Positions 1 through 64,000 of a DNA stretch of 64,000 bases are shown in pieces (positions within the stretch are counted from its first letter, which is position 1; every line of letters starts with the position of its first letter). The notes beneath the pieces were generated by a model. That model did not search any database. It had not been told where the DNA came from and saw only the letters and a list, made by a program, of their open reading frames with translations. Position numbers and translations under genes: made by a program. Source of the stretch: Mollicutes bacterium LVI A0039 (GTDB lineage: Bacteria > Bacillota_I > Bacilli_A > UBA3375); contig CP136953.1 in assembly GCA_033103385.1 (NCBI GenBank), forward strand, positions 911,839 to 975,838, given 5' to 3'.

Positions 1-65
1 ATATTATATCATGATTTTAGCACTTTCGATAAACGCTGTTAGTCGATATTTGAAAAATATATCCG

Positions 66-956
66 CTACTTAATTGTATACGGAGGTACATAGCTAAACG
101 CTGCCTTATCATTTAAATGCTCGATAACATATTTTCCGACTTGCTTGTAATGAAAACTGATTGTTTGCAAGTTATCGATTACAAAGTTGATGTGCAGATT
201 GTTTCCTGACGATAGGATTTTATAATTGCTATGTTGTTGAGTGATTAAATGTTTATAGACGTTCAACGCCTGATAATCAGTAGTACTAATAAAGACATCG
301 TAGTCGCTTAATCTAACATTTGATAAATCGGGAACTTCATTATATACATCCGTTTCAATTCGGTCCACATTATAACCCAGGGCATCAGTTGCTGCTTGAT
401 ATCTAGTTACCATCGTTTTATCCGTGGCGTCATATCCGATGAACAGGGCCTTTTCTGACTTGTTCATCGCCACTAGTTGATTCATACTATCGTAATCATT
501 GAAGTATACGTTGTGTTTTGAGGTAGTGATTTTTTGACCAATTATAACCACGGGCATTAATGTTTGTTCAATAAAGTCATAGTCTTGACCGGAAATCGCA
601 AAGATAATTATCGCACTTACATTTTTATTACTACTAATAATTTGCTTGGTTTTGTCAATAGAAAATTGAGTTTCTGTAATTAGAAACTCAACCTCTTCAT
701 TCGCATGTTCCATCATACCGCGAATTAGTCTGGTCTCTGAATAGGAATCAAGGCGTGTGGCAAGGACCAAGATTACTTGTCGATTCTTCTTGGTCATACT
801 TGCACTACGATTCGGTGTATAGTTATTCTCTCGAATAACTTTTTCCACTTTCAAACGCGCATCCGTACTCACATTAGTTTCCCCATTTAGTACACGTGAT
901 ACTGTACTTTTGGAAACTCCAGCTAATTTTGCAATATCATAGATTGTCATATTCAC
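66..956 (-). CDS. treR: LacI-family transcriptional regulator, probable trehalose operon repressor
   Basis: N-terminal HTH 'MTIYDIAKLAGVSKSTVSRVLNG' is typical of LacI/GalR. It lies immediately downstream of treB-treC in the same orientation. E. coli TreR is also LacI-type. GTG start. Confidence 0.7.
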   Translation of the reverse strand: MNMTIYDIAKLAGVSKSTVSRVLNGETNVSTDARLKVEKVIRENNYTPNRSASMTKKNRQVILVLATRLDSYSETRLIRGMMEHANEEVEFLITETQFSIDKTKQIISSNKNVSAIIIFAISGQDYDFIEQTLMPVVIIGQKITTSKHNVYFNDYDSMNQLVAMNKSEKALFIGYDATDKTMVTRYQAATDALGYNVDRIETDVYNEVPDLSNVRLSDYDVFISTTDYQALNVYKHLITQQHSNYKILSSGNNLHINFVIDNLQTISFHYKQVGKYVIEHLNDKAAFSYVPPYTIK

Positions 957-958
957 CC

Positions 959-2551
959 TTACACTTCAATTAATAATGAACCAAACGGTAAAATTTTAAT
1001 CACTTCACCACTAAGTTCACATCCATTATTTATTATAACATTTTTAAACTTAGCAGGATACGCTATCTCTTCATTCCACACATTGGTAATTACCATGTAC
1101 GTAACTCCTGCTAAAGTTCTGGTATAAATTAGTAACTTAGGGTCATCAATAAATTCAATCTTTCCATAAATTAATACATTGTCATTTTTCTTAAGATTGA
1201 TGATTTGTTGATAAAAACTGTATGTTGAATCAGTATCTGTCAATTGACTATCAACATTGATACTTGTAAAGTTCTCATTTTGTTTGAGCCATGGAGTTGA
1301 ATCACTAAACCCGCCACTAGCATTCCACTGCATTGGTGTTCGACCGTTATCTCGGGACTTTTGGCTTAAAATCGCCAGTTTATCTGCAATTGAATCGGTG
1401 CTCGCATTATAGTAATTAATCGATTCAACATCTACCAAATCATCGATACTGGTAACCTTTAAGTTTTCCATCCCAATTTCTTCACCTTGGTAGATATAGC
1501 TTATTCCACGCATCAAATACATCATCATCGCTATCATTTTATTCTTTCTTAACTGCTCCTCTGCGTTAGTTGCGGCAATAAACCTCGAGGCAATACGCGG
1601 TTGATCATGGTTTGACCAAAACAGCGTATCGACAACTTCAGCATCTTGCATCGCTAATTGCCAAGTCTTAAATAAGTCTTTGAGCATTTCAAAGTCAAAG
1701 TGGTCTTTAGACCACTTATTCATATCTAAATAGTCGACTTTCAAATGATGAAAGTGAAATACACTATCTAATTCATCACGCTTGGGTCCGGCGTATTTAC
1801 AACACGCGGTAATTGACGTTGAACTCATTTCTCCCACTGTCAAAATACTTTCATCACTTGCAAATGTATTTGTGCGTAAATCGGTTAAGAATTCATGAAT
1901 TCGCGGACCATCGGTATACTCGAGACGTCCATCGCCTTCACCGTTAACTAACGGGTAACGTTTAGAGATAAGATTGATTACATCAAACCTAAATCCCTTA
2001 ACACCACGCTTAATCCAATAGTTAACAATATCATAAATCTCCTTGCGGACATTTTCGTTTTCCCAGTTTAAATCAGGTTGGCTCTTATCAAATAAATGCA
2101 AATAATATTTACCAACCGATGGTGCATACTCCCACGCTCCACCACCAAATTTAGATTCCCACGTTGTGGGACTTTCACTCCAAATATAGTATTCTTGATA
2201 ATGCTGATCACCAGATAGAGCCTTTTGAAACCACTGATGTTGATCAGAAGTGTGATTGAAAACCATATCCATCATTACTTGCAACCCAAGCTCTGTCGCT
2301 TCTTTAATCAACATATCAAAGTCATGTTCCGTTCCAAATAGGGGATCAATCTTGCGATAGTCTGCAACATCGTATCCATTATCTTTTTGCGGTGATACGT
2401 ACATTGGCGTCAGCCATATATAGTCGAAACCTAAACCTTTAATGTATCGTAGTTTTTTTCGAATACCATTGATATCACCAATTCCGTTCCCGGTTGTGTC
2501 TAAAAAACTTTTGGGATATATTTGATAGACAAAGTATCCTAATTCTTTCAT
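959..2551 (-). CDS. treC: GH13 trehalose-6-phosphate hydrolase (alpha,alpha-phosphotrehalase) / oligo-1,6-glucosidase family
   Basis: Strong GH13 signatures ('YQIYPKSF.DT.G.G.GD', 'DYIWLTPMYVSPQKDNGYDV', 'MDMVFNHTSDQHQWF'). Context with PTS EIIBC and LacI regulator. Confidence 0.75.
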   Translation of the reverse strand: MKELGYFVYQIYPKSFLDTTGNGIGDINGIRKKLRYIKGLGFDYIWLTPMYVSPQKDNGYDVADYRKIDPLFGTEHDFDMLIKEATELGLQVMMDMVFNHTSDQHQWFQKALSGDQHYQEYYIWSESPTTWESKFGGGAWEYAPSVGKYYLHLFDKSQPDLNWENENVRKEIYDIVNYWIKRGVKGFRFDVINLISKRYPLVNGEGDGRLEYTDGPRIHEFLTDLRTNTFASDESILTVGEMSSTSITACCKYAGPKRDELDSVFHFHHLKVDYLDMNKWSKDHFDFEMLKDLFKTWQLAMQDAEVVDTLFWSNHDQPRIASRFIAATNAEEQLRKNKMIAMMMYLMRGISYIYQGEEIGMENLKVTSIDDLVDVESINYYNASTDSIADKLAILSQKSRDNGRTPMQWNASGGFSDSTPWLKQNENFTSINVDSQLTDTDSTYSFYQQIINLKKNDNVLIYGKIEFIDDPKLLIYTRTLAGVTYMVITNVWNEEIAYPAKFKNVIINNGCELSGEVIKILPFGSLLIEV

Positions 2552-2559
2552 ATTTTCTC

Positions 2560-3957
2560 CTAGTTACTCGCTTTACGTTTTGATACAATTAGAGTTAGTA
2601 CTAGCGGTACAAAGAACGCAATACACATTGCAATAAAGAACGAGAAGATGTGACCTGCTTGAATACTTAAGATTCCTGGTAACCCTCCTACCCCGATTGA
2701 CACGGCTTGAACGTTCATTAGAATTGAGAATCCACCAGCGATACTACTACCGATCATTCCGCATAAAAATGGATATACATATTTTAAGTTTACCCCAAAC
2801 ATCGCCGGTTCAGTTACACCTAAGTATGCTGAAATTGCCGCAGGGATCGATAATTCACGTGATGATGCATCACGGTGAATAAACACCATTGCTAACACGG
2901 CACTACCTTGAGCAATATTAGATAAGGCGATAAGTGGCCACAGTGGCGTAGTTCCTGTTTGTGCGATAATTTGCATATCAATAGCATTTGTTGTATGGTG
3001 TAGTCCGGTAATAACTAGGGGCGCATAGAAGAATCCAAAAATCATTCCTCCGATGAATCCCAGAGTATCAAACAACCAAATAACAGCCGCAGCAATTAAT
3101 TCTCCAATCCACCAACCAAATGGTCCAATTATAGTGTGCGCTAATAATACTGTCACAATAAGTACTACAAATGGTACTACGATCATTCGCACTGAACTAT
3201 GAACGCGTTTGGTTAAATTAACTTCTAATAGACCACCAAATAGTCCGACTAATAATGCAGGAACTACTTGAGCTTGGTAACCAATCATTTGAATTTGCGC
3301 AAAACCAAAGTCCCATACTGGAATATCAGCTGGTGCTGTCCCAGCAACTGCATATGCATTTAGTAACTGTGGTGATACCAACGTAACCCCAATTACTAAA
3401 CCAAGAACTGGTGTTCCACCCATACGCTTATATGCACTCCATACAACATACACTGGTAGATAATGGAAAATTGCTTCACCAATTAACCACAAGAATTGAT
3501 CTGTTCCTGCCCAAAATTGACTAGTATCAATTAGCGCTTGTCCATCAAAAATTCCCATCGGCATTTCGATAACGTTTCGGAACCCTAAAATTAAACCACC
3601 GACGATAATCGCCGGAATAATTGGCGCAAAGATTTCAGCTAAAAACATCGCAATTTTTTGTAAAATATTCATATTTCCTGTCGCTTGCTTTTTAATCTCC
3701 TCTTTGCTAGCAACTTCAATATTTGTCACTGCAATTATCTCTTTATATACTTCGGCAACATCATTTCCAACTACGATTTGGAATTGTCCTGCTTGGGTAA
3801 AAGTTCCTTTTACTAAGCTAAGTTTTTCTAGCTCTTCAACATTTGCTAAACTCTCATCTTTTAAGATGAATCTAAGTCTAGTCATACAGTGTGATAGAAC
3901 ACTAATATTTTGTTCTCCACCTACTAATTCTATTAACTTACTAATATCTTTATTCAT
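2560..3957 (-). CDS. treB: PTS trehalose-specific EIIBC component
   Basis: N-terminal EIIB domain with the 'LIELVGG..NI..LSHCMTRLRF' Cys motif, followed by an EIIC membrane domain. Very similar layout and sequence to E. coli TreB. Confidence 0.7.
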   Translation of the reverse strand: MNKDISKLIELVGGEQNISVLSHCMTRLRFILKDESLANVEELEKLSLVKGTFTQAGQFQIVVGNDVAEVYKEIIAVTNIEVASKEEIKKQATGNMNILQKIAMFLAEIFAPIIPAIIVGGLILGFRNVIEMPMGIFDGQALIDTSQFWAGTDQFLWLIGEAIFHYLPVYVVWSAYKRMGGTPVLGLVIGVTLVSPQLLNAYAVAGTAPADIPVWDFGFAQIQMIGYQAQVVPALLVGLFGGLLEVNLTKRVHSSVRMIVVPFVVLIVTVLLAHTIIGPFGWWIGELIAAAVIWLFDTLGFIGGMIFGFFYAPLVITGLHHTTNAIDMQIIAQTGTTPLWPLIALSNIAQGSAVLAMVFIHRDASSRELSIPAAISAYLGVTEPAMFGVNLKYVYPFLCGMIGSSIAGGFSILMNVQAVSIGVGGLPGILSIQAGHIFSFFIAMCIAFFVPLVLTLIVSKRKASN

Positions 3958-4084
3958 ATGATCTCCTTTGTTGGGACCGTTCCCATGAATCTATATTAGC
4001 ATAATATTGTTGGCCTGTCAATCAAAAAGTGTAATAGTTTACTTATTTCACTCTTTAGCCGCGACCAAGCTCTTAAAAGAAAAA

Positions 4085-4120
4085 GATTCCCTTTGACCTT
4101 AATCAAAGAGAACCTTTAGT
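4085..4120 (-). terminator. Weak intrinsic terminator downstream of the giant surface-protein gene
   Basis: Minus-strand hairpin CTTTGA-TTAAGG-TCAAAG followed by a T-rich tract. Coordinates approximate. Confidence 0.3.
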
Positions 4121-4136
4121 TTATCTTGAATCTTAG

Positions 4137-7100
4137 TTATGCTCTAACTTTTCTTTTCAGTAGAATTAAGAACAATAATACTAATGAAGCAATCATAATT
4201 CCGATTGTAATCGAAGATCCGGTAACTGTAATTACTCCGGTTTCCTTATCTTTCGCTTTTCCTTCATCTGCACCGGTGATTGTAACCGTTATATCGAAGC
4301 TGACTGCATCATCTCCAATTATAAATGTCACAATATAAGTTCCATTCTTATTCTCAAGTTTAGAACTATCAATTCTTAGCCCTTTAACATCTTCAAGGTT
4401 TAGTTTGTTTCCGGCTAAATCGTAGATTGTTAAATTAGATTGTAAGATAATATTTGCATCTGATGAATCGTATTGTGCTGATTCCATAGTAAAGTCATTT
4501 GCTACTACTAAATAATCGCCAACACGGTTGATTCCACCATCGTTAATATATAACGCAGTTTGTTTTGTAACTGTATTACCATGACTATCTGTAACACTGT
4601 AAATTACTGAGTATACTTGACCTGATTTAATTTCACTTAATTTCGGCGCTGTGATTTTAACTTGTTCATTTAAGTTTCCATCTTCTTTATCAGTAATCGA
4701 TACTTTGTTTAAGTATGAATCATATACGCTTTGAGTTGAAATTCCTGTCGGAAGCATAATTACATCGTTGTCCAATGTCATTACTGGCAGGTGATCAAGT
4801 GTCGCTTTCACTGTAATACTGATTGTTTGATTACGAAGGATACGTCTTGCCGTTGTGTATGAATACTTAACTTGCCCTTCGATTCCTTCTTCTTGCATCC
4901 AGTTACTAGTTTCTACCTTCACATTTGTTAGATCTTCAATTTGCGTAACATCTGCACGATTAGAAATATCATATACTTTTACTTGCGATAACTCTCTTAA
5001 AGCAGCGTCATCATTAGTCCACTTCGAATATCCTAAATCAATATCAGTTGCACGGATTACATAATTACCATCACTAACAAGTGTTCCATCATTAACTAGC
5101 ACTACTTTGCTCACATTCATCGTGTTACCGTCTGTATCAGTTACTTGGTAGTCAACTACATAAATTCCCGCTTGAGAATTTTGATCAAAAGTTGAAGTCA
5201 CAATAATTTTATCACTGATGTCACCATCTTCGCTATCGGTAGCTGTAACACCGGCGTTTAAGTCATAGTCTTCAACTTGTTCTAAGCTGATTTCATCATA
5301 ATCATTTTCAATTGTGATTTGCGGTTTATCTCCACCAATAACTGTAGCGATAATCTCAATGCTTGCATCTTGGTCACTTGCAACCGTAAAACTAATTGGA
5401 TACTCACCAACTACTGCATCGTATTGACCTTTATTTACATTTACTGCTTGGCTAACTACTAGTCCGGTTTTCAGGTTGTATACTTTAACTTGCGCATCAG
5501 CAAGTATTGATAGATCACTAGTATTCACTTCAGAAACGCGTAATTCAAAGTCATTTGCTCCAATAATAAACTGATCACTGTATACAAATGTCCCGTCGTT
5601 TACTAATACAACTTGCGTTACTACTGTCTCATTTCCATCACTATCAACAACACTGTATTCAATTGGGTATACACCTGGAATAGATGTATCGACTTCACCA
5701 GTTGATACCACAACTGCATTTGATAAATCTCCATCTTCACCATCATTTGCTGTTACTCCATCAAAGATTTCAAATTCTCCACCTTCTGGAACTTCGGTAA
5801 ATTCTGGAGCGATTAGCTCTGGAAGTTCACCAGTAACAACTTCAACCGTGATTGCTTGAGCAGTGCTTGGTTCATTAGTAACACTTAAAACAACATCACT
5901 ATATGTTCCAATTGCTTCAACATATGATCCGCTATCTACTGTAATGCTTTCATCAACAATTACACCTGTTGCTTTCGAGTAGACTTTAGCACCTGATTTA
6001 CCTATAATTGCATTATCACTTGTATCAACTTGTCCTAGGCTAACTTTATATCCAGTTGCTCCAATAATAAAGTTATCTCCGACTTGGAATGACCCATCAT
6101 TTACTACTACTACTTGCGTAGCAACTGTTTCATTACCATCACTATCGGTAATTGTATATGTTACTGGGTGCACACCTGGTTTTGTCGTATCAATTGTTGT
6201 TGGATTAGCTATAACTTTACTTGTTAAATCACCATCTTCTGGGTCAATTGCTGTTACTCCACTCATTACATTGAAACTGTCACCTTTATCAATTTCAGTA
6301 AATTCTGGAGCTGTTAACTTAACATCTTCACCACTTATTACTACAATGGTAATGGTAATTTCGGCTGTTTGATCACCCGTTACTGTTAATACTACATCTT
6401 CGTATGTATCAACTTTATTCGTGTATGATCCGCTATCAACTGTTATTGCTTCATCTACTTCTTTACCTGTTGTTTTAGAGTATACTTTGGCCTCTGATTT
6501 ACTTAGGATTGCATTATCGCTTGTATCTACTTGACCAAGTCTTAATTCATATCCGTTGGCGGCAATAATAAATTTGTCTCCAACAGCTAAGCTACCATCA
6601 TTTACAACTACTACTTGAGTTTTGGTAATTGTATTACTATCACTATCAGTAATTGTGTATTCGATTGGATATACTCCTGGTTTCGAAGTGTCAATTGTTT
6701 CTGGAGCGTATGTTACTTGTTCGCTAATATCTCCGTCTTCACCATCAGTTGCTGACACACCATCTAAGATTTCAAAACTTCCATCTTTATCAACTTCGGT
6801 AAATTCTGGAACTGTTAATTCTGGTGTATCTCCAGCAACTACTACAACAGTGATTGCTATTTTTGCACTTGGATCACCAGCTACCGTTAATACTACATCT
6901 TTATAAGTATCAACTTTATTCGTGTATGATCCTTTATCAACAACAATTGCTTCATCTACTTCTTGACCTGTTGTTTTAGAATATACTTTAGCACCTGATT
7001 TACCTATAATTGCACTATCACTTGTATCTACTTGACCAAGTCTTAATTCGTATCCATTTGCTTCAATAATAAAGTTTTCTCCAACTTTAAAACTTCCGTC

Positions 7101-10100
7101 GTTTACGATTACGACTTGCGTAGCGCGTGTTGCGTTACCATCACTATCAATGACGCTGTATTCAATTGGGAAGACCCCTGGCGTTGAAGTATCAATTGTT
7201 GTTGGATTAGCTACTACTTTACTTGTTAAATCTCCATCTTCACCATCATTTGCTGTCACTCCAGTCATAACATTGAAGCTTCCATCTTCAGCAACTTCAG
7301 TTAAGTTTGGCACTGTCAACGTTGGTTTTTCACCGTCAGTTACTTCTACTGTAATTGTCTTACTAGCTTGAGGATCATTTGCAACAGTTAGCACTACATC
7401 TGAGTAGACATCTACAACATTCGTATAAGAACCACTATCGACTGTAATTGCCTCTTGCACTTCTTGACCTGTTATTTTAGAATACACTTTAGCACCTGAT
7501 TTACCTATAATTGCACTATCGCTTGTATCAACCTCACCAACACGTAGTGTGTAACCACGAGCTTCGATTATAAAGTTTTCTCCAACTTGTAATGCTCCAT
7601 CGTTTACAACTACTACTTGCGTAACTGTATGAGTGTTGAAGTCACTATCAGTAACTGTATATTCGATTGGATATACACCTGGTTTTGAAGTATCAATTGT
7701 TGTTGGGCTAGCTACAACTTTACCTGTTAAATCACCATCTTCACCATCAGTTGCTTTGACACCGCTCATCACATCAAAACTAGCGTCTTTTGCCACTTCG
7801 TTAAATTCTGGTGCGGCAATTACTGGTTTATCGCCAGCAATTACTTCAACTGTAATCGTTACTGCCGTAGCTGATTCATTGGCAACACTTAAAACCACAT
7901 CTGCAAATGTTCCAATTGCATTTGTATATGTTCCTTTATCGACTGCTATTTCTTCTGCCACAACTTGACCGGTTACTTTTGAGTATACTTTTGCTTCAGA
8001 ACTGTTGATAATTGCATCACTACTGGTATCAACTTGCCCTAAGCGTAGTGTATAGCCATTAGCTACAATAACAAAGTTTTCGCCAATTGTGATCGAATCA
8101 TCAGTTACTACTACAACGTGCGTTGCAACCGTTGTATTTCCATCACTATCTGTAACTGTGTATTCGATTGGGTATACTCCTGGTTTAGAAGTATCAATTG
8201 TCGCTGGACTTGGTTTAATCGCACTTGGCTCAAAATTACCATCTTCTACATCTGTTGCACTAACACCGGCCATAACATCAAACGCTTCGTCTTTAGCTAC
8301 TTCACTAAATCCTGGTGTTGTGATTGTTGGTTTATTTCCTTCTTCAACAGTTACTTTAATTGTTAAAGTAGCATCTTGATCGCTTTCCACTGTTAAAACT
8401 ACATCTGAATATGTACCAATTGCATTTGTATATGAACCACTATCTACGGTAATATCTTCAGAAACAACTTGACCTGTTTCTTTCGAGTACACTTTTGCTT
8501 CAGAATGGTTGATGATTCCTTCACTACTTGTATCAACTTCTCCGAGACGTAAAATATAGTCATTTGCTTCTAAGATTAGGTTTTCTCCAACCTTAAAGCT
8601 TCCATCATTTACCACAACAATGTGCGTTGCGGTAGTTACGTTACTATCAGAATCAGTTACACTATACTCAACTGAATATACTCCTGGTTTAGACGTATCA
8701 ATTGATCCTGGCGTAGCTGTTATGTCACTTGAATTAAAGTCACCATCTTCGGTATCCGTAGCTGATACATCAGCCATGATATCAAAGGTTCCACCTTTGG
8801 CAACTTCCGTAAAGGTTGGAGCAGAAATTGTCGGCTCTTCTCCAGTTTTTACAATTACGGTAATTGCCTTAGACGTTGCCGGTTCATTGGTAACGCTTAA
8901 GACTACATCTTTATATGTTCCTACTTTATCTGTATAAGAACCACTGTTAACTGTAATTGCTTCTTGAACTAATTGACCAGTCGCTTTCGAGTACACTTTG
9001 GCATTGGCATCACGAATAATTCCTTGATCGGTTGTATCAACGTCACCGATACGAAGTGTATAACCTTTTGCTGCTAGAATGAAGTTTACCCCCACTTTGT
9101 ACGTTCCATCATTTACGACTACCGTTTGTGATGTCACCGTTTGGTTAAAGTCACTATCAACAACTGTATACTCAACTACATATACACCTGGTTTTGTCGT
9201 GTCAATTGTACTAGGAGATGCTTTAATATCTTTAGCTGCGAAGTTTCCATCTTCCTTATCTGTCGCACTAACACCAGTCATTACGTTAAATGCTGTTCCT
9301 TTAGCGACTTCTTTAAACTGAGGATTTGTAATTACCGGCTTATCTCCACCAATAACCTCAACTGTGATTGTTTGGCTAGCGACATCATCACCTTTAACTT
9401 TAAGCACTACATCTTTATAAGTTCCAATCGCATTTGTATATGTTCCCTTATCGACAGTTATGGCCTTATCTACGACTTGTCCTGTTAACTTATCGTATAC
9501 CTTAGCTCCTGAATGCGTAATAATTCCATTATCACTTGTATCTACTTGTCCAAGGCGAAGTGTATAATCACTTGCAGCGATGATAAAGTCCTCACCAACT
9601 ACAAAGCTACCATCGTTTACTACCACAACTTGTTTCGCTGCTGCAGTGTTACCGTCGCTATCGATAACTGTGTATTCAACTACAAATACTCCCGCTTGTG
9701 AAGTATCGATTGCAGTTGGATTTGCTTTAATGGCACCAGTTGCAAAATCTCCATCTTCTTCATCGGTAGCTGATACTCCAGCCATAATGTCAAAGTTTCC
9801 ATTTTTGTCAACTTCTTTGAATGTTGGTGCCGTGATTGTTGGCTGATCTCCACTTATAACTTCTACAGAAATTGTAATTTGTGTTGCAGTTTCATTTGTT
9901 ACACTAAGAGTTATATCATCATATGTTCCAATTGCTTCTGTATATGAACCTTTATCAATTGTTACCGCTTCTTGGACTTGCTGTCCGGTTAACTTAGAAT
10001 ATACTTTAACCTCTGATCCTCTAGTAATTCCATGATCAGTCGTGTCCACTTGTCCAAGTCTTAATGTATAGCTGTTGGCATTAATAATAAAGTTTTCACC

Positions 10101-13100
10101 GATTGAAATAGTATCATCTTTAACTACTACAACTTGCGTTGCTACCGTTGTATTTCCATCACTATCGGTAACTGAATATTCAATTGGGTATACAGTTCCT
10201 TTAGATGTATCAATTGAATCCATTGATGGGGTAATACTTGCAGTTAAGTCTCCATCCTCTGGATCGCTGGCGCTAATACCATTCATAACATCAAATGTTG
10301 CATCTTTGGCAACTTCTGTAAATTCCGGAGCGGTAATTGTTGGTTTTTCACCTTCAGCTACCACCACTGTAATCGCAATTGACGTATCTGATTCGTTTGT
10401 CACGCTAAGTTTTACATCTGAATAAGTTCCAAGCGCATCTGTATAAGAACCACTATCTACAGTAATATCTTCGTCGACAATTTGTCCTGTTAGTTTTGAA
10501 TAAACTTTAGCTTGCGACGTTGTAATGATCGCTTCGCTACTAGTATTTACTTCTCCAAGACGTAATGAATAGTCATTGGCTTCGATTATAAAGTTCTCTC
10601 CAACAGCGAAACGATCGTCATTAACTACTACAACTTGCGTTGCAGTTACGCTATTGTCATCACTATCTTTTACATAATATTCTACAGTGTAAACACCAGG
10701 AATTGAAGTATCAATTGTACTTGGATTAGCTTTAATATCACTAGCTGCAAAATCTCCGTCTTCAGCATCTGTTGCCGCGACACCGCTCATCACATCAAAA
10801 TCATCATCTTTGGCAACTTCATTAAAGCTCGGTGCAGTAATAACCGGCTTATCTCCAGATTTTACTACTACAGTAATTGTTTGTTTAACCGCTTCTTCAT
10901 TAGCTACTGTTAGTACTACATCTGTATAAGTATTGATTGCGTCAGTATATGAACCTTTATCGACAGTAATTGCTTCTGATACTAATTGACCAGTTGCTTT
11001 AGCGTATACTTTAGCCTCAGAATCTCTAATGATTCCACTATCGCTTGTATCTACTTCTCCAAGACGTAACGTGTAACCACTAGCTTCTAAGATAAAGTTA
11101 TCACCAACAACAAAGCTTCCATCGTTTACTACGACAACTTGCGTAGCCACAGTTTTATTACTATCACTATCAGTTACGCTATATTCAATTGTGTATACAC
11201 CTGGAGTAGCTGTGTCAATTGAAGCGGGAGTAGCTGTAATGTCACTTGCTTTAAAGTCTCCATCTTCGCTATCTGTTGCGCTAACACCGCTCATTACATC
11301 GAAGCTTCCATCTTTATCTACTTCTTTAAAGTTTGGCGCAGTAATAACCGGTTTGTCACCTCCAACTACTTTTACCGTAATTGTTTGTTTAACCGCTTCT
11401 TCATTAGCTACTGTTAGTACTACATCTGTATAAGTATTGATTGCGTCAGTATATGAACCTTTATCGACAGTAATCTTTTCATCTACTACTAATCCAGTCG
11501 CCTTCGAATATACTTTTGCACCAGCATGATTAATAATTCCACTATCGCTTGTATCTACCTCGCCAAGACGTAATTCATAATTATTCGCTTCTAAGATAAA
11601 GTTATCACCAACGACAAAGTTTCCATCGTTTACTACGACAACTTGCTTTGCAGCTGTTGTATTTCCATCACTATCAGTTACGCTATATTCAATTGGATAA
11701 ACCCCTGGTTTTGATGTATCAATTGAAGCTGGATTAGCTGTAATATCACTCGCTTTAAAGTCACCATCTTCGCTATCAGTTGCACTTACGCCTGTCATTA
11801 CATCGAAGTTTCCATCTTTATCTACTTCTTTAAAACTTGGAGCAGTAATAACCGGCTTATCTCCACCATCAACTACTACAGTAATTGTTTTTGATACTGC
11901 TGTTTCATTGGATACACTTAATTTAACATCTTCATATGTTCCAATCGCTGATGTATATGATCCTTTATCGACAGTAATTGCTTCATCGACGATCGATCCC
12001 GTTGACTTGCCATACACTTTTGCTCCAGCATGATTAATAATTCCATTATCGCTAGTATCTACTTGTCCAAGACGCAGTTCATAACTATTTGCTTCTAAGA
12101 TAAAGTTATCACCAACGACAAAGTTTCCATCGTTTACTACGACAACTTGCTTTGCAGCTGTTGTATTTCCATCACTATCAGTTACGCTATATTCTACCGT
12201 GTAAACCCCTGGTTTTGATGTGTCAATTGCGGCTGGAGTAGCTGTAATGTCACTTGCTTTAAAGTCACCATCTTCGCTATCTGTTGCAGTTACACCGCTC
12301 ATAACATCAAACGTTCCACCTTGGGCAACTTCTTTGAAACTTGGCGCTGTTATTGTTGGTGCTTGACCATCATCAACAACCACTGTTATTGTCTTTTTAA
12401 CCGTTTCTTCACTAGCTACGGTAAATGCAACATCGCTATATGTTCCAACAACGTTTGTATATGATCCTTTGTCTACAGTAATCTTTTCATCTACTACTAA
12501 TCCAGTCGCTTTCGAATATACTTTCGCTCCAGCATGGCCAATAATTCCACTATCACTTGTATCTACTTGACCAACTCTCACTAAGTATCCATTTGCTTCT
12601 AGGATAAAGTTATCACCAACTACAAAGCTTCCGTCATTTACAACTACAACTTGCGTAGCAACAGCTTTATTACCGTCACTATCTGTAACACTATACTCAA
12701 TTGGGTAAACCCCTGGTTTTGATGTATCAATTGCTGAAACTGAAGTTGTAATATCTTCTTTAGCGAAGTCTTGATCTTCAACATCTGTTGCACTTACACC
12801 AGCCATCACATCAAAACTTTCGCCTTTTGGTACTTCCGTAAAGTTCGGAACTGTAAGTGTTGGGTTTTCTCCACCTAATACTTTAACCGTAATTGTCTTA
12901 GTAACAGCCTCTTCATTAGCAACTGTCAGTACTACATCTGTATATGTTCCAATTACATTTGTATACGAACCTTTGTCAACCGTAATCGTTTCATCTACTG
13001 CAAGTCCAGTCAATTTCGAAAGCACCTTCGCTCCAGCATGACCGATAATTCCTTTATCGCTGGTATCAGCCTGTCCAACACGTAGTTCATAATTACTTGC

Positions 13101-20225: not shown

Positions 20226-21481
20226 ATATTTCGCGTTATTAGTTCAATATAAAATTGATAATTTTCTATCATTCTTGTTAATATGATTCTTTTATAGATA
20301 ATTTCTTTGTTATTCTTAAGAGGTGTTATCAGCGTTTGACCATGGGCGATTGTATTACGAAATTGTGAAATAAGTGCGAAAAATTTCGTAACAATTTTTT
20401 TATAAATCTCGTCACTCATATTTTCATTTTCTTCTATCAAATCATTGCAAAGAATACTTTTATTGATATTAATAATTCCTATGGGCTTCTTCTCATCTAC
20501 TAGAAACACCTTGCGAATTACTTGAGCGACAATTTCATATTTATTTCTTTCGAACAGTTCACTTTTTATTCTCTTTAACACTCCACTATGCTGTATTTCG
20601 ACTTTCAATTCTCGCTTTTTTTTGCTAAGGTCTATATTTGTATGCCACTCTATTAATTCTGTTTTATTGCAATCAAATGCACTTTTTATCACGCTATTTG
20701 ATAGACACCTTAGTAATGATTCACTACTCAATATAACTTTTGGGGGATAATCATTTTCCAATAATGCTTTTAAAATCAAATTATCAAATTGTGATTCAAA
20801 CATTTTTTTAATTTCATTTGAATTTATATTTGTAGTTAATATATTTGATCCACACAAAACTTCTTTCAACGCGGAATTTGCCACAACATCCAGCAATTGA
20901 TCACTAGGATTTAAAATCGATTCACATATTTCTTTATACTTAAAAACATCATTTTCTACCAATAACTTTATTATATTACCAATCTCATTTAAACTACATG
21001 CGTTAATTATCCTATATATTTCTGACTGATATAAACAATAACGACGACAATCATTAGCATGTCCACTTGCACATTCACAACACTCATAATCAGTTTCACC
21101 ATTTTGATATGCATGTTTAAATGCATTTTTTGTTATTTTCATTACTTCAACGATGATTTGTGAATACAATTCGTTATGATCATCATATAATGTAAATAAA
21201 TTAAGAAATACATAATTTTTAATTTCATTTTCAAGCAGTAAAATTGACCCTAGCAATTCCACTGAATCCTTGAATATCCAATTGTAATCTTTTATCATTT
21301 CAGAACTCTTGACACTTCTATATTCATTACCATTAATTTTATAAATAAATTTCACTTGCTTGATTGTCTTTTGGTAAGGATATTTCTGTAAAAATTCCCT
21401 TAATTCTGACTCGTCATCCACTTCTACGTTCCTCAACTTTAAATACCCTAACTGTTCCTCAACTGTAGCTCTATTTTCCAT
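20219..21481 (-). CDS. Abi_2-family (AbiD/AbiD1/AbiF-like) abortive-infection protein
   Basis: N-terminal 'TVEEQLGYLKLRNVEVDDESELREFLQKYPY' matches the conserved Abi_2 N-terminal motif (eeqi.lLk.rgl..d.e.a...L....Yy). C-terminal 'FRNTIAHGQTL' matches the conserved RN.iAH motif. Solitary gene, AT-rich, flanked by terminators. Confidence 0.7.
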   Translation of the reverse strand: MENRATVEEQLGYLKLRNVEVDDESELREFLQKYPYQKTIKQVKFIYKINGNEYRSVKSSEMIKDYNWIFKDSVELLGSILLLENEIKNYVFLNLFTLYDDHNELYSQIIVEVMKITKNAFKHAYQNGETDYECCECASGHANDCRRYCLYQSEIYRIINACSLNEIGNIIKLLVENDVFKYKEICESILNPSDQLLDVVANSALKEVLCGSNILTTNINSNEIKKMFESQFDNLILKALLENDYPPKVILSSESLLRCLSNSVIKSAFDCNKTELIEWHTNIDLSKKKRELKVEIQHSGVLKRIKSELFERNKYEIVAQVIRKVFLVDEKKPIGIININKSILCNDLIEENENMSDEIYKKIVTKFFALISQFRNTIAHGQTLITPLKNNKEIIYKRIILTRMIENYQFYIELITRNIK

Positions 21482-21496
21482 ATCTTCCTTTAAATA

Positions 21497-21530
21497 AAAA
21501 AAAATACCCGATCGGGTATTTTTCTTTAAG
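21497..21530. terminator. Palindromic hairpin (ATACCC-GATC-GGGTAT) flanked by A- and T-runs. It terminates the upstream GH3 gene and sits in the Abi 5' leader
   Basis: Read directly: 'aaaaaaaaatacccgatcgggtatttttc'. It lies about 16 nt upstream of the Abi RBS/ATG. Confidence 0.65.
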
Positions 21531-21554
21531 ATCCGACTTTTAAGTCATGTACAT

Positions 21555-21590
21555 CTATATTATATCAAAATGGCATCATTTTGTCAAAAA
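21555..21590 (-). promoter_or_regulatory. Perfect-consensus sigma-A promoter (TTGACA-N17-TATAAT) reading toward the Abi gene
   Basis: Minus-strand reading: 'TTGACAaaatgatgccattttgaTATAAT'. Coordinates +/-3. Confidence 0.55.
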
Positions 21591-21637
21591 CAATAATTGA
21601 TGTAAGTTGACAAAATTAAAGTTTTTCTTATATTTGG

Positions 21638-24451
21638 CTATTCAATTTCTTGATTTTTTTCCTCAACATCATCATTTGTTTTTTCTATTTCTTGGTTATT
21701 TCTTTCAACTGCATTTGAGTGATTAACAATATTGTACATAATTGTATGAGTTCGATCGCGTAGTCCATTTGACATTGCGACTGGCATCTCTTGGTAAGCC
21801 TCTGTTAGCATCGTTTCATTTGATGACCCTTTAAATATCGATAACATTAGTTCATTACCAACAAGCACAGCTTTAACCGGGTCCATCCAGCTACCTAATT
21901 GAGCATCAGTCGACACAATACCATCAAATCCCCACTCTTCACGTAACAATTTATTTAACAATTCATCATTTGCTCCTGCCCACACTGGTCCAATATTAAT
22001 GAAACTAGACATTGCTCCTGTTGGGTCAGATTCTTTAACCGATATTTCAAATGGTCGTAAGTACAATTCGCGCATCGCTTGCTCATTTGCCCAGATAATT
22101 AATCCACTACGAGCATTAACTTCTTGTTCATTTAGGGCAAAGTGCTTAATTGTCACCATAACGTCATGTTCTTGTGCTCCATTGATCATGCCCGCTGCCA
22201 TCTCTCCAGAAATAACCGGATCTTCACTGAAGTATTCAAAGTTACGACCACCAATTGGTGAACGGTGAATATTCATAGCTGGTGCATACCACATATCAAT
22301 TCCATACACCTTACCTTCTAAACCAATTGCATCTCCAAAATCGTATGCAAGTTGTGAATTCCAAGTAGACGCTAACAATAATTCTGTTGGATACGAAGCT
22401 GCATTAGGACTTGCACCAAACATTTTATTCCAACCTGCTGGTCCATCTAACAGCTCGGTACGTGGCACACCAAGTCGTTCGATCTCTCGAGTATGATATC
22501 CCCCGTAACTAATTAATCCAATCATTTCTTCGATCGTAAATTGATCTAGGAATTGATCCCATTTCGGATCGTCAAAAGCAAGTCCTTCAAGATCGGCTAA
22601 AACTAATCCATTGTCTTGTCCAGTCACTGCTTCTATTCCAGCAATTTCCGTTGGTTGGGCATTGAAAGCGTCAACAACATCTTGTGGCGCAGTAAGTTCC
22701 ACATCATCCCCGCTTGGGAATGTACCGGCAAAATCCGCTCTCGATAAGTATGTCAAATCACCGTTAGCGTAATCAAATAAATTATGATAAGACGCTCCTG
22801 TCACCTCATCAGTTGGATAGATTACTTTCTGCTTATTTGTCCACGTGAAACTATCAAAACTATCATGTGCATTTTGGCCAACTACAATTTCATAGTCACC
22901 CTCATCAAGTACATATGCTTGGGCATCTTTCATGTCCCACGAAGACATATCTTTTATTGGAAAACTGATGTTAACCGTTTGACTTTGTCCTGGTTCTAGA
23001 ACATCTGTCTTTGCAAACTGTGCAAGTTCTGTAGCTGACTTTTCAATTCCCCCGTCAATGTATGGTGGGTTAAAGTATACTTGCACCACTTCTTTACCTG
23101 CTACTTTTCCTGTATTAGTAACTTGAATTGATAAATTGACATTTCCCCCTTCAATTTTACTTGAAGTTATTTTTTGATCAAAGCTACTATAACTAAGTCC
23201 ATAACCAAATGGATATTGTACAGCTGATTTGTACCCTGATTCATCACCATCATACAATGTTTCATAATATCGATACCCAACATAGATTCCTTCTTCATAA
23301 TCTAATCGAGAAATTCCTTCTAAATTTTGATAATCATAATCACCGATATTTTGTACTGCGGGAATACTTGAAATATCATATACATATGTATCGTTTAAGC
23401 GCCCTGAAGGATTAACTTCACCAGTAAGTGTTTTTCCGATTGAAGTTGCACCATATGCACCTGGATTACCAATCCATAATACTGATTTGATGCTGTCGTA
23501 CTCGTCTACAAAACTTAGGTCCATTGCATATCCTGAGTTTACTAAAATAATTACATTTTCAAACTCATTGGATACCATTTCAACAAGCTCACGTTCACCA
23601 TCCGATATTTGTAGTGACTCAACCGTCGCATCACTCGCCTCACTACTCATGGCCGTAACCACGATTAATGCAGTATCTGAATATTCTTTTGCTTGGGTTA
23701 AAACATCTTCAGTTAGATAATCGATACTTTCGGGTTCTGACACTTCTTCTTTACCTAATATACCATCTAACATTTGAATCCAAATACTTGAACTAGAAGC
23801 AGTTACCAAATCACTATTATCTTCATAAAACTGATTAAGTTCTGGGTTGACTGCGATACCAGCATCTACTAAACCATCATGAAGCGAAACTGCCTGGTCT
23901 AAGTTTGAGGCCCCAGATCCACCTCCACCCATTTTGTAATTCATTGCTCCAAAACCAAATACGTTTAATTTCTTCTCACCCGTTAACGGTAGGACATCAT
24001 CTTGATTTTTCAGTAACACTAAACCTTCATCGGTAATTTGCTCGGCAACTATCTTTGATGCAGCTCTAGCAGCATCTGCTTCTGGAGTGTTGTCCGTGTA
24101 TGTACTGTTTGCAATCTCTCCCACTTCACTTAAAATTGGCGATATTTTACTAAATACCATTAAGCAAAGTAAGGCCAGGGCTCCCCACGAAATATATCTT
24201 CTCATTTTAGTCTTTTGCTTTTTATATTTTTTATCAAAGTACTTCGCGGCTTTTCGGTCATCGATTTTCATGTCTTTTAATTCTTGTTTGCGCGCAACCT
24301 TGGCCGACTTTCGAGCTTGTTTTGTTTCAGCTTTAGCAAGGGCAGCATCCGATTGATTCATTGTCTTTATTTCTGCTTTTCTCTTTTGATCAGCAAGTTT
24401 ATCGTTTTGATATTGCACTTTTGCTTGTTCCTTGATTAACTTTTTATTCAT
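21638..24451 (-). CDS. Glycoside hydrolase family 3 beta-glucosidase/xylosidase-like enzyme, circularly permuted domain order, N-terminal signal anchor
   Basis: Lys-rich cytoplasmic N-tail then TM ('YISWGALALLCLMVFSKISPILS'). Then the GH3 C-terminal-type domain ('VFGFGAMNYKMGGGGSGASNL', 'GEVNPSGRL'), then an Fn3-like domain ('YEEGIYVGYRYY...PFGYGLSY'). Then the GH3 catalytic barrel ('KHFALNEQE', 'GFDGIVSTDAQLG') at the C-terminus. Confidence 0.8.
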   Translation of the reverse strand: MNKKLIKEQAKVQYQNDKLADQKRKAEIKTMNQSDAALAKAETKQARKSAKVARKQELKDMKIDDRKAAKYFDKKYKKQKTKMRRYISWGALALLCLMVFSKISPILSEVGEIANSTYTDNTPEADAARAASKIVAEQITDEGLVLLKNQDDVLPLTGEKKLNVFGFGAMNYKMGGGGSGASNLDQAVSLHDGLVDAGIAVNPELNQFYEDNSDLVTASSSSIWIQMLDGILGKEEVSEPESIDYLTEDVLTQAKEYSDTALIVVTAMSSEASDATVESLQISDGERELVEMVSNEFENVIILVNSGYAMDLSFVDEYDSIKSVLWIGNPGAYGATSIGKTLTGEVNPSGRLNDTYVYDISSIPAVQNIGDYDYQNLEGISRLDYEEGIYVGYRYYETLYDGDESGYKSAVQYPFGYGLSYSSFDQKITSSKIEGGNVNLSIQVTNTGKVAGKEVVQVYFNPPYIDGGIEKSATELAQFAKTDVLEPGQSQTVNISFPIKDMSSWDMKDAQAYVLDEGDYEIVVGQNAHDSFDSFTWTNKQKVIYPTDEVTGASYHNLFDYANGDLTYLSRADFAGTFPSGDDVELTAPQDVVDAFNAQPTEIAGIEAVTGQDNGLVLADLEGLAFDDPKWDQFLDQFTIEEMIGLISYGGYHTREIERLGVPRTELLDGPAGWNKMFGASPNAASYPTELLLASTWNSQLAYDFGDAIGLEGKVYGIDMWYAPAMNIHRSPIGGRNFEYFSEDPVISGEMAAGMINGAQEHDVMVTIKHFALNEQEVNARSGLIIWANEQAMRELYLRPFEISVKESDPTGAMSSFINIGPVWAGANDELLNKLLREEWGFDGIVSTDAQLGSWMDPVKAVLVGNELMLSIFKGSSNETMLTEAYQEMPVAMSNGLRDRTHTIMYNIVNHSNAVERNNQEIEKTNDDVEEKNQEIE

Positions 24452-24469
24452 TTTTCCCCCGTATTTTGC

Positions 24470-26860
24470 TTATAGTTTTTCTAACAATTTTTTGACAGTG
24501 GTTTCCTTAATCTTTCCACCCGTGAAACGTGAAACTTGACGCCAAGGCATGTATACTAAGAAGTAAACATAGTTGGCAATTATTGGTTGTTCAAGTTTTA
24601 ATAACAATTTATTGGTAAAAATCAGCATTTTATAGATTGCTTTTCCAAGCACTCCTTGGTATTCGCTCTGAGCTATTACATCACCAAGTTGTAGTGATTG
24701 ACTTCGATCCCAAGTGTTTGGCGGAAGCGGGTGTCCGTATAACAACTCAAATTGGTCACGTTCTATTTCACCACGAGACAAATCGTAATAATCGCTCAAT
24801 TTATGACGATCATACAAATCACTAGTTTCTACAAAGCGGTCAACTATAATTTGACCAGCCGTTGCATCACTAGTTACCAATTCTACTTCCCCGCATAGGT
24901 GAACCGCTTTAATGTTACTAGCAATTTTGATTGTGTATTTACCAATCTCTTGTTCCCAATCATCTGTTTGCGTGTTAAAGTAACTGAAGGTATGTTCATC
25001 GAAACCGATACTAACCGTTTTTGTTTCACCAGGCTCCAATGCAACTTTAGCAAAACCTTTTAATTCTACGCTACTTCGAAAGATTTTTGATTGGTTAGCG
25101 GATACGTACATTTGAGCAATTTCCCTACCAAATACATCACCGGTATTGGTCAAATCAAAAGTTACACCTGTTGATGTTATATGTAAATTGCTATACTTAA
25201 ACGTTGTGTATGAAAGTCCAAAACCAAATGGATAACGCACGGCTTTTTTCGCAGTTTCAAAATAGCGATATCCAACATAAATACTTTCACGATGTTCAGC
25301 GCTAGTTTCATTTCCTGGATAGTACTTACTTGATAAAACATCTTCCCACTTTAGAGGATATGTTTCAGCTAGTTTACCACTTGGATTCACCTTACCACTA
25401 ACAATATTATAGATAGCTTTATTTACTCCTTGTCCTCCCAAATAACTATGTAAAATTGCTAAGCTATATTGTTCAAAATCTAGTTCAATCGGTGCGCCCC
25501 CCGATAGAATGATAATAATATTAGGATTCACTTCATGGAGCTGCTTTAGAACATCAACTTGATTTTTCATTACCCGCATATGGTGACGGTCTAATCCTTC
25601 TGTTTCACTACTCTCATCAAGACCCATATAAAATAAGACATACTCACTTTGAGATGCTAGTTTTTTTGCCTTACGTAGTAAGCGGTTACTCTTTTGACCG
25701 TACCTCTTAAAGCCACGTTCGCAGCCAACCACTGCATATTGACCTTGCTTAAAGATGTTTACAGCACTATCAATTTTTGTAGGTTCAATCAGCGAACTTC
25801 CGGCTCCTTGATAACGCGGTTTAAATGCAAAGTCTCCGACCAGTCCAATTTTTGTATGCATTTTAAGTGGTAAAACTTCATTTTTAAGCATTACAATCGA
25901 TTGTTCAGCTACTTCAATCGCTTTGGCATGATGAATATCTATATCGTAATCACGATGACATGCTTCAATGTTATTGTCGATTCCTTGACGAGTAGTATAT
26001 ACAATATCTAAAATATCTGCCACCGCATTATCAATTAAGCCAATGTTGATTGCACCGCAATTATATGCCTCTAATAACTCAACGTCGGTGATTCCACCAC
26101 TGCTAGGCATCTCTAGTTGATTCCCAACTTTTAAGGCCTCTACTCGATCATTGTTCCCACCCCAGTCAGTAACAATTAATCCATCGAATCCAAAACGTTT
26201 CTTTAAAGTGTCTTTTATCAGATACTCACTCTCATTGGCATAGTGACCATTTACTTTATTATATGATGTCATAATTGCCTTAGGTTGCTGTTTAAGGGCA
26301 ATTCTAAAACCTTCTAAATAAATTTCATGGAGAGCGCGAATATCCGTGACCTCATCAATTGTCATCCTCAGCTTTTCTTGAGAATTAACGGCAAAGTGTT
26401 TAGGGCAACTACTAATTCCCATATCCTCAATACCACGAATTAATCCCGCAGCCATATGACCTGATAAGAATGGGTCTTCACTAAAGTACTCAAAATTTCT
26501 TCCACAAAGTGGATTACGCTTAATATTTAATCCAGGTCCTAATAAAACTGAAACTTGTTCTTTTATAGCTTCTCGACCAAGGTAATTCCCCATTTCAATC
26601 GCTAAGTTTTGATCCCAACTATTAGCCAAAGCGGCAGCTGTCGGAAAGCATGTAGCCGGAATACTAGCATTAAGACCCAAGTGGTCTGACTTTCCACCTT
26701 GTTTACGCAAACCATGGGGACCATCTGTTAGCATCATACTCGGAATGTCTAAATGTTCAATTGTTTCAGTATTCCAAAAGTTTGCTCCTGAGAGCATTCT
26801 AATCTTTTCTTCAATTGACATCTTTTCGATTATATTATTATATTTTTGATAATTATCCAT
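24470..26860 (-). CDS. Glycoside hydrolase family 3 beta-glucosidase (canonical domain order, cytoplasmic)
   Basis: 'GRNFEYFSEDPFLSG', 'KHFAVNSQE', 'GFDGLIVTDWGG', then the GH3 C-domain and Fn3-like 'YVGYRYF...PFGFGLSYTTF'. No signal peptide. Confidence 0.88.
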   Translation of the reverse strand: MDNYQKYNNIIEKMSIEEKIRMLSGANFWNTETIEHLDIPSMMLTDGPHGLRKQGGKSDHLGLNASIPATCFPTAAALANSWDQNLAIEMGNYLGREAIKEQVSVLLGPGLNIKRNPLCGRNFEYFSEDPFLSGHMAAGLIRGIEDMGISSCPKHFAVNSQEKLRMTIDEVTDIRALHEIYLEGFRIALKQQPKAIMTSYNKVNGHYANESEYLIKDTLKKRFGFDGLIVTDWGGNNDRVEALKVGNQLEMPSSGGITDVELLEAYNCGAINIGLIDNAVADILDIVYTTRQGIDNNIEACHRDYDIDIHHAKAIEVAEQSIVMLKNEVLPLKMHTKIGLVGDFAFKPRYQGAGSSLIEPTKIDSAVNIFKQGQYAVVGCERGFKRYGQKSNRLLRKAKKLASQSEYVLFYMGLDESSETEGLDRHHMRVMKNQVDVLKQLHEVNPNIIIILSGGAPIELDFEQYSLAILHSYLGGQGVNKAIYNIVSGKVNPSGKLAETYPLKWEDVLSSKYYPGNETSAEHRESIYVGYRYFETAKKAVRYPFGFGLSYTTFKYSNLHITSTGVTFDLTNTGDVFGREIAQMYVSANQSKIFRSSVELKGFAKVALEPGETKTVSIGFDEHTFSYFNTQTDDWEQEIGKYTIKIASNIKAVHLCGEVELVTSDATAGQIIVDRFVETSDLYDRHKLSDYYDLSRGEIERDQFELLYGHPLPPNTWDRSQSLQLGDVIAQSEYQGVLGKAIYKMLIFTNKLLLKLEQPIIANYVYFLVYMPWRQVSRFTGGKIKETTVKKLLEKL

Positions 26861-27121
26861 ATTACTCCTAACTGTTCATCAAATATATGATATAGTTTAT
26901 TTTGAAAGAAATATACACAATATATAAATACACACATACATTTTCTTAGTTTTTGTAAACACTTAGATTTTGATGGTGCACCAAATTGTTATCATCACTT
27001 AAACATACAACTGTTTGATGCCCGATTATTTTACGATTGATATACAACTTTTAGATGTCACATAATCTTTTGTATTAACTTTCAAAGAAATTGTAATGTG
27101 TTGTTTTTAAAAGGAGACTTT

Positions 27122-29486
27122 ATGGATTATAAAATATTTGATCGACAACTTTTTAACATTAAGTATGACCGTTTAACACAAAACAAATCGTCTTTCAGTA
27201 AAACCTATCAGCTATTGTGGATCGTTAATGGGAGTGGAAATCTCCATATCGGTGCAAATGTAATTCCACTGTGCGGCGATCAGCTATTCTTCATTCCAAT
27301 CGGAACTACATATACCGTTGCCGAGCAAACGGAAATTCTAACTATCAAAATATACTTACCTCAAAAGCACATAAAGCTAAACGAACAATACCGCTCAACT
27401 ATGTTAGATGTTGATAGCCAACCGATTAAAGAACTAGTTGCGACATACTTGTACAAGTATAATAAGCGCGCTGACTTTGACATCGAGATCGAAAGCCAAG
27501 AACTGATTAAAGAATTACTATCACTTGCGAAGATGAGTGACATTACATTAAATCCCGTACGTGACCAACGTATCTTGCAAACTTTGGAATACATTGATAA
27601 GCACACCGAGGTTCGCTTCTCGGTAAATGATATTACAAAAATTACTGCACATTAATCCAACCTATCTATCGACATTGTTCAAAGCTGAGGTCGGTACTAC
27701 AATTGTTAAATATACAAACACCTTACGTCTCGAAGCGGCGATTAGTGATATTCAACATACAAATTTATCGATAACCACCATTGCTCATAACCATGGCTTT
27801 GCCGATGTGCGTACTTTAAACGAACTTACCAAATCCCGATATCAAGTAACGCCAATGCAAATTCGCCAAAAGGTCACAAGTCATAAGGTGAATACTACGC
27901 AAAATAATTTTAATAATATTATTGATAAGTATCGTCTTGATTTAAACTTCAATACAATTACTGAACAAAATGTGGAAATCGCTGGTAACCATCAAACCAA
28001 CACCTACAAGAACTCTTTTAATACAATCGCAATCGGTCGAGCTCACGACATCTTATATGCTCAAGTCCAAGAACAATTAATCGCTTCCAAACAGGAGTTA
28101 AACTTTACTTATTGTCGTTTTCATAACATCTTTGGTGATGAAATGAATATTGTTGACATTGACTTTTTCGAAAGATTCAAATTCAACTTTCAAAAACCGT
28201 TCGCCGTTATAGAGTTTTTATTAGCAAACAATATTATCCCATTCATTGAAATCGGCTTTTTTCCTAAAGAGATTGCCCAAGGATTCCCCTCAGTATTTTC
28301 CGGATACAATATTAATGTTGGAGGTACCATTGACTTTCAGCTTTGGGAACAATTAATTCACGAGTTCTTCACTAGCTTAAAAGCGCTTTTCCCCGATGAT
28401 TGCTTCGATATGCGTTTCGACTTTTGGAACGAGATTGACATCCAGGGTTTTTGGCCAAATTCTAAAGACGACTTATTCAAATTATATGAAATCTCTTATC
28501 AAACAATCAAGAAGATTGATGCGCGGTTTCTCGTAGGAGGATTTAACTATGGTAACTTCATCAGCGACACACAAGCAATAGAACAGGATTTGGATTATTT
28601 ACAGCAGCACGGACTGCTTCCCGATTTCCTGACAATTCACTCTTATCCCTTTTATATCGATGGCGAAATATCACATAACCCCGATTTCGCCGCAACCCAA
28701 ATTAAGATTAAATACATCAAAGGTAAATTGAACGATGATATAAGCAAATTAGTTGCACTACAAAAAAAGTATAACTTTGCCGAAACATATATAACCGAAT
28801 GGAACACCTCTCCATTACAACGAGAACATTTAAATGACGGTCTTTATAAAAGCTCCAAAATAATTAGCGAAGTCATCAACTCTCATTCACTGCATGTCGA
28901 TGGGATTTGCTATTGGACGCTTTCAGATGAAATGGCAGAATTTGGTTATCCCGTCGGTGAAGTTCATGGTGGTTTCGGTTTAATTACCCGCAACGGAATC
29001 CCCAAACCCGCATTTTATAGTTTTGTTGCAGCGTCGACACTTCAGGGAAACATCTTGTTTAAAAACAATAACTGCATAATTGTTCAAAACGAAGACAGCA
29101 TCTATATGTTATTAAACAATGATGTTGACTATGATCGAAATTATTATACTCAAAACTTCGGAACAGCACCACAAACTATGGAAGGTAATGATCTTAAAGT
29201 GAATATTTCCTTAACAAATTTAACAAATAGTATCTATCAAGAAGTTATTTATCAAATTGATGAACATTGTGATTTATATGCCAATTTTAAGCATTTATAC
29301 AATGATAAACATTACTTGCAAAATAAAGAGGTTGAACATTTAAAACAATTATCAAAACCGCATATACATTCACGAATATTAGCACTTGATGAACATTATA
29401 CAACTGTAATTAACCTAAAACCAACACACACGACAATGATTGTCTTAAAAAAGATAAAACAAAGAACGAAAAGGAAGCCAATATAG
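27122..29486 (+). pseudogene. AraC-family regulator (cupin + HTH) fused to a C-terminal GH39-like clan GH-A glycosidase domain; split by a frameshift in an A5 tract at about 27630-27650
   Basis: Track ORF 27098..27655 (cupin-like ligand domain) ends 'VNDITKITAH*'. ORF 27627..29486 in the +1 frame begins '...LLHINPTYLSTLFKAEVGTT' (AraC HTH helix). Removing one A from 'acaaaaatt' gives a continuous 'SVNDITKLLHINPTYLSTLFK'. The C-terminal domain has 'FWNEIDIQGFWP' (acid/base NE) and 'YITEWNTS' (nucleophile TE), typical of GH39/clan GH-A. Confidence 0.6.
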
Positions 29487-29502
29487 TTGGCTTCCTTTTC
29501 CA

Positions 29503-29763
29503 TTATTTTGTTCTCCAAGTTTTCTTTTTAAGCTCTATGTACGTAACACCACCGCCACCTAAACGCGGAGGTGCCAGTTCATATTTATCAACAAGTTTAT
29601 TTTTTTCGCACTCACTCCAAACTACTCCGCGCATAATCGACTGACCAAATCCATGAATGATCAAGATATTATAATCTCTTAATTCGAAACGTTCCCGAAT
29701 AAACCCTTTAACTAATATTTGAGCTTCACTAGCTGTTTTATTATGTATGTCTAGGGTTGTCAT
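29503..29763 (-). CDS. Smr (small MutS-related) domain protein
   Basis: 'LDIHNKTASEA...ILIIHGFGQ' matches the Smr 'lDLHG...iIhGkG' signature. Overlaps the upstream membrane-protein gene by 23 nt. Confidence 0.7.
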   Translation of the reverse strand: MTTLDIHNKTASEAQILVKGFIRERFELRDYNILIIHGFGQSIMRGVVWSECEKNKLVDKYELAPPRLGGGGVTYIELKKKTWRTK

Positions 29764-31114
29764 TCTTCCCCCTATCTCTTTTTATTTTAAAGTATAAGTA
29801 ATACAAAATTGTGAAGATAAAGAATGTTGCAACCCCTGCATATGTTCCGACAAAGTATGACACAGCAAGTGTTGATATTGTTACCAATACTAAGACCAGC
29901 AGGTCAAATAATTGTTTAATATTAACATATTTAAAGTCAATAATATAAAATATTTGAATTAGCGTTGCAAATGAAATCAATGATATATATAGCATCTCTA
30001 CCGAATGTAAATCAATAGCGTAATCAGATGTAATCCAAATTAAGGTAATTGGCAGAGCCATGGCAATACCAATTAGGTAGTCTTTAAATAACATCATTCC
30101 TATTAGTAAACCAATTATCGACAGTAAGTATAGTTCCTCAACCGTATATATGTTTGCGTAATATCTTGCAATAAAATCGTATGATAGCGAAGCAAAGATT
30201 AGCGTTAATAAGAAACTTACTAATTCAGGACCAATACCTAAGATTGAGTTTCGAATTGTACGGTAGATTTCCTCTTCGGACATAATTCGCTCTTCGTATA
30301 CCGCTTTTACACCAAGGTAAATAGTGTAGGCAATCAGTGATAAAATATAGATAATAATAAACCAGTACACTTTGTATGTCGGAATAAATAGTACAAAGAT
30401 AACCGGGATTAATAGTAATTGCACAAATCTCTTGATAAATTTTATTCCGTTTAATGAACTTTGAATTTTGATTGATTGCTCAACTTCGATAGATGGTCTG
30501 ATTAAGTTCATGTTCTCAACATTAATTACATAGGTAGGCTCATTTTTAAATATTAATTGTACCAAGGTTTTAAACCCCCACCAAATTGCTGGAATGTTAA
30601 ATAAGATTATAACCATCGCTCCACCAACACTAATTCCATTTATACTATCAAACATCACTAAAAGCGAGGAAATGAATATTACGATAATTGATGTTGGGTT
30701 AGCAAACGGCATTATCCCACTATTAATATCATACACACCTTTATGATGGATTCTTAAGTCACTGTGCGATAAATCTAAGTTTGTCGAAAAGAATGATACA
30801 AAAAATGTTATTATCTTCTGACGACGATGTGAGAAACGTCCAACGTATCGATCAACCATATAGTCAACATTAATAAGGTTAAGTAGGTTTGATAAGATGA
30901 ATAGTAAAGCAATAATTGCCACAAGCAATACCGCTTGAGGATTTTGAAACATCAGTTTAGGTACCGCAACAAGTGATTGCAAAGCACCAATAATTTTATT
31001 ACCATTCAAGAAAAAGTTTAAGCCTAAAATTCCTAAAAGTAATGCATAAATCACATTTGTTTTTCTATTAATTAGACCAATTGTGACACAAAACAATAAA
31101 TATACAAAGATCAT
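29741..31114 (-). CDS. Polytopic integral membrane protein of unknown function (about 10-12 TM)
   Basis: Extremely hydrophobic I/L/F-rich 457-aa ORF with many predicted TM helices. No recognisable family motif. Confidence 0.6.
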   Translation of the reverse strand: MIFVYLLFCVTIGLINRKTNVIYALLLGILGLNFFLNGNKIIGALQSLVAVPKLMFQNPQAVLLVAIIALLFILSNLLNLINVDYMVDRYVGRFSHRRQKIITFFVSFFSTNLDLSHSDLRIHHKGVYDINSGIMPFANPTSIIVIFISSLLVMFDSINGISVGGAMVIILFNIPAIWWGFKTLVQLIFKNEPTYVINVENMNLIRPSIEVEQSIKIQSSLNGIKFIKRFVQLLLIPVIFVLFIPTYKVYWFIIIYILSLIAYTIYLGVKAVYEERIMSEEEIYRTIRNSILGIGPELVSFLLTLIFASLSYDFIARYYANIYTVEELYLLSIIGLLIGMMLFKDYLIGIAMALPITLIWITSDYAIDLHSVEMLYISLISFATLIQIFYIIDFKYVNIKQLFDLLVLVLVTISTLAVSYFVGTYAGVATFFIFTILYYLYFKIKRDRGKNDNPRHT

Positions 31115-31237
31115 ATACGCTCCTAGTTTAGATTATATCATTATTAGCCTAATAATACTGAAAAATGATGCCAGTTACACTTCACCATTATATATAAAAA
31201 CGATTATCTAAGCATAAATCTACCATTTACACAAGTT

Positions 31238-31270
31238 AAAAAAGAACCCCCTTTTTCAAGGGGTTCTAAT
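31238..31270 (-). terminator. Strong intrinsic terminator downstream of the flotillin gene
   Basis: Minus-strand AGAACCCCTTG-AAAAA-GGGGGTTCT followed by TTTTTT. Confidence 0.8.
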
Positions 31271-31282
31271 GCTTTTAAAATA

Positions 31283-32719
31283 TTATATTACTTCCTTTAC
31301 CTCTTCAGTTTCAACTTCTTCAGAACTTGACACATCAACTTTGGGGTCCGTTGTCTTATTCTCTTCCATTGAACCTAGGTATTTAGGTAATTCTACTCCG
31401 GCATCCTTAGCGATTTCATGCATCGCTGGAATCGTCGTCATAAAATTGTCTACAAAACCATTTAGTCCTGAACGACCTTCACCATTGCTACTACTTGGGT
31501 TATCCCAAACAGTAATTTTATCGATGTTTAGGTTGTTTAAGGCATCAGATTTAACTTTAGTTACATCTACTAGTTGTTCAATCATCAGTACACTTGTTAA
31601 ATTTTCTTGTCCAACTGCTTTACAAATCTTATCGTAACCAGCAGCTTTTTGTTCCATAATTTGATTAATCCCTTTTGCTTCCGCTTCCGCTTTAAGTAAG
31701 ATTTCTTTCGCCTGTGCTTCGGCCTCTAAAATACGTTTATTTTTCTCTGCTTCGGCCTTTAATTCGATTTGCTCTTTTTCTGCTTTTACTAGAGCTACTT
31801 GAGTTGCACGTAACTCCTCTAACTCACGCTCGGCTTTACGTTTTTGTACTTCAATTTCAGCATTTACTTTGGCAACTTCCGACTCTTGAGTAAACGCTGC
31901 AGTTTTTACAGCAAGATCCTTCTCACTCTCACGTTGAGTAGCCATCGCCTCATTTTGGCCTTGAATTGTTTCAGCTTGTAATTTTGCAGTTATTACAGCA
32001 TTTTCTTTGTTTGCTTGGTTTACCCCAATCTCACGTTCAGTATTAAATTGCGCAACTTTAATCTCTTTATCTTTAAGCGCTTCATTTGTCCCAATTTCCC
32101 CATCTTTTTCGGCGTTTGCTACGTTGATGTTCGCTTGGTTAACTGCCTCAGCACTAGCCTTACGTCCAATTGCTTCAATGTATCCACCTTCATCAGTGAT
32201 ATCTTTAATATTAACGTTGATTAAGTCTAAACCTAGTTTTGCAAGTTCAGACGATACATTTTTGAACACTTCATTTTCAAACTTTTCACGGTCAGCATTA
32301 ATTTCTTCAACTGTAAGACCAGCAATTACCGCACGAAGTTGCCCTAAGATAATATCTTGAGATTGTTCTGATAACGCCTCATCACTTAAATCCAAGATTC
32401 GACGGGCTGCATTAACCAACATGTCTTGAGTTGGCGAAACCGCTAAGGTAAATGTAGATGGTGTATCTACACGAATATTTTGTTTTGATAATGCCCCTCT
32501 TAAATCAACATCTACTACGAACGGCTCAAGACTCAGTGTCTGAGAACCCTGTAATATCGGCAGCACAAATGTCGCTCCACCGGTTACAATTTTAAGTCCA
32601 TTTTCTCCAGTTCCCTTACCCCAGATTACTAAGGCAGTATTAGATCTTACACGTTTATAACTTACAATTAAGACAACGATTATAAATAATACAAGAACTA
32701 TAATTGCGAATAACATCAT
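31283..32719 (-). CDS. floT: Flotillin-like SPFH/band-7 protein (FloT/YuaG-like)
   Basis: N-terminal TM, SPFH domain, then a long Ala/Glu/Lys-rich coiled-coil repeat region ('EAEAQAKEILLKAEAEAKG'). Size and architecture match B. subtilis FloT. Confidence 0.75.
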   Translation of the reverse strand: MMLFAIIVLVLFIIVVLIVSYKRVRSNTALVIWGKGTGENGLKIVTGGATFVLPILQGSQTLSLEPFVVDVDLRGALSKQNIRVDTPSTFTLAVSPTQDMLVNAARRILDLSDEALSEQSQDIILGQLRAVIAGLTVEEINADREKFENEVFKNVSSELAKLGLDLINVNIKDITDEGGYIEAIGRKASAEAVNQANINVANAEKDGEIGTNEALKDKEIKVAQFNTEREIGVNQANKENAVITAKLQAETIQGQNEAMATQRESEKDLAVKTAAFTQESEVAKVNAEIEVQKRKAERELEELRATQVALVKAEKEQIELKAEAEKNKRILEAEAQAKEILLKAEAEAKGINQIMEQKAAGYDKICKAVGQENLTSVLMIEQLVDVTKVKSDALNNLNIDKITVWDNPSSSNGEGRSGLNGFVDNFMTTIPAMHEIAKDAGVELPKYLGSMEENKTTDPKVDVSSSEEVETEEVKEVI

Positions 32720-32922
32720 AATTTCTCCTCCTGGTTTGTCATAAAGATAAATTCGTCATTATCCTCATTGCAATATTTAGTTACAATCGAATTTTCTTTA
32801 ACTAGCGAATCAAATAACTCGATTTTATAATCCTTATACAACTTCTTTGTTGTATCAATTTCAAGTAAAACCAGTTTTCTCACTTTATCAATTCTTAATA
32901 CACGAAATTCATTATCCTTCAC
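32716..32922 (-). CDS. Small hypothetical protein (68 aa) translationally coupled (ATGA overlap) to the flotillin gene
   Basis: ORF only. Soluble, with no TM, so not a canonical NfeD/YuaF partner. Confidence 0.4.
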   Translation of the reverse strand: MKDNEFRVLRIDKVRKLVLLEIDTTKKLYKDYKIELFDSLVKENSIVTKYCNEDNDEFIFMTNQEEKL

Positions 32923-33024
32923 GAAAACCTCTTTTCTTTTTTTTACGGTTCAACAATAGCGCTCAATTTGTTCCCCATATAAAATTGCAAGAATAAATTT
33001 ATCTATTGCATGATAACCTTCAAT

Positions 33025-33052
33025 CTACGTAGCATTCCACATAGCTACGTAA
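33025..33052. promoter_or_regulatory. Inverted repeat cTACGTAgc-N10-gcTACGTAa upstream of the small-ORF/flotillin operon (candidate operator)
   Basis: Two self-palindromic TACGTA hexamers about 20 bp apart, centre to centre. About 100 nt upstream of the 32922 start. No T-run, so not a terminator. Confidence 0.3.
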
Positions 33053-33418
33053 AATTCAAACTATTCCTCATCAATTAAATAACTAAATAACATCAGATAC
33101 ACGTATTATAACATCTTTAATTTATGGTTTTTGCTATTATAAATTAACATTTCCCCAAATATTGGCTCTTCGAAATAGTTTAGGATAATATAGTTTTGTT
33201 AACAATTTATGCTACAGGCCACTTCCCCACAGATGCATTTCCTTTATCACCTCGCGCTAAGTTAACATCGAAAATAACTTAAATATGATATGTTAAATCT
33301 TTGGTAATGAAAATCGAGCGCCATTTCCCGGATAATCATTATTTTTCTTTAACTATAATTTGTAAAAAATTGAATAAATATGCTATTATATATTAGTAAA
33401 ATAAATGTAGGAGGCAAT

Positions 33419-33646
33419 ATGGCAAAATATACTAAAATCGATCAAGATACTTGTATCGCATGTGGATCATGTTCAGCTGAAGCACCAGATGTTTACGCTG
33501 AAAACGAACAAGGAATCGCATACTCATTATTAGATGAGAACAAAGGTGTTACAGAAATTAAAGCTGATTTCTTAGAAGACGTTGAGTACGCAGTAGAATC
33601 ATGTCCAACTGATTCTGTACTAGTTAGTGATTCACCATACGCATAA
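33419..33646 (+). CDS. fer: 4Fe-4S ferredoxin (single-cluster, Bacillus Fer-type)
   Basis: 'MAKYTKIDQDTCIACGSCSAEAPDVY...ESCPTDSV'. Start refined to the ATG with a GGAGG RBS. The track ORF begins 39 nt earlier. Confidence 0.8.
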   Translation: MAKYTKIDQDTCIACGSCSAEAPDVYAENEQGIAYSLLDENKGVTEIKADFLEDVEYAVESCPTDSVLVSDSPYA

Positions 33647-33688
33647 TAAACAAGCGGCTTAAGTGCTGCTTTTTTTATAGGAGAAATT

Positions 33689-34168
33689 ATGAAGAGAGAT
33701 GATTACTTAGATTGGGATCAATATTTCATGGGAATTGCAAGGTTATCGGCATTGCGTTCTAAAGATCCTTCAACTCAAGTTGGTGCGTGTATCGTCAATG
33801 ATCAAAAAAAGATTATTGGGATTGGATACAACGGCCTTCCTACTGGAATTGACGACAATTTATTTCCATGGGGCAATAAGGGGGATTTTCTTGATACTAA
33901 ATATCCATATGTTTGTCACGCCGAATTAAATGCAATTTTAAACAGTACAATGGATATCAAAGGGGCTAGCTTGTATGTGACGCTCTTTCCATGTAACGAA
34001 TGTACTAAAGCAATTATCCAAAGCGGGATCAAAACATTGTATTACATTTCTGACAAATATAAGGATTTGGAAATGACAATTGCTAGTAAAAAAATGCTCG
34101 ATAGTGTTGGTATCAAATATATTAAACTTGATAGCGTTGCAGCAATTACCCTTCCGGATGAGTATTAA
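33689..34168 (+). CDS. comEB: dCMP deaminase (ComEB-like cytidine/deoxycytidylate deaminase)
   Basis: Zinc-binding 'CHAELNAI' and 'PCNECTKAI' motifs. About 159 aa. Confidence 0.85.
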
Positions 34169-34212
34169 AATGAGGACTATGCAAGTATCATAAGTACTAG
34201 ATTTAAATGACA

Positions 34213-34250
34213 AAAGTCGTGAACAGTAATTGTTCGCGACTTTCTCTTTT
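34213..34250. terminator. Bidirectional terminator between comEB (+) and the GH28 gene (-)
   Basis: Hairpin AAGTCGTGAACA-GTAA-TGTTCGCGACTT (one U.G) followed by a T-run. Confidence 0.6.
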
Positions 34251-34261
34251 TCTATATTATT

Positions 34262-35488
34262 TTAAGACTGGTTATTGGTGTCATCAAAACTGATGCTTAA
34301 TCCTTCTGTATCTATATTGTCTACATTATTTATAAATACCGGAACTAATGCTCCGTCAAATAAGCCACTATGCTCCGCACCAAATGGACGATTGTCATAT
34401 TGTTGATTTGGATACCTAGTGCTTGGCGTTAACTTGAAGAAACTATTTGATATTTTAATATTTGATATCAAGTTCGATTCTAAAGCTGAGAAGTACAGAC
34501 AGTTTTCACCTTCCATACTTATATTTGAAAATAGTACATTCGAAATTTTACTCAATGAACTTAAACCTGGTGTTCGAGGATAACTGGTTATTGCGATTGG
34601 CTCTCCTTTTCCCCACCATATGTCATTAAATTTTCTGGTTTTTATAATCAAATTTGAACATACCAAATCACTTACATTTCCACCGTCACGGACTTGAATA
34701 GATATCCCACGGTTGGAATCATGAATGATTGAGTTACTAAATGTGATGTTTGAGAAATCTCCAAAACTTTCAGTACCTATTTTGAATCCAGCGCTTGTTG
34801 ATTTTAAAATACAGTTATTTACTGTAATGTTTTTAGTAGGTCCATAATCCTTATAGTACTTAGTGTTTTTCAAGACAATACAGTCATCAGCACTGGTGAT
34901 AAAACAATCAGAGATAATAACATCTTGACAATGATCGGGGTCAATTCCATCACAATTTGGCATCATTAAGTCCTGGTTGATTTTAAGTCTAGAAAATAAT
35001 ACTTGTTGACAACCGACTGGATGAATTGTCCAATAGCAACCATTTTCGATTGTTATATCAGTTATTCTTAGGTTAGTTACATTTTCAAAAAATAGTTGGG
35101 TAATTCGGGGATATTTTTCTAATTTGTAAATGTATTTAGTTTGGGAGTTAACAAAAGATAATCCATTTCCATCGATTGTACCAGAACCGGAAATGGTAAT
35201 ATTCTGACCGTGGTAAGCGGCAATTATCGTATACATCGGCTCGCCTGAGTATGCTTCTTCTGTTGTCAACTGTTGATAGTCTTCATACTTATCACTACCT
35301 AAAAGTCTACAGTTACCTTCTAAGACATAATTTATATCACTTTTCAAAATCAGATTAGCAACCTTAAAGGTATATCCGGTCGGAAAAACAAATGTCTCAC
35401 CAACATTTGCATCATTGATTGCCTTTTGGATTGCTTGTGTATCATTTGTGACTCCGTCACCAACTGCTCCATATTCAAAAATATTCAT
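34262..35488 (-). CDS. GH28 family glycoside hydrolase (exo-polygalacturonase / rhamnogalacturonan hydrolase-like right-handed beta-helix), cytoplasmic
   Basis: 'FEYGAVGDGVTNDTQAIQKAI' N-terminal motif. 'NCDGIDP', 'ADDCIVLK', 'SAGFKIGTES' and 'RGISIQ' correspond to the GH28 NTDG / DD / GHG / RIK motifs. Confidence 0.75.
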   Translation of the reverse strand: MNIFEYGAVGDGVTNDTQAIQKAINDANVGETFVFPTGYTFKVANLILKSDINYVLEGNCRLLGSDKYEDYQQLTTEEAYSGEPMYTIIAAYHGQNITISGSGTIDGNGLSFVNSQTKYIYKLEKYPRITQLFFENVTNLRITDITIENGCYWTIHPVGCQQVLFSRLKINQDLMMPNCDGIDPDHCQDVIISDCFITSADDCIVLKNTKYYKDYGPTKNITVNNCILKSTSAGFKIGTESFGDFSNITFSNSIIHDSNRGISIQVRDGGNVSDLVCSNLIIKTRKFNDIWWGKGEPIAITSYPRTPGLSSLSKISNVLFSNISMEGENCLYFSALESNLISNIKISNSFFKLTPSTRYPNQQYDNRPFGAEHSGLFDGALVPVFINNVDNIDTEGLSISFDDTNNQS

Positions 35489-35490
35489 AA

Positions 35491-36129
35491 TTAGTCTAGT
35501 CCTTTATATGAAATTAGTTTATTATAAAGCGTAATATTTAATCCCGTAAATAGTGTGATGATAATTGTTCCTATCGAAACCGTTACAGATACAATTCCAA
35601 TTACGTTTAAAGCGATAACTAAAGTTATTACCAGTGCATCCGCAATTAATCGACTCTTACCTAGTTCTATATTCTTGTATTTTGAAAATTCAACAACAAA
35701 CTTATCATAAGGGGGAATTATAATATTGCTTATTGCCATAAAATACAAACCAAGATTCAGTGTTAAAAAAGCGACTATAAATACTATTACTACAATAATT
35801 GTCGAAAATTCACTTGGATCGAACTTGATAATTTCTTCGTATATAGAAATAATTCTCGTTACTATAAATATCGAAAACAAACTGATAATTACATCACGAT
35901 ATCTTATTTTAAATCCTCTCACTAAGAAAAGCAATAAGATGAAGAAAAGACCGTGTAACGCAAAAGAGGCATTAGAAAACTTATCGATGCCTAAAAGCCC
36001 TTGTAAGGCCAATGTTAATGAATCAAATGGTCCAACTCCAAAATCAATCGCTAATATATACATCAGACCAATACTTAATAGATTAATTCCCAAGAAGGCA
36101 ATTAATACACGTTTCAATGTTTTATTCAT
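35491..36129 (-). CDS. Small membrane protein, YczE/YitT-like (putative)
   Basis: About 6 TM. 'GINLLSIGLMYILAIDFGVGPFDSLTLAL' resembles the YczE-type membrane proteins. Weak call. Confidence 0.4.
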   Translation of the reverse strand: MNKTLKRVLIAFLGINLLSIGLMYILAIDFGVGPFDSLTLALQGLLGIDKFSNASFALHGLFFILLLFLVRGFKIRYRDVIISLFSIFIVTRIISIYEEIIKFDPSEFSTIIVVIVFIVAFLTLNLGLYFMAISNIIIPPYDKFVVEFSKYKNIELGKSRLIADALVITLVIALNVIGIVSVTVSIGTIIITLFTGLNITLYNKLISYKGLD

Positions 36130-36130
36130 G

Positions 36131-37219
36131 TTATATGTGATTAAGCGCTTCTAACATAGCTATTGCAGCTAACGATTGCCCATAAGCCATCGGTGCAGTT
36201 ATTATGTTGATATAGTGCTCTTCACCCTCTCCCATCGCTGTTCCTGCCGATACATTTTCAACAACTCCATTGTCATTAATATTGCTCATGATGGCTTCGA
36301 TCGTTCTTAATAAATCAGCAGTATGTTTCGTGTCAATAAATCCTAAACGAATTCCTTTTAAGATTCCGGCACATATTGCAGAACTTCCAGATACTTCAGC
36401 ATAAGAATTCGGATTATCTAATACCGTAGTCCAAAGACCACTTTCCGTTTGTAGTGATAACAGTCGCTCTACTTGATTTTTATACACTTCAGCAATAAAT
36501 CGATATGTAGCTGTATGACTATTGCTTTGCTCTTGTTCTAGATAATCAATCATCCCGAGTGTAAACCAACCGTTTCCACGACACCAATGAACACCTCCAA
36601 AGTTATGCTCACCATTAAAATTGTAACCATGATAGAATAGCTTACTTTCCTTGCAGTATAATAATTTAATGTGTTCTAAAACTTGGAAAGTTGCCTCTTC
36701 ATGCATTTCTTGATTATCGAGGTTGATTGCCATTTGATTAAGAAATAATACCGTCATAAAGATTGTATCAATCCACACTTCTCCATCGTTTAACCAGACT
36801 CCAGTCCCATCAATATTAGAAGTAACATGCTGAATTGCACCTTCCTTAGTCCGGTTTAAATCGTTCATCACCCAATCTACCCACTCATCACATAAGTCTT
36901 TGTATTGTGCGTAATTTTTCGATAATGTTAGCATTGGCGCTGTTGTATTAACATTCTTCACAGGAGTGGCTTCACTAAGGCGCTCTTTTGTCCATTGTAA
37001 AATAACATCCTCATATTTCGATGCTACTTCTGAATCGTATTTGTGTAAACCGTACAGTCCTACTCCCTGTGTCCAGTCCCAAAAACCAAATCCGAAATCT
37101 CTTGGGAACTTACCAATTTTCTGATCTGCTTCTGTTGATTTAGTTTCTGTATGATTATTTTCCAAATTTAGCAGTTGATTTATGACTACATCTACATTTT
37201 TTAAAATTTCTTCTCTCAT
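36131..37219 (-). CDS. GH105/GH88-family unsaturated glycuronyl hydrolase (YesR/YteR-like unsaturated rhamnogalacturonyl hydrolase favoured by context)
   Basis: About 360-aa (alpha/alpha)6-type protein with the 'FGFWDWTQGVGLYGL' region typical of GH88/105. Adjacent to the GH28 and YesL-like genes. Confidence 0.6.
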   Translation of the reverse strand: MREEILKNVDVVINQLLNLENNHTETKSTEADQKIGKFPRDFGFGFWDWTQGVGLYGLHKYDSEVASKYEDVILQWTKERLSEATPVKNVNTTAPMLTLSKNYAQYKDLCDEWVDWVMNDLNRTKEGAIQHVTSNIDGTGVWLNDGEVWIDTIFMTVLFLNQMAINLDNQEMHEEATFQVLEHIKLLYCKESKLFYHGYNFNGEHNFGGVHWCRGNGWFTLGMIDYLEQEQSNSHTATYRFIAEVYKNQVERLLSLQTESGLWTTVLDNPNSYAEVSGSSAICAGILKGIRLGFIDTKHTADLLRTIEAIMSNINDNGVVENVSAGTAMGEGEEHYINIITAPMAYGQSLAAIAMLEALNHI

Positions 37220-37227
37220 TTTAATCC

Positions 37228-39612
37228 TTACTTTAGATAGTCAGCCTCACGCATAACTTCTTTTCCATTTAATTTTACTAATGACTCTTCTATCGATAGT
37301 GAATTATCACCGAATCGAAGTTCATTGTTTGAAACATCAATTGCTGCGATTAGCTCACTAAACTCTTCTAAATCTTTATAATTACTCGCACGCTCTACTA
37401 GTACTGCCAACTTAATATCTTCACCATACATTGCTATCTCTTTATTAGTGTTTGGTCCAAACTTAGTTAATTCCGGATTAACGTTTGTACTGACTCCAAC
37501 GTACACATCGTCCTTGACTATTATATAATAATTATCTTTAATGATGATTTGATCAATTTTCCAATTTGGAAGATACATATGGACCATTTTAATTGAAGCA
37601 TTTGCTAAATCGTAATCTAAATATGTCATGTTTTGAACTTGCTCAATACGGGGCATAATTTGGTTTCCGGCCCAGTAAGATGGACGGTTTTCACCACTAG
37701 GAACTAACTCACCTGGATTATTAATCCATAGTTGTGTATTATCCGACTTTAATGATATATTGAATAAGTGTTGTTGATGTCCGCGTGAACCGGCTTTATA
37801 GTTTACAACCGAACCAACAGCATAATCACTATTTTTAAACAAGTACGAATAAACACCATTAATTCCCTGCTTATATTCGATAGTTTTCGCTTCTAAGCCA
37901 TCGTAAGTAAAGTGCTGTGTTAGCATTGGTGGCTGGTAATCAGTTAATGCCATTAATGCTGTTGAGCGAGATGTTGTATTTATATATCCTTTACCCCATA
38001 ACATCCAAGTTATAAATGTTAACTCTCCAAATTCCATTGCCTTTAATTCTTTTTCATAACAACGCCCATAAGAGCTTGCCATCATATCACCATTAAAATT
38101 CAGTGCAATTATTTTTAATGTCAAATCCATAGCATCACTGGCAATCTGCTTGATTTCCGCATCTGGTGCAAGTTCAAATAAACTCAAGAAACCAATTATG
38201 TCAATCGGAATATATGTTGTCGAATTCCATTCAGCCAGTCCGTACTTATTAAAGATTTCAAACCATTCTACAATTCTATCCTTACCTATCTTGGAGTGGG
38301 TTACTCCAGTATTTCCTGATACGGTAAATACCTCATTAGGATATAAATCACCTGCAATATATTGGGCAATGTGGAATAATAGGGCATGGTTCTCACTAAA
38401 CCACCACATAACATCTGATCCTGGTTCATCAATCCAATATCTAAAATCAAGTATCGATTGTTTTAAACGATCATGCATTGGCGTTGGTAATAAGTGGCTA
38501 TATTTCTTTAAAATAATCATTAGAGGAACTATATAGAAATCAGCACAATCTCCCTTAGATTCCACAATTTCCAGCACTGTAAGCAGTCCGTTCTCCACCT
38601 CTTGGTTATACTCATTATTTAATGATAATAACACTAGTGATTTATTAACATTCACCTGACCATGTTTTGCAATATATTCTGCCGCAAACTTTTTACGCGC
38701 TTCTATTGTATCTAAGTCGACATTCGTTGTCGTAATCTTCGATATAAAGAAACGTTTGCTTACAACAATACCATCGATAATGGCCTGGATAGTAACGTAG
38801 GACATGAAATCTGAATCACCGCTTAGATCAATACTTTTTGTCTGTTGATCGACTAGCTTCCAATCTGCACTTCCACATGTATCACGATAAATGTCAAACC
38901 CTTCACTGTAACTAAAATAAAGTTGCTGATCAATTGAATCTAAATGAGTATTATACTTAATGATGTCTGACTTATTTGCGTCTTGCTCGAAGTATATTGC
39001 ATCAATATAATCGACAACTTGATCGTATTTTTCCTGGTCGATATTCGTATCAACATAATACTCTAAATTGATATCTGTGTTTAGAGTTAGTTGATAATAG
39101 TAAAATACATCACGTTCAGCAATCTCAAGTGCGTATATAATCACCTCATTATCACCCGCTTGTAACTCCAAACTGATTGAAGTACTTGAGTTGATGTTTC
39201 TTGTAAAAGGTGCATATTCAACTTGCACGCTACCATTAACCCAAATAATTACTTTACCACATGTATCAAGAGTAAAGTCTACGGATTGAGCTAATGGTGA
39301 AACAATCGTCACTTTGGAATACACTTCTAACTTATGAGGAGTGTTAATAAAATTCGAAAATTCTACCTTACTATTTTCAAATGGACTATATAAATAATTG
39401 AATTTAATATCTTGAGGATACGCTATACATTCATCCTTAAAATCATTTATAAAATCTTTACGCACTGGATATACAATTTGTTTATACCCTTCCTCTAAAT
39501 TTACTGGTGCATCAAACGTTTCGTCTTGGTGCTGTTTGTAATTAGTCTTAACAACATCACTATGCGCTACATGATTGATGCTTTGACCTTTGTTGATGTT
39601 ATACTTAAGCAT
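37228..39612 (-). CDS. Large uncharacterised glycan-active protein, paralog A (about 794 aa). Predicted N-terminal beta-sandwich, central (alpha/alpha)-toroid, C-terminal beta domain
   Basis: Paralogous to the N-terminal 750 aa of the 1,052-aa ORF (for example 'WWFSENHALLFHIAQYIAGD' vs 'MWYFSENHGLNFHTAQFMAGD'; 'AEWNSTTYIPIDI' in both). Start refined to the MLKYNINKGQ ATG (GAGGAG RBS), which overlaps the GH38 stop by 8 nt. No motif of a known GH/PL family recognised. Confidence 0.6.
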   Translation of the reverse strand: MLKYNINKGQSINHVAHSDVVKTNYKQHQDETFDAPVNLEEGYKQIVYPVRKDFINDFKDECIAYPQDIKFNYLYSPFENSKVEFSNFINTPHKLEVYSKVTIVSPLAQSVDFTLDTCGKVIIWVNGSVQVEYAPFTRNINSSTSISLELQAGDNEVIIYALEIAERDVFYYYQLTLNTDINLEYYVDTNIDQEKYDQVVDYIDAIYFEQDANKSDIIKYNTHLDSIDQQLYFSYSEGFDIYRDTCGSADWKLVDQQTKSIDLSGDSDFMSYVTIQAIIDGIVVSKRFFISKITTTNVDLDTIEARKKFAAEYIAKHGQVNVNKSLVLLSLNNEYNQEVENGLLTVLEIVESKGDCADFYIVPLMIILKKYSHLLPTPMHDRLKQSILDFRYWIDEPGSDVMWWFSENHALLFHIAQYIAGDLYPNEVFTVSGNTGVTHSKIGKDRIVEWFEIFNKYGLAEWNSTTYIPIDIIGFLSLFELAPDAEIKQIASDAMDLTLKIIALNFNGDMMASSYGRCYEKELKAMEFGELTFITWMLWGKGYINTTSRSTALMALTDYQPPMLTQHFTYDGLEAKTIEYKQGINGVYSYLFKNSDYAVGSVVNYKAGSRGHQQHLFNISLKSDNTQLWINNPGELVPSGENRPSYWAGNQIMPRIEQVQNMTYLDYDLANASIKMVHMYLPNWKIDQIIIKDNYYIIVKDDVYVGVSTNVNPELTKFGPNTNKEIAMYGEDIKLAVLVERASNYKDLEEFSELIAAIDVSNNELRFGDNSLSIEESLVKLNGKEVMREADYLK

Positions 39613-42151
39613 TTTTCTCCTCATCACTATTTGGCTTAATATAAAATGTGCTACACGTTTTAGCAAATAGTTTTATTTGCTCAGATGATATTACTTCTCC
39701 TAAGCAATTTGTCTGAGCAACTATTGTCCAACCTGCAAATGCATCTTTAGCTAATAATTGTTCGGCTCCTCCATTAGTCAATCTAATTAAATATCCTTCT
39801 TCAAAAGATTCAATATTCGACATTGGATATGGTGTTTCAAGATTGATACTGGACTTGTCAATTAAGTCTAGATCACGTAAATCAAATAATTTATTATCTA
39901 AACGGTTGATGAACTTATCTACTAATTGTTTTTGGAAGTAATATGGGGCAGTAGTATGGGCATCAATCAATTGATTTATAGCAACTTCATCTAGCTTTGC
40001 TGCGATGTTAATTGTAAACCTAAATTTTTGAACCCCTAAATACTCTGCCTTTGGTGTTGCAATCATTTTGTGACCAGGACGTTGCGTATCTCCACTAGCA
40101 CGTCCGGGACGACTCAATAAATCACCTTTACCAAATTCACTTGTTGTTGCAAATAAAGTAATTATAAATTCTGAATCATTTACTTGATACTCCTTTGATC
40201 CATAACTTTGAATTGCATATGCATAGTCTTCATTTTGCTTTGCAACAATATTATCAAAAACTTTATTATCCAAATTATCTTCAACGTATCCTCTTTGCTC
40301 AAAGTTAGATATTACTAATTCATGATCTTGGGCAATGTGACTTGTAAATGGTACTGACTGATAATGATTTGGTGTATAGATTCCCGTATCAAAACTAACA
40401 CGTAAACGGTGCGATAAACTTTGGTTGTCAACTTCAATAGCAAAGTCAATTTGTCCATCATTAGTTACATCGAATCTAATTATAACTTTATTGTCAGTGA
40501 ATTTTTGCTTCTTAACTCTTTGTTCTAAGTCACTTGGTAGAGCAAGCGTTAATTCTGCCAGACCATAACCATGACTACCATTACTATACAAATTGCATTT
40601 AGTAACATCAAATATCAATTCCTCATCACCTCTAAGTGGTGAGTAATCATATGTATCTCCATCATTACCGCAGTCATACAATCTAATCCAGTTTGGAATA
40701 AACTTATCGCCGATTGTCATACTAATTTGGTTGTTATCGGCCGCTATTTTAAATTTAGGAGTTTCTAGAGCTGAAACCTTGATAAATTCTTTATAAGGAG
40801 CATCATTAGAACCGATAGTTATAATGTCAAAGTTCATTGGTGATAATTGTTCTTCAATTTTTACATCAAATATATAGTGATATCCTTGCTCTGAAAAATC
40901 AGATACCTTTGATCTATTAACGATACGGTATTTAACGTCTAAACGGATATTTTGACTATAACTTAATACCTTGATATTTTGGTTCGGAACAGTCGCTTTT
41001 GATTGTGGATTAAAGACAATCAATTTCTCTTCAGTTAACTTTAATTGCTCATGAAGACGGTATGCAATCATGTTTTCAATACCATCAACTACTTCTCTTA
41101 CTTCCTTGAATCTGAAAATAATATCTTCATATACTTCATCTGTTACACAACCACCCATTGAATCGTGTGCCTGGTTTTCAAACAGCTTCTTCAAACACCA
41201 TTTGATTAACTCCGTCTCGATTACAATTCCATTTTGCTTCGCAATTGCAATCATTGGGTTAGTTATCTTATAGATTCTATTTTCTAATTCAAAATTCAAT
41301 TGTTTAATATCGTAACGACTTGAACCGATACTACGGTGAACACGATCGTAGCTACCAATTCTTAAGTCGGACTGCAGTTCTTTATAATCCTTATCTGTTA
41401 ACAGGTTAAAAACCTTATCTAAGTCGCTATTAACTAAGTTGTAACTGGCTTCTTCAGAATTCAGTTGATTAATAATTTCGCTATGCTTTGTGTTAATTTC
41501 TGTTTGATCTCCACCACACAAACATACAAAATTTTGACTATCAGTATACTTTTTAATCGTATCAATATATTTAGTTAGCTTTTCACCTTTATCTAATTCT
41601 ACTGCCCCTAATTCTCCATATCCCTTGTATAGGTGGATTGTTTTAACTACTTCTTCATTTAGAGCCTTCCATTTAAAGTATGCACCCGTCTCATGAATAT
41701 CGTAGTCAACACCACGACGAATTACAGCTTTATCAATTCCACAACTCTTTAGTATTGAAGGCATTTGAATATTAAATCCGAAAGTATCAGGCAAATATCC
41801 AATTTCAAAATCACTACCTAAATCTCGTGATATTTCCAGTCCCACTTTTAAATTCTGAATTATCGATTCTGCTCCAACATAAAGACAGTCCGTTTGTGTA
41901 TACCATGGTCCAACAAAAAGCTGCTTATTTGCGATTAAATTCTTAACTCTTTGTTCATAGCTAGGTACAAATTTAAGGAAATCTTCGATTATTGATGATT
42001 GTGCATCTAAAATATATGTTTCTTCTGGATTACGTTCAAGCGTTTCAACTACTCTTTTAAAGGTTTCTGTAAGTAAAACATATGAGTCTCTTGTTGAAAA
42101 GTACCACTCTCGGTCCCAATGTGTATGTCCTATTAAATGTATATTATTCAT
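39605..42151 (-). CDS. GH38 alpha-mannosidase
   Basis: 'NIHLIGHTHWDREWYF' is the GH38 N-terminal metal-binding motif. About 850 aa. Start refined to the MNNIHL ATG (GGAGAG RBS), overlapping the upstream stop (ATGAATAA). Confidence 0.85.
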   Translation of the reverse strand: MNNIHLIGHTHWDREWYFSTRDSYVLLTETFKRVVETLERNPEETYILDAQSSIIEDFLKFVPSYEQRVKNLIANKQLFVGPWYTQTDCLYVGAESIIQNLKVGLEISRDLGSDFEIGYLPDTFGFNIQMPSILKSCGIDKAVIRRGVDYDIHETGAYFKWKALNEEVVKTIHLYKGYGELGAVELDKGEKLTKYIDTIKKYTDSQNFVCLCGGDQTEINTKHSEIINQLNSEEASYNLVNSDLDKVFNLLTDKDYKELQSDLRIGSYDRVHRSIGSSRYDIKQLNFELENRIYKITNPMIAIAKQNGIVIETELIKWCLKKLFENQAHDSMGGCVTDEVYEDIIFRFKEVREVVDGIENMIAYRLHEQLKLTEEKLIVFNPQSKATVPNQNIKVLSYSQNIRLDVKYRIVNRSKVSDFSEQGYHYIFDVKIEEQLSPMNFDIITIGSNDAPYKEFIKVSALETPKFKIAADNNQISMTIGDKFIPNWIRLYDCGNDGDTYDYSPLRGDEELIFDVTKCNLYSNGSHGYGLAELTLALPSDLEQRVKKQKFTDNKVIIRFDVTNDGQIDFAIEVDNQSLSHRLRVSFDTGIYTPNHYQSVPFTSHIAQDHELVISNFEQRGYVEDNLDNKVFDNIVAKQNEDYAYAIQSYGSKEYQVNDSEFIITLFATTSEFGKGDLLSRPGRASGDTQRPGHKMIATPKAEYLGVQKFRFTINIAAKLDEVAINQLIDAHTTAPYYFQKQLVDKFINRLDNKLFDLRDLDLIDKSSINLETPYPMSNIESFEEGYLIRLTNGGAEQLLAKDAFAGWTIVAQTNCLGEVISSEQIKLFAKTCSTFYIKPNSDEEKNA

Positions 42152-45100
42152 TTTCTCTCCAATATGCAACGGTTGAACCCAATAAGTTATTTTCATTAGC
42201 AAAACTACTGGCTTTTACGTTTGATTTAGTATCGTGATAGGGCAATTTTTCATAATAACGATTTAAGCTATCCTTGATTCTATTCATAAACTTTTGATTT
42301 TTGGAAATGGCGCCACCAATTATAATTAATTCTGGATCAACAATATATTGTAAATTGATGATTTGCATCGCAATGATATCTGTTTCCTTTTGCTTTAATG
42401 CTTCAAATTTCGGTTCTTCGCTATCAAAAACATATTCAGCATCAGGAACATTTGGATCTATCTTTTTGGCCTCATGGATGAAATTTGTCATCCCTGTAAC
42501 CGAACCGAATAGATTATACGGCTTCTCATCGCCCAATTGATAATTAAATAGTGGGAAACCAAGTTCTCCGGCAACTAGGTTTGCACCTTTTAATAATTGG
42601 TCATTGATGATAACACCTCCGCCAACTCCACTTCCAATTACAATCGCAGCTAGTGAACTAACATTATTACCACCAAAGTAGTATTCTCCTAGTGCCGAAC
42701 AGTTTCCATCGTTTTCGATATAACATTTAACTCCTGTGATTGATTGTAAGTCACCGATGATATCTTTCCCAATAATATAACTTAAATAGCTCGAACCGAC
42801 AACTTTTCCACCTTTGTAAACCGATGGACAGGAAATGGCTAAGGCAGGAACAACATTTTGCTTATGTTGTTCATAGATACTTGCCATTAATTTTAATAAT
42901 TGATCATATGATTCTGGGCTGGTAACTTTACCATTATCAGACACTTGACCCGCTTTTGAGACTAAACCATATTTTAAGTTCGTTCCTCCGATATCAAACG
43001 CTAGAATTTTATTCATAATTTCCTCACCATTAATTTTTATTAATTGAACTTCAAATTCAATTTCTTCTCCATAAAATACAATTTCTCGATTGGTATTTGC
43101 ACCTGTAATTGTTTTATGGTATTTATTGTTTGTTTTTACTAATACTGTATACTCTCCATCTGAAATAGTAATCACTTCATTATCAAATTTTACATCTACT
43201 TTTGACATTGGAACATACATATGAACTTGTTTGATCCATGAATTATGTAATTGCCATTTAATATTAGCTGTGTTTTCTTCTTGAGTTACCAGTGGGAATA
43301 TTCCATTTCCAGACCAAAATGATGGACGTCCTTCACCAGATGGTAATAATTCACCCGGATGATTTAGCCAAATATGACATTCGTTAGGCATATTGATATG
43401 GAAGACATGTTGCTGAATTCCTCGTTCATTTGCCTTATAATTACATACACTTGCAATCGAAGCATTTGGATATTTGTAAATTTTCGTATTAACTTTTTTA
43501 TAACCTTCAAATTTTTCGATTAGTCCGAGCTTTTCCTGAAAATCATAATGGTAATCAGTAATCAAGTATAGACTGACTGCTCTAGAACTCCAGTTTATAT
43601 ATCCTTTGTTCCACATTATCCAAGAGATAAATGATAGTTCACCAAATTCAAAGGCTTTAAGTTCCGTCTCATAAACACGTCCAAATGATGATGCCATTGT
43701 TTTATTAGTTAGGTTATTAGCAATTGTCTCAAAACAATAATCAAGTGCCTTTGTAGCTAGAGATTTGATTTCCACATCAAAGTTTTGGTGATATAAAACA
43801 AATAAGGCATTTAAATCAATCGGAATATATGTTGTCGAGTTCCATTCTGCAAGACCATACTCAATAAAGTGATCGAACCAAGCCATTAATCGTTCTTTAG
43901 CCTCTGCGCGGTGCTCTTCACCGAACTTACCAGAATTACTGAACTTACTTGTCATAAATGTGTCACCTGCCATAAATTGCGCAGTGTGGAAGTTTAATCC
44001 ATGATTCTCACTAAAGTACCACATTGCATCTACTCCCGGCTCATTACACCAGTATCTAAAATCAAGGATTGCATCCTCTATTTGTTTCTTTAGACTGGAA
44101 TCAATGATATCTTTAAAGTCACGGTATAACTGAATTAGACCGATTACTTCAAAATCAGCACAGTCATCACGGTTATTGATAAATTGTAATTGTTCATCTA
44201 ACTTTTTCTGGTTCGCTGATGAAATCGAACCATTAATTGCCAGGTCACAATAAACACGCATAACTGTTGTACGACCATTCTCACTTATATACTTGCGAGC
44301 AAATGCCTTACGCTCTTCAATTTGATCAATTTCCGGATCGACCATTGTATATTTTGATAAATACAGTCGTCTTACCATAAACATGTCTTCTTTTTCAAAC
44401 TTAAATAACATAAATGATGTAAAGTCAGCAAGCGTACCAAAATCCACTTCAACCACATTGCTATCCTTTTTAAACAGAACATCGATCTTGTAATCAAGCG
44501 TACTTTGGATTGGGTTACATTCATCTTCTTTTTCAAGTGCATCATATGGTAATTCATTGTGTCTAATCGCTAAACTTAATGTTCTATCTCTAGTCATCAT
44601 TTGATTATCATATTTAATAACAGCTATCCCACTATTAATTGTTTCATCTTGAAAGTAAATTGAACTTAATAGCGATGAAACTTCATCATACTCTTGTAAA
44701 TCGCTAATATCGATCTCCGTTGTTAAATTAGTATCCGTAAGTAAGATTGTTTCAAATGAGAAGTTGATATCACGTTCAGCAATATCACGAATATGAATTT
44801 CCATTTTATTCTCACCTTTTTTTAATGGCAACTTTACTATTGTTGATTCCGGATGAATTCTAGTAAAAGGTGAGAAGCGCGAAACTTCTACATCATTTAA
44901 ATATACCGAGGAATCACCACATACACGTAATTCAATTTCTACTTCATGATCTGCTTCAGAAATAATAGTACAGTATCCACTTGATTCCATCATGTAAGGT
45001 TGTCCGAGGAATGTTGAGTAATCGACTTTATTACTTTCAAATGGTGTATAAACATATTTGGGCTCTAATCGATTTAAACTTGTATTTTTACTATATTCTT

Positions 45101-45266
45101 CAAATTCTTTACGAACTGGATACATAATTGGAATATAGATATCTTTTAGATTTACAAAGCCTTCAAAGGTTTGGGGACTTGATTGGATGAAGCGTTCTTT
45201 TTTCAAAAATGATACGTTATAATTGATCAGTGATTGACCTTGATTATAATTTTTTATTATTTTCAT
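42144..45266 (-). CDS. Large uncharacterised glycan-active protein, paralog B, fused in frame to a C-terminal ROK-like sugar-kinase (ASKHA) domain lacking the canonical Zn-Cys motif
   Basis: N-terminal about 750 aa paralogous to paralog A. The C-terminal about 300 aa has 'ILAFDIGGTNLKYGLVS', 'IENDGNCSALGE', 'AGELGF' (ROK-like) but no CxCGxxGCxE. Start refined to the MKIIKNYNQ ATG (AAAGAGG RBS). Confidence 0.65.
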   Translation of the reverse strand: MKIIKNYNQGQSLINYNVSFLKKERFIQSSPQTFEGFVNLKDIYIPIMYPVRKEFEEYSKNTSLNRLEPKYVYTPFESNKVDYSTFLGQPYMMESSGYCTIISEADHEVEIELRVCGDSSVYLNDVEVSRFSPFTRIHPESTIVKLPLKKGENKMEIHIRDIAERDINFSFETILLTDTNLTTEIDISDLQEYDEVSSLLSSIYFQDETINSGIAVIKYDNQMMTRDRTLSLAIRHNELPYDALEKEDECNPIQSTLDYKIDVLFKKDSNVVEVDFGTLADFTSFMLFKFEKEDMFMVRRLYLSKYTMVDPEIDQIEERKAFARKYISENGRTTVMRVYCDLAINGSISSANQKKLDEQLQFINNRDDCADFEVIGLIQLYRDFKDIIDSSLKKQIEDAILDFRYWCNEPGVDAMWYFSENHGLNFHTAQFMAGDTFMTSKFSNSGKFGEEHRAEAKERLMAWFDHFIEYGLAEWNSTTYIPIDLNALFVLYHQNFDVEIKSLATKALDYCFETIANNLTNKTMASSFGRVYETELKAFEFGELSFISWIMWNKGYINWSSRAVSLYLITDYHYDFQEKLGLIEKFEGYKKVNTKIYKYPNASIASVCNYKANERGIQQHVFHINMPNECHIWLNHPGELLPSGEGRPSFWSGNGIFPLVTQEENTANIKWQLHNSWIKQVHMYVPMSKVDVKFDNEVITISDGEYTVLVKTNNKYHKTITGANTNREIVFYGEEIEFEVQLIKINGEEIMNKILAFDIGGTNLKYGLVSKAGQVSDNGKVTSPESYDQLLKLMASIYEQHKQNVVPALAISCPSVYKGGKVVGSSYLSYIIGKDIIGDLQSITGVKCYIENDGNCSALGEYYFGGNNVSSLAAIVIGSGVGGGVIINDQLLKGANLVAGELGFPLFNYQLGDEKPYNLFGSVTGMTNFIHEAKKIDPNVPDAEYVFDSEEPKFEALKQKETDIIAMQIINLQYIVDPELIIIGGAISKNQKFMNRIKDSLNRYYEKLPYHDTKSNVKASSFANENNLLGSTVAYWRENE

Positions 45267-45355
45267 TTTATGGACCTCTTTTATTTTATTTGGAATATAC
45301 ATAATATATTATGATATAATTTATGTAAAATTCAGTTTATGAATTGGGAGATGAT

Positions 45356-46063
45356 ATGTCAAAAAAGCTGATTGAAACTATAAAAAATGATTTAAATACA
45401 TATGGAAAATCACACCAACATATCGCTAAATTTATCATTAATAATGCTGATAGTGTACCAAATATGACAATCAGTGCATTAGCCAAAAGTGCTTATTGCT
45501 CTCCATCTTCTGTTTCCCGTTTCATCAATAAACTTGGGTATGATTCTTACTTTGAATTCTGTCACGTCTTAAAGTCAAGTGATGCCACTGATCATCCTCA
45601 TACGGCATTACTAAATTCATTTCACGTAATTCACAATAACATTAACGATAATATTGAAACAATCGCCAATAAACTAAATGAATACAATAATATATTCATC
45701 ATGAGCAGTATTGATTCAAAAACAATTCAGGATTTCTCCATCAATATTAGTAACTTATTAGATACATCTGTTTATTACTCATCGGATATAAATAATAACA
45801 TCAAGATTGTCTCACTTATAGGTGAAAATGACTTATGTATCTATGTACACAATAGTGAAAGACTTGACATTACTGTCAACCTAGACAATACCGTCAATTT
45901 ACTATTAATATCATATTATCAGGACTTATCAAGATCTGTTTACCAAGATACTTCCTTAGATTTTTCTTCGTTATTTAACCAATATAAACATCTAAATAAG
46001 TACTTTAAATTGTATATATTTGATATTATTTTTGAAAATTTTCTAAAAAAAAACAGCAAGTAA
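45356..46063 (+). CDS. RpiR/MurR-family transcriptional regulator (HTH plus a degenerate SIS-like domain)
   Basis: 'SALAKSAYCSPSSVSRFINKLGYDSY' RpiR-type HTH. Start refined to the ATG after the GGGAGA RBS. Divergent from the paralog-B operon. Confidence 0.65.
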   Translation: MSKKLIETIKNDLNTYGKSHQHIAKFIINNADSVPNMTISALAKSAYCSPSSVSRFINKLGYDSYFEFCHVLKSSDATDHPHTALLNSFHVIHNNINDNIETIANKLNEYNNIFIMSSIDSKTIQDFSINISNLLDTSVYYSSDINNNIKIVSLIGENDLCIYVHNSERLDITVNLDNTVNLLLISYYQDLSRSVYQDTSLDFSSLFNQYKHLNKYFKLYIFDIIFENFLKKNSK

Positions 46064-46072
46064 TTGCAGGTT

Positions 46073-46468
46073 TTAATTTTTTAAATTTGTCTGTGATATA
46101 GGGATATAGTCTAAACTGACACAGTATCCACCATTTCCTAAGTGAAAGTCAAATTGCATAAAGTTACGTTTACTAATTTCTACTTCAAACCTTAAAATTT
46201 CTGGTCGAACATCGATGTATGTCACTTTCCCACTTGGACATGTTTTAGCATAAATCATAAACTTGTGTATTTCATCGAGAATATATGAGTCTTTATTTAT
46301 ATGAAACTCTTCAGTAAATGAATTAGTTAATATCTTTAGTAGTGTTGACGTATAGTCATCAAGTTTTTCGTAATCCACATTATCTACTGCGAATGGATAC
46401 CTATCACCAAGTAGCTTTGCAAGCCCCTTTGCATCTTGATTTTCAACTAATTGATTATATGTTTTCAT
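46073..46468 (-). CDS. Hypothetical protein (131 aa), last gene of the ABC operon
   Basis: ORF with coding-like composition. No recognisable motif. Confidence 0.4.
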   Translation of the reverse strand: MKTYNQLVENQDAKGLAKLLGDRYPFAVDNVDYEKLDDYTSTLLKILTNSFTEEFHINKDSYILDEIHKFMIYAKTCPSGKVTYIDVRPEILRFEVEISKRNFMQFDFHLGNGGYCVSLDYIPISQTNLKN

Positions 46469-46469
46469 G

Positions 46470-47057
46470 TTATGCTCCCTGTAACTTATTAATGTACTTT
46501 GAAATAATTTTCTTCTGAATTATCATCAAAACTAGAATATATCCAGCTGGAATAAAGAATAGGTAATAATACGCACCATTAAAGAATGTTAAGACGATAA
46601 CTAATAGTACGATGTAACCTATAACTCCTAAAAGTAAACTACGAATCGCCATATTAAAGGCTAACATATATTTGTGCGTAGTTGTATATTCGTAATTTAA
46701 ATATATTATCCAGAATGAGATTTCAAACATAATTAAAAATGAATTTAGAGCAATCGATACAATTTGTAAAGTATCTTTAAGTGAAATTGAAATTAGCAAC
46801 AGGATTCCAACAAATATTAAGTGGAAAATGTTATTAGTAAGTATATCTATGAAGTTGTCTTTAAGCATCTTCAAGCCATTTACTATGGACCCTGAATCAT
46901 CTTGATTAAAATAGTTTTTATCTAACTCGTTTGTTAAAATCGAACCGATTGAAAACGCTAGCGTTCCAAGAGATACAACTGACACTAGAATTATAACTAA
47001 ATTTGTAATGATTAAATCAAAGACAAAGTTTCCTGCTGACTGAATTTCTTCTTTCAT
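46470..47057 (-). CDS. YesL-like (DUF624) small integral membrane protein
   Basis: About 195 aa with 4-6 TM. Typical accessory of CUT1 sugar ABC operons in Firmicutes (B. subtilis yes locus). Confidence 0.55.
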   Translation of the reverse strand: MKEEIQSAGNFVFDLIITNLVIILVSVVSLGTLAFSIGSILTNELDKNYFNQDDSGSIVNGLKMLKDNFIDILTNNIFHLIFVGILLLISISLKDTLQIVSIALNSFLIMFEISFWIIYLNYEYTTTHKYMLAFNMAIRSLLLGVIGYIVLLVIVLTFFNGAYYYLFFIPAGYILVLMIIQKKIISKYINKLQGA

Positions 47058-47059
47058 TT

Positions 47060-48226
47060 TTACCCTTTCATAATAAGTGGGTTACTGATATAAATGTATT
47101 CGCGATCACGCTTCGTGCTTGTACACAATGTTATAACTAGGTAACCATCAATTTTACTTTCGTCAATTTCGACGACAGTATCTGCTGTTACCTCAATACT
47201 TGTACATTTATAGCGTTCGTATTTATATAAGTAGACCGTTTCTTTTACGTTTTTAATAGCTATTTTATTATTATCAAAGCTAACTTCGATGTCGGTGTTA
47301 GAAATAGCATTATTTCCTGTAAGAGCTGCCTCTAAGATCCCCGAAGTTGATTTAAACCTCGAGGTAATTATATTCGTTGGAATATAAATTTGTTTACCTT
47401 CATCCTCAAAGTGAAAGTCACTTCCTCCAATTGCCGGAATATATTTCCCACTATTTAGGATATCTAACCACCACTCAAATGCAACACGATTGTGCATTCC
47501 CCATGGTCCATTCCAAATTTCAACTAAATCAGGTGTAAGTTCCATAATCGGAACCATCCAAGATCTCGATTTAGGTGAAAATGGGTGATTGGCGACAAAC
47601 GTCGCCCCATTTGATTGAGCTTCTCTAATTTTAGCTAACTCATCTTCATAAGTGACAACTCTACAGTTGCTAATTGCTTGCTTCTTACCTAATAAGTTAC
47701 AGTGACCAAATTTGTTGGTTAGTTCCATCCCCGGAATGATGATACTGTCCGTTTCTGGATGCTTTGCAAAATTGGCTGCATGTGAGTTGTGATCCGTTAG
47801 TGTGATAAAATCGAGGTTTGCTGCTTCCGCCATCTCTACTAGTTCACTGATAGTGTGACGTCCATCCCCACTTGAGTTAGTGTGAGCGTGAAAGTCACCA
47901 CGTAGAATTACTGGTTTTAAAATAGTGTTTGCCTCAAAATCAACTGTAACCTTTTGACTTCCGTCAATGATATAGATACAAATACTCAGTTCTTCTACTG
48001 TACCTGCTACTAGCGAGCTGAAATCAATAAGTTCTTCAAGATTCATTACATGATTCGTGTATACACACTCTTCTTCGTGCAAAATCTGAATATAAACATT
48101 GTTATCTGCTTTTAGATTTACTTGTATCATGTTGAACTTCTTAAAATTAATTGTCATGAACTCTGTCATTTTATTTGCATGTAATGAAAACTTGCTTAAC
48201 ATATTACTCCTTAACTCCTCCGACAT
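47060..48226 (-). CDS. PHP-domain (CehA/McbA-like) metal-dependent phosphoesterase
   Basis: 'LRGDFHAHTNSSGDGRHTISELVE...DFITLTDHNS' plus downstream 'ANHPF', 'GGSDFH' His/Asp ligand motifs of the PHP fold. Extra N- and C-terminal beta-rich regions. Confidence 0.7.
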   Translation of the reverse strand: MSEELRSNMLSKFSLHANKMTEFMTINFKKFNMIQVNLKADNNVYIQILHEEECVYTNHVMNLEELIDFSSLVAGTVEELSICIYIIDGSQKVTVDFEANTILKPVILRGDFHAHTNSSGDGRHTISELVEMAEAANLDFITLTDHNSHAANFAKHPETDSIIIPGMELTNKFGHCNLLGKKQAISNCRVVTYEDELAKIREAQSNGATFVANHPFSPKSRSWMVPIMELTPDLVEIWNGPWGMHNRVAFEWWLDILNSGKYIPAIGGSDFHFEDEGKQIYIPTNIITSRFKSTSGILEAALTGNNAISNTDIEVSFDNNKIAIKNVKETVYLYKYERYKCTSIEVTADTVVEIDESKIDGYLVITLCTSTKRDREYIYISNPLIMKG

Positions 48227-49052
48227 TCATACCACCAACAAATTGTTTTTGGAACATAAAGTATAGTATTACAATTGGTAAAATACCAATTACAATAACT
48301 GCCATTTCAAGGTTTGGATAAATCATGAATGTACTTTGTCCTCCACCTGTTGGTAATACTAATTCCTTAATTGCTTGTTGGATTAAATACTTATTTGGAT
48401 CTGTTAATAATAGAAGAGCACTTGAATACTCATTCCATCTTGTAACGATATCAAATAGCATAACAACTAGGAATCCATTTTTTGCTAAAGGCACGTATAT
48501 CTTATAGTATATCTTAAATTCTGATGCTCCGTCAATTCTTGCCGATTCTGCCAAAGAAAATGATATTGATTTGAAATAGTTTTCAAGTAAGAGAATTGAA
48601 AAACCACTTGCTAAACTTATTAAGATAATTGACCATAAATTATTAATCATTCCGAGGTTTTGGAACATTAAGAACCGCGGAATCATAATTGCTTCTGCTG
48701 GAACCATCATTGTAATCATAAAGAAGATGGCAATAAATTTCCCTCCAGGTAGTTTGGTTTGAATTAACCCATAACCTGCTAATGATACGATTAACATGTG
48801 AAGTAATGTACCAATACTCGTTACAAATAATGTATTTATAAGCGGTCTAATAATGTTTGCATCTTCAAACACTGCTTTGTATCCCTCTAATGAAAAGTCT
48901 GCTGGAATAAAATAGTTTGATGGTGACAACGATTCAGCATTCGACATGAAAGAGATTGAAATTGCGGTCCATACCGGCATTGCAATGAAGATGAATAAAC
49001 CGATCATTACGATTAAAATAAATACTTGTTCAAAATTTAATTTCTTTTTCAT
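48204..49052 (-). CDS. CUT1 carbohydrate ABC transporter permease
   Basis: 6 TM. EAA loop 'ESARIDGASEFKIYYKIYVPLAKNG'. Confidence 0.85.
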   Translation of the reverse strand: MKKKLNFEQVFILIVMIGLFIFIAMPVWTAISISFMSNAESLSPSNYFIPADFSLEGYKAVFEDANIIRPLINTLFVTSIGTLLHMLIVSLAGYGLIQTKLPGGKFIAIFFMITMMVPAEAIMIPRFLMFQNLGMINNLWSIILISLASGFSILLLENYFKSISFSLAESARIDGASEFKIYYKIYVPLAKNGFLVVMLFDIVTRWNEYSSALLLLTDPNKYLIQQAIKELVLPTGGGQSTFMIYPNLEMAVIVIGILPIVILYFMFQKQFVGGMNVGGVKE

Positions 49053-49053
49053 A

Positions 49054-49941
49054 TTAATACCTTATAACCTTTCTCACAATTAACGATACAATCAAAGTTG
49101 TGAAGAATACAATTGTAGCTGATGCTACTGACATACCAATATCAAATTCTAAAATACCAACTTGATATGTATACACCATTAGTGTTCTTACATACTCTGC
49201 ATTGTTTGGTGTTGTTAATAAGAATGAAAGTGAGAATGTCTTGAATATTGACATTACTGCTAATAAAGTTACTGTTTTCATCATCGTACTAACACCAGGA
49301 ATTGTAATATATCTTACTTGTTGGAACCATGTTGCACCATCTATTTTTGCAGCCTCATATAATGATGGATCTATTGCTAATAACGCTGCAGAATACATGA
49401 TTACATAGTACCCGATTGTTCTCCAAATTTGAATAATAATAAATAGTGGTCGCGCCAATCCTGGAGCTGCCATTAAATTTTCCGGTATTGGCGTTAATCC
49501 TAAACTATATGCCAAATCACTAATAGGTCCACCTGCACCAAGTAAATTTGCAAAAATACCAACGATAATTACTGTTGATAGTAATTTTGGTAAATAAACT
49601 GTTGTATGTAATAAGTTCCTAGCTCTTTTAAAGATAGTTTCATTTAAAATTATTGCAATAAATAGTGGCAGGAAAACATCCGCCACTACTGTTATACTTG
49701 CAAATATTACTGTATTTATCATCGCCTCGTGGAACTTAGGGTCAGTAAGTACTTTTATGTAATTACTTAATCCGACAAATCCACTAGGACCTAATAAACC
49801 GTAGTCTTGAAAACTAAAAACTATTCCTTGAGCAAAAGGATACATAACAAAAATTAAAAAGAATAAGATAGCTGGTGTTAAAAATATATAATACATCATG
49901 TTATCTTTTATTTTAATACTTAAACTCTTTGTTTGCATCAT
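49054..49941 (-). CDS. CUT1 carbohydrate ABC transporter permease
   Basis: 6 TM. EAA loop 'EAAKIDGATWFQQVRYITIPGV'. Confidence 0.85.
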   Translation of the reverse strand: MMQTKSLSIKIKDNMMYYIFLTPAILFFLIFVMYPFAQGIVFSFQDYGLLGPSGFVGLSNYIKVLTDPKFHEAMINTVIFASITVVADVFLPLFIAIILNETIFKRARNLLHTTVYLPKLLSTVIIVGIFANLLGAGGPISDLAYSLGLTPIPENLMAAPGLARPLFIIIQIWRTIGYYVIMYSAALLAIDPSLYEAAKIDGATWFQQVRYITIPGVSTMMKTVTLLAVMSIFKTFSLSFLLTTPNNAEYVRTLMVYTYQVGILEFDIGMSVASATIVFFTTLIVSLIVRKVIRY

Positions 49942-49952
49942 TCCCCTTTATC

Positions 49953-51329
49953 TTAGAATTTATAAGTTACGTCATCATTTGAAAGAGCTGCAATTTCCTC
50001 TTGCATTGCTTTAGTTCCTTCTTCTCCACTGATTTTACCTTTAATTATTTGACTTGCATATTTAGCAACAATTTCATTAATTTTACCGTAATCTGCATTT
50101 TTAATTACTGGTACACCAGTTTCATCAACGTATTGACGAGCTACTAATTCATCAGCTTCATTTGGACTTTCAAATCCTTCAGGCATTTCCCATGTTTCGT
50201 TAACTGGGTTTGCTGCACCATGGTTTAAGTTGTGCTCTTCACCAACTGCTGTTAATTCAATACTTCCATCTGCTGTGATGTTATAATCGTGTCCTTCATA
50301 TCCGAACACAGTCGCCATACTTCCTTCATCTGAATATAACCATTCAAAGAACTTAATTGCTAATTCTGGACTATCTGCATTTGCAGGAATTGCCATAAGG
50401 CTTAAGTCTCCAATTGATAATGTACGAGATCCATCTGGTGCTAATGCTGCTGGTGCGGCAATTGTATCAAATGTATCTTGAGTGTTACTTGAATCATCTT
50501 GAACTTTATCGTCGAATTGGCCAATCCAATGCCACCAGTATCCAACAGAACCAGTTTTACCTGACATGAACTGATCTCTAAAGTCACTTGAACCATTTGT
50601 TTCAAAGTTTGGTTCTAAGTATCCAGCCATGTACATTTTATTCCACCATTCCCATGCTGCAGCAGCATCATCGCTTGCGTAAGGCACAGTATAAACTCCA
50701 TCTTCAACTTCAACTAGACCTTCGGTAATATTAAATGCACTCATCCAAGGTTGAATATAGTCAATTCCACGAAGCGTTACTCCAAAGGCATCTTTTTCCG
50801 ATTTACACTTTGCAAAATAAGCTTCCCACTCTTCTAATGTTGTTGGTGCTTCCATATTGAATTCTTTTAACCAATCATTACGTACTGCGGCTACTAATCC
50901 ACCTTCATATTTAGTTGGAAGTGCATATACACCACCATCTATTTCGATTGGATCTAAATATACTTCAGGATCTAAAATATCTGGGTTGCTTAATACATCT
51001 GAACTAGCAATTAAATCTGTTAAGTCCATTAAAGCACCTTGATTAACTAAATCATAGTAATTCTCTTGTTGTATATAGATTAAATCATATATTTCACCAC
51101 TTGCTAATGCGGCTGCAAGTTGCTTAACATAGTCATCTTTAGGAACATTTGTAGTTACATCTACCCCTAGTTGTTCAGATAGCATTTGGGGGAACATCGC
51201 TTGTTCATCTTCTTCTCCTCCGATTTCCCATCCAAAAATTTCAAGACTATCCGCTGTAGGTGATGTACTTCCACTACAACCTGATAGCATCGCCATAAAT
51301 ACTACAAGACTAATTAGTAATTTCTTCAT
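49953..51329 (-). CDS. Extracellular solute-binding lipoprotein of the CUT1 ABC transporter
   Basis: Lipoprotein signal 'MKKLLISLVVFMAMLSGCSGS' (lipobox LSGC). Size and composition of family-1 SBPs. Confidence 0.8.
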   Translation of the reverse strand: MKKLLISLVVFMAMLSGCSGSTSPTADSLEIFGWEIGGEEDEQAMFPQMLSEQLGVDVTTNVPKDDYVKQLAAALASGEIYDLIYIQQENYYDLVNQGALMDLTDLIASSDVLSNPDILDPEVYLDPIEIDGGVYALPTKYEGGLVAAVRNDWLKEFNMEAPTTLEEWEAYFAKCKSEKDAFGVTLRGIDYIQPWMSAFNITEGLVEVEDGVYTVPYASDDAAAAWEWWNKMYMAGYLEPNFETNGSSDFRDQFMSGKTGSVGYWWHWIGQFDDKVQDDSSNTQDTFDTIAAPAALAPDGSRTLSIGDLSLMAIPANADSPELAIKFFEWLYSDEGSMATVFGYEGHDYNITADGSIELTAVGEEHNLNHGAANPVNETWEMPEGFESPNEADELVARQYVDETGVPVIKNADYGKINEIVAKYASQIIKGKISGEEGTKAMQEEIAALSNDDVTYKF

Positions 51330-51540
51330 AAAAACTCCTTAATATTTTTTGCTTTTAAGAAAAACGACTTATCTGTGAACTCGCCCCTCTACAATCCTAG
51401 TATACAAGAAAATGATTACATGATGCGAGAACTTTTTATAAACGGAAAAAATTCCAAGATGAGAAAATTTAAGGTGGAATTTTTTCCGGAATTATCCAAT
51501 TTTGATTTGAAAATATCCGTAAAACTGGATTAGCAAAAGA

Positions 51541-51580
51541 AAAACCACCTCTATAAATACTAGAGGTGGTTCGCTTCTTT
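51541..51580 (-). terminator. Intrinsic terminator after the GH2 gene
   Basis: Perfect 10-bp stem ACCACCTCTA-TAAATAC-TAGAGGTGGT with a T-run on the minus strand. Confidence 0.75.
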
Positions 51581-54467
51581 AGATCCTTCTGATAGTTATT
51601 GTGTAAGACATATCTTCTTTACTGCTAACAACATATCCAGGTTTACACCAATTTTCCCAGCTATCATCACCACCAACACCAGATTGTTTGTGGTTTATTT
51701 TTAAATGTGGTGCACCTTCTACTAAATCGCTGTTATTACGTTTTTGTTCCAACTCACAATCATTATAATTTCTTAATGAGAATTCAAATTCATCTGGACT
51801 TTCAATAATAAATCCTTGATTATTATCATCTACTACTTTTAAGTAATTAACTCTTGTTCGGTTTCCACACTCTTGTGGGTACAGATATGATTTTAAATCA
51901 CTAATCTTATGCGTTGAGTATAGTTTTGCAAGTTCAGTATTACGGTCTTGGTACGATTCAATTTCACCAGCACCTAGATAGGTAAACTTGTTATATCTAC
52001 GGTTTAAATTTACGTCAAAACCAAAGTTTAACATGTTTGGCATATTTTCGAGACCAGTATAAGTCGTCGTCACGATGATTGAACCATCATGTTTTACCTC
52101 GTAGTTCATTGTCGTTTTATATTGATCATTGATTGGGTGAGTAAATTCTATTGTTACGTATAGAACTTGATTTTTATATTTATAAGACTTAATCTTTTTA
52201 CTACTATATTCAGTAATGATTTTCCAAATACTTAGTTCCCCAACTATTCCTGCTCCCATATCATTATTCGTTGGTGCTCGCCACAAGTTTGGCTTAGGAC
52301 TGTTTTCAATTGATTCTAGAAGCTCTTTTCCGTCATATTTAATTGAAATAAGATTATTATATTCTTTACAGAACATTATTGAGAATTGTTCTGAATGCAA
52401 TCCGAAGTTTTTATCCCCTTCCACATAGTGAACATTCGTACACACTTCATCATTTTGTCTTTCTTCATAGTTTACTTGACTAAATACTTTTAGAACTTCC
52501 CCGTTGTTACATACCTCATATAAAGTTACACCAGTTCGAGCATCTTTTGGCACTTCGTAAATTTGTTGGGCGCTTAATTGAATTGAAGTCGTGTCGATTA
52601 GTTGCTTAGAAAATTCAGTTTGGATGTATTTTTTGATAATCAAATTGTCAAAGTCCATAAACTGATTATTGTTTTTGACAATAAATTTATCGGCTTCCTC
52701 TTTAATTCTTATTGGCGAGAAAAGATTTGATACATAAAGTAATTTGTCTGTAATTTCACGGTCAGGCCCAACTAGTCCATCACAAATAAAATTATAGTCA
52801 GTCGGACATTCATCAAAATCTCCTCCGTAATTGAACTTACCACCTTGGAATATCGCTTGATCCATATATTCCCAAATAAAGCCACCATGGTATGACTCAT
52901 ATTTATCTTCTAAATCCAGATAGTCAATTAAATTTCCATTTGAATTCCCCATTGCGTGTGTATATTCACAAAGAATAAACGGTTTTTCAAAGCCATTATT
53001 AAAATAAGTTTCTATGTCTTCACTACGTGTATACATATGTGATTCAACATCTGAAGTTAATGGGTAGCTACGATCACGTGTTACTCCTTCATAATGGACT
53101 AGACGACTACTATCCGTGTTTTTAAAATAGTTATGCATTTCAAATAGAGTTCTTCCTCCATACGATTCGTTTCCTAGCGACCACATAATAACCGAGCTAC
53201 TGTTTTTATCACGATTATATAAGTTTTTTGCTCGCTTTAGCACATTGTCACGATAGTTTGAGTTATCATTTGGTAAAACCCCGCTTAGATCTCCTGATGA
53301 AAACTTTGCAGTCGACCATGTTCCGTGTGTTTCCAGATTAACTTCATTGATGACATAAAAACCTAGTTCATCACAAATATCATAAAAGATTGTATTATTT
53401 GGATAATGTGAACAGCGAATTGCATTAAAATTATGTTTCTTTAAAAGTTCTAAGTCTGTTCTGATTTGTTTATAACCGATTGCTCGTCCTAGATATGGAT
53501 CGAATTCATGTCGGTTCATTCCTTTAAAAACAATTCTTTGACCATTTAATGTTATCACCTTATCAACAATTTCGATGTGTCTAAAACCAATTCTCTTTGA
53601 AAATTTTTCCGTACCCGTATCAAAATTAAACGTATATAAATACGGTTCTTCGGCATTCCATAGTTTTACATTGTCCAGCCAAAAGTCAAATCCATCACTT
53701 GACACGCCTTCGAATATTAGCACATTGTTATGATCAAGTACTTCACATTTAATATCAAATGTCCCGTTTCTAACTATATCAATTTTAGTGTTAACCTTAT
53801 CATTACAAATTGAATAATTTATCTCAAAGTCAATTATGTGTTGACTAGTTATTTTCTTAAGCTTAACATCTCTAAATATACCACTAAAGCGCCAAAAGTC
53901 TTGATCTTCTAGCCAACTGCTTGCGGTAAATTTATAAACTTCTACACTAATTTGATTAATACCTAATTTTAAATATTGCTTTACTTGAAACTCGCTTGTA
54001 GTAAAAGTATCTGTCGAGTAGCCGACGTAACTACCATTTATCCAAAGGTTGAATCCACTTTCAACTCCTTCAAAGCATAAGATGAAGTCCGCAAAGTCAT
54101 TCAGGTCTGCAACATTTATAAATTTAGTATACTGTCCAACCGTATTAGTCTTAATCGGCGATGTACCAACTTGTACATCTTCAACACCATCCCAAGGATA
54201 TTGTACATTTACATATTGAACTTGACCATAACCAGATAATTCAATATGACTTGGAACTTGAATCACTCGACTAAATGTTTGCTTCGTCATAAAGTTTTCA
54301 TCTCGATCAAAAATATTATTGTAAAAATCAAAGTGCCAACTACCATTTAAATTGACTTCTAATTCACAATCGATTCCATGCGTATACTTGCTCGATCTTG
54401 GTTGATACTTGTTTATTTCATACATATTCGGGTTGCTAATTAAATCGATTAATTCATTTGTTTTCAT
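51579..54467 (-). CDS. GH2 beta-galactosidase (LacZ-type), cytoplasmic
   Basis: 'WRFSGIFRDVKL', acid/base 'NESYGG' (LacZ NESGHG) and nucleophile 'LCEYTHAMGNSNG' (LacZ ICEYAHAMGNS). 962 aa. Confidence 0.88.
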   Translation of the reverse strand: MKTNELIDLISNPNMYEINKYQPRSSKYTHGIDCELEVNLNGSWHFDFYNNIFDRDENFMTKQTFSRVIQVPSHIELSGYGQVQYVNVQYPWDGVEDVQVGTSPIKTNTVGQYTKFINVADLNDFADFILCFEGVESGFNLWINGSYVGYSTDTFTTSEFQVKQYLKLGINQISVEVYKFTASSWLEDQDFWRFSGIFRDVKLKKITSQHIIDFEINYSICNDKVNTKIDIVRNGTFDIKCEVLDHNNVLIFEGVSSDGFDFWLDNVKLWNAEEPYLYTFNFDTGTEKFSKRIGFRHIEIVDKVITLNGQRIVFKGMNRHEFDPYLGRAIGYKQIRTDLELLKKHNFNAIRCSHYPNNTIFYDICDELGFYVINEVNLETHGTWSTAKFSSGDLSGVLPNDNSNYRDNVLKRAKNLYNRDKNSSSVIMWSLGNESYGGRTLFEMHNYFKNTDSSRLVHYEGVTRDRSYPLTSDVESHMYTRSEDIETYFNNGFEKPFILCEYTHAMGNSNGNLIDYLDLEDKYESYHGGFIWEYMDQAIFQGGKFNYGGDFDECPTDYNFICDGLVGPDREITDKLLYVSNLFSPIRIKEEADKFIVKNNNQFMDFDNLIIKKYIQTEFSKQLIDTTSIQLSAQQIYEVPKDARTGVTLYEVCNNGEVLKVFSQVNYEERQNDEVCTNVHYVEGDKNFGLHSEQFSIMFCKEYNNLISIKYDGKELLESIENSPKPNLWRAPTNNDMGAGIVGELSIWKIITEYSSKKIKSYKYKNQVLYVTIEFTHPINDQYKTTMNYEVKHDGSIIVTTTYTGLENMPNMLNFGFDVNLNRRYNKFTYLGAGEIESYQDRNTELAKLYSTHKISDLKSYLYPQECGNRTRVNYLKVVDDNNQGFIIESPDEFEFSLRNYNDCELEQKRNNSDLVEGAPHLKINHKQSGVGGDDSWENWCKPGYVVSSKEDMSYTITIRRI

Positions 54468-54610
54468 AGTTATTCTCCTATACTATACCTGTATAGAGAA
54501 AATGAACTTTTCTCCATTTCTAGGTTTTCAATTTTTGATACTTCAATAGTTACTTGTTCTGGTTTGTCAAAGGTATTTATCGCCTCATCTCCGGTTCCAA
54601 CTAAATTATG

Positions 54611-54907
54611 TTAATCAATAAATTTCACATTACCAAAACCGGGGAAATCAAACTTAAATTGATGGCTACTTTGTGCAGCAACATTTGTTACAAATATATT
54701 TAAGCGGTTCTCAACTTGATTGTGTACTGCTCCAACAATTAGTCCATTGCTTGATCTGCATCTTCCTGAAACTGTTGGCGCTTGGGACTGGGAAGTTAGC
54801 ACAGTTCCTAATCCATAGGTTGTCATCAGTTGGAACGGGTAGTATGTCGCCTGCTTTCCAACACGACCGGCTACTTCCGTAAAAATCGGAGCAATAACAT
54901 TTACCAA
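54611..54907 (-). CDS. Hypothetical small protein or gene remnant inside a locally GC-rich (about 47% GC) segment
   Basis: TTG-start 98-aa ORF overlapped by a second 76-aa ORF (54711..54941) in another frame. The frame-A product ('...YYPFQLMTTYGLGTVLTSQSQAPTVSG...') looks more protein-like. No family recognised. Confidence 0.25.
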   Translation of the reverse strand: MVNVIAPIFTEVAGRVGKQATYYPFQLMTTYGLGTVLTSQSQAPTVSGRCRSSNGLIVGAVHNQVENRLNIFVTNVAAQSSHQFKFDFPGFGNVKFID

Positions 54908-54967
54908 TTACTAAGTCATTGTAAATTTTAATCTTATTCACAACTGCCTCCTATGGTGTTACTGTTT

Positions 54968-55774
54968 TTATTGACTAATTGATCGTAAATATTTAATACT
55001 ATCTTCTAACATTTTCCCTTGAAGCTCCTCAACTATTACTGGTATATCGTCAAGCTTATATTTGATAACTAATTCATATATTTGTTGATAATCGATTATC
55101 CCTTTATCTAAAGCTGTTGCTTGTTTTTGATTGTTTGCAATTACAAAATTTTTAAAGTGAAATATTTTTATTTTAGATCCAAATTCAGCTAAGAAAGCTT
55201 CAAATATCTTTAAATAGCTTTGGTGGTTCTCCACATTTAATAAGTTCGCTAAATCCAAAGTAATTGCAACTCGATCATTTCTCATCATTCTCTTTGTTAG
55301 TTCTAAATTGTGAGCAACATGATCATATACTGGTTCTAATAGATAATATTGCTCATCCAACTTTGATGTTACTTGATCGATGGTTTTTTCTAGCTTTGCG
55401 TAACTTTCTTCTTGATGATTCAAAGGATTGTAAGTCCAATCATCACCGTTTACCGATCCTGTTTCACTTCCGATATTACTGATTTTATTTCGCTTGGCAG
55501 TTTTAGTATTTTCTTCAAAAACCTTGATTCCACTTTCTAGCTTCTCGAGATTTGGATGGATCATATTGAAGTATGAACCAAGTAAAAAGATATCAATCCC
55601 ATTTGATCTAATCATATTAATTTGTTGATCAATAAACTCCTGATCCCAAAACTTATCCTCAAATATTTTCATTGAAACTAATTGTAATCCATCAATACCT
55701 AATTCCTTACAAATTTCGCATAGTTCTTGTGTTGTACTAAATGATAAATCGTGAGGTCTAACTCCTATTTTCAT
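54968..55774 (-). CDS. Sugar phosphate isomerase/epimerase (xylose isomerase-like TIM barrel) family protein
   Basis: About 268-aa TIM-barrel-type pattern ('MKIGVRPHDL...', 'LEPVYDHV...', 'ITLDLANLL'). Confidence 0.55.
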   Translation of the reverse strand: MKIGVRPHDLSFSTTQELCEICKELGIDGLQLVSMKIFEDKFWDQEFIDQQINMIRSNGIDIFLLGSYFNMIHPNLEKLESGIKVFEENTKTAKRNKISNIGSETGSVNGDDWTYNPLNHQEESYAKLEKTIDQVTSKLDEQYYLLEPVYDHVAHNLELTKRMMRNDRVAITLDLANLLNVENHQSYLKIFEAFLAEFGSKIKIFHFKNFVIANNQKQATALDKGIIDYQQIYELVIKYKLDDIPVIVEELQGKMLEDSIKYLRSISQ

Positions 55775-56177
55775 ATTATCTCCTTTTATCTTAGATTTTT
55801 ACAATTTGAAACGACATAAATTATTTAAAAATGCTGTGCAATATCTACCTATAGTTCCAAAACGCTTGTATGCTAGTATTGTAACAAACAATATAATAAA
55901 GGTCAAGTATATTATAAACTCATATATAAGCTCAACTTCATATTGAATTACATAGTAAAATTTAATTCATGAGCATACTTTTTTGTACGCGAAGATAAAC
56001 GGTGATAATACATACCCGGTTAACTTTTCTATTTATAAATACTATGCGAACTACTGTAGCAATACTTGGCATCAAGATATCTAAATCGATAAAAGGTAAC
56101 TGGCAGGATAATGCTCAATTCAAAATATTCTTTGCATTATATACTACTATCAACAAACAATTCAAGGAGGGTTAATT

Positions 56178-56222
56178 AGAAAAACGCCAAGCGAATTTCT
56201 TTATCCGCTTGACGTTTTATTT
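56178..56222. terminator. Bidirectional terminator downstream of the MATE gene
   Basis: 11-bp stem AACGCCAAGCG / CGCTTGACGTT (one mismatch) flanked by A- and T-runs. Confidence 0.5.
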
Positions 56223-56265
56223 TATTTAAATTTGTAGTGTTTGCAACAATTTGAAATTGCTCTGC

Positions 56266-57591
56266 TTAAGCGATATTCATTTTTCCTTGATAATCATATA
56301 CTACTTTACAAATAATCAGACCTAATCCACGGTAGATTCCACTTAGAGAAATTGCTAGCCAAATCCCATTTAGTCCAAAGATATTGGACAGCACCACGAC
56401 CAAAATCAGTCGCAAAACATTCCCACTGATACTGAAAAATGATGGAATTTTAGTAAATCCATATCCATTGAAATATCCTGAAGCAATTCCTTCGTATAAC
56501 GTAAACACTTGTTGGAATGATAGACAGTAAAAATAGACGATTCCGATTTCGACAATTTCATCACTGCTTGTGAAGATACGCATCATCGGTTCTGCCTTAG
56601 CAATAAATAACCATAATAAAAACAATCCATATACTGTTGAGAACCTAAATAAATATCGATACGCTCGATCGATACGCTCTTTATTTTTCGCACCGTAGTT
56701 TTGACCGGTGAATACCGAACAAGCAATTCCCAGACCTGAGGCGAACATCCAAGATAAGGATTCAACCTGTGAGCCAATTCGCGAAGCGGCAATTACATTG
56801 TCTCCATAGCGTATTGAGTAGGAACTAACTAACATCGCAACAACCGTAAAGAACACATTATAACTTCCGGTTGGAAAACTGATTCTTAAGATTTTAACAG
56901 CAATTGATTTAACAAAGCGAGCCGGCGCATCATATTGGCGTTCGAACTTTAAGATACTCACTACCGATATTGCAAATACGATAATATTGGCAGCAACTGT
57001 TGCAATTGCGGCTCCAGTTGCCCCTAAACCAAGGGTAATAATCAAGATTGGATCTAAAACCATATTAAATACTAAACCAATACTGTTGTAGATTAATACT
57101 TGTTTCGTTTGTCCACGGGCTTGAAAGATACTCATTAAGTTTTGATTGATCATCATAAACCATACCGCAATACTTCCAATTCGTAAATAGATAATTGCAA
57201 TTTCATTAATAACTTCACTTTCCAAATTGAACATGCGAATTAAAGGGCCTGCGAAAATTAATATAATTAGCGAGTACACTGTGGCAATGACAATGTTAAG
57301 ACCGACCCCAGTTTTAATAATATCTCGTGACTCATGGATATTTCCACGACCAATTGCTTGGGATAAAAAGGTCTCCATCCCTTGCTTAGAAAAGTAGACA
57401 ATACTCGCCGCTAACCATAAAAACAATCCTGCCGTTCCAACAGCTGTTAGTGCTTCATCACCACTTTTTCCAATGAAAAACATGTCAATCATGTTGTAAG
57501 CGATATTTACCAAATTGGCAATCATCAGTGGTAAGGCAAGGGTAAACAGTTCCTTCCCAATGCTACCTTTTGTTAAATCTTTTATTTGCAT
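56266..57591 (-). CDS. MATE-family efflux transporter
   Basis: 12 TM. N-terminal 'ELFTLALPLMIANLVNIAYNMIDMFFIGK' MATE signature. Confidence 0.85.
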   Translation of the reverse strand: MQIKDLTKGSIGKELFTLALPLMIANLVNIAYNMIDMFFIGKSGDEALTAVGTAGLFLWLAASIVYFSKQGMETFLSQAIGRGNIHESRDIIKTGVGLNIVIATVYSLIILIFAGPLIRMFNLESEVINEIAIIYLRIGSIAVWFMMINQNLMSIFQARGQTKQVLIYNSIGLVFNMVLDPILIITLGLGATGAAIATVAANIIVFAISVVSILKFERQYDAPARFVKSIAVKILRISFPTGSYNVFFTVVAMLVSSYSIRYGDNVIAASRIGSQVESLSWMFASGLGIACSVFTGQNYGAKNKERIDRAYRYLFRFSTVYGLFLLWLFIAKAEPMMRIFTSSDEIVEIGIVYFYCLSFQQVFTLYEGIASGYFNGYGFTKIPSFFSISGNVLRLILVVVLSNIFGLNGIWLAISLSGIYRGLGLIICKVVYDYQGKMNIA

Positions 57592-58052
57592 AACAGCTCC
57601 TTAATCTCTAATAAGTCTACTTCTGAGTACACCTTGATCCCCGCTTCGGTTAGATGCTTGGATGTAATTCCCAGCCCCGGGATTTTCACCTTGGAGAAAC
57701 TACCATCGTAAATTTGGTGAACTCCACATGAGGGACTGTTTTCTTTTAATATGACAAAGTCAATATCTAGTTGCTTAACTATGGATAAGACGCGCTGTGC
57801 ACCAAGTTGAAATTGCTCCGAGACATCCTTGCCATCGACATTATATACATGCTTACCAACAATTTCTGCTGGAGGTCGCGGTGTGGGAAGACCACCTAAT
57901 TGTTCCGGACAAATAGGAATGATATTGACATTATGCAATTTTAAAACATCAACAATTTGCTGAATCTCTGCGCTTGTTTGCATGTTTCCATCGTATCTAG
58001 TTGGAAGCAAAAAGCAACTGCTAATTAATACGTTCATCATTCCCCTTTTCAC
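57582..58052 (-). CDS. DUF523 (YbbK-like) domain protein
   Basis: 'VLISSCFLLPTRYDGN' N-terminal motif and the conserved 'SPSCGV' of DUF523. Overlaps the MATE start by 10 nt. Confidence 0.6.
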   Translation of the reverse strand: MKRGMMNVLISSCFLLPTRYDGNMQTSAEIQQIVDVLKLHNVNIIPICPEQLGGLPTPRPPAEIVGKHVYNVDGKDVSEQFQLGAQRVLSIVKQLDIDFVILKENSPSCGVHQIYDGSFSKVKIPGLGITSKHLTEAGIKVYSEVDLLEIKELLCK

Positions 58053-58086
58053 ATAACAATAGCCACCAAATTACCGGTGGCATTTT

Positions 58087-58785
58087 TTAACTTTTAATAT
58101 GTTCAATACCGCGATCAATAAGTATTTTAAAGTTATCAATATATACTTGTTTTAGCGGTAATTCGCGATTTATGGTCGACTCTAAAAGTTTGATACTAAG
58201 CTCCATTTCATCTTCAAGTAAGATGGTTTTATGGATTTCTTGGGCTTGCTCATAGCTTTCGATATTGTATCGAACAATTAGTTTACGCATTCGTTCATCA
58301 AAGTAACGGAATTCACGAGCAAATAGTTTTGCGATAATTATCGGCTTAACATTAAGCTCAACACTACCATCTATTTCCCCTTTTTCTAATAATTCACAAA
58401 CCATTTTGGTTAAGGCACCATCAGCACGCTTACGCATATGGCGATACAAATCCCCACGGTCAATCTGGACAATGATGTCATAAAGCTCTTTGCGTAATCT
58501 TGCCTTTTCCGAATTGTCTAAATATACTGTTTCATAAAACTTCAGCAAGTTTTCATAACCTGATTTTTCAGGCAAAACAAAAGCATTGATGCAGTCAATG
58601 TACACTTGCTCGTATTCATCAAGAACTTGCGGAATAATATCCTCTTTACTTTTATAGTAGTGATAAAACCCTCCTTTAGAGCAATCTGATGCATCAATTA
58701 TCTCTGACAAAGTTGTTTTATCGTAACCCTTTTCCCTAAACAGGCGCTTTGAGTTTTCATATATGATTTTTTGTAATTCCATCAT
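58087..58785 (-). CDS. TetR/AcrR-family transcriptional regulator
   Basis: N-terminal HTH 'AKRLFREKGYDKTTLSEIIDASDCSKGGFYHYYKSKEDI'. Confidence 0.8.
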   Translation of the reverse strand: MMELQKIIYENSKRLFREKGYDKTTLSEIIDASDCSKGGFYHYYKSKEDIIPQVLDEYEQVYIDCINAFVLPEKSGYENLLKFYETVYLDNSEKARLRKELYDIIVQIDRGDLYRHMRKRADGALTKMVCELLEKGEIDGSVELNVKPIIIAKLFAREFRYFDERMRKLIVRYNIESYEQAQEIHKTILLEDEMELSIKLLESTINRELPLKQVYIDNFKILIDRGIEHIKS

Positions 58786-58883
58786 TCCTCCTTGACTGTT
58801 ATATCAATTATAGCACAGTTACAAACCGCCGGTTTCAAATTCCATAATGTGCTATAATATATTTGTAAAAAGGAGGCGATAAT

Positions 58884-59315
58884 ATGTTAAAAACAATATT
58901 AGTAGCTGTTACAAATGATGATAAGAAAGAAAAAGTTATAAACCAAGCAATCGCAATGGCCAAGCGTTATCAAGCTGATTTAGTGCTTGCTCATGTTAAT
59001 CAAATTGTGCTTCCACAAACGGGAACATTAGCTTATTCACACGGCAACTCCATCACGATTGATTCACTATCTGACGAAGAGATGAATAAACTTAAAAGTT
59101 TAGCAGTTCAAGCAGGTGTAAAAAATGTCGACTTAAAGGTCGTTGAAGGTTTAGATGTAGCCTCAATAATTACCGGTGAGATATCAAGGGAAGTTGAACC
59201 AGACTTACTAATTGTTGGTGATAACAAGCATCATTCCTTTATCGAAAAAATGATGGGTTCAACTGCAAGTGGTATTGTTAAGAATGCTAAGTGTTCAGTT
59301 TTCATCGTAAAATAA
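58884..59315 (+). CDS. Universal stress protein (UspA family)
   Basis: 'ILVAV...' N-terminus and C-terminal 'GSTASGIVKNAKCSVFIVK' ATP-binding motif. Confidence 0.8.
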   Translation: MLKTILVAVTNDDKKEKVINQAIAMAKRYQADLVLAHVNQIVLPQTGTLAYSHGNSITIDSLSDEEMNKLKSLAVQAGVKNVDLKVVEGLDVASIITGEISREVEPDLLIVGDNKHHSFIEKMMGSTASGIVKNAKCSVFIVK

Positions 59316-59358
59316 CATTTAAAAATCGTATATTAAGAGTTTGACTCTAATATACGAT

Positions 59359-64000: not shown

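Follow-up and report, generated by a model that had tools for sequence, protein, structure and literature searches.

Classical sugar regulators that belong to the AraC/XylS family are often encoded divergently to the catabolic genes they control. AraC, RhaS and XylR combine a sugar-binding domain (cupin-type in AraC and RhaS) with a double helix-turn-helix (HTH), and in these ~290-390 aa proteins the HTH is C-terminal. A metabolic-enzyme fold and a DNA-binding domain can also occur in one polypeptide, as in trigger enzymes and in fusions of enzyme and regulator like PutA.

Two longer AraC-family regulators, AryK (NF047455) and Rsp (NF033869) of Staphylococcus aureus, act on virulence and central metabolism, and in one clone a premature stop has inactivated AryK naturally. 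Both are built from an N-terminal region of ~150 aa, an HTH near residues 150-250 and a C-terminal domain of ~450-500 aa, and the literature that we surveyed on them describes no adjacent glycosidase operon. The GH39 beta-xylosidases, including XynB of Geobacillus stearothermophilus (1w91/2bs9) and the Thermoanaerobacterium enzyme (1px8), are stand-alone enzymes of ~500 aa. In Firmicutes, AraC regulators with a complete GH39 fold attached are common, and their fusion has been mentioned in passing in one paper. Literature searches combining AraC with GH39, fusion, sensor or trigger enzyme found no functional study of such a protein, and papers on Ruminiclostridium, Roseburia and Butyrivibrio mention GH39 and AraC as separate genes only.

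Here we describe a regulator gene of this kind within a 64,000-nucleotide stretch (the window) of the chromosome of Enteroplasma penaei LVI A0039, which is the type strain of a shrimp-gut Mollicute only recently brought into culture. Its product belongs to this widespread, uncharacterised family, and the A0039 copy is broken. After the HTH the regulator has ~530 further residues (linker plus glycosidase fold), which sets it apart from AraC, RhaS and XylR. Features are collected in Table 1.

Table 1. Features of the regulator locus, with positions counted from the first letter of the window.
Feature	Position	Strand	Description
GH3 #1	21638..24451	-	937 aa, second gene of pair; N-terminal Lys-rich segment, membrane anchor, permuted GH3 domain order
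GH3 #2	24470..26860	-	796 aa, BglB-type exo-glycosidase, first gene of divergent pair; Pfam GH3 N, GH3 C and Fn3-like domains
Divergent intergenic region, GH3 #2 to regulator	26861..27121	.	Candidate operator block, strain SNP, Shine-Dalgarno
5' fragment of broken regulator gene	27122..27655	+	177 codons plus TAA; NCBI "hypothetical protein" WOO88142.1
AraC/XylS DNA-binding domain	27566..27884	+	Residues ~149-254 of intact protein; Pfam and PDB matches, predicted helices 149-254
3' ORF	27627..29486	+	619 aa as called, WOO88143.1
Lesion	27635..27641	+	G->A at 27635 and, two bases downstream, an added A that makes A4 into A5 (27637-27641); frame shift +1
GH39-like domain	27993..29372	+	Residues 291-750; (beta/alpha)8 barrel plus beta-sandwich; PF01229, PDB and Foldseek matches
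Terminator-like hairpin, bidirectional	29468..29500	.	15-pair stem then T-run; common to regulator gene and convergent Smr gene

One regulator gene is split into two ORFs

The preliminary description had noted two ORFs in different frames, and both the sequence and the ORF list bear this out: the first, opening at 27098 or 27122, ends in "...ITKITAH*", and the second sits in the +1 frame. When one A is deleted from the A5 run (context AC[A AAA A]TT), the two join into a single 787-aa protein, close to the length of about 790 aa that had been predicted, and the repaired protein aligns to 19 intact homologues with no gap across the junction. Relatives each encode the protein as one ORF. By these comparisons the two ORFs are pieces of one gene, split at the A5 tract. 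The gene starts at ATG 27122, which is preceded by AGGAG at 27112-27116 and is also the start called in a sister strain, rather than at the GTG at 27098 proposed earlier.

The 5' fragment covers an N-terminal cupin-like domain, a pair of long helices and the start (~25 residues) of the AraC DNA-binding domain; it closes with four out-of-frame codons (ITAH), which lead to a 0-frame stop at 27653-27655. In-frame coding after the lesion resumes at 27642 with the rest of the first HTH, the second HTH, the linker and the GH39-like domain. NCBI annotates the broken gene as two proteins with no pseudogene label, and the result for this locus is mainly a correction to that annotation, with WOO88142.1 and WOO88143.1 being the halves of one type-strain pseudogene.

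A sister strain carries the intact allele

A conspecific genome, CP136989.1, is 99.87% identical to LVI A0039 and is probably that of strain LVI A0006. Its copy of the gene is intact (P0021) and encodes a protein identical to the repaired A0039 protein at 786 of 787 positions. Only two DNA differences separate the alleles within the gene, at 27635 and 27637, and the DNA comparison with the intact sister allele gives GATATTGCAAAATTACTG versus GATATTACAAAAATTACTG. The substitution changes Ala172 (GCA) to Thr (ACA) at a position where 141 of 161 family members have Ala, 16 have Ser and none has Thr. The insertion cuts helix 2 of the first HTH, so the A0039 genome holds no contiguous coding sequence for the DNA-binding domain. 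The earlier account of a single-base frameshift in an A5 tract was thus right about the extra A, which does shift the frame, and missed the neighbouring G->A. Because the lesion comprises both changes relative to the sister, the ancestral peptide is SVNDIAKLLHINPTYL and not the "...ITKLL..." obtained by removing one A.

We consider it likely that the A0039 locus is a recently inactivated, strain-specific pseudogene of a conserved AraC-GH39 regulator, the intact form of which is presumed to control the neighbouring GH3 pair. Among the three options first offered (pseudogene, sequencing error or slippage-prone switch), the intact sister gene favours the first. A0039 cells could then make no more than the 177-aa cupin-like fragment and possibly a 619-aa piece, poorly initiated and with its DNA-binding domain incomplete.

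A phase-variable contingency switch, in which reversible slippage of the A-tract would turn the regulator ON and OFF within a population, is very unlikely. Intact (A4) and broken (A5) alleles do occur within one species, and the sole other indel in the 17 kb shared by the strains is also a +/-1 change in an A-run, this one where a giant surface-protein gene begins, indicating that homopolymer slippage occurs in this organism. However, A4/A5 is far below the length of known contingency tracts, and runs of greater length elsewhere in the gene (A7, A6 and T6) are unchanged. Of five other orthologues, which are all in frame, four do not have the tract, and the position reads GCT GAC TCA, GCC CAG TTA or GCA AGT AGT, and it is A4 in the sister strain. 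The lesion thus shows neither a conserved slippery tract nor a homopolymer of about 7 or more, the marks of a programmed frameshift or contingency locus, and since the A-tract is not conserved in orthologues we do not regard it as either. The accompanying non-conservative change of a conserved Ala is better fitted by a one-off complex mutation.

It is very unlikely that the split gene works as two polypeptides, a free cupin fragment and a 619-aa HTH-GH39 protein, as the NCBI annotation of both pieces as proteins might suggest. The 3' ORF does open with an ATG at 27627 and retains the recognition helix of the first HTH, the second HTH and the whole GH39 domain. Against this, no intact family member shows the same split (what short entries there are in the best 150 are the A0039 protein itself, P0001, or possibly incomplete), and the sequence before ATG 27627 has no well-placed Shine-Dalgarno, with a GAGG lying 15 nt upstream. 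The AraC DNA-binding domain has seven helices, of which the 619-aa piece would be without helices 1-2, and it would also be without the cupin-like and helical part, through which AraC relatives dimerise.

A sequencing or assembly error, with the true A0039 gene intact and the extra A a homopolymer miscall, is highly improbable. Under this explanation positions 27635-27643 would read GCAAAATTA rather than ACAAAAATTA. One part of the difference is a +1 homopolymer change, and the PacBio Sequel reads behind the chromosome assembly are of a type prone to indels; however, Illumina NovaSeq reads were used for its correction, the run is short at A5, and the G->A two bases away is not a homopolymer artefact. 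The broken A5 allele is also present in two separate Logan assemblies (SRR12349260 and SRR12349259) at 100% identity over 11.3 kb and 4.8 kb, in runs that are perhaps not independent of the A0039 genome project. An error is unlikely because the broken allele recurs in the PacBio and Illumina assembly and in both Logan assemblies.

Programmed +1 ribosomal frameshifting or transcriptional slippage at A_AAA_A, by which a tRNA-Lys on AAA (27638-27640) could re-pair at AAA 27639-27641 to give ...ITKLLHINPTY..., is extremely improbable, given that every orthologue and the sister strain are in frame with no conserved slippery site, the next 0-frame codon is ATT rather than a stop, no Shine-Dalgarno-like stimulator is evident upstream, and A5 is too short for efficient transcriptional slippage.

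Seven strain differences were found in 16 kb, three of them in the regulator gene or its upstream region. Selection aimed at the regulator gene was considered and set aside, as the excess is not significant once the two adjacent changes are counted as one event.

The intact protein joins an AraC regulator to a GH39 fold

From its N-terminus on, the intact protein consists of a putative AraC-type cupin, the double HTH of AraC proteins and a GH39-like barrel that comes with a beta-sandwich. In both the repaired and the intact protein the double HTH scores above the Pfam gathering cut-offs, placing the protein in the AraC/XylS family: HTH_18 matches residues 171-249 (E 2.8e-15, 56.8-59 bits against a cut-off of 33.6) and HTH_AraC reaches E 2.6e-13 (50-57 bits against 26.6). 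PDB matches of this part are the DNA-binding domains of AraC, MarA, SoxS and XylR.

The AraC-type ligand-binding N-terminus proposed earlier is supported at the level of the family, where PF02311 (AraC_binding) is found in 9 of 20 members (best 3.2e-7) and Cupin_2 in 4 of 20; the A0039 sequence itself has no Pfam match at E <= 1 in this domain. In the predicted model, residues 12-79 form eight beta-strands, and helices come after them at 100-135.

A profile search of the C-terminal ~500 aa identified a genuine GH39 domain, by sequence and by predicted fold. Glyco_hydro_39 (PF01229) matches over profile positions 10-461 of 472 (E 1.6e-39, 136.5 bits against a cut-off of 26) and is matched by all 20 relatives as well, and GH39 beta-xylosidases in the PDB are matched at 3e-38 with 22-24% identity. 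The AF2 model (pLDDT 83) is predicted to contain both the barrel and the accessory beta-sandwich of GH39 enzymes, and Foldseek aligns it in full to the PDB GH39 xylosidases at E 1e-37 with TM 0.84-0.87 normalised to the target. These xylosidases are stand-alone, whereas the A0039 domain is appended to a DNA-binding regulator. The clan GH-A catalytic signatures recognised in the preliminary description hold up: in the alignment with Geobacillus XynB1, from which the numbering was counted, "FWNEID" falls on the acid/base E160 and "YITEWNTS" on the nucleophile E278, placing the acid/base at Glu437 (codon 28431-28433) and the nucleophile at Glu559 (codon 28797-28799). XynB H228/Y230 align to H506/Y508.

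The protein shares the overall layout of AryK and Rsp. The AryK model matches residues 9-330, and the GH39 part separately matches AryK profile positions 516-756 at E 7.5e-9. Full scores are far below the equivalog cut-offs, at 110.9 bits against 850 for AryK and 34.4 against 400 for Rsp, so by profile scores the A0039 protein is neither AryK nor Rsp and their homology is remote only.

A widespread family has often lost catalytic residues

The fusion had been called unusual, which the family does not support: the same architecture is present in all of the best 150 cluster representatives (50% identity), every one at E <= 1e-114 and nearly all full-length. Members from Paenibacillus, Clostridium and Eubacteriales show the same three-domain order in 760-860 aa with end-to-end profile matches, and share ~19-25% identity with the A0039 protein. 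They carry generic names such as "helix-turn-helix domain-containing protein", "GH39 family glycosyl hydrolase" and "beta-xylosidase/AraC-like DNA-binding protein". A profile scan of genome contigs with the family alignment as query, keyed on GH39-domain peptides, returned nearly all stand-alone GH39 enzymes of Bacteroidota and Verrucomicrobiota, with one Acetivibrio locus (L005) spanning HTH and GH39.

Both catalytic glutamates are kept in 95 of 161 full-length family members and one or both are lost in the other 66 (41%). Of the 161, 61 have another residue in place of the acid/base Glu and 22 in place of the nucleophile, all within unambiguous WN-x-PD and [ST]-x-WN contexts, as judged by eye from alignment windows. 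The sugar-contacting residues W598, E606 and Y508 are conserved at 85-94% across the same 161 members. With a catalytic glutamate missing from 41% of members and the sugar-contacting residues retained, the GH39 module probably acts in sugar sensing, and this frequent loss suggests reuse of an enzyme fold for that purpose. Catalysis appears dispensable across the family, so sensing rather than turnover would be the conserved role.

The module would then serve as a cytoplasmic recognition input for a sugar or glycoside. Whereas many Firmicutes fusions are without the catalytic glutamates, the A0039 and sister proteins retain both, and for this reason the module may still hydrolyse its ligand in the A0039 lineage. 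By analogy with PutA-type proteins, an enzyme fold joined to a DNA-binding domain could couple substrate availability to transcription. A broader reading, which we hold only tentatively and find rather doubtful as a whole, would make the GH39-like module the glycosidase-derived sensing input of a large AraC class in which some lineages remain catalytic "trigger enzymes" that process their own inducer and about 40% are pseudoenzymes, with A0039 and A0006 forming a natural knockout pair that shows the regulator switching on the GH3 genes and explains why the type strain is salicin- and cellobiose-negative.

A conserved GH3 pair lies divergent to the regulator

As first proposed, a divergent GH3 pair lies beside the regulator. 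The GH3-GH3 <> regulator order is kept at 56, 52, 47 and 45% protein identity with differing outer flanks, and GH3 genes are absent among the called neighbours of a more distant family member (L040, 41% identity). Conservation of the divergent pairing down to 45% identity thus supports a regulatory link to the GH3 pair. The best PDB match of GH3 #2 is 7ms2, beta-glucosidase B (8e-180), and it reaches no NCBIfam equivalog cut-off. In GH3 #1, BglX profile positions 374-755 match residues 119-529, and the N-terminal profile positions match residues 638-870.

These data are consistent with a model in which the intact protein of the sister strain would bind the divergent intergenic region and control the adjacent GH3 exo-glycosidase pair, and probably also its own gene. 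Loss of the regulator in A0039 should alter expression of the pair and may contribute to the failure of this strain on salicin and cellobiose. Tests for salicin, cellobiose and xylose are positive in A0006 and negative in A0039, which likewise fails on mannose, raffinose, sorbitol, maltose, arabinose, glycerol and melezitose; the beta-glucoside esculin is hydrolysed by both strains. Since A0039 fails on many unrelated sugars and both strains are esculin-positive, the phenotype is not specific to the lesion. The two strains, with their published differences in sugar use, offer a cheap genetic entry to what such regulators sense and control, and the answer could also help to explain the C-terminal domains of AryK-type regulators in S. 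aureus.

Flanking sequence elements

The hairpin at the 3' end of the gene is one of two terminator-type sites found, against 1.4 expected from shuffles, a count that is weak on its own. Promoter-like matches were no commoner in the intergenic region than in shuffles, and no promoter is claimed. A block at 26904-26950, with a direct repeat of ATACACA at 26913 and 26928, is a candidate operator; in an alignment of five orthologous intergenic regions it is partly and weakly conserved in two (L003 and L036). The strain SNP in the intergenic region is a G->A change at 27074.

A strain-specific lesion in a widespread regulator gene

The split regulator gene of LVI A0039 belongs to a widespread AraC-cupin/HTH/GH39-like family and was inactivated recently, by a lesion specific to this strain. 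Its two ORFs are deposited as WOO88142.1 (a 177-aa piece) and WOO88143.1 (the 619-aa ORF, 100% identity). Removing one A from the A5 run had been predicted to join them, and this deletion indeed yielded a single 787-aa protein, termed the repair. In one protein cluster with the 619-aa ORF is P0021, an intact 787-aa protein from the conspecific chromosome CP136989.1 (GCA_033111965.1, 2,030,641 bp) that is identical to the repair at 786/787 positions. CP136989.1 matches the window with 99.87% DNA identity across 17 kb and is almost certainly the chromosome of LVI A0006 (published genome sizes: A0039, 2,059,165 bp with no plasmid; A0006, 2,079,178 bp with two plasmids). ATG 27122 is the true start; it is preceded by AGGAG (27112-27116) and agrees with the start call in the sister strain.

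Across the whole gene the two strains differ only by a G to A substitution at 27635 and one added A, with GAT ATT GCA AAA TTA CTG in the sister allele and GAT ATT ACA AAA ATT ACT G in the window. The substitution hits Ala172, which is Ala in 141/161, Ser in 16/161 and Thr in 0/161 family members. Most simply read, a single small complex mutation arose in the lineage of A0039 and left the sister gene intact and that of A0039 a pseudogene, one of three options raised in the preliminary description.

The second option, sequencing error, is unlikely because three assemblies are concordant and a base substitution lies two bases from the indel, which does not fit a homopolymer miscall. A0039, the Enteroplasma penaei type strain cultured from shrimp intestine, was assembled from PacBio Sequel data with Illumina NovaSeq correction (PMC11527720), and the split gene recurs in two Logan assemblies, from SRR12349260 (11.3 kb) and SRR12349259 (4.8 kb), which match the window at 100% identity over these lengths. 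Programmed frameshifting was rejected, and so was the third option, an evolved slippage switch, because no conserved slippery site was found in the sister strain and five further orthologues, and no stimulatory context at the lesion; matching codons in those five (GCT GAC TCA, GCC CAG TTA, GCC CAA AAA, GCA AGT AGT, GCC AAA CTA) are in frame and begin with Ala in 5/5, and longer A7, A6 and T6 runs within the intact gene are identical between both strains.

Features of the regulator locus, the repaired protein (AlphaFold2 model) and the strain-specific island
Feature	Position	Strand	Details
5' ORF	27098 (GTG) or 27122 (ATG) to TAA 27653-27655	+	C-terminus '...SVNDITKITAH*'
3' ORF	27627-29486	+	619 aa; +1 frame; N-terminus 'MILQKLLHINPTYLSTLFK...'
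A5 run	27637-27641	+	context AC[A AAA A]TT
GH3 #1	21638-24451	minus	Lys-rich N-terminal extension, transmembrane segment, permuted GH3 domains
GH3 #2	24470-26860		nearest solved structures BglB-type beta-glucosidases (7ms2, 8e-180)
Eight beta-strands	residues 12-79		
Long helices	residues 100-135		
Helical DNA-binding domain	residues 149-254		
(beta/alpha)8 barrel	residues ~301-640		
Beta-sandwich	residues 642-777		
Glycan-utilisation island	34171-56258		GH28, GH88, GH38, ROK-domain protein
Island, further genes	34171-56258		ABC sugar transporter (solute-binding protein, permease), GH2 beta-galactosidase, xylose-isomerase-like TIM barrel

Domain architecture and spread of the fusion

Pfam matched the repair to HTH_18 (2.8e-15), HTH_AraC (2.6e-13) and Glyco_hydro_39 (1.6e-39; 136 bits, cut-off 26; positions 10-461 of a 472-position profile). 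The earlier GH39 call held for both sequence and modelled fold, with GH39 beta-xylosidases as top matches in a PDB sequence search (1w91, 3e-38) and complete GH39 xylosidases ranking first in Foldseek against the PDB (TM 0.84-0.87 normalised to target) for an AlphaFold2 model built from 20 family sequences (mean pLDDT 83, pTM 0.70). In numbering counted from the printed alignment, 'FWNE' and 'ITEWN' align with the acid/base E160 and nucleophile E278 of the Geobacillus beta-xylosidase XynB1, and 'IHSY' with H228/Y230. The N-terminal domain of the repair itself has no Pfam match; AraC_binding (PF02311) is matched by 9/20 relatives (best 3.2e-7) and Cupin_2 by 4/20, supporting at family level the proposed AraC-type ligand-binding domain.

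The fusion, earlier supposed to be unusual, is not rare. HTH and GH39 share a single ORF in 19 relatives (764-824 aa, 20-57% identity), and an exhaustive profile search over 1.84 billion cluster representatives returned 1,778 at E <= 1e-30. Among the best 150 matches, all have E <= 1e-114, and nearly all are 760-860 aa long and cover profile positions ~10-778. Sampled clusters came from Paenibacillus, Clostridium and Eubacteriales, under labels such as 'helix-turn-helix domain-containing protein', 'GH39 family glycosyl hydrolase' and 'beta-xylosidase/AraC-like DNA-binding protein'. Among named relatives S. aureus AryK ranks best: its NCBIfam model covers repair residues 9-330, and the GH39 part of the repair, taken by itself, aligns to positions 516-756 of the AryK profile (E 7.5e-9). 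Each score falls far under the equivalog cut-off. S. aureus papers describe AryK-type regulators as atypical, with the HTH placed N-terminal-ward and a C-terminal region that is divergent and presumed to take in signals, and AryK is a natural pseudogene in one clone. Literature searches found neither a characterisation of the AraC-cupin/HTH/GH39-like family nor a functional study of AraC-GH39 fusion regulators.

Enzyme or sensor

GH39 active-site columns were read in an alignment of 161 full-length fusions, whose soundness at the two catalytic sites is evident from the surrounding motifs, W-x-F-x-x-W-N-x-P-D and [ST]-x-W-N. Both catalytic glutamates are kept in 95/161 (59%) and at least one is missing in 66/161; the acid/base is replaced in 61/161 (by A, Q, G, N, S, I, L, K and others) and the nucleophile in 22/161. 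XynB sugar-contact residues are retained across the same proteins at W598 (94%), E606 (92%), Y508 (85%, or 99% including Phe) and H334 (84%). Since the catalytic glutamates are often lost and the two are indispensable in true GH39 enzymes, the module's conserved role is most likely to recognise sugars, not to turn them over. The label 'glycosidase' for the GH39 domain is better read as a glycosidase-derived sugar-recognition domain, possibly still active.

The Enteroplasma-like subfamily, including this regulator, keeps both glutamates, and glycosidase activity of its GH39 domain is possible. The exception is P0010, with a nucleophile E to K change: it reads ISKWN where its close relative P0009 reads ITEWN, the rest of the motif being conserved, apparently a recent loss of catalysis inside a Glu-keeping subfamily. 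The interest of the locus lies mainly in this family-level pseudoenzyme pattern and in a natural mutant/wild-type strain pair.

GH3 neighbors and sugar use

Two GH3 genes are transcribed divergently from the regulator gene and are its probable targets; neither reached an NCBIfam equivalog cut-off. GH3 #1 shares its domains with GH3 #2 but has them in permuted order behind a membrane anchor: relative to BglX, the C-terminal-type domains come first, at residues 119-529, followed by the N-terminal catalytic domain (638-870). The suggested link between regulator and GH3 genes gained support from conservation of the three-gene arrangement, which recurs at 56, 52, 47 and 45% regulator identity while outer neighbors vary (ammonium transporter, PTS, oxidoreductase, tRNA genes); it was not seen at the locus of a 41% identical relative. 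Within the 261-bp intergenic region, a partly conserved block (26904-26950) containing ATACACA twice, 15 bp apart, is a candidate operator. Promoter-like matches in this region were no commoner than in shuffled controls. A strain SNP at 27074 (sister G, window A) changes TTGTGT to TTGTAT 48 nt 5' of the regulator ATG.

In API 20A tests, A0006 used all tested substrates, whereas A0039 was negative for salicin, cellobiose and xylose and for seven substrates unrelated to them; esculin was positive in both strains (PMC11527720). These results loosely fit a regulator-GH3 model, but the frameshifted regulator cannot account for the breadth of the negatives; further regulatory lesions, or weak growth during the assay, may play a part. 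Although A0039 has an additional carbohydrate-utilisation island, the range of sugars that it uses is much narrower than that of A0006 (PMC11527720 Table 1).

Other differences between the strains

This island lies in ~22 kb of the window missing from CP136989.1, past which identity falls from 99.87% to 95.7%. No tRNA genes were found within the 64-kb window. From 17121 to 33478 the strains show seven differences, and three of these (27074, 27635, 27637) lie within the regulator gene or a short way upstream, a clustering that is not statistically compelling with 27635 and 27637 counted as one event. The sole other indel in the shared 17 kb is in a poly-A tract (18053-18066, minus) directly after the start codon of a gene for a ~4096-aa surface protein (Bact_surface_Ig-like). 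The window has ATG+A7, in frame with the signal-peptide-like start MKKIVNVLMLTVLLAGQ..., whereas ATG+A6 in the sister strain yields MKKLLMY*, and the gene call there begins at a GTG directly adjoining the Shine-Dalgarno sequence. The tract resembles a homopolymer-based ON/OFF switch for phase variation of the giant surface protein.
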